Origin: Styela clava
Lineage: Eukaryota
Direction of reading: 5' to 3'
Assembly: GCF_964204865.1 (NCBI RefSeq)
Contig: NC_135256.1
Span: 6,200,001-6,264,000 of the forward strand
Length of the DNA: 64,000 nucleotides
Positions 1 to 64,000 of the stretch are shown in pieces. A program made the position numbers and the translations under genes. The notes beneath the pieces are model-generated. The model searched no databases, was not told where the DNA came from, and saw nothing but the letters and a program-made list of their open reading frames with translations. Position 1 is the first letter of the stretch, and every line of letters begins with the position of its first letter.

Positions 1-240
1 TCTGTCTGTCTGTTAGATGCTCACGATATCTCACGAAGGCGTGGTTGAATCAGCTCCAAATTTTGCATGTGTATTCATCATATCTCGGACCAGAAGCCTA
101 TGAATTTTGGATGAATTATGTCGTATAATTAGCGAGTTCTTAATTAATTAGTGATTGGACACGCGGTGTCACTATAGAGTCATGAATCGAAACCGCAGTT
201 TCGATCGATAAGTCCTAGGTCCCCGACCGATATTCTTGCC
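1..240 (+). mobile_element. Helentron-associated/DINE-1-like non-autonomous element (5' part outside window)
   Basis: (GTCT)n microsatellite, core shared with 26138-26447 and 60188-60493, subterminal atcgataagt and 3' hairpin ggtccccgaccg. Confidence 0.65.
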
Positions 241-621
241 TAAATGTTATTGGGACCATACAACCATCCCTAATCCTAGTATTATGTAGTTTTGTATCGA
301 ATTCCAGGCAAACAGAAGCATTGTGTTATTCATTCATTGTGTTCATTATTTTCTAAAATGACATAAATAGAAATACTCGCACAGAATACATAGTTCTAAC
401 CTGTTGGACAGGCCTATTAGGATAGTCGAAACATTCGAATCACACACAGCACTTATCAAGATCAAACAAATATATGAGAATTTGCTCATGTCCCTTGCAA
501 AGTCTGTTATGCCTTCGAATCATAATATTTGATCATGGTATTTTTGATATGCACAACGTAGTACTACTCAAACTGTATCCTTTTCTGCCAACCAATATTT
601 TTGTTTTATATTACTTTCCAG

Positions 622-1734
622 CAATGCTTTCCTGACTGCGTTTGCGAAGATGCCTACAATAACACATACAGTTGTGTTCGGACATTAGATCCCGGTTCTC
701 CTGATAAAAATATTATGTATTGTGAGTTTGTTGACTCAGAGACATTCGTTGAAGTGTATAATTTAACCTCTGACCCCAATCAGTTAACGAATATAAAGGA
801 TACTTGCGATCCACAGGTTAGTTGCTCAAATTTCTTGTGTTAGGAATAAGTCTTGGAGACTAAGAAAATAACTACAGTATATTAAAATATCGCTGAATGT
901 TATAAGGGATGGAAAAGTGATTTTTATAGTCATCTTGTATTGCTTCCTAAAGATATCTAGCTTTATATTGATTCACTGATAATTGAGTTTGAGTACTCTG
1001 ATATATTAGAAATATTCTGTCTTGGGACATAACACAGGTTTTCCTTACTTGTTCCTGTCTTCCAAGGTGTTCTGGAATCACTTCTTCTTTAGGGGCTGCA
1101 GAATGTAAAATTCAAATTTTGTTCTCATTTTGACCTTTGCTATAGTTTTGAAAGTAACTGGGAATCACAGTATGATTAGGTTATCTGTCAGTTTAATGCA
1201 CTGTTATCTACCAGTTTTATTATTTACCTATATCTTCGTTTATAAGCCGAACCCCTAAAATGGAGAATTTATAAGAATTTGCATATAAGCCGACCCTACA
1301 AACAGCAACACGCGAGCGATCATGTGTATGACAACCAATCCCAGACTGGTATCTATGTCATAGTGTACCAAGCGCTGCTTCGTGTGTGTACATGTACGTT
1401 CTTATTGTGTGAACTTGATGAAGCATGATTCGAGTTGTAGCTGTTGGAATTAAGTTAGCATAATGTCTTCTTTGGGTGCGATCAGAGTTATGCGCTTATA
1501 AGCTATTAAACCATGTTTTGCTTTTAAGACCTCTGACATTTTTATTTGCAGCTTCTTGTTCGAATGAATACTCGTTTAATTGAGCTTGGTTTTTGCAACG
1601 GAGCATCTTGTCGCTCATCAGGTCGATATTCAAAGAATGAACCTGTTCATCTTACTAAGGAGGACATAAAACGAATCAAAGAAATAAGTTTTCATCATTC
1701 GAAAAAGAATGAAATAAACTTGGACTTTATATGA
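622..1734 (+). CDS. GNS: N-acetylglucosamine-6-sulfatase, last two coding exons (622-816, 1552-1734)
   Basis: [59 protein letters not shown] matches the GNS C-terminus. Phase-0 GT-AG intron. AATAAA at about 2442. Confidence 0.92.
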
Positions 1735-3289
1735 AACTTTCATTGCAATATATCTTACAACTTAATTTCTCATTTGTACTCCTTATGAAGCTCACATGCA
1801 AACTGTCGTGCTAATGGAAACTTCTATCATCAAAGTGTATGTTGAGTACCACACATTGAACTTGAATAATATATTCGCTAAGACTGCGATTTTTCAAACT
1901 ACTGATATACAATTCAAATATACACTCACTATTAGTGGATTGGATAACACACAGGGAAAAATTCGTTATGAATGCTCTTTCTCAAATATTGCAATACTGC
2001 TTTGCACTGTGATACCCTTCCAAGGGGAGAAATAATACTTTTGGAGCGCCTAGAAATTTGTCTCTGATCCGATTAATGTTCTAATGCTGGGTTGGATCAT
2101 GCCTTTTAGAGGCCACTTTGGTGCTCTATATATTCAAAATATAAACATAATAATTCATGCAAGATGCATCTATCAAAATGGAAAGAGGCAGCTTTGCGGT
2201 CGTGGGACTTAAATCAGAAATCTAAGGCACAATTGAACAATCGGCTATAAAAATTTCCCCTTTCCCTGATTCCATGACCTACTGTACTTCCCTATAGTCA
2301 TTGTCTTAAACGATTGTTGTTTGTATTTGTCGTCTTATATTTGTTGTGATAGCTTTGGTCTTTTATATTCTGCTACTTTGCAAGTTCATGCGGTTCCGTT
2401 TTCTTCCTGATGTTACTATGTGCAATCATTTTTTATTTGTGAATAAACTTAATTCTTCCGTCACATATTCATAATGAAACATTCTGGCTCGTCATTGTGA
2501 AATCTGCAATATTTCAGTATGTTCTTAAGTAACTGTATTCTGCCTAATTTTCCGTCAGAATTCATTAGAAATTCTTCATTTTCAGCTCGTATTATTATCA
2601 AGAAAATTGTACAGGCAAAAATTATTACTTGATTGCCTTTGCTGTCATTACATCAACTATTTGTTTAGGTTCTATTATACTGTTATTTTTGTTTTTTTAA
2701 TTGCTATTGCCCAAATTTTTTTGGTTAAGATACCGTTTTGTTCTGAATGCTAGGCAATAAGCAATTGTCCTATTATTTTAAAATCCCAAAAGAGGCCTTC
2801 AATCAAGTCCATGTATTTCATACAAGTATCCTTTACCCGGCATGGACTGGTAATCGGACGACAGACTCCAAAAGGTTCAGCTGCCTTATTGACTTTTCTC
2901 CCTTTAATTTGCATAAGGCTTGAGACAAACGTTTGTTGTATCTACAATTGGTTGCTCCATGAAAAAAAGTACATTTTTTTATTTGTTATTTACCTACAAA
3001 GTGTTGTTTTTGTGTTCTATGGATATTGTATTTCCAAACCAAATAAATTATTCACTTGATTCATTCTTGCTTGGTGGTTTGGACAAGTATCAGTTTAAAT
3101 TCGTTGGACACCGGCAGTTGACCTGAAGTTGACAAGACTAGGCTGATTCCAACTGTTTGGGTGCAAAGATTTGTCTAAGGCAAGCCTGGTGATTTTAATT
3201 AAACAAGAGTCTGCAAAACTCGTTTTCTGCAGTGAGTAGACTAATTGGAATAGTTTGATCCCCTCATAACTATGACCTGGTCTTGATTA

Positions 3290-3460
3290 TCAATCAATCA
3301 ATTTTATTCGGTCACTCTGATACAAACAAAACACAAAACAACAACAAAGGGACGAACAAAATACAGAGGACCTGGAGGACGGGCATAACTTAATAAAAAA
3401 GTTAAATACGTACAAGTACGTGCCCGTCCCCCAAAAACAGGCAAAACACAATAAATTATT
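3290..3460 (-). mobile_element. 3' end of a LINE/SINE-type retroelement
   Basis: Minus strand ends in AATAAA plus a (TTGA)n tail. Stem ggacgggca/tgcccgtcc. Near-identical copy at 40677-40850. Confidence 0.6.
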
Positions 3461-3696
3461 GCGCAAAGGGAGCGCGGAAATGGATCCTGGGGTAGGAAAG
3501 ATTATCTTTCTTTTAAAAATAGTTGGTTTGATCCAAAAGTCAAGGAGCAAACTTACCGTACTTGAAAATTCCAACTACCTTTCTCCCACTTGGCGTTGTT
3601 TTTCCTTTTTTTATTAATTACCAAGCGCCTACATACATAAGCTGAAATTGTGAGCTGGTAATTACCATAAGATCACAAGCCAATTCCTACAACGGA

Positions 3697-3955
3697 TAAG
3701 GGCAAAAAATAATTTAGAGATAACAGCGGGTTATTAATCTATTGTCAATGATGATTCCACCGATTACCTTAATTACTACTAATTGGTCTAATTAACGAAT
3801 AGGGTTAATTATTTAAAAAACATTTCTTGAGCTATACAAGTAAGGGCAAAATTTTCTTTAGAGATAACACCTTTTGCCAATGACGATTTCATTGATTACC
3901 TTAATTATTACTAATTGGTCTAATTAACGAATAGGCTTATTTATTTAAAGAAATA
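3697..3955. repeat. Diverged tandem duplication, about 140 bp period
   Basis: taagggcaaaa..tagagataaca..gattaccttaatta.tactaattggtctaattaacgaatagg occurs twice. Confidence 0.8.
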
Positions 3956-5294
3956 AATTTCTCTAACTACACTGCTGAGTTGGTAAATAATGTGAGATGA
4001 ATGTCAGATTCAACGCCAAATCGGTTTGAGGATTTTGATTTGATAAGCAACTCAACAAGCAGCACTTGCACAGATGCTAGAATAAGTTTGTTCAGTTGCT
4101 TGCTTTTTAAGTCAATCGGTGGAATAATCTTTGCTTTGCTTAATCTTTGCTTGCCTAAACTTTGCAATAAACGCATTGGTGTCACCTGCGTGCGCTGTTA
4201 TGTTACCTTTGATAACTTGACCGGGCCAAAGGTATCAATGATGTTACTGCCTGTTCACCTGGTCGTTTTGGAAGATCGAATAAATATAGTCCTATAGTGA
4301 GCAAAATCGCAACTATTCGGCACTTTGATCGCTTTCTCTACCTCCAGCATATCCTAAATGAAGCTGAAACAGCTATCTTTAGTTTTCTGCATCAGTAATA
4401 CCTGATTTCCAATGGAACGACAACTTTGAATCTTATTCACTCCAGGTTCTTCCATCATCAAGTCCATGCATCGGAAACAAATCACTGGCTAACTAATCCC
4501 ATACCCGACATGGACTGGTAACTGGACGAGAGGACGTGGTTCGCCATATGATAACGAGGTCTTATATCTTTCCTCTCCCACAGGATGAATATGCGAATTC
4601 CATGCTTATGAATCCCAAACCATGTCGATTACCGAAACAGACTCCAGATTTACCCCAAAAACAATCAAATGTACCTGTTGTTATATTTTCCGCATGCCAA
4701 GAAATGCTGATTAGACAATGTGATACAGCAAAAAAGATACATTGCTTTAAAATATAGCTGAACTAGCTTCCCAAAAATGCATCATTCCCTCATATTTAAA
4801 ACATACCACAAGCTATTCCAGTTTTTTGAGATAGTATTCCATTTTAATCTAACTTTGCTATCTAGACCTCGAGCAACGCATGTAACTAAACAATACAAAT
4901 TTCCTTTCTACACAGTTTATTGCACAAATATATACAATTTCTAGATCTTTTTAACAAATAGATAACAGAAATATGGCAAAACCAGATAGCAATGCAGCTA
5001 GAGTCACCACAAAACTCAAAACAGATTGCTATCAGATTTTACACAAACTTTAGAAAACAGTAAGAATCCTTACACCCAACTTATCTGCACCAAATATTCA
5101 CCCCAAAAAACAAACTCACAATCAATTAAACCGAATAATTGTAAGTCAATATGACTAAAACTCGATTAATTCTCATCTTTTCCTACATATTTATAGACAG
5201 GAAAAGATGAAATTGGTTAAACAGCGCCTTGTGAGATGGACATATTAACATTATGGATTTTAGACTTTAAAACTGATTAAAAAAAATTTGAACG

Positions 5295-5418
5295 ATTTTC
5301 GAGTTCTTTGAGACAATATTATATTATGTGTATATTTAGAAAATTTTCTGAGTTATTATATTTTCGAGTTCTTTGAGACAATATTATATTATGTGTATAT
5401 TTAGAAAATTTTCTGAGT
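5295..5418. repeat. Perfect 59-bp direct repeat (65-bp period) in the SELENOK 3'UTR
   Basis: attttcgagttctttgagacaatattatattatgtgtatatttagaaaattttctgagt at 5295-5353 and 5360-5418. Confidence 0.9.
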
Positions 5419-5484
5419 AAAGATTACAGAGTAGTTCAAACAAAAACAGAGCAGCAATACACAACTTTAGACTTTTTACAAATT

Positions 5485-5566
5485 GTTCGCACAGAGGTTG
5501 TCAACTACATTGGGCTCCGATTGGAGTTGAACAACGCAGCGTCATTATTTATGTTTGTGGTCTAAC
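5485..5566 (-). promoter_or_regulatory. SECIS element (type II) of SELENOK
   Basis: Minus strand reads AUGAC-GCUGCGUUG-UUC-AA-CUCC(AAUC)GGAG-CC-CAAUGUAGU-UGAC: AUGA/GA core (5545-5541 and 5503-5500), 9-bp helix II with G.U pairs, unpaired AA, apical ministem. Helix I (guu..caca/ugug..aac) is weaker. Confidence 0.88.
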
Positions 5567-5676
5567 ATAACTCCATGCTGAAATGCGGGGGCCAGGTGTA
5601 TGTAATCCATGTCAACCTGGCCCCAGGCCCACTGGGGTTGCTAACCACGAAGGGTTAACAACCTACCAGTGAGCAT

Positions 5677-8600
5677 TTACCTTCCTCATCCGCCTCCAGC
5701 CGCGGGTGGGGGACTGGGTGAACCAGCCCCGCCCCTAAATCCACCCATTCTTCTCCTTGGACCACCGGGTCCTCCTGGCCCACTGCAAAAAAAAAATTTC
5801 AGCATATAATAAAGGATAGGGTAGGATTTAACATTGGTAATAATGGTGGTAACTGAAAGACATTATGCCGTCTTGATCATGCACTAAACCGATGATATGC
5901 AGTCTGATGGACAGTTCAAATCCGTAACCAGTTGTATGACTTGTTTGGTGAAGGAAGCCATTAGTGACCGACAATCCTCTTACATATATCAAAATCGTCA
6001 ATTCGAAAAGTTAACATATTGATTGATAACAAACAGCCTGCTGATTTAGACAGGGACAGTGAAACTTCTCTGTGAATGGGGTTACATAAATTCTAGATTC
6101 TGGTTTTAAAATAGTTTGTTTGCAGCTTGCAGGCATATGACCTGATGAGCCTCAACCAGAATTACCATATACAGGTGGTAACAGACAGATGCCAGTAATG
6201 GTGAGGCATTTAGAGGAATATCTTGTACATAAGCGATAATCATTCAATGTTTTCTATCGCCATACGATAGCAGTATATTTTTGACAAAAATAGGCAGAGA
6301 AGCAGTAGATTTCAAGCATGCAACAGGTTCCTAATACCCGATTTAACCATACGACAACTTTATTTTTCAAAAGCCCATGTCCCCTGGATTCATAACATAA
6401 ATTCGAATGTACTAAATATCCCATAAAATTCTCTTATCGTGCTACATATGTGGGTGAGCAGTGAGCACCATTCCAAAAAAAAAAATAACACCCATGGAAA
6501 ATTCACCCATATTCTAAGTAAATATTCAAAATTGCGACTTATATAAAACACAGTCTAATAATAAAAAAACCTACCTTCCAGGCCTACTGGAATAACTTGA
6601 ATCCATTCCTCGTCCTTTGCTTGTTAAATCTGGTTGAATCATTGTCTGGAAACTGGTGAAACAAGAATAATTAATTTTTGGTGAGGGACTATTTGTTACC
6701 TGGGCAGCCAAACTAGAGTAAAGTTAAGTGGAAGGCATACAGATTCATGAAGGCTGGAAATGAAAGAAATTATCAAATTGAAAGCTCAAGTGATACCTTC
6801 AGAAAATATGTCTGAGTTTCGTTTCAAGCCTTGATTGGAGAGTTATTTCATAACTAGGGACGCCCAGGCAAGTTTATTTGAATAGCTTAATCTCAATCCA
6901 AAATTAATAATAACAGTCTTAAAAACATAGAGAAATCTTTCCATTTGCAGGGAAATCATTACCAGGTAAAAAGAGCATTACTGATTAATCTGACAAAACA
7001 TAAGAACCATCCTGATTATAGATTATTATGATTGACAGGCATGCAATATGATAGCATTTACATATTTATCTCAGGGGAGAGGAGAGCCGATAAGACGACC
7101 TAATCATATGGCAAACCACGGCCTCTCATCCAATTACCAGTCGATGTCGGGTATAGGATTAGTCAGCCATGTATTTGTTTTCGGAAGTATGAACTTGATG
7201 GTGGAGGAAGCCGTAACCGACCAGCGGTTACATGAACCACCTTACGACAACGAGGAGAAGAGTCTAGCAATCCTCTCGCACATAGCTATCCCAGCATGGG
7301 ATTCAAACATGCAAATCCACGCGAAGTAATCAGAAGTATGGTGGCGAGCGTATTCCTAGCACTTAGCACGATGCGCCACACCGCTGAGATGATCAATAAT
7401 AATTCTGATCAATGGTCAATAATGATTACATCGAAATATATTATAAAGGTTTTTTGAATTATTGAAGCAAAGGAACATTTGTAATGAGCTAGATTTGCAC
7501 CATGCATAATAAATATAATAAACTTACAATAAAACAACAACATTAACAAGACCCCAAAATAAATCATAGACAATGGAAACTCTCCATGGCGATTGTTGCG
7601 TCAATGATTGTCCTGGGAAAGAAAAGCCTCGTTTAATTCAAAATAAAAGTAAAATCACAATAGAGAAATGTTCGAAAATCACACTCCTTTTTCACCTTAC
7701 ATACGCATTTGAACATTGTATATTGCTATCAAAATCAGTTCAAATGCAGTGGCCAATGTTGTATACAAAAGCACTTCTGCAGGTCCACTCAATATTATTC
7801 ATAAGTCAGTACAAGAAATAGCATTCCGGTCCAGATTCAAATTGAAATATCGGTAATGCAAAATTTTGCAAATGTACTCATTTATAAGTATAAGTTTATT
7901 TTGACTCAATAAAAGATGAAAAATTAATTGATAAAAACAAAATAAATAAAACTGAGGCAAAATTTGTAAATAATCTGTAGCTTATATCTATAAGCATATG
8001 TGACATTTTTATATTATGGGAAAATTTATGTTGCAAATGAAACTGAAATGATAGTTGTGGATGTTCAGTTAGTTAACCAGTTACAAATTAATACAATTCA
8101 ATAAATATCCATCTAACAGGGTGTTTTGCATTTTTGATTGCGTACAGAAAATTTTTCGAATTGTTAGCAGATGAGCATTATTATTGTATGAGAAAGTGAA
8201 AAGTTTTGCATTTTAAGGAAAGGCTAGGCTTGTGTCAAATCAAAAATCACCAATTATGCACTTATTAAATTAGTAATAATCTTGACATGTTTTTACCAGA
8301 TGTTATTTAAAAACTGTTATTCACTGTATCGATCTATCACAAGTTATAAGTTTCATTAACTAAACTTGTAAGCACCATTTTTAATTTACTAACTTGATCT
8401 ATTCATGTCTTGGTTCATAAGTATAAGTTTATTTTTTGACTCCATAATCAGCATAGAATAATTAATAATCAGACAATAAGATAATTGATAAGAACAAAAT
8501 AAATAAAACTGATTACTAAATCGGGACGCAAACAGACCCTATTTGTTGCACATTATAGAAATGACTGTTATATACAATCACGGTTATAGGATTATGACTA

Positions 8601-9223
8601 GGCTATAAAAAAACAAAGGTGGACCGATCTAGAAACTGCGGCCATTTTGTAATTAACATACTGGTGCTGTCAAACTATATGCTACAGTACAACTGCTTTA
8701 CTGTACAAATATACAATAATTTGATGAAAACAAGATAATCAGAATCAAAGAAGAATTATATTTATTCTATTGTGACTTCAAATAAAAAAACATTCAACAT
8801 TAAAGTGTCTGTAATAAGTACGGTATTAAAATGACAGGTTCCTATTGCGAAAGAAGGATTGCTCTGCCATAGAGTCTACAACACCTTCTGATAAATGAAG
8901 AAAATAAAAGAAACAAATAAAAAAAGCAGAAACAGATAAATATTCTGATTCAGTTGTTTTCAAACTTTTTTGTGGGGTAGAATCACAATGAACATTCTGG
9001 GGGCACGAGGAACCCCTATAAAATTGATTATATGTATTTATTTCCCAGTATATAGCGTAATTATTATCATGGAATACGCCAAGTGAAAATTTGAAAAAAC
9101 AAATTCAGAAATTTAACGAGTCCGGACAAAACGGTTCATGGCCGTTCAGACTAAAAAATATTTATCTGCTCATTAAACTCATATTATATAGTAAAAAATC
9201 TTACCTCCTGCGACATAAGGCAT
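5677..9223 (-). CDS. SELENOK: Selenoprotein K, 95 aa, 4 coding exons (9223-9205, 7612-7528, 6652-6575, 5782-5677); UGA at 5688-5686 read as Sec
   Basis: Spliced: MPYVAGGQSLTQQSPWRVSIVYDLFWGLVNVVVLFFQTMIQPDLTSKGRGMDSSYSSRPGSGPGGPGGPRRRMGGFRGGAGSPSPPPAAGGG-U-GR*. QSPWR motif, single TM helix, G/P/R-rich tail and GGUGR end are SELENOK hallmarks. All introns GT-AG and in phase (288 nt total). SECIS downstream; AATAAA at about 4917-4922. Confidence 0.95.
7050..7385 (-). mobile_element. tRNA-derived SINE (same family as 10775-11123), in SELENOK intron 2
   Basis: Reverse complement aligns along the whole reference copy. Confidence 0.85.
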
Positions 9224-9343
9224 CCTGATTTTTTTCTAACTTGACCCACTACGAAGTATTAAATGTTTAGCTTCCCCTTTTTCGGTAGTTGCTTGACAAG
9301 AACCACCTCCACTCAAAGATACACACGTAAACAAATATCAGGA

Positions 9344-9353
9344 GTCACGTGAC
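9344..9353. promoter_or_regulatory. Palindromic E-box/CLEAR-type motif GTCACGTGAC upstream of SELENOK
   Basis: Perfect 10-bp palindrome about 120 bp upstream of the ATG; second half-site aacgtgac at about 9363. Confidence 0.5.
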
Positions 9354-9428
9354 AACACTGAAAACGTGACTGGGCATAAATATTTTGCCCGATTTCAATT
9401 TTTTTCGACAGGGAGGAGGGCCCATAAT

Positions 9429-10050
9429 TAGGGTTACCATATTTTTTTACTTTAAAGCGGGACGCCTCCGGTATCTTTACAGTTTCCGATTTTATTACCT
9501 AGGCTTACATTTAAGCCACCCCGGCTGTCTTCATTGACCATATTGTCATCGAGAGTTCATGCGCATATTCTCTGTCTAAATATCGAGTTAAGTTCGAAAA
9601 ATAGGAAGGAATAGACGCTAACGATACAAATGATCCGAATTCAGATTTTTTATGTACAGCAACAGGAATAAAGAATAATGAAATAGTCTGCCGTTTTCAA
9701 GTTTTGAGAATTTACGTATTCGCCCAAGCATGATTTTTTTCTGTAGATAACGCCTTTAAAAAACGTTGTTCAATGTTACATGAACAGGACCAATTAGAAT
9801 TGATTTTACATGTGATGCGTTCGCTAACAATGTTAGCGGGAAACAAGGAAACAAACAAAATAACGCATTCACCTTCAGTAAGTACGCTAGCGTTGCGCTA
9901 CACAGCAACAACAGTAACGAGAACATGTTCGTGTATTATGCTGGATGGCTGAACGCAAAATCGGGAAATTTGGCTGACTTGTCGGGACGGCGGGACAAGA
10001 CGCTAAAAAGCGGGACTGTTCCGCCTAAAGCGGGACGTATGGTAATAATA
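9429..10050. mobile_element. Non-autonomous hAT-like DNA transposon (degenerate)
   Basis: Termini tagggttaccata and tatggtaa.., with subterminal cgggac repeats at both ends. TSD not recognisable. Confidence 0.5.
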
Positions 10051-10144
10051 TAGATAAAACCCAGAATAATAATCTGCCCCGACTTTTCGTCCATTGTGGG
10101 CCGCATGTTCTTATCGATCCCACGACGAAATTTGCTTTGATTGT

Positions 10145-10514
10145 TACCGTGTTTCCCCAAAAATATGACCTACCTGAAAATAAGACTTAGCCTGAATATT
10201 AGGAATTATTTTAATATACTGTAAGCCCTCACCTTAAAATAAGACCTATAGTCCGTAGCAAGAAATCTCTCCTACACGTTTATTAATCTATGTTTTGCAG
10301 ATATTTTGAATAAAAACGTGTTATTCATAAGTAAATGGATATCGGTTTTTATATTTTGCATACCAGTATTTGAAAATATCGTAATTCTTTACTTTGTATT
10401 TTTGTTTTTGATAATTTAAAATAGAAGACATCCCCGAACATAAGCCCTAGTGTTATTTTGAGGAAGAAATTTGAAATTCAATAAGACAATGTCCTAATTT
10501 CGGGAAACACGGTC
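10145..10514. mobile_element. Tc1/mariner (pogo/Tigger)-like MITE
   Basis: TIRs taccgtgtttcccc and gggaaacacggt; internal aaataag(a/c)cc repeats. Confidence 0.65.
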
Positions 10515-10774
10515 GTCTGCACATAAAAAATAAAGCTCGCTTTGGTCGGCATACGTCACGCTAGCCACAAAATTATTTAATCCGTCTGATTGCTCCAGAA
10601 CTCAAACACAGGCTTTACGGTACTGAAACTTATGGCGGCGTATAGTTACCAGTTTTCTTAGCGGATAAGCTTATCAATCAGTCATTTATTCGTCAACTCC
10701 AATGCAAACTTGAGCACCGTGGTTATCATTACTGTACTAGGTTTTTGAGCAGAGATCTATCGACAGAATATTGC

Positions 10775-11123
10775 TGTCGGCGCGGCGGTGTGGCTCAACG
10801 GGCTAAGCGTTAGGAATACGCTCGCCACCGCACCTCTAATTACTCTGCGTGGGTTCGCAGGTTCGAATCCCATGCAGGGATGGTTATGTGCGAGAGGATT
10901 GCTGGACTCCTCGCCGTCGTTGGGTGGTTCACGTAACCGCTGGACGGTTACGGCTTCCTCCACCACCAAGTCCATGCTTCCGAAGACAAATAATACAGTA
11001 AAACTAATCCCATACCAGACTTGGAATGGTAACCGGACGAGAGGCCGTGGTTCGCCGTATGGATAAGCCGTCTTATCGGCTTTCCTCTCCCCCGGGATAA
11101 ATATGTAAATCCTATCCTATCCT
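10775..11123 (+). mobile_element. Full-length tRNA-derived SINE (reference copy)
   Basis: A box TGGCTCAACGGG (10791), B box GGTTCGAATCC (10860), (TCCTA)n tail, TSD atattgc (10768-74 and 11124-30). Related copies near 4450, 5820, 14060, 22170, 24590, 26000, 42690, 52260, 53220 and 57980. Confidence 0.9.
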
Positions 11124-12515
11124 ATATTGCATCAGTACAGTATTTCAACACAATCGTTATTGTCCCTATCCACCTGTGGCCATGGTTGACATACAGACAT
11201 ATAACGTGTTTGAAGGAGATGCTCACACCGGCAGTTTTTAAAATCCACATAAGTATTGAGTTCAATAGTCTCTTTTTTGTCTTAACATTTATTATGTGGA
11301 ATCCATGCATGGCTCAAGCGGTGCAACTGCGATAACGAGACATTCCAAATAGACCAACTTCTAAGGTGGTTTGTCATCCAACTCCAAGTAAACCATTCCC
11401 CATGACTCAAATTACCAGAGCCACGCAGGTAACATACAAATGTAAGCGTTTTGGTTAATTTCAACTATCATGCAAGGTAAAGTAAAACTAAATTCAGCAG
11501 CAAAATCAGACCATTACATTTGCTTCAAATGTACAAGCGGAAGGTAAAGCAATAATTCTAAATGACGAAACAAAACTATGTACGATTGAAATAGTTTAAA
11601 CATGCGAGGATAGGCAGCACGATAACATACAGAACATAGGAATTGAAACCAGTCCACATTTGACATTTTTGATCGAGTGATTTAAATCCATGACAAGTAC
11701 AAACACACTAAATATGGATTTTTCAACAGTATGCTGATGAAATAGAAAAAGTCAAATATTGTGCCAATAATCTATTTCAATTACATCGCGTCATAACCTA
11801 GGTAACCCTGTAGCGTAGTTTTACTTTATACTAGAAGTCGAAGTGGGGTTAAAATATTGAACTTATCGCAAGTGGCAAATGGGGAGACAGTTAAATAAAT
11901 AACAAAAAGCATTGAGATTACCAAAAATATCCAACAGAAATAGTTTCTGTGATAGGAGCATAAATTATCGCAAATTTACAAGCTGAGTCGAGCTAATTAT
12001 TTTAAACTAAGCCAAGAAGCTGGTCAATTTTTTCTCAATACAGATGAAACTTTTCTCTAACTGTGATAACATGCCGGCATGGTTTTTTTTTTTACAAAAT
12101 TGGTTGAAAAGGAATCCTTTCATCAGGTGGTATTTGGTGATCTGTTACAGAAGCTATGTAGGTACGAGAACCAACATGCGAATAATTTTGTTTGTTTAAC
12201 TGAATCATCAAACAAATATTTCAAAATACTGGTAATTCTCCTCTATTTTAGAGAATAGTAATTAATGACATAATTATTATTATTGTAAAGTGTAAAAGTA
12301 ATGGAAAAAAACTGAATCTGGAATTCCTAACAATTTTCTTGAATAAGCAAAATAATCCAGTAAATAGATGGAAATACAGAGGAGGATTTCATACAATTTT
12401 ATCATTGCAGCACGCAGAACTAAATTGATCAAAAGACAGCAAAATTTATTCAGTGTTTACACTATTCATTTTTCCAATTGCATAATAGCTAACAGTATAA
12501 CAGGTATAATTCAGA

Positions 12516-12668
12516 GTTCTAGGAAAATTTGTCACAGGAAATTTAGCCGCATAGAAAAATCGCCTTATTTAAAAAAGATTCTGTTTTTATCACAGATACT
12601 TGTTTTATAGCAAAATGCTCTTGCGATTTTTTCTATGCGGCAAAATTTCCTACGGCGAATTTTCCGAA
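12516..12668. mobile_element. Small palindromic MITE downstream of the IPO5 stop (probable 3'UTR)
   Basis: Inverted arms aggaaatttagccgcatagaaaaatcgc and gcgattttttctatgcggcaaaatttcct. Confidence 0.6.
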
Positions 12669-12810
12669 CACAATAATTAAGGATATCCATAGCTTATTAT
12701 ATTTGGCAACTAGTCCTATGTTCAACTCGGAGAATATGCTTATTAAGTTCTCCCTTGTTGGCACCATGGTGAAATTGCAAAACCATTCCATTTTTAACTA
12801 ATATGAATTA

Positions 12811-15800
12811 TCATGCGGGATGTTGATGATCTTCCAAAATAGACAGAACTGCTTTTGTTTTAACAGGTGGAAGTTGAGACAATACATTCATCCATACATC
12901 GCTTGCTGATGACTGAAGAATAAAAAGAAAAACATTGTTGCAGAAAGTTAAAAATATAGGACTACTTTGGTTTAAAGAAAATCTATAGGTAATATATAAA
13001 ATTTATAGGTATTCACTGCTTCAAATTAAATACCAAATATTGTCAAAAGTCGAAAACAGCGGTTCCTAAATTTAGTATTTCAACTACAAAACAATATTTT
13101 TAATATGGAATGAATACTAAATTTGGTCATGTAGAGTTAATATACATAGTATATTTAATGTCAATGCCAGACTTAAGATAATAAAAATATCTACAAAAAC
13201 GCTATTCTACATTATTCCTGACATTAACAATTGAAAATATCAAATTTGAATAAATTTCGATTTCGGTTTACAAAGTTATATATGCAGTGTGGTCATAAAG
13301 CCGCACACCAGGGTAAGTATCAATATTCACCTAACATCAGCGTCATAATTGATCGTTAGCTTTACCTTGTTGTGTGACTATTGTGACTATCTTGACCACC
13401 TTGTATAATAGCCTGATGACCAACTATCTCACCTGAATTCGCCTCATGATTGAAATGACATGATTAGTAACTTCTTCAGAATCTGACAAAGCACCACTAA
13501 ATATAGCATCGCTAAGAAGTACGATCGCCCGTGAGATTTCACTGCTGTTAGGACCCAAAACTACGGCATTATTGCTGTAACGAAAAAGATAAGCAGTTTT
13601 AACGTAAGCTGTGAATTTTTGTATAACATAAATTATACACAAGGTACCTATGTATTTTTCATGTCTTTATTTTATATCTTTCGTAAGCTCAAGAAAAATT
13701 ACTAGTTTGGTCTTCATACTTGACCCTTTTTTTCAAGATTCAGGTTTTTGAAATATAAGTTATAATGGGGAGTAAATATATTTATTATCCTAATTATGAA
13801 GAGGTAATAAAAAATATTCCAAAAATTTCGAACATTTTCCAATACATAACATTTCCTTTTCTAGGCCAGGGCCCGGCTTCACTTACTTTTCGATTAATTC
13901 GCATAAAAAACTGTAAACATGAGTTGCCTCTTCTTTATCTTCAACAACAGGTAACCACGACAACCATCTCCGTAGCAACTCATCTTTATCTCCATCAATG
14001 AGATGTGGCTGATACTTCAGAACCTAAAATAATCGACACAAGCACTTTAGCATCTAGCTGGATAGGATTTTCATATTTACACAGAGGGAGAGAAAAGGCG
14101 ATATGAAGGATTAATCACATGGCAAACCATGCCTTTCGTACGACGAGAGGAAAGTTGAGAAGGCAGTCAGTCTCTCGTCTGATTTTGAGTCCATGTCAGG
14201 TATGAGAATAGTTAACCAGTTATTGTTTTTCAGATACATGGACTTAATGGGAGAGAAAAGCATGAACGGCCAGCAGTTACTTAAACCACCCTACAACGGC
14301 AAGGAGTCAAGCAAACGTCTCACACATAATCCCCCTCCCCCCACAGAATTCAAACTTGCACAGGGTAATCAGAAGTGCAATGGCAAGCAGGTTACACACA
14401 CTTTGCATCATGTGCCAACTGTCGAACAAATTATAATTGTCTTCTATCAACTATTTTATGACAATTAAAGCAGTAGGAACACAAAACACTCAAATACACA
14501 TTTATCACTCTCATCCAAATCTAGAACTATATAAAAACTATCTTGTACCTTACAAACAGCAGAAATACAGTTCTCCATTGGCCCAATATTTTCCTGCAAC
14601 ACAGGACCTTCCACTCCTTTACCCAGGGGTCCCTCAATAACTGCTTGTAGTATCGGAAGTGCCTCTGTTAAAACAAAGCTCAATCAATATTTTAAAAGTA
14701 TTTACAATACCTGTAGTACCTGTACAATATCAGTCTTGAACTTAAAAAAAAAACTGTATTGGAGTATTGGAGCCACGGAAGAGTGTGTACCAGTATGGAG
14801 GTAACTACTTTACATCAAGTTGTGTAAGGGACTGAAATCTATGAGCAGGGGATATATTCACTTGGCTAACACAGACGGTCAAATAAGAGCTAAAATGAGG
14901 AAAATCGAAATAAAATTATGCCCTAACCCTAACCTGGTATACACACTACGGGAGTACCGGAAAATACATGTGTTTATGAGCGCTGATAAAGGAAAAATAT
15001 TTGTAGCCATATCCACATTGGTAGTTGGGTTTATATCCAAATAGCTTAGCTTGATATTTCAGAATAATTAATGATCTCTATTTAAAATTTCTCAAGGGAA
15101 TCACGGTGATAATTAATTAATTTAGCTTTTTCAGAGTAATTCAAGCTACACTGATAGTAGCCAAGAATGTTTTCAAGCATATTTTACAGATCACAAAATA
15201 TTGCATTTAATTTGAGAAGTATTTTACCTTTAATGGCATCAGCATAGGCTTCACCAGCAAACATTGCCATCACTCCAATACCATAGGATGATGCTTGTCT
15301 GACTTCTGCGTTCTTGTCCGTCAGGTAGGCTAGAAGAGGCCTGTGACAATAGAAAAATGGGAAATCATGGAGATGAGGAGGGCTTGACATATCTATCCAA
15401 CCTATTGGAAAGTAGCACAAAATTTAGAATTGAAATGTTATGCAACAACTTGGCTGCACAAGAACTATACTTTCTTATTTATCCCCTCAATACATTATTG
15501 TGCGATTGATTGGATTTTTGCAGAACTAACAACTTATCCATCCATATGTGTATATAGTGCAAGAATGCTGTACCAAGAGTGAAGATAACTATTCTAATTG
15601 ATTCGAGAGTCTATCTACATACCGTACTAACAGAAATATATTTCAAAATGTTTCACCAGACCAAGGTCAGACTTCCCGAGTGTCTTTGCTTATTATAGTT
15701 GAATTGTGTATCATGCATGTTGAGGTTGATCAGACGAAATATTACAAAAATATATTTGTGTTAGTGTGCGGCAAGACTCTTGAATCCTTTAGAACTGTTA

Positions 15801-18800
15801 TATTAATGGTGTTTGAATGACACATGTTAACTTACCTCAGAAAAATATCTTTATACTTGAGAGAAGCGGCACCGGCATATTCAACAATGTCATCGAATAC
15901 ACATAAGCTCCACTGACGATCGGGCCATGGTTGGTCAGGACCCTGAAAATTAAAACAGTTATTGCAATTATTCAACAAAGAAGTTTTTAAAAAATGTTCT
16001 GTAAAATGTCGATATGTTCTGAATTCTGTATAAAATTATCTATATTTGGTATACTTATCCGGCATAAAAATTTACAAATAAAGTAAGAATACAGTTTTAC
16101 AGGAAAAGAAAGGCTACAGGGAGTTAAAGCTGAAACAAGAAGCTATACCCAAGGTTTTCAACTGTGAAACAGTAAAATGAATATTAGAACTTCCTCATTA
16201 AACTACAACTGAACTAATTCAGAATGCACTCTATAATCAAAATATAATTTTTTTCAGAATCTGAGCAGAATGACATATCAATAATCCAATTTTTGACGAC
16301 ATTTTCGCCTCACAATGCAAAGATTAACCAGGCAAAAACTAACTCTGAAACTTGACTATCAAAGATGGCTCAATTAGTGCATCTGAAGATAAGGTTTTTG
16401 AACCATCTTCAACAGTGAAGACCAACTAGACTGGCGTTACCTGGCCATGTGAGTTTGACGAAAAGCGTTAGTTACATGTGACGCACAGGAGCGCATGAGG
16501 CGAAAGAAAAAAGGGAGAAAAGCTATCAAATCGAATGAGTCAAGTTTTGTCCCATATCGTGAAAGTCTGTGGCAACTAAAAATACAACTTACACAAACTA
16601 CGATCATAATCCAACAAGCCTATTGCAATGCCAGAATGAATCACCCAACAGCTCTAAACTCACCAAAAGTTTAATATAATGCGGAAGAATTGAGTCAAAA
16701 AAAGGGAAAAGTTCATCGCGATGAGTTCCAAACAATGAATGCAGAATGTCTGCAATTTTTGATAATATGTAAACATCTTCTTCATCTTCATCTTGAAGAG
16801 TTTCTTCAACCTGGAAAAAACGAGAAATTTTAAATTATCTATTCCCTGACAAAAACTAAAATGACAGCCAAAAGTGAACAAAAACTGTTTTTTCAAGCTG
16901 AGCCCTCAGCCCACTTGAGGGGCACAAGCAAATGAGTATCACTGAGTATCATTTGCAATAATTACTCTAATATAAAGTAAATTGAACCCAATTGGTTTGA
17001 TACTTTGGCTGTAATTATTTAATTTTTTGCTTTTGCTTTTTTGCTAATTTGTTCGCTTTTCTAATTACAAAGAGGCGAATAGAATAACTGATGAAAGGTG
17101 TTTATATTGAAATGTGGGTCACTGTTGAGTGTATTTGGAGTGCCATGGATCATGGAAGTTTGAGAAGCATTGTTACGAACTAAACATTTTTTAAATGCAA
17201 AAAAAATTTAATAATGCCTAAATTATACGAATACCTCCTCATCATAATCTTCATCTTTTCTTTTCTCCTGTCGTTCCTGAGCTCTCGTAAAATGTTTTTC
17301 CAACATTGAATTCAAAGTCTTGGCAAGTTCCTGATATTGTTCCATTGTAAAGCACCCGTGACCTCTAAGTTCAATACACTGAAATATAATTATTTCGTTA
17401 GTAACATCAAAAATTTCCAAGAAAGCTGATCGTAAAAAAATATAAAGGTCAGCTGTGGCCAAGGCTTGTAGTTAGCTAGCTTGTTGCACTAATTATACTT
17501 TTATTCCAACACACAGATCTCCAGATTCAAGTCCCGGCCAGTCATCCTGACAACTGCTCTGGGTGTTACAACATGGTCAGGGTAAAATCAGCCAAATAAG
17601 AATGCTTGGGATGTTCAAAGAATCTGGTAAGCAGTTTCTGTAAATGCCTGCTTGTACAGAGGCTTGATAACACGTTTAGTTCATTGATGAGTTTATTATT
17701 GTTCAGAACGATTTAAATTTAAAAGAAATACAACTAAACAAATTCGAAACTTATTTGCAGTTCTATTTGACTATTCAAGACTTGTTGCACACCAATGCAG
17801 ATATACAAATGTATATTTATAACAAAAAAAATTGTCATAAAACTATCTTAATGCTTGAAAATGTTAGGGTGAAATTTTCACTTAGGTAGAAAAACTGTCA
17901 CTTCTTCATCAAAAAATATTCAAACCTTTGCCAAAGCTTCCATAACCATAGGCATGACATCGGCATCAGGTTCTTGTGAAACGGCCTCGAGAATATTAGG
18001 AGCAATGTATCCCCACATTTGTGCAACATACTCATCTCCTCGCAAACTTGCACATTCCATCAACAGAGGAAGAGATTCTGCGGCTGATGCTCTCACTCGT
18101 ATTCAGATAGGAAGATAAGAAAAATACTCACATTTGATAAAAAATCTTACGTTAAAATGGGAGGAAAAATCGATATGAAACACCTCGAAAAAATAAAAAT
18201 TACCAACCAATACAGTTTATGGTCAGAACCAAAATAATTTTGGATACACTTTGAAAAACCAGATGCCTAACGATTTTTTTAATATTTTCGCTAAAATCAA
18301 GGCGAAGAGTACCAATAAAAGAGTTAAAAGCAAGCACAGGCATCTAAGAGCTATATATTGGTATTATTTTAACAGACATGTTAGTAGTTAGCATCTAACA
18401 TGAGACTTGAAACAATTCAACTCATTACTGCCTGGAAAACCATTAGTTCTTCAAAAAATTTTAAGTACATAAAATTTTAATATAAAAAGGATATCATCAT
18501 GAAAGAAAAACTTAAGCAGTGGAACCATGAGTTTGACGACTTCCTCAGCGTAATTAGCAAATCCTTCTTTTAATTCCCGAGCATAACAAACCAACATTTG
18601 ACAAGCAGTTGCTTTCTGTTCCATTCCTGTTGTTTTGATACCGAAGCTTCTCTGAGAAGATGAAAATATAGATATAGGTGAGAGAAAATCTGGATGAGGA
18701 ATGAGCATATCTATAAAGCACCGTATCAGAAAAGCTGATTTTTTGAGGCTAGTCCTAGACATTAATATACTGACTGAATCTAATGAAATTTCTACACAAA

Positions 18801-21800
18801 GCCACTGTTATCTAATAAAATGTCAGGATTTACTATTTCAAGTAGAACCGGAGTCTTGGGGGTTTGGCATTGTCCAGCCAAATTATTGCACCCTAATACA
18901 CATCAACTTGGCGTTAGGCCAACGAGTTCATCAAAAATCAATATAAAATCCAGTCAATCAGTACAAACCTGGTCTCCCATCTTGATGAACTCCCATCCTT
19001 CATCTTCCTCTACAACATCGGCATCTTGTGAATCCATCATGGCGACCTCGGGTCGAATCCCGGCTGCTTTCATCAACGGTGCCATGACAATCGGAAGGTA
19101 TTGAACGAAATCCTGACCAAGAAGTTTGCACATTCTAGATAGAAGCAGGTTATAGGTAAATGAATGAAATTATTTGAAAAAAGCAAAAAGTTTGTCTCAT
19201 CTCAAATTGTTTTATTTTTAAAATATTCAGAAGACCACAAACATGGTTAAGAAAATAAACGGATAAATGCTCTTTCTGTATATAGAATTGAGCCATGGAC
19301 ACAAGTTACGTATTGACGATTCAGTATAGAAATCTGTTATAGGACTTTTTCTCCTGAAAAAAATATCCAGAGATCTCTTGATAAAAAAATCCAATAATCT
19401 TTTAAATAAATTAAATATTTATCAATATTTTCTGTTGAGGACTTATCTTCTGAGCATAATTTTACTTTCAAGCCTTACAAAGACAATTTTATATCTGGAC
19501 TGCAAACCCCTGCATTGAGAAATGTACCTGGCCCATGCACTCATCATGTACGAGACCTGCGGATCATCATCTTCCCAGGATTCTATGTCGGCTTGTGCTT
19601 TGAGTAGCTGATTCATTATTGACTGGAAAAATAAATATAAGAATGGTGAGGAAAACAGCCAGAATATTTTAAGATAATCAGATCAAAGCAAAGTCACACA
19701 CACTCAGAACACAGGAAGACTGATGTCTGGCCACTGACTGATGAGATTTACCGACACTAATTGGAATTTTTTTAGATTTCCATTAGATTAATGAATATAG
19801 AAAATCAAGATTTACTGGAACTATTTGAAATCTTATTAAAATTACCGTTGATTGACTTTCAATTCTATATTTGTATTTGATATTTGATCATTGTTCAACT
19901 AGACAGAAATATTCGCTGATGTTGAAAACCCCAGATTTCATCTCAAAGTTGTCAGAGCAGTGTTTATAATTAAATACAATAATGGTACATATTGCCCATT
20001 TCTCAAATTATGGTGGAATGTTTAACAAAAATCTAGCTTTGCAGACATCTTAGTTTTATTATAGAATCCTTTAGTTAGCTGCATTAGAGCTTCATTATAG
20101 GCCTTTATATCGTTACAGAATTGCCTTTTATATTTACAAGTGTATTGATATATTAAATAGTGTCAGGAAATACAATAGAGAATCCATATATTTACCTGTG
20201 CAATGCATGAATAAATTTTATTTTCAAGTGAAAAAATTTGTGGAAATAATTATGAAAATATTTTTTTATATTCTTCAGTTTCTGTCACATCACTAGAATT
20301 GTTTTTATTTATTTTTCAGTTGCAAACGCAATCGCAGTAAAACTATATTTACCTGAGCATCATTCATGAATTTTTCAGACCCGACAGCAAGTCCAATCAA
20401 ACTGATACATTCAATTGTTTTTCCTCGTAACATTCTGAATTCATCTCCATTCGCATTCTGGAAAAATTATAATTCAGAAAAATAGCATCAGAAAAATCTA
20501 ATTTGCTTAGTAACTCGTTTCAGTCACGAAACATTATTTCTATAATATTGGCCATATTAAAACATGGGTACTCCCTGAAGTATGTGAACCAAGATGGCGA
20601 ACACCAGAATGTAGTATGTGTACCAGGTTAGGATTAGGCCATAATTTTATTCCAATTTTCCTTATTTTAGTTCTAATACAAGTTCGAGGACTAGTCAAGT
20701 GACTCCCGCCCGTAGTATTTGTACCTGAAATTATGGCCTAACCCTAACTTTGTTCACGTACTAAGTTCCGGTGTACGCCATCTTTGTTCACATAGTTCCG
20801 GAGTACCAAAACATGCTACTTTATGGTAACATATCATAATCGGTGATTCTGATTAGATTTGAACTTGTAACCAAGCCAAGCCGGGGATATACAATCCAAT
20901 AACGCACAAGTTAAAATATTCTAGTCATCAGTCAAGATACAAATTTAAGTCTTATGGAGTTTTCGAAAAGTGGAGAAATATTCAGAATTGATATAATATG
21001 GGCATTTTTGATTTGATTTATTCCAGGAACTTGGTCCAGGTAAATATATTTATTGTAAAAAACAAATCTGTGACTGTATCAAGTTTCAAAGTACAAGAGT
21101 TTACAAAATATCACAGAACGAAAGAAAAACGATGACATTTCTGCAAAAATAATATCATGTTACACAAAACTGAAGGTTTAATATTACAAAAAGTATGAGC
21201 TCGTTATTTTGTCAATCTCAAAACCTATTCAAAAAATTTATTTTGGTTTCTTCGAAAACGAAAGCGTTTTTAAATAAAACTGTGATCAAATATACTATAA
21301 AGCACATGAAAACACATACGCTTGATGTTTACACAAATTCAACAGCTCATGTATAAAGTATAAAACCAAATATTTTTGCAAACAAAATGTAGAAAGGGTG
21401 AAACAAACTTTATTTCTGGCATGGTCGAAACCAACTATTTTTCTATTGCGAATAAAAACCCAAAAAACTATCTTCGAATATGTAATATCGAATACATTCT
21501 AAATTAGTTTTACGAGGAAAATCACACAAATTGAAAATGCTGAAAATCTCTTATTTAGAGCATTGCGATACATGCTTCGATAGCTGCTCTGTTTCTAATT
21601 TAGGATCTATACAATCTGACTAACCTCCATAATGTACTTCAGTGAAGGCATCAACCTGTCGTAATATGGATTGAATTTTTCTTCTGCTCTGTCTGCAACA
21701 GCAGCAATCGTTGTTGTGATTTGTTCCAGAACCAGTTTTGTTTTCTTCACAAGAAGCTAAAAGTAAGGATTGCAATTAAAAACTTTAATTGAATTATTCA

Positions 21801-24800
21801 AAAATATTGATGGTCAACTGTTGCCTAGGCCATTAGCAATGACGAAGCAATATTTGGTTTGGTATTACTGTGTCTTATTTGAAAAAACAGATTTGAATAA
21901 AATTTACTATTCAAGTAATTTCAAGCACAAGATTGAAGAGCGACTCTCTGGGGGCCAAGAAAAAGATTTTCATTCCTTGTCATTGATCAAAAAAAACGAT
22001 TCATATCATCAATAATATTTGTGTATCCATTTACAAATTGTGGAGTAATAGTTGTTTTGAAGATTATAAAGAAAATGCGTCTTATTCCAAAACTTATCAT
22101 CCTTCATAAAGTAAATTAAGTACAGAGGGAGGAGGTTTGGTAAATTGAGGGATCTGTTTCCAGTTCGGATAAGATTTACATATTTATCACGGGGGGAGAG
22201 GAAAGCTGATAAAATGACTTAATTATATGGCGAACCACTGCCTCTCCTCTAGTTACCAGCCCATGTCGGGTATGGGATTATTTATACAGTTATTTGTTTT
22301 CGGAAGCATGGACTTTATGGTGGAGGAAGCCGTAACCGACCAGCGGTTACATGAACCACCCTATGGCGATACGATAAATTAATATTAATAACCAGACAGA
22401 AATAAATAGTCAATGCAACTAAAACATTGACGCCTCGATACTCCCCTATGGGTTCCGAAACTGCAGACACACGCGGGGTAATCAGAGGTTAAAATTAGTA
22501 CTATTCTCCCAAATTTAGCAATTTGACATCAGCAGATGATCCCATATTCTTTACAGATTAAATTTGAACAACAAAATCATACCTCTTGTATTTTTGAATT
22601 CAAAACTTGTTCCAATTTGCTACATAATGGATCCAGATACAAAATCATCGTTCCTTTGGGACATTCTTCAATAAAGTTAACCAATGCAGCAGCCGCATGA
22701 CCCTGGTTTACAGGAAAGAAATATATGAGTAGGCTGTAAATTTCAACTGATAATATTAATATAGCAGTGCAAAAAAATGAAATAATCCAAATATTATTTT
22801 CAAACATAGAATTGTGGGTGCTCCAGAAGTGTGTGTACCAATATGAAGGTAACTAATTTTGTTCGCCCACTTTACATCAAGTTGTGTAAAGGGACTGAAA
22901 CCCATATGCAGGGGGTATATTACCTTGGCTAACACAGACAGTCCCCAAACTCGCAATAGAACAAATATAATAAAAATCGTAATAAAATTATGGCCCGACC
23001 TTAACCGGGTACACATACTACTGGAGTATCGAATTTTGAATATAATCTGAATAGGCCCTGCTAAATGAAGAAATTGGCAGTATTTACTATTGCCCAACTC
23101 TACACTATGATATTTTATTGTCTCAGTTGCTCTTTCCATCTTTGTGGTCGCCATTAATTTCACTTACATATTTTTGATTCTGAGTGAGTGACCTTGTTTC
23201 TAGCAAACTTTCCTTACAAAAAAAGCATTGCGCTATCTCCTAATGTAGAATAATTAGATAAGAATCCTTCCTGTAATCAAGTATTCGGAGGTAGTTGATC
23301 TGCTCTCCATACCTGTACTTTAGGATTCTTGTCATCATTCAAAACCTCACAAAGACCAACAATGATTTTTTCATGAAATGATTTCTGCATTGTTGGAGCA
23401 AAGTCTGTGCACATCTGACCAACTGCGTTGCATGCTGCGTACCTCACTCTTGGATGCTGAAAATGAGAGAAATTTTACCTCAAGGAATCTAGAGTTAGGT
23501 TTAAAAACATTTGTAGGTGGTAAAAATTGGATACATCAACTCTGCGACGTATTTGCTTGAATTGAAAAGAATTTTGACTTTTTTAAGAAAGGGTTTTACA
23601 ATGCATACACATCCAATCAATGCTACATGTGATCCAGTTTTTGCACCTAACAATAATAACTTGGCTAAATGTCTGATATATGCGAGTCATACTATCTACA
23701 AACATTAACTTTGGTGATTTTTATTGTTTTGCGCGTGGGCCCATGAGAAGTGATTTTTTAGAAATGAATTGATATTTCAAGAGGCACTCTAAATAAGTTT
23801 GTGATTCACATTTTAGACACCACTGGGCTACATAGTGTATAACAGATACTTCACATTTATTATTGGGCACAGTGACACAAGATATTGAGGAAGAAACTGG
23901 GTTCAGTATGAATGATAACATACCAGCGTAGTCTAAAGTCTACTTAATTGTTACACCTCTTATGTACATGGTACATAAAAGGTGAACAACAAATGAAAAG
24001 ACTCAAAGTAGGAAAAACTGATATAGTAAGGGGCTAAGGGTGTTGCTTGATAACCAGCTTCGGTTCCCTGCGGCTTCCCTTCCCCAGTGAAATGAGTATT
24101 AAATTTTGTTCTTATCAATTCGCTACTGTTTTTTTACTGTATACAAAAAAAAATAAACTTCACCATGAGATGACAAGATCAACATCACTATGAGACTTAC
24201 TGTATGAGATTGAGCGATATTAGAAACATATTTGAGTAAATAGAACAATCATTCTATTTTCCTCAGTAGAGCAACAAATGATTATTTTTAGCCACTTACA
24301 CTATCACCAAGATAAGGAATAACAACACCAACAATCTCTGACAATATTTCTTCCATGTATTTGTGGCAACCCTCACCCACTGCTGATATTGCCATCAAAC
24401 CTCCGTGCCGGTATCTCCAATCAGCTGAAATACAAGAATTATTAACATTCGTTTCTTGTACTAGTAACTAGAATATAATAAAGGGCAGTGTAACAAGTGT
24501 ATGAATTTGACTGACACACAAAGCAAACATGGCGCTCACAGCAATAGACAGGCAAACAATTAAATGAGCTAACCCTAAACACTTTTTTAATAATCCATGC
24601 ATCTGAAACAAACAACTGGTTGACTATTTCCATACCCAACAGGCAATAGTAATCGGACAAGAAGCCATGATTCGCCATATGATTAAGACGTCATGTTACA
24701 AAGTTGTGTAGAATTATTGTTTTGGAATGTTAAGCATTGTTCAATCACAAACAAAAGTAACAAATTTCACTCCTTATTTTATTGACTTCTGCTAATCACA

Positions 24801-27800
24801 CAATTAGCAGTTATGTGTGACTGCTTTTTGTTATTAATTTTACCATGACAATTTCTGGTAATGTGTGTAGGAATGTTAATATGTTATTGTGGTAGCCTGG
24901 ACATTGATATCGCTCGAATTATTCCGTATTAAAAAAATCTTAGTTTCAAAAGACCTGACACTCCTTCAAATTAGTGTTTAATTCAGTGGAAACGATGGCC
25001 TAGCGATTTCCGAAGGATGAAGTGTGCTTTCCAAAATTAACAGAATAGTGTTAAATATAATATATGATTAAATAGTTAACATATTGTATTTATTATGAAT
25101 GTTTTTATTATTTCTTATTTTAAATGCTACGTATATGATTGAATGAATTCATGTCTGCTGAACAGAATTTAGCAAACTTAACTGATTTTATTTAAAGGCA
25201 GCAATTTTTTTTCATGCACCAGGCGTTTTTTTCCTGATAATGTTTCCGCCGCGTGAACAAAAAGTTTGGAAACTACTGGCCCAGCGGCTAAAACATGAAA
25301 CTGACAAAGCTGAACCGATCCCTTAAAAAATAGTAACTCATAACATATTGCTAGAAATGAGTGGCTGCAAGTACAGGGCATTGTTCAAAGGAAATGGTGT
25401 GTATAAGCGTATTATAAAAATAGTGCATTTGTCGTATTCAAAACTATTGTGTTCAAAAATATGACAAATCGCAATTGAATCTTCTTTTATATTTTGCTTC
25501 ATTGATCTGAAATTTTTCAACAAAAAAAACGTCCGTTGACATTACAAAAGCCTATTTTCCTTTTCTTCCATTATACCATAGCGATAGTGGATCTATATGA
25601 GTTTAATGCAAGGAAGATGTAGCAAGTATATGGCTATTCTATTTGATTCAAAAGCTGCGGATATATATTTGTATGAGTGTGCAGCAAAATTCTTGAATCA
25701 CATAAAACTATGAAAAACGTAGCTTACGGTTTTGTAGCATAGCAGGAACCGTTGCAAGAATATGTGGAAGCACAGCCTGACCACCGAGGGCACAAGCGAG
25801 TCTATCCAGAGCATTTTCTCCAGCTACAGGATTGGTGTCGCATTCGTCCTCTTCAGTGTCCTCAGAGTTTGCCCATTCAGTGGGATCTTCATCCTCTAAG
25901 TCAACCATGAGAGCGAGAGTCTGTGGGACTGTAAAAAATAGGTTATTGTAGTCATGTAATAATAACAAACAGATTTATTATTCAAATAATATCACAAAAC
26001 TATCTTGACAGGTGGCGCTAAGCGCTAGGAATTTGTTTGTGCACATCTGATTATCTTGTTCGAAAACCCTCAGGGATGATTATTCATCAAAGGATTGCTG
26101 GCCCCTCGCCATAGGGTATAACTGGCTAACTAATCCAAACGAGAATATCGGTCAGAGACCGACCGAAGACTTATCGATCGAAAGTTAGGGGATCCCCCAA
26201 AAACAGCACTCTTACTCCATAGTGACACCTTGTGTCCCATCACTAATCAATTAATAACTTGCTAATTATACAAAATAATTCATCCAAAATCAATAGGCTT
26301 CTGATCCGAGATATGATGAATGCATATGCAAAATTTGGAGCGGATTCATCCTCGCTTTCGTGAGATATCGCGTGTATCTAACAGACAAACAAACAAACAG
26401 ACAAATTCCTATCAACATACTTACCGATCTTAAGATCGATAAGTAATAACTAACAGGCTCACTAATCCCACACTTGACATAGACCAGATGATGGTGACCA
26501 AATGATGGTCGTGGTTCGCCATGTGGTTAAGCTGTCTTAACAGCTCTTCCAAGTGTAATTATGAAAATCGTGTCCTATCCTAACAACAGATAACATTGAT
26601 AATTCAAGATGTCCAAACACCTAAGTTTAAACAAAACTCAAAATAATCTATACTCGCAAAAATCATATTGAAGAAGTTCAACACCTCAATTTGAGGGTTG
26701 TAGGATGTTTAACGTAACCACTGGTTGGATACAGCTTCCTCCATGCGTCTGAAACGAATACCTGGCATACTAATTCCACACCCGACATGGACTAGTAAAA
26801 AGATTAGAAATCTTTGATTCGCCATGTGATCAGATACCATCTCAGTAAGGCATCAATTTAATCATAAAATCATTGCGGAGTGTATAATTATTAATTAATA
26901 TTAATAACCAGACAGAATTAAATGGTAAATGCAACTAAAACATTGACGACTCAGTTCTCCCGTAGTGTGTGTAACAGGTTAGGGTTAGGCCATGTTTTTA
27001 TTCGGATTCTCCTTATTTTAGTTCTATTACGAGTTTGGGGACTGTTTGTGTTAGCCAAGTGAATATACCCCCTGCCCATAGGTTTCATTCCCTTTACACA
27101 ACTTGATGTAAAATGGGCAAACAAAATTAGTTACCTCCATATTGGTACACACACTTCTGGAGCGCAGACTTCTCTATTCACAATATTATTTCTTATCATA
27201 GAAAGCATACAGTAATGAAATAAATGGTCCTACTTATTTGTGAAATATAAGTCTTTTGTTTCCTGATAAGTCCCGGTACTGTTTCAGCAAGTGTTACAAT
27301 AACTTCTAATGCAAGTTGTCTGATTGATTCTTCTATTTCTACGTCTCCTATTAACTGCAAGTACAAAACGATTTTATCCACATGTCAGGATTAAACATTA
27401 ACAAGCAGACTAATTATGCAGGAACCTCCCAGTATCATTATACTAGAAGTGATATTCGAGAATATTTTTTGGAGATTCTGGACAAATTATACAATCTGAA
27501 TGTATTGATAGAATTGGTGGGCTAAGACAGGGGAGAAGCCAATAATCTCGAAGCAAGGGCGGATTCTGAAATTTCTAATTGCCAAGTTAGACTGTGACAG
27601 CTAGCGGGTATGGCCCGAGGCTAGAAATGCGGGTTTCAAAATTCCTGAGGGTCTAAAAAACGTTTCAAGCTATAAAAAATTTCTATGTATGATACAGGGG
27701 ATTTTTTTTTACATTTCAAAATGTGGGGTTCTGCCCCTTCTGGATATACCCCAGGTAGAATATGCTGAGCCTGAAGAAATAAATCGTTAAAAATATAACC

Positions 27801-30800
27801 AAAAGTAATATGGAAAAAAGTCGAAGATTTCTGTGTTTTTCGAGCCTCTCTGAGGCCTAGAATAAGCCCAAGTCACTGGACAGTGACCGAGGAGAATTAT
27901 AATATTTCTCCGATCATCTCTATTCAGCAGTTCCATATTAAAGCGGTATCGAAGTGACAAACCTTCAAGCACATTGTAAGAAGATCTGCGACTCTGGGCC
28001 TGATATATTTGGGAATATCTTCACATAATTCAACCAAACTTTTCAAAACTTCATCATCACCATCTGATGCACTCTTCATTGTTGCCTGTGAAAATGGGAA
28101 CATTTATTAAATCATTCCAAGTTTGGATTACCTTGGAATTTAACTAGATTTTAGGTCTCCTGAATAAATGTTGTCCACAGTAAAAAAAATGAGATAGAAA
28201 TCGCAATTCAGCTGTCAAACTGACAATTTTAATAAAAACGGTAATTTAGATTTTAGCCTTCGCTAGTTTTGACAAAGCCTTTTTGAATCCCAATTTTGCA
28301 CAAATATGGCGTAGTAGACCATCAAAAAAATTGTAGTAAAAGTGTTAATCATATTGTGAACCACGTCCTTTTGTTTGCCAATCCAGGCTGGGTGGAGGAA
28401 TCTGTAACCGACCAGTGGTATGAGTCAATCCATGACAACAACAACAACGAGTCCAGCATTCCTATCACCATAAATCGTCTCTCAAGGACAAGGTATCCAA
28501 TCTCGCCTAGTATGGTATTTGCTAACCATTGTTACAAACATTTTACATCCCACCTACCTTCAATATCCCTGGTAATAAATCTTGATAATGCCTCAACAAC
28601 TGGGTATTTGATTCGTTTTCAATAAGAAATGCAACTGCTGCTCGTGCTGCTAAGAATGAAACCTATAACAAAAATAAGTCGAAACTTATCTTCATCCTTT
28701 AAATGTTAAAGATTGAAAACACCTTGCTTTTCAAAACTTGCTTCTCAATTTCAGTAGAATACAATCATTCATAAACTATATACCAAGTTATAGTTGACTA
28801 AAAGCACTCCAGAATATTGTTGAATTGTGTTGATATTTATGAGTGTACTGTTGGTAGATTATTTATAAATTTACAATTTTTCGTGCCATTCCTCTGATTA
28901 GAAGAGTTACATGTGTAAAAACATTTTCATTTTTCAATTTGGAATTGATTCTAGTTTCACAAGCTGAACGATGACAACTATAAACTGCTCTAAAATTTAA
29001 CATTAAGTCTTCATATATATGTTATGATTAATAATGTTGCAAAAAAGCAAGATTATAATTTCTGACCTGGGGTGGTTGTTCATCTTGCATTGATTGTTCG
29101 AGCATTTGTCTGAGAACATCTTGATAATGAGCTTGTTGATTCCCAAATATTCCGGAATATTGACTGGAAATTGAAGATTAAAAAATTCTAAATTAATTTG
29201 TGAATTAGTGATAGGATTTACTCATATTTTCTAAGGTAGAAGAAAGTCGTTATGATAGCCATATCATATGGCAAACAACCCAAAAAGGGTGCTCCCGAAG
29301 TATGCGAACCAAGATGGCGGACATCGGAACGTAACATGGGTAACAGGTTAGGGTTAGGCGATAATTTTTTTACCAATTTTCCTTATTTTAGTCCTATTAT
29401 CAGTTCGAAGACTAGCCAAGAGCCTCCCGTAGTATTTATACCTAAAATTATGGCCTAACCCTAACCTAGTACACATATTACATTCTGATGTCCGCCATCT
29501 TGGTTCGCATACTTCGGGAGCCCCCCCAAAAGTAATAATTCTAAATTTGTTTCAAATTTAGAATCGGATTTTCATATTTATCTCAGGGGAGAGGAAAGTA
29601 GCCAAATTATATTGCTAATGCCTCTGACTACACTGCCTCTCATCCAGTCCAAGTCAGGAATGAGAATAATTAAACAGTTCTTCAAGCATGGACAAAGTGA
29701 CGAAGTAAAAACTATACAACGTGGCGATCAAGAGCAATTATATGAGATGGGCCAAAAATTTAGAATTAGTGAGGACATGACCAATATTCGAATCAGAGCT
29801 GGGAGCTTCAGATTGGGACTGTTTTTGAGGTCAAAATTTGGCGCTCCAGGAATGTGTGTACCAGTTTAGAGGTAACTAATTTTGCTCGCCTACTTTACAT
29901 CGAGTTGTGTAAAGGGACTGAAACCTATGAGCAGGGGGATATTAACTTGGCTAACACAGACAGTCCCCGAATTCGTAAAAAATTATGGCCTAACCCTAAC
30001 CTGGTACACACACTATGGGTGTACTCAAAATTATATACTTTCAATGATGATGATAAAGTTCACATTTTTTTTCAATTCAATAAGCATCATGTTTACTGAG
30101 TGTTCTAAACAGTCCATCAAAAGAGGCTTGCCTACACCAAAGTACTTGTTATCAAAATTTGATTTTGTTCAATTTTAAAGCTGAAGTCAAATATTTTTCA
30201 AGACTTGTAGTCTGGATCTTGGGGATATGAGGCAAAATTTTTTTCAAACCGAAGTCAAGAAGATGAAACTGTCCACAGTTCACAGTTCCGATTATAAATA
30301 CTCAAATTATCTCCATAATCTTTCTCAAAGTTGGAACTCATTTCTCAAAAGATGATGCACAAATTCCTCACCAAAATATATGAAGTGTAATTTCTTTTAA
30401 ACCAACATCATTTGAGCTGATACATTCAAACAAAAATTTCAATATTTCAGGCCAGTGATTCTTCCCGTCATCATCTGTTAATAAAAAAGATTTTGACTAG
30501 AAACAGTGGTTCTCAAACGGTTGGGCGCACCCTACAAGGGGGACGTAGACAATAATTTAAGGGTACGTGAAGCTGATTAAAAATAAAAATATTTGTTAGA
30601 TTTGATCCTGCCGGCTCTGTTTGTTTTCAAAACTTTCATTTATTTCATTATTTGCGTTCCATCCACAAATTTCCAAAGTGTTTTTTGAATAAAACATACT
30701 TTCGCCTAACTATCTGTTTTTGTAGCTTATTGCTAGCTGGTTATTTCTGAGGTGGGGCGCAGGTCTTAACAAATTCTAAAAAGGGTGTTGCTTAAAAAGT

Positions 30801-33800
30801 TTGAGAACCACTGCACTAGATGATACAAATTATTTGAAAACAAAGCTGCCTACATGGGGACAAAATCAACAAGGAACTAACTTTTCACAAAAAAAATTTT
30901 GAAAAGAACTTTTAAATAAGGGTCAGATCAGTGATTCACAAACTTTCTTGATCGGCGGCGCCATTTCAAAGACCCTCTGCGCCCCAGGGCCCCAGGTTCT
31001 TCATTAAAAAAAGGAAAATGAATTGTATGTTCGTAATTGGTTTCCATCAAATCAAGGAATTAAAAATTTGCAGTGAATTTACTTTCTCAGTAATGAAGTC
31101 AACGTGAATGGTGCCTAGTGGTGGCCTTTGCCCCCCAAAGGGCCACTTTGAAGCAACATAGAGGAGCTTAGGGCCCAGTTTGAGGAACCCTAGTTAATTA
31201 GGATTGTGAAAATAAAAAAACGAATAGCAATTTGAAATGGATTACATTGTAAATACATATAATTATATATTTGTTTATGTTCAAAACTCATTTCACATCA
31301 AATTCAACCTCAATCACAAATCTAACGGGTTATTATAATGAAGTATGAAACATATTATGATTTCTGCTATTGGTGTTCGTTTGCAGAAACTGCAGCATTG
31401 CCCGTGTCATACAAACATGAGGAAATATATAGAAAACAAGAAATCTACCACGCAATACGCACAACCACTTCCTCTCTTTGTCAACTCAAAAAAACATACC
31501 GACGCTCACGCTTTGGACTCAAGATAGAAGCATGAAATACATAAGTCTGAATTTGAGCAATAATATTTCCTTATAACAAACAAAGACTATGACCACATAA
31601 CCGCATTTTATAGAGCATCTTAATGCCAAAATGATTGCAAAATTTATTATGACTTCCCAATGCGATGATTGTCTTTTACTCCCAATTTTGCATCATGCGC
31701 ACATAATTCAATTTAGAAGTTGATAGGAAAGAAATTTTAATCATATTGAAAACTATTAATTTAATTTGTAACAAATAAGAAAATTTGTAATATACAGACA
31801 CACAGTTCACACAATGGTACTGGTACGAGAAGGCCTTAGCCGACGAGGTGAGTTTGCTTGAGGATCAGCAGATAAATTTGACGGAGGTGTGGCCAACAAC
31901 AACAACAATTTGCATTTACTTTTTAATATCTGTTTAATTTTGGGCCACTTTTTTATGACATGACTGAAAATGAAGAACAATAGGTTTTTTTTTGGTAGTT
32001 CAAACCATCCCAAGTGAGAAACACTTGTCCATCACTAATGAAAGGAGAAAGTAACGAATTCATCATCTTTTTCTTACCAACATGTTTTCTTGCGAGTTCT
32101 GCTGCAAAATCTCCCAACTTTCTCCTCATTACATTATTCGGTTCCGATTTCAATGTGAATAATAATTGTTCACGAATTCTCTGCTGAAGTTCTGGGGCTG
32201 TAAGAATAATTTAATAGGATATCGATATTTAGTATATGGAGAGGAAAACTAATTAGATGGCATAATAAGATGATGAACCACAGACTCTCTTTTGGTTACC
32301 AGTCCATGTTGGTTAAATATAAATGCAGAAGAGTATAGTAAATGCATAAGAAAAGCAATTTCAACACAACAATTAAATCAAAATGAAAACATCATGAAAT
32401 AAGATAACCTTATTTATCAGGGATTAAAGCTGAGACATCATGATCAAATGACAAATCACAGCCTAAACACTACAAAGCAAATTTATAGAATTTTAAATGC
32501 ATATACAAGGTTGTTTGAGACATCCATACCAACTAGTTATTATGTAAACCAGAGGTGTGCAACCTTTAATACAGGAAGGCCAAATACAAATAACTCGATG
32601 AAACCGCGGGCCGCACTTTCAGTTGCAGGCACAAAAATTTCGGTCATTATCTTATGACATGTGTTGTTCGCTTCCAGAAACTACCAAAAAGCGCGGGAAT
32701 GTAAAAGAAACCAAGGCAGCAGCAAAGACCAATGAAAAAACGGTGCAAAGAAGTGACTGGAAGCATCTAACGCCCATCAACAGCCTAAACCTTAAAATAA
32801 CTGTTAATATTAATAGCTGTTAGGACATTGTAACATAGAATAAATTAGACTCTGGTATAGGCTTTTCAATGCAAAGGGATTGAATTACAAGCACATCCAG
32901 ATTAAATTAAAGTAAAAACTTGTTTTACGGGCTGCACAACTTTTCCTTGTGGGCAGCATTTGGCCCACTGGACGCAATTTGCACACCTCTTACTTAAACT
33001 ATGTACACCTTCTAAGAATGAAGAAGTAATGAGCAGCCTTCCACAAAACGAATATCCAATATTGTAATTTACGATCCCTAAGTTGCACAGAAAAGGTGAT
33101 ATTAAGGGAGATATTTATATGAGCATAGTATATTGATCATATAAATTTAATGAATAGCAGCAAATTTTACTAATTTAGGAGTTTTAGTAGCAAAAAAAAA
33201 GTTTTCTCGTTTTGTATGATATGTCTGCAGCAGTACTAATCGACATTTTTAAAATGTAGGCTACAATGACTTTGACAAAAGTAAAGTCCAATTTCAAACA
33301 TACCTAAAGGAATGTACGCTTCTTCATAATTGCTTGTCACAATTCGTCGCATCAAAACAGCTGAAAGTTGTCGAATTTCGTCATTTCCATTCAAAATACT
33401 CACTACTTCCATCAAGTGTGTGAAGCGATCTGTGATCGGAAATTCTTCATAAGCTGCCTGTAGAACAAAACTTTAAAACTTAAAATACGATCCCAAAAAT
33501 CACACACAACACTAAATTTAACAAAATAGGATATTAAAAAATTTCAAAAAGAGAAAAAGCAGTGGTTCTTATTAAACGGTGGGGTGCATGTAGACAGTTA
33601 AAGAGACTTTCTAAATTCTAAAAAGAGAGCGCGGCTTGAAAAATTTGAGAGCCGCTGAGTTAAAAGATAATAAGGAACAAAGCACATCCCACAATATTGC
33701 AGTATAGTTGACTACAATTTTCCACCAGTACTTCGATTCATATACAGGTGTAATCAAGCATGGTTATAGTGCCAGCCTATTGATATTTTTAAGTTACAGG

Positions 33801-34287
33801 TTATGACCAAAAATGAAACATCATCCAAATGCAGATACACAATAGTGGAATTCGAAACCATGATATATAAGAATTTAAAATTAAACTTTGAACTACACAA
33901 ATTTAACTTGAAAATTTTAAGTGAATATTGAAAAAAAAATGAAAAGGTTAGATTTTATTATTTTGATAAAGTATGAATAAATATTAAATGTGAAAAAAAT
34001 TAGATGGTTATAAGAGCCTGAGCCATTAAAATTTCTGTAGATAAGTCTCCTGCTCATTCTATTATAATAATAATGGTCCCAGCTTGCAACAATTTGTAAA
34101 TTCAAAATCATAGTTGATATCTATCAAGTAAATTAAATCCAAGAAGAATTTGGCGAACACTACAGCCTAAAAAAAAATTTCAGATTTCAAAATTCAGAAA
34201 AGATAGAAATACCTCTGCTTTTCCTCTCAAATCATTGTCTGATGAGGTGAGACCCACCAGGATCTCATGAAACTGCTCAGCCGTCAT
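12811..34287 (-). CDS. IPO5: Importin-5 (karyopherin beta-3), 26 coding exons, about 1107 aa
   Basis: Exons: 34287-34213, 33457-33304, 32197-32078, 30474-30372, 29163-29067, 28662-28558, 28085-27963, 27354-27234, 25928-25728, 24424-24300, 23456-23313, 22702-22583, 21756-21625, 20457-20353, 19622-19528, 19134-18969, 18651-18495, 18098-17926, 17378-17235, 16810-16664, 15942-15836, 15340-15228, 14664-14549, 14023-13887, 13574-13433, 12912-12811. Phases are consistent (3324 nt). IPO5 signatures: [84 protein letters not shown]. Confidence 0.96.
18099..18494 (-). other. U12-type (minor spliceosome) AT-AC intron, IPO5 intron 17, 396 nt
   Basis: 5' end ATATCCTTTT, 3' end ..ttcttatcttcctatctgaatAC. 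Joining gives CAT GAT G|GA GTG AGA ([12 protein letters not shown]) in frame. Confidence 0.92.
20567..20807. mobile_element. MITE family A (GG..CC termini, about 80-bp TIRs, 8-bp TSD)
   Basis: Termini ggtactcc and ggagtacc, TSD aaaacatg on both sides. Other copies at 29288-29524, 34929-35151 and 62651-62853; mini versions at 45953-46039 and 61833-61943. Confidence 0.85.
22817..23030. mobile_element. MITE family B (related termini, 8-bp TSD)
   Basis: Termini ggtgctcc and ggagtatc, TSD gaattgtg/gaattttg. Other copies at about 14768-14958, 26953-27165, 29840-30025 (TSD caaaattt/caaaatta), 53745-53945 and 62179-62386 (TSD gaatgatc/taatgatc). Confidence 0.85.
26138..26447 (-). mobile_element. Helentron-associated/DINE-1-like element nested in a SINE remnant
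   Basis: Subterminal inverted repeats acttatcgat/atcgataagt, (AAAC/AGAC)n microsatellite, terminal hairpin tcggtcagagaccga, no TSD. Confidence 0.75.
30504..30813. mobile_element. hAT-type MITE
   Basis: TIRs cagtggttctcaaac and gtttgagaaccactg. Related fragments at about 33559-33657 and 58350-58558. Confidence 0.75.
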
Positions 34288-35275
34288 TATATTGCAATTC
34301 CCACAAATTTCATTAATTTTGTTTTCAATTATATAGTATATAGTTAATATAGGATGTTAAATATTCTAAAATAGATAAAACAATGATGAATAAAATGAAA
34401 TTGCACAATTAAAAATGTATCGACTGCATTAGGCTTAGGGACACTTGTCAGGACTGCAACATCATTTGATCAGTACTATGATTGTCATATAAACAAGATT
34501 TATCAGAGTTGCGCAACAGAGATAAATGCACAGGTCAGCATTACTTAAAATAAAGCCATAGGCCCATCCTACGAAGCTCGTTTAAATTATGAGATCCTTA
34601 ATCGCAGCTTAGGAGCAAAATAGAAGTACGCAGAAAATAGAAGTAAAAAGCGAAATGTAGGAAATCAATAATACTTTTTTTTAACATTGTTTTTAATCTA
34701 TAAAATTCGTAGACACTTCGATTATTTACATGTGATATTCCTTTATAAGCCTTATCAATAAATCAACACTGACTATTGGTGCCATATCTTAAATAAATAG
34801 ACAATATACAAAATTAGTTATATCTATTGTAATATTTTTTAATTTAACAACTTGCCCTCAAATGAGTAAATAAGTTTTTGAGATTGTAAACCATCTTGCC
34901 ATCATAATGAATGAGAAAAAAAGGTACCTGTACTCCCAAAGTATATGAACCAAGATGGCAGACACCGGAACCTAGTATGTGTACCAGGTTAGGCCATAAT
35001 TCAGGTACAAACACTACAAAAGTCACTTGGCTAGTCCTCGAACTCGTAATGGAACTAAAATAAGGAAAATTGGAATAAAATTGGGGCCTAACCGGGTACA
35101 CACACTACGTTCCGGTGTCCGTCATCTTGGTTCACATACTTCGTGAGTAACGATTTTAACTCCTATTTAAAGAAAAATCGGCATTGGATTATAAACTAAA
35201 CCCTGTTAAAAATCAACTCAGATTGTGTTTCATAAAATCATAATATATACACAAACATTTTAAAATCCGAAAACA

Positions 35276-36238
35276 TCACTTTTCTTTAAAAAAATGTGCT
35301 GCGAATCGTTCATTCCAATATTCATATGAAGTCATTCTTTTTTCAGTCTTTATATTTGTATTTGAAACTGAATCTTCAAATTCTAATTCAGATAACAAGA
35401 CGTCATCATCAACAAAACCAAAATATGCAAGACATCTTCGAACTTGTGATTTTATATTCGGTTCAGTCGGTAAAATGACTCGATGAACGGTCGACTTCAA
35501 TCTTTTTCCGCACCAAAACTGTAACATGTCACCAATATTAAGAAGAGCTGTCCCTGGGATGGGATGAGCATCAATAAATTCACCACCTGGGGTTTGGACT
35601 TGAAGCCCCCCCAAATCATCTTGAAATAGAATCGTCAGTGAGCCTATATCGGCATGCTCTCCACAACGTAATTGGTTTTTCTTCAACACAGCACCAACGA
35701 GTGGTGGATAGTGTAAAAGCTTCAGAAGAGTTTGATTTCCTTTTTTACCAATCAAGTTATGAGATTCGAAAAATAAATCTTTATTCTTGAGCTTCATCCC
35801 TCTACCAAGAGCTTTGAAAATCCTCAGAGTCAAAGTTTTGCATAATTTTTGCATTGTATCGACTGTATGATTTAGATTTTCAATGTCAGGCCACTCATTA
35901 AACTCTGATGAGGACGGTAATCGAAGGCCTTCCACAAAATCTGCAGGCCGTTCTAAGTTTGTATTTACACTTTCAATTGGATCGTAACATACTCCGGTGC
36001 TTTTGGAACAAAATTTCATTTTGTATTCTAGTGAAGTTGCAAAAAAATCATCAGACACTTTATTCGCTTCATTGATAACTTGATCTGGTATGCCATGATT
36101 TGTAATGTACGCAAATCCTGATGTTGAAAATGCTTTAAATAACTTTTCCCCAATTTCAATAAATGAAGATTCCTCAATTTCATTGTCATTTTTATACATC
36201 AGCCCGCATTTTTGAAAATCAATTATAGGGATTTCCAT
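35276..36238 (-). CDS. Intronless 2-oxoglutarate/Fe(II) dioxygenase, IPNS-like (DIOX_N + 2OG-FeII_Oxy), 320 aa
   Basis: MEIPIIDF..GFAYITNHGIP N-terminal domain; LLHYPP..CGEHADIGSLTILFQD..GGLQV (HxD); NIGDMLQFW..STVHRV (distal His); RRCLAYF. Start taken at ATG 36238, which is conserved in the paralog. Confidence 0.9.
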   Translation of the reverse strand: MEIPIIDFQKCGLMYKNDNEIEESSFIEIGEKLFKAFSTSGFAYITNHGIPDQVINEANKVSDDFFATSLEYKMKFCSKSTGVCYDPIESVNTNLERPADFVEGLRLPSSSEFNEWPDIENLNHTVDTMQKLCKTLTLRIFKALGRGMKLKNKDLFFESHNLIGKKGNQTLLKLLHYPPLVGAVLKKNQLRCGEHADIGSLTILFQDDLGGLQVQTPGGEFIDAHPIPGTALLNIGDMLQFWCGKRLKSTVHRVILPTEPNIKSQVRRCLAYFGFVDDDVLLSELEFEDSVSNTNIKTEKRMTSYEYWNERFAAHFFKEK

Positions 36239-37790
36239 TTCAACAACAAACAACAGTTTGAACAAAAAATGAAAAGTGAAAATGAGAATAACTGTAAATA
36301 TATAAAAAGATAGAGATAAAACAACAATGCTTCTAAACTTTCTGATTGTTAAAACACTGAAAATACCACTTAATAAACAAAACTGATTAAAATAGATAAC
36401 TCCAGAACTCCATTTAAATATAACTCTTCTATCACTGTATCATGATGCTTTTAATTGATGACTCGATTTGGCCTATACCTGTATATTAATTGAAAAATGT
36501 GGAATGTATACTTAAGTATGACTTGGTTATGTGGAGAGAGAAAAGAGAGAGAAAAATAGCTTTTTGGAGGATGGAAGAATTGAAAACTTGTTAGAAAAGT
36601 CGGTAATGTCATAGCTTTTGATAGTACATTTTTAAGATTGACTAGTATTGATAATATTGACTGTTTTTATAAATAAAAAAATAAAAAAAATAAAAAAAAA
36701 GAGAGAAAAGTGGAAAGCAGGCGCATGCCACCTGATTTCGACAGTTCGAGACTAACCTTATCTTATACCAGTATAGTTGATAAAGCTGCTGGGTGACTAA
36801 TCATATACCAGTATACTTGATACTGTAATAACAGGAGAATAAGGGTACAATCAGACAAATGAATTTATAGACAACGATACTACGGTAGCTGGAGTCATGA
36901 CTTTAAGCTGACTTAATAATGTAATGAAGTCAGGCAAAAATATACCTGATTTACCGTAATTCTTTTAACAACTTATACTAACAGTAACGACAGTCGACAG
37001 CATTAGGTTATCAAATTTTTTTTTCAATATTAATATTAAATAAAAATAGGATAGGATTTACATATTTATCCTGGAGAGGAAAGCCGACTGTCGTTCCATT
37101 TTCGTATTTTGGGCATTATGCTGAAACAATTCACCCTGTAATCGCAAATAACCTATTCATGTAATGGAAATGAGGTGAACGGGAGATTTTATTTTAAAAG
37201 AAAAGTATGCAAATTAAGTTGCTTTATGATCAATTATTGGCCTTGTGTCGTGGGACTCGTAGCCCGCGCCTCTAACTGCTTCGTGCTATCGGCCCCCGGT
37301 TGGGAACCGCTGGTATATTACATAGGACCAGTAGGATCGCAGACGTCCAAAACAACATACAACGCCTGAAAATAGCACAAAGTGAACTCTTGTCCCACGT
37401 GAAAAGCAAGGTACGCGTCGTGAAATATGACACCTCGACTCAGCCAAGCGTGACGTAGATTATTGATGAACTTTGTTGAAGTGGGCTCTAGTTCACATCT
37501 GGAGAGGAATCCTAAAAACCCTGATCACCAAAATTCGATCAATTGCTACTGCAATAATTATTCTGAACCCCAACGAGAATTCATCGGGCACCCCCACATG
37601 TAACAACGCATGGCAATAATCATTATTTACGGTCAAAGTCCTACAAACCCCAGAAATTTAAGGCCAAATTACGTCGTTTGCACAACACAAATAAATTCAT
37701 TGGTCTGGAAACACTGGTTAATTAGCGATGCGCCGAGCTATGAGGGATATTGTTATAAATATATTGTGAATTCAAAAAAGATAGAAATAC

Positions 37791-37865
37791 CTCTGCTTTT
37801 GCTCTCAAATCATTGTCTGGTGACGTGAGACCGACTAGGATCTCATGGAACTGCTCAGCTGTAAT
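37791..37865 (-). pseudogene. Duplicated IPO5 exon 1 with start ATG changed to ATT; splice donor intact
   Basis: 67/75 nt identical to 34213-34287; followed by the same GCAGAG|gtatttct donor. Confidence 0.85.
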
Positions 37866-38104
37866 TTTTTGAAATTCACACGAATTTCATTAATTTACAA
37901 TATACAAAATGAGATATATCCATTGTAATGTGTTTTAATTTGAGAATTTTCCCTCAAACGAGTTTCTGAGAACCAGAACCATCTTACAAATGAGAAAATA
38001 AACCACATCCACATGGTTCTTTTTTGCCATAAAATCAGCATCACATTACAAACTAAACATTGTTATTCCTCTTACATACAAAAACATTTTAAAATCTTAA
38101 AACC

Positions 38105-39084
38105 TCACTTTTCTTTATAAAAATATGCTGCAAATCGTTCATTCCAATATTCATATGAAGTCATTCTTTTTTCATTCTTTATATTTTTATCTGAAACTGA
38201 ATCTTCAAATTCTAATTCAGATAACAAAACGTCATCGATAACAAAACGTCATCATCAACAAAACCAAAATACGCAAGACATCTTCGAACTTGTGATATTT
38301 TACTCGATTCAGTCGGCAAAATGACCCGATGTACAGTAGACTTCAGTCTTTTTCAGCACCAAAACTGTAACATGTCACCAATATTGAGGAGAGCTGTCCC
38401 TGGGATGGGAAGAGCATCAATAAATTCGCCACTTGGGGTTTGGACTTGAAGCCCCCCCAAATCATCTTGGAATAGAATCGTTAATGAGCCTATATCAGAA
38501 TGCTCGCAACAACGTAATTGCTTTTCCTTTAACATAACACCAGCGAGTGGTGGATAGTGTAAAAGCTTGAGAAGAGTTTGATTTCCTTTTTTACCAATCA
38601 AGTTATGACATTTGTAAAATAAATCTTTATTTTTGAGCTTCATCCCTCTACCAAGATCTTTGAAAATCCTCAGAGTCAAAGTTTTGCATAATTTTTTCAT
38701 TGTATCGACTGTATGATTTAGATTTTCAATGTCAGGCCATTCATTAAACTCTGATCAGGACGGTAATCGAAGGCCTTCCACAAAAACTGCAGGCCGTTCT
38801 AAGTTTGCATTTGCACTCCCAATTGGGCTGTAACATACTCCAACGCTTTTCGAGCAAAATTTCATTTTGTATTCCAGTGAAGTTGCAAAAAAATCATCGG
38901 ACACTTTATTCACTTCATTGATAACTTGATCTGGTACGCCATGATTTGTAATGTACGCAAATCCTGATGTTGAAAATGCTTTAAATAACTTTTTCCCAAT
39001 TTCAATAAATGAAGATTCCTCAATTTCATTGTCTTTTGCATACATCAGCCCGCATTTTTGAAAATCAATTATCGGGATTTCCAT
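38105..39084 (-). pseudogene. Pseudogene copy of the 2OG-Fe(II) dioxygenase
   Basis: Colinear with 35276-36238. TCA>TGA at 38757-55, GGA>TGA at 38355-53, and a 17-bp tandem duplication gataacaaaacgtcatc (38220-38253) causing a frameshift. Confidence 0.92.
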
Positions 39085-39653
39085 TTTAAAATATTTTGAA
39101 CAAAAAATAGAAAAATCTAAAAGTGCAGATGAATATAACTGTGAATATATGGAAAGATAAGCAATAAGACAATTATACTCGTGACGTCCGATTGTCGAAA
39201 TACTAAATGAAAAAGTATATAGAACCGCAATCTAAAAACGTCATCATTGAATTCCTTGGGAAAAAATAATCCGATTTACCCAAGCAAAAAATTTTCTACT
39301 GTGGCATTTTGAACAAAAAACGGCAATTTTGGTCATGTGACGGGTGCGATTAATTTAGATTAGTATCGAGACAAGAATGGCACGATATGACACATCTGCC
39401 GTTGTGCCAGAGGACCCTCGTTTGTGAGACACATGGAGTGTTTGTTTCATTGAACCAAATGTCGGGACAATCTTGGAATTATGATAGTGTGCTGTACTGT
39501 GTGGAGGCTATTCTTGCAATTGGTGGACTGTAGTGTACCACCATGTTTATTAATTTAACTCGAATATCAACAAAATTACTACAGTTCTAGACTGTAGACT
39601 AGTTAAAGCCGTAATGTGATCATTCTTACAACACTCTGACACTATATTACGGG

Positions 39654-40172
39654 TCTTACTACTTACTGAATACAGCGCGAAGAGCGCGGAAGAGAGGGAA
39701 ACGGCGCAGAAGAGATGGAGACATTTTTCTTTCATTATTTATTAGCGTCCGTTAAATTTTAAACAATTTGATGGGAAACAGTATACAGTGGTAGGGAATG
39801 ATCACAAGTTTATATCAGTAATCTTCAACATCTTTAAATAACCTAACATGACGCACTCTAACCTCTGAACCTGGTATACATACTGTCTTCAGGTGCGCCA
39901 TCTTGGTGCACATACTTCTGGAGCTCCAAAATTTCTTTGATCTTGCCCATTGGTGTGCTCATATTGCGTCATGTTAGGTTATTTAAAGACAGAAAGATTA
40001 CTGATATAAACACGTGATCATTCGCTACTACTGTATACTGTTTCGCATCAAATTGTTTAAAATTTCACGGACGCTAATAAATAATGAAGGAAAAATGTTT
40101 TCCTCTCTCTCTCTCTTCTGCAGTTTCGCGCTCTTTCCCTCTCTTCTGCGCTGTATTCAATTAGTAGTAAGA
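39654..40172. repeat. Foldback element: about 200-bp inverted arms around a MITE-A fragment
   Basis: 39654-39855 is an imperfect reverse complement of 39965-40172. Confidence 0.85.
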
Positions 40173-40676
40173 TCGCTACATCTGTATATTCTGATATTAC
40201 AGTACAGCTGTAGCCTGTAGGCCTGTCAGATTTTTCTTCAATAATAAATAAAAATAATAATACTGGAAATCATCGCATACTGACATACCCGTACTCTGCA
40301 TACAGATATGACCAACATAACAATTCAAATATGAAATACTGAACAGTTGTATTCGTATTCTGGTATCTGGGTATTGCTGTATTCAGGTATTGTAGCAGAT
40401 TCCAGGATTCATAGTAAATTTAAAATCTCATCACTCATGTAGAGATGTAACCAATCTGTCAACCTACTCAATCATATATCCCATTTCAGCATTTGCTGTC
40501 AGATTATTTTTCAATAATAAATAATGATATAAACCATCAGCTACAGATATGACCAACATAACAATTTAAATATGAAATACTGAACAGTTGCATCGGTATC
40601 GTTTGGAATGTCATCAATCATGTAACCAATCTGTCAATCATATAACAGTAATGGTATCTGTATGTGTGCCAAAATG

Positions 40677-40850
40677 TCAATCAATCAATCAATTTTATTT
40701 GGTCACTCTGATACAAACAAACCAACAACAAAGGGCAAACAAAATACAGAGGACCTGGAGGACGGGCATAACTTAATATTAAAGTTAAATATGTACAAGT
40801 ACGTGCCCGTCCCCCAAAAACAGTCAAAACACAAAAAAAAAAAAAAACAC
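40677..40850 (-). mobile_element. 3' end of retroelement, same family as 3290-3460
   Basis: (TCAA)n tail, ttttatt, and gaggacctggaggacgggcataac..cgtgcccgtcccc shared with the 3290 copy. Confidence 0.65.
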
Positions 40851-41270
40851 GATGTGACATCGGGCAATATCTTATAAATTCAAATTTGAATGTGAGACGT
40901 GTATGTGCTTTTCCTACAGATATATGGTTTAAAAAAACTCGCTGCCGAAAAATGGTGATGCTGTAGGCCTAGTTCAATTACGTTGCAAAAGTAACACAGT
41001 GACAAATTTTTTATACTAAAAAACAAGCTAAGTAAATGGATTGAATGTTCCATAGCAAGCAGTCTATGCACAAATCGTGGATTGGGGTGTTGGGTTCTTC
41101 CGGTCATTTACAATTAGATCTTAATTTACTTCAGACAGTATCAGGAAATAGTAAACGAAATATGAATAGCGTAGGTATCATTGTCGTATATAACATCGGA
41201 ACAAGTAGATATCGCAGCGGTATAAAAAGAAGTTTAAAACAACATACGGCGCCGGAAAATAGCACAAAGT

Positions 41271-41483
41271 TTTTTTTTTTTTTTTTTGCCAAATAAATTC
41301 CAATGCCAAACGGAATTTTCGTATATTAATTTTATTGTCGAATTAGTATAATTTGCACCCAATTAAAACAATTTCATAATTTCAAAACACATTGCCCACA
41401 AGTTCAATAATATATGTAACAATTAAAATATAAAACCATACCATTACCGGAGTTTTGTACCATATATAGTCCAATTTATATTC
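41271..41483 (-). mobile_element. Poly(A)-tailed 5'-truncated retro-insertion with 12-bp TSD
   Basis: T18 run at 41270-41287, TSD atagcacaaagt (41259-70 and 41484-95), empty site at 37372-37383. Confidence 0.85.
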
Positions 41484-41606
41484 ATAGCACAAAGTGAATT
41501 CTTGTCCCACGTGAAAGGCGGGATCTCGTGTCGTGAAATATGACACCTCGACTCAGCCAAGCGTGACGTAGAATATTGATGAACTTTGTTGAAGTGGGCT
41601 CAGGTT

Positions 41607-43461
41607 CAGTGGTTATCAATCTCTCTATGGACCTTTCCCCGAGCATCGACTTCCTTGTTTACTTCGTGACATTGGCCAATCAGCAAGATGCAAAAAGTGA
41701 CGTAACAATGCCCCCTTTTCGCATCCGCTCAGACACTTTTCTCACTCAGACAGATTTTCAAGCGTGGATGTAAACATTACCTCGTTTTCGCGTTTTTGAA
41801 CTTTATTCGTTAGTTTTCAGTTGTGTTTCGGAAACTCAAATATAAATCAGATAATTCAATGATCACTCTGTCTTCCTAGAAGTTTAAATTTAATTGCAGT
41901 AATAAAAGTTAGTGTAGAAATAGATGTGATAGACTAGCCTGAAATTCTTTACCGGTTCTTTTAAAAAACAGATTGTTGTATGCGATGAATCATAATGATG
42001 GTTTGAGACACATACCCCAATTTACAGGCGCCAACTCGCAAAAGCACTCTTAAAATAGCCCCGAAAATTTTGCAATGGTAAAGTATGGGAAGAATTTTTC
42101 GGGTGTCAAAGGTCGGGGAAAGGTCCATACCGGTTGACCGGTAAAATTAAATTAAATGTATTCGCGGACCGGCAAAAAATTGAAATGACCGGAACCTGAA
42201 AGAATAACATATATTTGCATAATTCAATGCAATGTCGAGCACTCAACATCCCAAAAAAAACACGAAGAGAAACTATCAAATAATGTGCCGGTCAAAAATT
42301 GAAATGGGTGAAACATAAAATGATACCATATATTTGCGCAATGAAATGCAGTGTTGGGCACCCAGTATGCGTATGAAAGGCGCTCATAAAATATCTCACA
42401 TAAAAAACATTTACCGGTACATTTACATTCCTCATTAACTCCAGTGAGAATTTTGCTGTTTTTTTTTTTTTCAATATAGGATTGCAAGCGAGGCCCCAAA
42501 CAAGTTTCTAAAACAGGTAGCTTTGCAGCGGCATGCAACCGATTTTTTTTTTTTTTTGCATAACGCAGTAACTGGTTTGAAAACACGGACAACAGATCAC
42601 AATTTTATTCAAGCTTTTTCTTTTTCATCGGGTTCATCATATTAATCATTCTGCAGTTGATCGACGCTTCAAACGAAATGAATTACCCCTCGCATTTTGG
42701 CAGGTTCGAATCCCATCCGGTGATAGTTATGTGCGAGAGGATTGCTCGACACCTCGACGCTGTAGGGTAGTTCATGTAACCGCTGGCCGCGTACGGCTAC
42801 CTTCACCATCAAGACCCTGCTTCCGAAAACAAAGAACTGGCTAACTAATCCCATGCCCGACCTGGACTGGTAACCGGACGAGAGGCCGTGGTTCGCCATA
42901 TGATTAAGCCGTCTTATCGGATTTCTTCTACCCCAGGATAAAATATATCCTATCCTATCCGTTACAATGACGAAGTCGTCGTTAACTTGGCACCAGGCTT
43001 AAAATCTTTCGTGCTCAAAATACTGGAAAAGATCTATGCGGACTATGCTTTTTTGCGCGACTCTTGACAAACTGCAGGGTTGCAACAAGTTCAAATCTCA
43101 CTGGAATATTATACTGTTCTTGACTGTTTTCTGGTTTAAACAAAGAAATCTGCATAACGTTTTATATGTATGGACATGTCAATCAGGAAAAGCACGCAGA
43201 ACAGAAAAAAGCACGCTTGTCGATTATTAGGTTTGTGAATCTTGCGAGATTCGAAGGAGCGTATTCGCGATTAATCGGAGTCGAAAAAGCGAAAAGAGTG
43301 ATTAGTCAGCGCCAAGATGTCGCAATATGACGGCGGAAGAGAAATTGCGTAATAAAGTAACGCAACCTCGTCTTCAGTAAAGAGATTGAGACGGCATAAA
43401 AAAACGAAATTTCTCGCGGACCGACAAAACAGCTTCGCGGACCGGCGGTTTGGAACCACTG
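41607..43461. mobile_element. Non-autonomous hAT-like element with nested SINE (about 42690-42960, +)
   Basis: Termini cagtggtt and aaccactg; 8-bp TSD ctcaggtt/ctctattt versus empty site ctctagtt at 37486-93. Confidence 0.8.
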
Positions 43462-43475
43462 CTCTATTTCACATC

Positions 43476-43675
43476 ACACAACACAATTTTATTTCGATCT
43501 TACGTCCACAACACATAAACGAATAATAATAAAAAAAACACAGACAATGACGACAGAGAGATCCGGAAAAGGGCAAAAACTAGAAAAAGGTTTATAGCAA
43601 ACGCTGTAACAAGCGTTTTAAACATTTGTTGTATCGTAGTAGTATATATTTACGGTTATATCATGTCATTCATTG
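43476..43675 (-). mobile_element. Short retroelement 3' fragment
   Basis: Minus strand ends AATAAAattgtgttgtgt; TSD ttcacatc/ttcatatc; absent from the paralogous site at about 37492-37499. Confidence 0.6.
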
Positions 43676-44935
43676 TTCATATCTAGAGCATGAATCCCCG
43701 AAAATTCATATAATAGAAATTCGGTCAATTTCAATTTTACTAATAATTATTTTTAACCCCGACAAGACTTCATCGGACACTCCCAGATGTAACGAAACAT
43801 GGCAATAACCATTGTTTGTGGTCAAAATCCGTACCGAGTCCAAAAATTTATGGCCAAATCGACGACTAACGGCCAAATTAAGTCTTTCGAACAACACAAA
43901 TAAATTTTTCCGTCTGGAAACACTCGTTGATTGGCAAAGAGCCGAGCTGTGAGCGAGATTGTTATAAATATATGGTAGCCTAAAATTTGCTTAACAGTTA
44001 TCGAATTAAATAATTATTACGAATTAATTGATAATAAATGTCAACTTTTAGGGTTCCTGTACATTTGAACCCAAGTACATTTGAACCCACGACAATTGCA
44101 CCTGCATACTATTGCACCTATAGAACTTTTTTTGTTATGCGGATATTTGAACCCATACTAACTCTAACCCATGGGTTTTAGCACCCACATATAGATTGAA
44201 CCCGCGGATATACACATGAGTTTAAATGTACGATCACCAATTTTAGAAATCTTGTAAAATAAAACGCACCGTAGTTGTTTGCATTTGGTGCTGTAAATGA
44301 AAATAATAAACCTATAAATGTTTAATTTCGTCTTTGATTTATGGAGCATTTGCATTGAAAAACAGATTCAAGAAACAATTCTTTGATTATTTCGGTAACA
44401 ATGACAAATCAACAGAAAGTCAGCGCTGACCTAATAATCGTAATTTTTCAAGCCTCTCAGACACTTCGTTCGCCCAGACAGATATTCAATAATGGTTGTA
44501 AACATTGCCCCACTTTTGCGGTTTTGCGTGTTATTTGTCAGTTTTCATTTGCGTCAACTCCTTAGATTGCAATCGTAAAATAAGCACACAAGAAAGAATT
44601 TTTCTGGGGTAAGGATCACGGAAACATCCATAGCTCGATTTAGCCTTGTTAGAATAGTTTATAGTTATTTTTCAAAAAATATATTGTATAGCTATAGACA
44701 ATTTCACAACGTCGACCAACGACTAACATACCGACGTCGACGGAATAACGGCTCATGCATTTTCATTTTAATTTAAGTTTAATTGAGGCATTACTCGCTT
44801 TCAAAAATACATTTATAATTTTCTCCACAATTTTTAAGAAAAAAAAATTGAAATGTCAACCCATTCCTAGAGCCATTCTGAAGATTTTGATTTCATCACG
44901 CTTGACCGCGTGTGACATTCCGCCCTAGCTTTAGT

Positions 44936-44949
44936 ATCTCTATAGCAAC
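44936..44949 (+). promoter_or_regulatory. RFX X-box
   Basis: ATCTCTATAGCAAC fits RTHNYYWTRRNRAC, ending 22 bp upstream of ATG 44971; GC box ccgccc at about 44920. Confidence 0.6.
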
Positions 44950-44970
44950 ATGTTACGCTTTTAGTTGACC

Positions 44971-47900
44971 ATGGCCTCTTCCAGAAGTGTTTCTTCGTCT
45001 TGTTCGCGACCATATACTTACCCTGGGTCACCAGATACCTTGAAAATATTTACAGAACATGGCCTTCTTGAACGACCAAAGACCCATGCTGTCGATTTCT
45101 TGTCTTACATGCTGTCAAAAACCTCATTGGAGACTCAAAAAATAACTCATTCACAGATTCAAGGTTTGTACATGTACTACTCAATCACATTGTCTATTTA
45201 AAAGTTTTTTAGGTAAATTATAATCATAGGAGTCAGAAATGCTTGGGTGGATAGTTACAGTCATATTGGAATGTTTTTCGCGAGTTGCTGGGTTACTGTA
45301 TATTTCCATACAATTTACGCTTCTATTACAGTATTAAGTTATTAATTCTTGAATGTGAATGAATGCACCTTTTTTAAACTAAGGAAAAGGTTCAGCGTTT
45401 AGTGTGAGTTTAAATAAATAATGCTATAACCTGGTGACGTGCCTTCATTTTCCTATTCTAAACGTGACTGTTCCAGTATCCTCGATAACGTTTTAGTTAC
45501 TTATTTTTTGTTAGAATTATTTGTGTTAGAACCAAATTTATGATTTTTTTAATATGACTGTTTATTTATCATAACTGGCTAATTACTGATATCCTGAAGT
45601 AGACAAAGGTGATCAATTTTTATTTATGCAGATGCCGGGGAAAAACTGTATCAAAAAAAGATTGATAAATTTGACCAAGAGAAGAAACAAGCAGTTTTGG
45701 AAGCCGTTCATGAAACACAGAGACTTGCTGATGAAAACTTGAAAAAGGCAAGTTTCTGGTATACACAATGCGCAACACAAAATAGTACGTTGTAGCTTTC
45801 TGGCACACAACTCTGCTTATGCGAATCAGTATATTTGTACTGAAATATTATTATAATTAAACTGGCCAAGCTGTCAAATTTACACAACTACCCACATGCC
45901 GAATAATTTCAGAAATCTCCCAGATTCAGTCAAATTGCTTTAAACATTTTTTAATACTTCTGAAGTATGCGCACCAAGATGGCGCACAACCTGAACTTCA
46001 GGTTGTGCGACATCTTGGTGCGCATACTTCAGGAGTATCAAAAAATGTTTAAAACAGTTTGACTGAATTTGGGAGATTTCTGTTTTCCACAAATTCAGCA
46101 GCCTGATTCATGTCCCCTGGTAGTTTCTCAGATCCCTTCAGTTGATTTTAAAAATAGGGATAACTGGAGTCTATGGTGTTTGATATAGTATGCGAAGCAT
46201 ATTCACAATTTTCATTATATTCGGCAAGAGTCAATTTTACAAAGAGTGCTTTGCTTGAATTGGGAACAAAATTATTGCTCAGAATCTTTTCTGATGACCC
46301 CAAAAGGTCATGTTTGCATATTTTGTGTGTTGACGAATGGAATAAACTCTCTTTTCTTACTTTTTATTGTGGTCAACAATCTTCTCATTTTCAGGAACTT
46401 GCTTTAGCTTCAGAGAAAGCAGAAATCGAGAAAGAGGATGCAGTTGAAGCTTTGAAGCATTACAATGAAAGAGTGGCTGCAAGAACAGACAGAAACCGAG
46501 GGAAAATCGAACAGGAAAGAGAAGAAAAACTCATCTTGAGATTGAACGAAGAGAAAAAGAAAGCACTTGCTGAGCAATGGAAACTCGCTGAAAAGTAATA
46601 ATCAGTTTTTTTTAAAAATCACATTTGACAGTCACATGTATATCATCAACTGCTGTTAGACATATCCTAACATGCATTGTATATTCAATCGGGTTTATTA
46701 TTAGGCATGTCCGATGTTATAACATCTTGATTTCACAACTATGTACAAAATTTATTTTTAAATTGTTATTTTGAGCATTTGAAGCCTCACTGTAAAACCA
46801 AACAACTTATCTGAAAACTGTAATAAATAGAAAACCAATCAAATCATGAATTATCTAACTCTCCTACAATATCAAACACAAACTGATTGCACAGGCATTA
46901 CCTTTACATGTTATTTGTTGAACAATTTAAAATTCATACTCGAAAATATCATTTTAAAATGTATTTGGGATTCTGAATTATTCAATTTTGGCTATTTCTT
47001 AATTTGCTGTAGATGTTCACATGCAGCTATAAAAATATGAAAGATTTCCCCATTTAACAATTGTGTCTATCAGCATCATCTGCTGATTCGCTACATCATG
47101 AGAAAGTAACGCCAGTGAAAGCCATTCGAGTACATGATTCATGTCAGACAAGACAAAAATAAAAAGTCCACCCACTATCACAGATTTTATTTATGCATAT
47201 ATCCAGAATAACTTCCTACTAGCAAAATAAAAAAAATTTTTGTCAAATATTAGAGAAGTTAAGAGCATTTTGAAAATTTGCCATTATTCATAAACGAGAC
47301 ATTCAATAAGTATTGAATATTACTTACTGGCCATCAATTATTAAATAAAATGCAGCTCATTCCTTCAGTAATCTAAAAACATTATGGGTGTAGACAGGAA
47401 CAGTTATATTTTTCATTGCAGATTGAAGGCAGAGGCAATTGAAAGAGTTCTGACCGAGCAAAGGAGGAGTCTTCGAGCAGAGGCAGCATTGCAAAGGTAC
47501 GATTTTCATGCTCAATTTAAAGTTGATAACATTATAAGACATATCCGTGCCACAGAGGTTTTATCATAATGTTATTTCTAATAAAAGGCGAAATTTTTCT
47601 GTTTTTTTCTGTTACCTCGCCAAATCTGAAAGATTTAAATCTTTGTCAAAGGCTATTATTACATCGAATTTTTATGTGGTTCTCCTGGACTATTTATTTA
47701 CTATTAAATACTTTCACACCATCATTTTAAACTAAGTCAATGTAAAATAAAATATTTTCGAGCAAACTGGAATCATTTTCTCATTTTTTGTATCTTAAAT
47801 GTTGGTTCATTCTTAATCTATTGTGCTAATTGAAAAGTGATTTATAATTTAGATCTTTATGCTTAAACCATCCTTCAATACTAACTTAACAGGGAGAAAG

Positions 47901-48521
47901 CCATTGCAGATGCTCTCCGTATAGCTAGAGAAAAGTTCAACAATAAATTGCACAATGAAGTTGAGAAAACAAAACGATTTTGTGAAAAAATAATGCAAGA
48001 TGAAATCAGGAAGATACAGGATCTACATCAAGTTGAAGTTATAAGAATGCGAGAAAGGTAAGATTCATTTTTTAATCCAATCTCACAGAAATATTTAGCA
48101 GATAAATAGAATCTGATAATGTAACTACAACCAGCCATCCCCACAGGAAGATTAAATTTTTTTGACATTCAAAAATACTTAACTGCCCTGTATTGCTACC
48201 TTATTCATTGTCAACAATCTGGAAGTGGCAATAATAATAACCGATCTTTACAGAATTGCAGCAGTTGAAAGGCAACTTGAGGTACAAATGGACAAGATGC
48301 GAAGAGCACAGAGAGATTACTGGGAAATGGAAAACGAGTATTGTAATTTCCTCGACTATACATCAAAAGTTGACGAGTGTCCATCCGGATTTCTGATTGC
48401 ACCAAAGAAAAGGCAGCATGGTAAAGGAGACAGCAACCGTGATCAGAATGTACAAACCAGATTGATCTCTCTCGATCAAGGAACCAAAACAGTACAAACT
48501 GATTTACAGATTAGATTATAA
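44971..48521 (+). CDS. Coiled-coil protein, C6orf163-like, 338 aa, 6 exons (44971-45163, 45632-45747, 46395-46594, 47422-47496, 47893-48057, 48254-48521)
   Basis: Phases are consistent (1017 nt) using a GC donor at 45748. E/K/R-rich coiled coil. N-terminal ITHSQIQDAGEKL and C-terminal EYCNFLDYT..GFLIAPKKR resemble C6orf163 as recalled from memory (not database-verified). Confidence 0.75.
45910..46082. repeat. 173-bp palindrome centred on a mini MITE-A
   Basis: cagaaatctcccagattcagtcaaa..ctgaagtatgcgcaccaagatg / catcttggtgcgcatacttcag..tttgactgaatttgggagatttctg. Confidence 0.85.
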
Positions 48522-48639
48522 GCAGTGATGAGATTTTAAACCGCAAGAACAGGTTTCCTTTTGTATCGAATTCACAATCACTTCGCTGATTTCGGAAAAC
48601 GTATTTACGTATCGACCTAAGCCACAATACCATGCTTAA

Positions 48640-49312
48640 CCCTTTCCATGCGATTTTTATTTTTTATTAAATAATCAAATTTGCTACGCCGATTTTATGC
48701 ATTTGTACCCCCACAACTAATCGATCGACTAACGAAAAACTAATGATCCTCTGCTGCCTACTGACGGCTCGTTGGAAAACTTATTTAAAGAGCTTGCAAT
48801 TGGCGATTAAAAAAAAAAGTTTTTTTAAAAGTGGTGGACTGAGTCACAAACCGGATAGAAAAAAGGCATTTTTTTTCTTGGGAGTTGAAACTTCAAACCG
48901 TGATAAAAAATAGAAATATTTGCTAAATCCTTTACTGTTACCGCTTCGTGGTTGGCAGACAATAGCATAATATTGCTGTAGCAATTTCGTGATCCAACTC
49001 AAAATACTTTGGTAGATGGAAGGGATAATATGTCTTCTATCACCACCCAAAAAAAACCGAAATTTGCATAAGTTTCAAAAACACTCCCTCGTTCCGCCGC
49101 AAATAACATTCCTGTCGTAAACGAAAGCGAGATTTACCGTCGCTTATGTTAATCTCGAAGAAGACTTCTTATCAATAAACTAGAACTCGGAAAAACTAGA
49201 CCAACAGTTTGCGACCGATTGCTAAATAAAACAGTGGAGTACATCAACGTACCCGCCGCAATCTAGCGACTTTTGTCGTGGGTACGTATACGTGCCCACC
49301 ACTCGATAAGGG
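48640..49312. mobile_element. piggyBac-like non-autonomous element
   Basis: TTAA|CCCTT..AAGGG|TTAA boundaries and subterminal palindrome gtgggtacgtatacgtgcccac; the TIR match is short. Confidence 0.55.
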
Positions 49313-50817
49313 TTAACATAAATCTAAAACATGACTTCCAAAACGCAAAATATAACTCTAGCCATCAGCTATGGTTGTCTAAAACAAATTGATTATCGCG
49401 ACATACCGAGAATGGGTTTGCACAAACATCCTGAATTCCACTACTGATAATATTCCTATGCTTGAATTAAGATGTTCATATGCAGAACATGAGCCCAATT
49501 CAAGTCGGTCTGTTGTGTCAGAAGTTGCATGCGCAACGAAACTAGAATCACAATGTCACTGCCCAGTTTCTTGCATCATGAAATAGGGCTGTGGGACTGG
49601 AAATATGCATGAAAGTCTGATATTTCAACTCTGTAAGACTCCAGCTCAGACTCTAAGGTTTTGTATCCTTTATCTTTGAAAAAAAAAACATCGATTTTCA
49701 GGATTAAGTCCCACTCAGTTTGTTCGAACCTTCATTCAGTTTTTATTTTTGTTGTTTTACAAAGATGTCATTCTTTGAGCATGCATGTGCAGCAAAAGTA
49801 ACCATATAGAAGGCACATCGACATAGTTAGTCCTGCACAAATGCTGTTGTCAAGCTTATTTTTTCGAAATTTCCATTTAGAACTATTTTAATTTTAGAAC
49901 TTGCACTATTTTATTATTTCACATTTGTGCCAACTTGCCACATAGCAATATATGATATATTGATAAAAGTGTGACTGAACAATTCTTTATTGGTAGGGCA
50001 TTTGTATCGATGTCTTGTTCGTATGAGGAAAAAGTTTACTACCAGAAACAACCAGCTTTAAAATTTCAGAATTCTTACAAAAACATGAAGAGCATACGTG
50101 CATATCCAAGGAATTTTATTATACAATTGGTCAAATTGGAAGCATAAGCTGAAGCCAAAAAGAGTTCTCGTTATCAGAATTGGCAACATAGATTTCAGGG
50201 TAGTAGAAAAATGGTATCACGTTGTGCTAGGCAGCAACCAGGGAAAAATCTGTGAAGAGTTAGCGTCAGACTACCCATTAAATACTTGAACAGGTAATCT
50301 GGTAAAATACCTGTTGTCCAGAATATTACACGTTTCGTCTTCTCAAGAATAAATGAACATAAAAAAATCCTGTCACACCCTGTCCAAGAAGATAGGCCGA
50401 GCCACCATGTGCAATGTCGCTGGCAGGTAAAAGTGTTACATATGACATTCGCAAGTGAAGTTTATTTTACTACCAAAGGAGTGTCATCGCATATATAAGA
50501 CCAACAACAATGTTACAAGTCTAACATAGCACAAAATTATAGGAAACGGCAGGTTCTGGTTTTTTGAACAGTTTTTTTTGGTCCAATAATATAAGACTCT
50601 ACAATTTCCCAATGTCATAGCAATGATATCAAAATGAACACAAAGAGTATATCCGTGCCGAGACAGTCTCATAAATCGGTTGCAGCGATCTCTTTTCAGG
50701 TGTAATCATTCTTATATCAAAGATTACGCAGAGGCGAGAAAGTCAACAGGGATTTCATTTCGCAGCTTTTTTCAAACATTAGAAAATTTGTCTGCATAGA
50801 CAACGTTGAACTTTGAA

Positions 50818-63818
<13,001 letters not shown>

Positions 63819-64000
63819 CTGAAATACAGATTGTGTTTTAGAAACAGGAGTATAATAGAGTCGTTACTCGTTACATAAAATATATTAGGACAAGTTAGGT
63901 CGCGTTTTCTTTTTTACTTAAATAATTCCTCTGTGGTTCTCTGTGTGTGTGGTGGGTGCGTGTGTGAAATAGTTTAATAATTTTAGGTGGGTGAACACAT

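What the first reader, a model, noticed from the sequence alone, without database searches (positions are those of the whole stretch)
5485..9223. Complete selenoprotein K gene invisible to the ORF track
Seen: four short exons splice in phase to a 95-aa protein ending GGG-UGA-GGA-AGG-UAA, with a canonical type II SECIS 140 nt downstream. Established: SELENOK is an ER membrane protein with Sec as the third-last residue. Automated annotation would typically truncate it at the UGA or miss it.
Basis: partly seen in the sequence, partly recalled or inferred. Interest (0 to 1): 0.7.

Follow-up and report, generated by a model that had tools for sequence, protein, structure and literature searches.

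The report
Ordinary selenoprotein K gene, sea squirt
This is an ordinary, spliced, single-copy selenoprotein K gene, already catalogued for a sea squirt but three residues short, because its UGA codon, read there as a stop, likely encodes selenocysteine.

Summary
Confirmed, and ordinary. Four minus-strand exons (9223-9205, 7612-7528, 6652-6575, 5782-5677) give 95 codons ending Gly-UGA-Gly-Arg-UAA. Transcript-type contigs skip all three introns exactly and carry poly(A) at 4900. The exons match Pfam SelK_SelG. All 13 of 35 related loci holding the C-terminal motif have TGA at this position. A type II SECIS-like element starts 140 nt after the UGA; helix I is weak and Rfam misses it. The genome has tRNA-Sec and SepSecS.

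The gene is not hidden from annotation. The first 92 residues are identical to XP_039251033.2, 'selenoprotein K-like [Styela clava]', which ends at the UGA. Only an ORF scan misses it.

9 of 12 distinct relatives have a better-than-shuffled one at the same place. Such proximal stem-loops are already described for mammalian SELENOS and SELENOK (PMC6844570). Sec insertion itself is inferred, not measured.

The parts
9205..9223 (-). Coding part of exon 1 (ATG at 9223; 19 nt). The 5' UTR extends to about 9290-9310.
   Evidence: joint 7611/9204 (cut +1) in 4 of 4 runs and contig ends at 9288-9312
7528..7612 (-). Exon 2 (85 nt): W-R motif and most of the single predicted transmembrane helix
   Evidence: Kyte-Doolittle 19-residue maximum 2.06 from residue 18; Pfam PF10961 E=2.1e-06, above cut-off; joints
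6575..6652 (-). Exon 3 (78 nt)
   Evidence: (PF10961 positions 36-58, E=0.11)
5677..5782 (-). Coding part of exon 4 (106 nt): Gly/Pro/Arg-rich tail, UGA at 5688-5686, then Gly-Arg and UAA at 5679-5677
5686..5688 (-). In-frame UGA, inferred selenocysteine codon (residue 93 of 95)
   Evidence: TGA at the same place in 13 of 13 related loci holding the motif
5627..5674 (-). Proximal stem-loop 1: 20 predicted pairs, -30.7 kcal/mol, starting 11 nt after the UGA
   Evidence: z -6.7 for the first 50 nt of the UTR; pair probabilities 0.97-1.0
5589..5623 (-). Second GC-rich hairpin directly behind stem-loop 1
5500..5545 (-). Type II SECIS-like element: AUGAC core, 9-bp helix II, AA 12 nt after AUGA, 4-bp apical mini-helix, UGAC on the 3' side; helix I weak
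   Evidence: rank 1 of 18 matches (E=0.25) with a model built from 7 other SECIS candidates
4900..4921 (-). AATAAA signal (4921-4916) and poly(A) addition site at 4900; 3' UTR about 777 nt
   Evidence: 22-24 non-templated T before 4900 in X2 and X6 (two studies) while X11 runs on

Best explanation
This is a spliced, polyadenylated, single-copy selenoprotein K (SELENOK) gene whose UGA at codon 93 is likely read as selenocysteine with the help of the SECIS-like element 140 nt downstream, giving a predicted 95-residue single-pass ER membrane protein ending Sec-Gly-Arg. Shown: exon structure, splicing, poly(A) site, family membership, conservation of the UGA, tRNA-Sec and SepSecS in the genome. 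Inferred from family knowledge: SBP2/eEFSec-mediated recoding; ER location with a cytosolic Gly/Pro-rich tail; work as a partner in ERAD (p97, SELENOS, Derlin) and in DHHC6 palmitoylation. Failed recoding would give a 92-residue form, so both forms are probably made.
For: Splice joints in contigs; poly(A) at 4900. Three exons match PF10961 in order. 55-64% identity to 7 non-Styela homologs, with 28 invariant columns in the 10-row alignment. 13 of 13 related loci with the C-terminal motif have TGA followed by Gly(-Arg)-stop. 117 of 120 listed database homologs end at the Gly-Gly before this position. SECIS unique and stable in the window; the one SECIS variant listed in other individuals turns a G-U pair into G-C. 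tRNA-Sec with anticodon TCA and SepSecS exons are in the genome. One locus only. Intron 2 donor at the same codon position in 21 of 29 related loci with the exon 2 motif, many of them near-identical to each other. Function from review PMC9344019 (passages).
Against: No direct measure of Sec insertion. Rfam SECIS models give no hit here, though RF00031 found nothing over its cut-off in the whole genome or in 8 related loci, so it is insensitive. My own model gives only E=0.25. Helix I is not predicted and the whole 81-nt region folds no better than shuffles (z -0.99; the 61-nt core z -2.12). My pattern found a SECIS in only 5 of 12 relatives. No homolog bearing an explicit U was seen in the protein searches. 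SBP2, eEFSec and PSTK were not searched. The runs are only guessed to be RNA.
Confidence: 0.96

Rival explanations
1. The UGA is a true stop, and the gene makes only a 92-residue Sec-less SELENOK homolog, as the database record has it. The SECIS-like element would be a relic or chance.
For: The database protein ends there. Rfam finds no SECIS. Helix I is weak. Sec-less SelK/SelG homologs exist in some lineages (recalled, not tested).
Against: The stop is UGA, never UAA or UAG, and is followed by Gly(-Arg)-stop in 13 of 13 related loci holding the motif. The SECIS core, helix II and AA are intact and very unlikely by chance. The Sec machinery found is present.
Confidence: 0.03
2. The exon chain is an artefact of reading by eye, or the locus is a pseudogene.
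For: Each exon is short and exons 3 and 4 alone score under the Pfam cut-off.
Against: Contigs skip exactly these introns; the product is identical over 92 of 92 residues to a database protein; it is the only copy found.
Confidence: 0.005

Closest known systems
XP_039251033.2, selenoprotein K-like [Styela clava] (P0005)
   Same: Identical over all 92 residues to the window's spliced product up to the UGA; XP_039251033.1 (P0002) differs at one residue.
   Different: As held in this collection it lacks the last three residues (Sec-Gly-Arg). Whether the cut is NCBI's or the collection's handling of U was not checked at source; P0085 looks as if U were deleted rather than the chain cut, which points to the record.
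Metazoan SELENOK (SelK/SelG, Pfam PF10961), e.g. Ciona H2XU60 (P0012) and mammalian SELENOK
   Same: Size about 95 aa, one hydrophobic helix, Gly/Pro-rich tail, R-R-M-G motif, Sec position third from the end; 61% identity to the Ciona protein.
   Different: In mammals an intron lies right after the stop codon and the 3' UTR is a separate exon (PMC3316567, passage). Here UGA, stop and SECIS are in one unbroken last exon.
Proximal stem-loop (PSL/SL1) of SELENOS and SELENOK mRNAs; Sec redefinition element (SRE) of SELENON
   Same: A hairpin a few nt after a near-terminal UGA (9 nt in human SELENOS, PMC3628699; 11 nt here). A PSL is predicted for mammalian SelK (PMC6844570 section 13).
   Different: The mammalian SelK PSL has 8 bp and SELENOS 14 bp; this one has 20 bp and a second hairpin behind it. 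In cells the SELENOS PSL could be replaced by a linear spacer, so its structure may not matter.

Membership tests
SELENOK (SelK/SelG) | Match to the family profile PF10961 | tested here: met
   Exon 2 alone 28.7 bits against a cut-off of 23.3; exons 3 and 4 match the following profile positions weakly; all 120 listed homologs carry PF10961
SELENOK (SelK/SelG) | Short protein with one transmembrane helix near the N-terminus | tested here: met
   95 aa; hydropathy peak 2.06 over residues 18-36. Hydropathy only, no topology predictor
SELENOK (SelK/SelG) | Gly/Pro-rich, basic C-terminal tail | tested here: met
   15 Gly, 8 Pro, 6 Arg after residue 50
SELENOK (SelK/SelG) | In-frame UGA second or third from the C-terminus, aligned with orthologs | tested here: met
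   UGA at 93 of 95; TGA at the same place in 13 of 13 related loci holding the motif, of 35 fetched
Eukaryotic selenoprotein gene | SECIS in the 3' UTR of the same transcript: AUGA/GA core, helix II, apical AA | tested here: met
   on the same contig as the UGA; top match of an independent model, though E=0.25
Eukaryotic selenoprotein gene | SECIS helix I and recognition by a curated model | tested here: inconclusive
   Helix I not formed in the predicted structure; no Rfam hit, but RF00031 is insensitive in this genome and in relatives. SECISearch3 not available
Eukaryotic selenoprotein gene | Sec machinery in the genome: tRNA-Sec and SepSecS | tested here: met
Eukaryotic selenoprotein gene | SBP2, eEFSec, PSTK in the genome | not tested
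   not searched
Eukaryotic selenoprotein gene | Sec actually inserted at the UGA | not testable with these tools
   needs 75Se labelling, mass spectrometry or ribosome profiling
SELENOK (SelK/SelG) | ER location; partner of p97/SELENOS/Derlin and DHHC6 | not testable with these tools
   from review PMC9344019; a SELENOS-like locus under the Pfam cut-off exists at G000:C4
SRE / proximal stem-loop | Stable hairpin within about 12 nt downstream of the Sec UGA, conserved in position | tested here: met
   9 of 12 distinct relatives at p<=0.05 against 60 shuffles; the 6-12 nt interval was chosen
SRE / proximal stem-loop | Changes Sec insertion when mutated | not testable with these tools
   needs a reporter assay

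The most novel reading that the evidence does not exclude
The hairpin 11 nt after the UGA is an ancient, position-conserved recoding element of animal SELENOK mRNAs, here in an unusually long double-hairpin form, that stalls the ribosome at the UGA and sets the ratio of full-length (Sec) to 92-residue truncated protein.
Probability: 0.3. Interest if true: 0.35.

Novelty: already known. Interest (0 to 1): 0.1.

Why it matters
It matters little. It corrects one database entry by three residues, a known and widespread kind of error: 117 of 120 listed homologs end at the same place, and ascidian SelK misannotation was reported in PMC2874816. The one usable lead is the very stable post-UGA hairpin, a strong natural test case for the unsettled question of whether proximal stem-loops help or hinder Sec insertion near the C-terminus (PMC3628699 and PMC6844570 reached different results for SELENOS).

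Tried and rejected
Rfam scan of the whole window at gathering scores: 0 hits. E-value scan of 5300-5800: 5 chance hits, no SECIS family. RF00031 over the genome: 1 sub-threshold hit elsewhere, L016. These were read as insensitivity, not absence. An alternative SECIS pairing that I first read by eye (AUGAC with a downstream GAA, 18 nt to the AA) was dropped because the predicted fold gives the 12-nt canonical one. Paralogs: three other weak PF10961 matches are not found with the protein itself, so they were rejected. No run holding the stretch is on record as RNA ('no RNA holder listed'); the runs used are guessed RNA, and their spliced and polyadenylated contigs are what I rely on. The search of 50%-identity representatives added nothing: of 146 new proteins 78 end Pro..Gly-Gly, 2 end with a Cys-Gly motif, 66 otherwise. 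The earlier-findings look-up returned nothing. Paper searches listed no paper on this species' selenoproteins or on invertebrate SELENOK proximal stem-loops; the library lacks most subscription journals. Shchedrina et al. 2011 is not held.

Full report
Verdict. The finding is real and ordinary: a SELENOK gene that is already in the databases under its right name, cut short at the Sec codon.

Observation. On the minus strand four coding exons (9223-9205, 7612-7528, 6652-6575, 5782-5677) are separated by GT-AG introns of 1592, 875 and 792 nt. They join to 288 nt: 95 codons and UAA, with one in-frame UGA at codon 93. Contigs of four public runs, guessed to be RNA and from four studies, skip these introns at the predicted borders: introns 1 and 2 in 4 of 4 runs, intron 3 in 3 of 4; one contig crosses all four exons. 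In two further runs from two studies a contig ends at 4900 in 22-24 non-templated T, just past AATAAA at 4921, while a third run that looks genomic goes on. The transcript therefore spans about 9310 to 4900.

Identity. Exon 2 alone passes the Pfam SelK_SelG cut-off, and exons 3 and 4 match the following parts of the profile weakly. A search with the exon 4 region returned P0002, whose cluster holds XP_039251033.2, 'selenoprotein K-like [Styela clava]'. That record is identical over all 92 residues to the window's product up to the UGA, so the window most likely comes from that ascidian. A profile search found 270 homologs and listed 120, all with PF10961. Of the 120, 117 end at the Gly-Gly that precedes the UGA, one ends Gly-Cys-Gly-Arg and two were classed otherwise. 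I could not check whether the truncation is in the source records or made by the collection. The gene is single-copy by protein and DNA search of the genome.

The UGA. Of 35 related loci from metagenome contigs, 13 hold the C-terminal motif; the pattern allowed any stop or Cys, and all 13 have TGA followed by Gly-Arg-stop or Gly-stop. The intron 2 donor lies at the same codon position in 21 of 29 loci with the exon 2 motif; six others are spliced there and two look unrelated; many rows are near-duplicates. The genome has a tRNA-Sec with anticodon TCA and six SepSecS exon matches at one locus. SBP2, eEFSec and PSTK were not searched.

The SECIS. AUGAC begins at 5545, 140 nt after the UGA. It is followed by a 9-bp helix II, AA at 12 nt from AUGA, a 4-bp apical mini-helix and UGAC on the 3' side, which is the type II layout (layout criteria recalled). 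It is the only hit on the minus strand in my stricter scan, with 0.1 hits per shuffled 64 kb and none as strong in 10 shuffles. Two runs carry a variant that turns a G-U pair of helix II into G-C. A covariance model built from 7 other SECIS candidates, without the window's, ranks it first of 18 matches but only at E=0.25; five of those candidates were picked with the same pattern, so the test is not fully independent. Against: helix I is not predicted, the 81-nt region as a whole folds no better than shuffles (z -0.99), and Rfam has no hit. Rfam's model is insensitive here: nothing over its cut-off in the whole genome or in 8 related loci. My pattern found a SECIS in 5 of 12 relatives and Rfam suggested a sixth.

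How it likely works. Shown: transcription, splicing, polyadenylation, family, conserved UGA. Inferred: SBP2 binds the SECIS and eEFSec delivers Sec-tRNA to the UGA, giving a 95-residue single-pass ER protein with Sec third from the end; termination at the UGA gives a 92-residue form. Recoding is inefficient for most selenoprotein mRNAs (PMC8704476, passages). Mammalian SELENOK works with p97, SELENOS and Derlin in ERAD and with DHHC6 in palmitoylation (PMC9344019, passages); this is carried over by homology only. One difference from mammals: there the 3' UTR is a separate exon spliced right after the stop (PMC3316567, passage); here contigs run unbroken from 5782 to 5360.

A 20-pair stem-loop (5674-5627, -30.7 kcal/mol) begins 11 nt after the UGA, with a second hairpin behind it (5623-5589). 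The region has z -5.16, with 0 of 200 shuffles folding as well, and pair probabilities of 0.97-1.0 for the first stem in the wider context. It is unique in the genome. The only variant listed within the first hairpin lies in its loop (5648); one search did not show all of its rows. Among the 12 distinct relatives (L045 dropped as a duplicate), 9 have a hairpin starting 6-12 nt after the UGA at p<=0.05 against 60 shuffles, and in 8 no other sampled place of the downstream sequence is as strong; L020, L022 and L030 fail the shuffle test and L017 and L019 are weak. Caveats: the interval was chosen, relatives are not independent, and G+C near the stop favours the second control. This kind of element is in print: SL1/PSL of SELENOS 9 nt after the UGA (PMC3628699, passages), and predicted PSLs for six of seven other mammalian selenoproteins with C-terminal Sec, SelK's among them (PMC6844570, section 13 read). 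The latter found that a linear spacer could replace the SELENOS PSL, which lowers the odds that the structure itself acts. My paper searches listed nothing on invertebrate SELENOK hairpins, but the library is incomplete and I did not see that paper's supplement.

Novelty and score. The gene is known, the family is well studied and the annotation error is a documented one, including for Ciona SelK (PMC2874816, passages). Interest 0.1. The most novel open reading is a conserved recoding hairpin: probability 0.3, interest 0.35 if true.

Noticed in passing
window 7060-7390 (intron 2, minus strand); a similar stretch begins near 4500-4570 in the opposite orientation: A high-copy interspersed repeat of about 330 nt: 5198 first-look candidates, 40 scored, about 84% identity, with very high summed contig depth in three runs. 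By eye it has A-box and B-box-like motifs, so it is likely a tRNA-derived SINE.
   Followed up: partly
window 5295-5418: A 65-nt tandem duplication in the 3' UTR (1.9 copies, 100% match) that is polymorphic: X6 skips 65 nt; X5 and X8 skip 101 nt.
   Followed up: partly
window 5698-5712 (exon 4) and exon 3/4 joint: Coding differences among individuals or close relatives: P85A and A88M in run X8, and Ser/Thr at residue 61 (P0002 against P0005). None touches the UGA.
   Followed up: partly
G000:C6:8370628-8370713 (L006); G000:C6:6753356-6759570: Single tRNA-Sec gene over the cut-off and a SepSecS gene.
   Followed up: partly
G000:C14:5322952-5323015 (L016): A SECIS-like element (RF00031, 31.9 bits, under the cut-off) that probably marks another selenoprotein gene.
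   Followed up: no
G000:C4:20579874-20582241 (L052-L054): Three collinear weak matches to Pfam Selenoprotein_S, probably the SELENOS gene.
   Followed up: no
G000:C3:23.49-23.76 Mb and C9:21.07-21.20 Mb: Large clusters of near-identical tRNA-like genes scoring under the tRNA-Sec cut-off (43 matches); probably tandem tRNA arrays.
   Followed up: no
L019:960-1025: A SECIS candidate in a related SELENOK transcript with U rather than A before the UGA core and a perfect 10-bp helix II.
   Followed up: no
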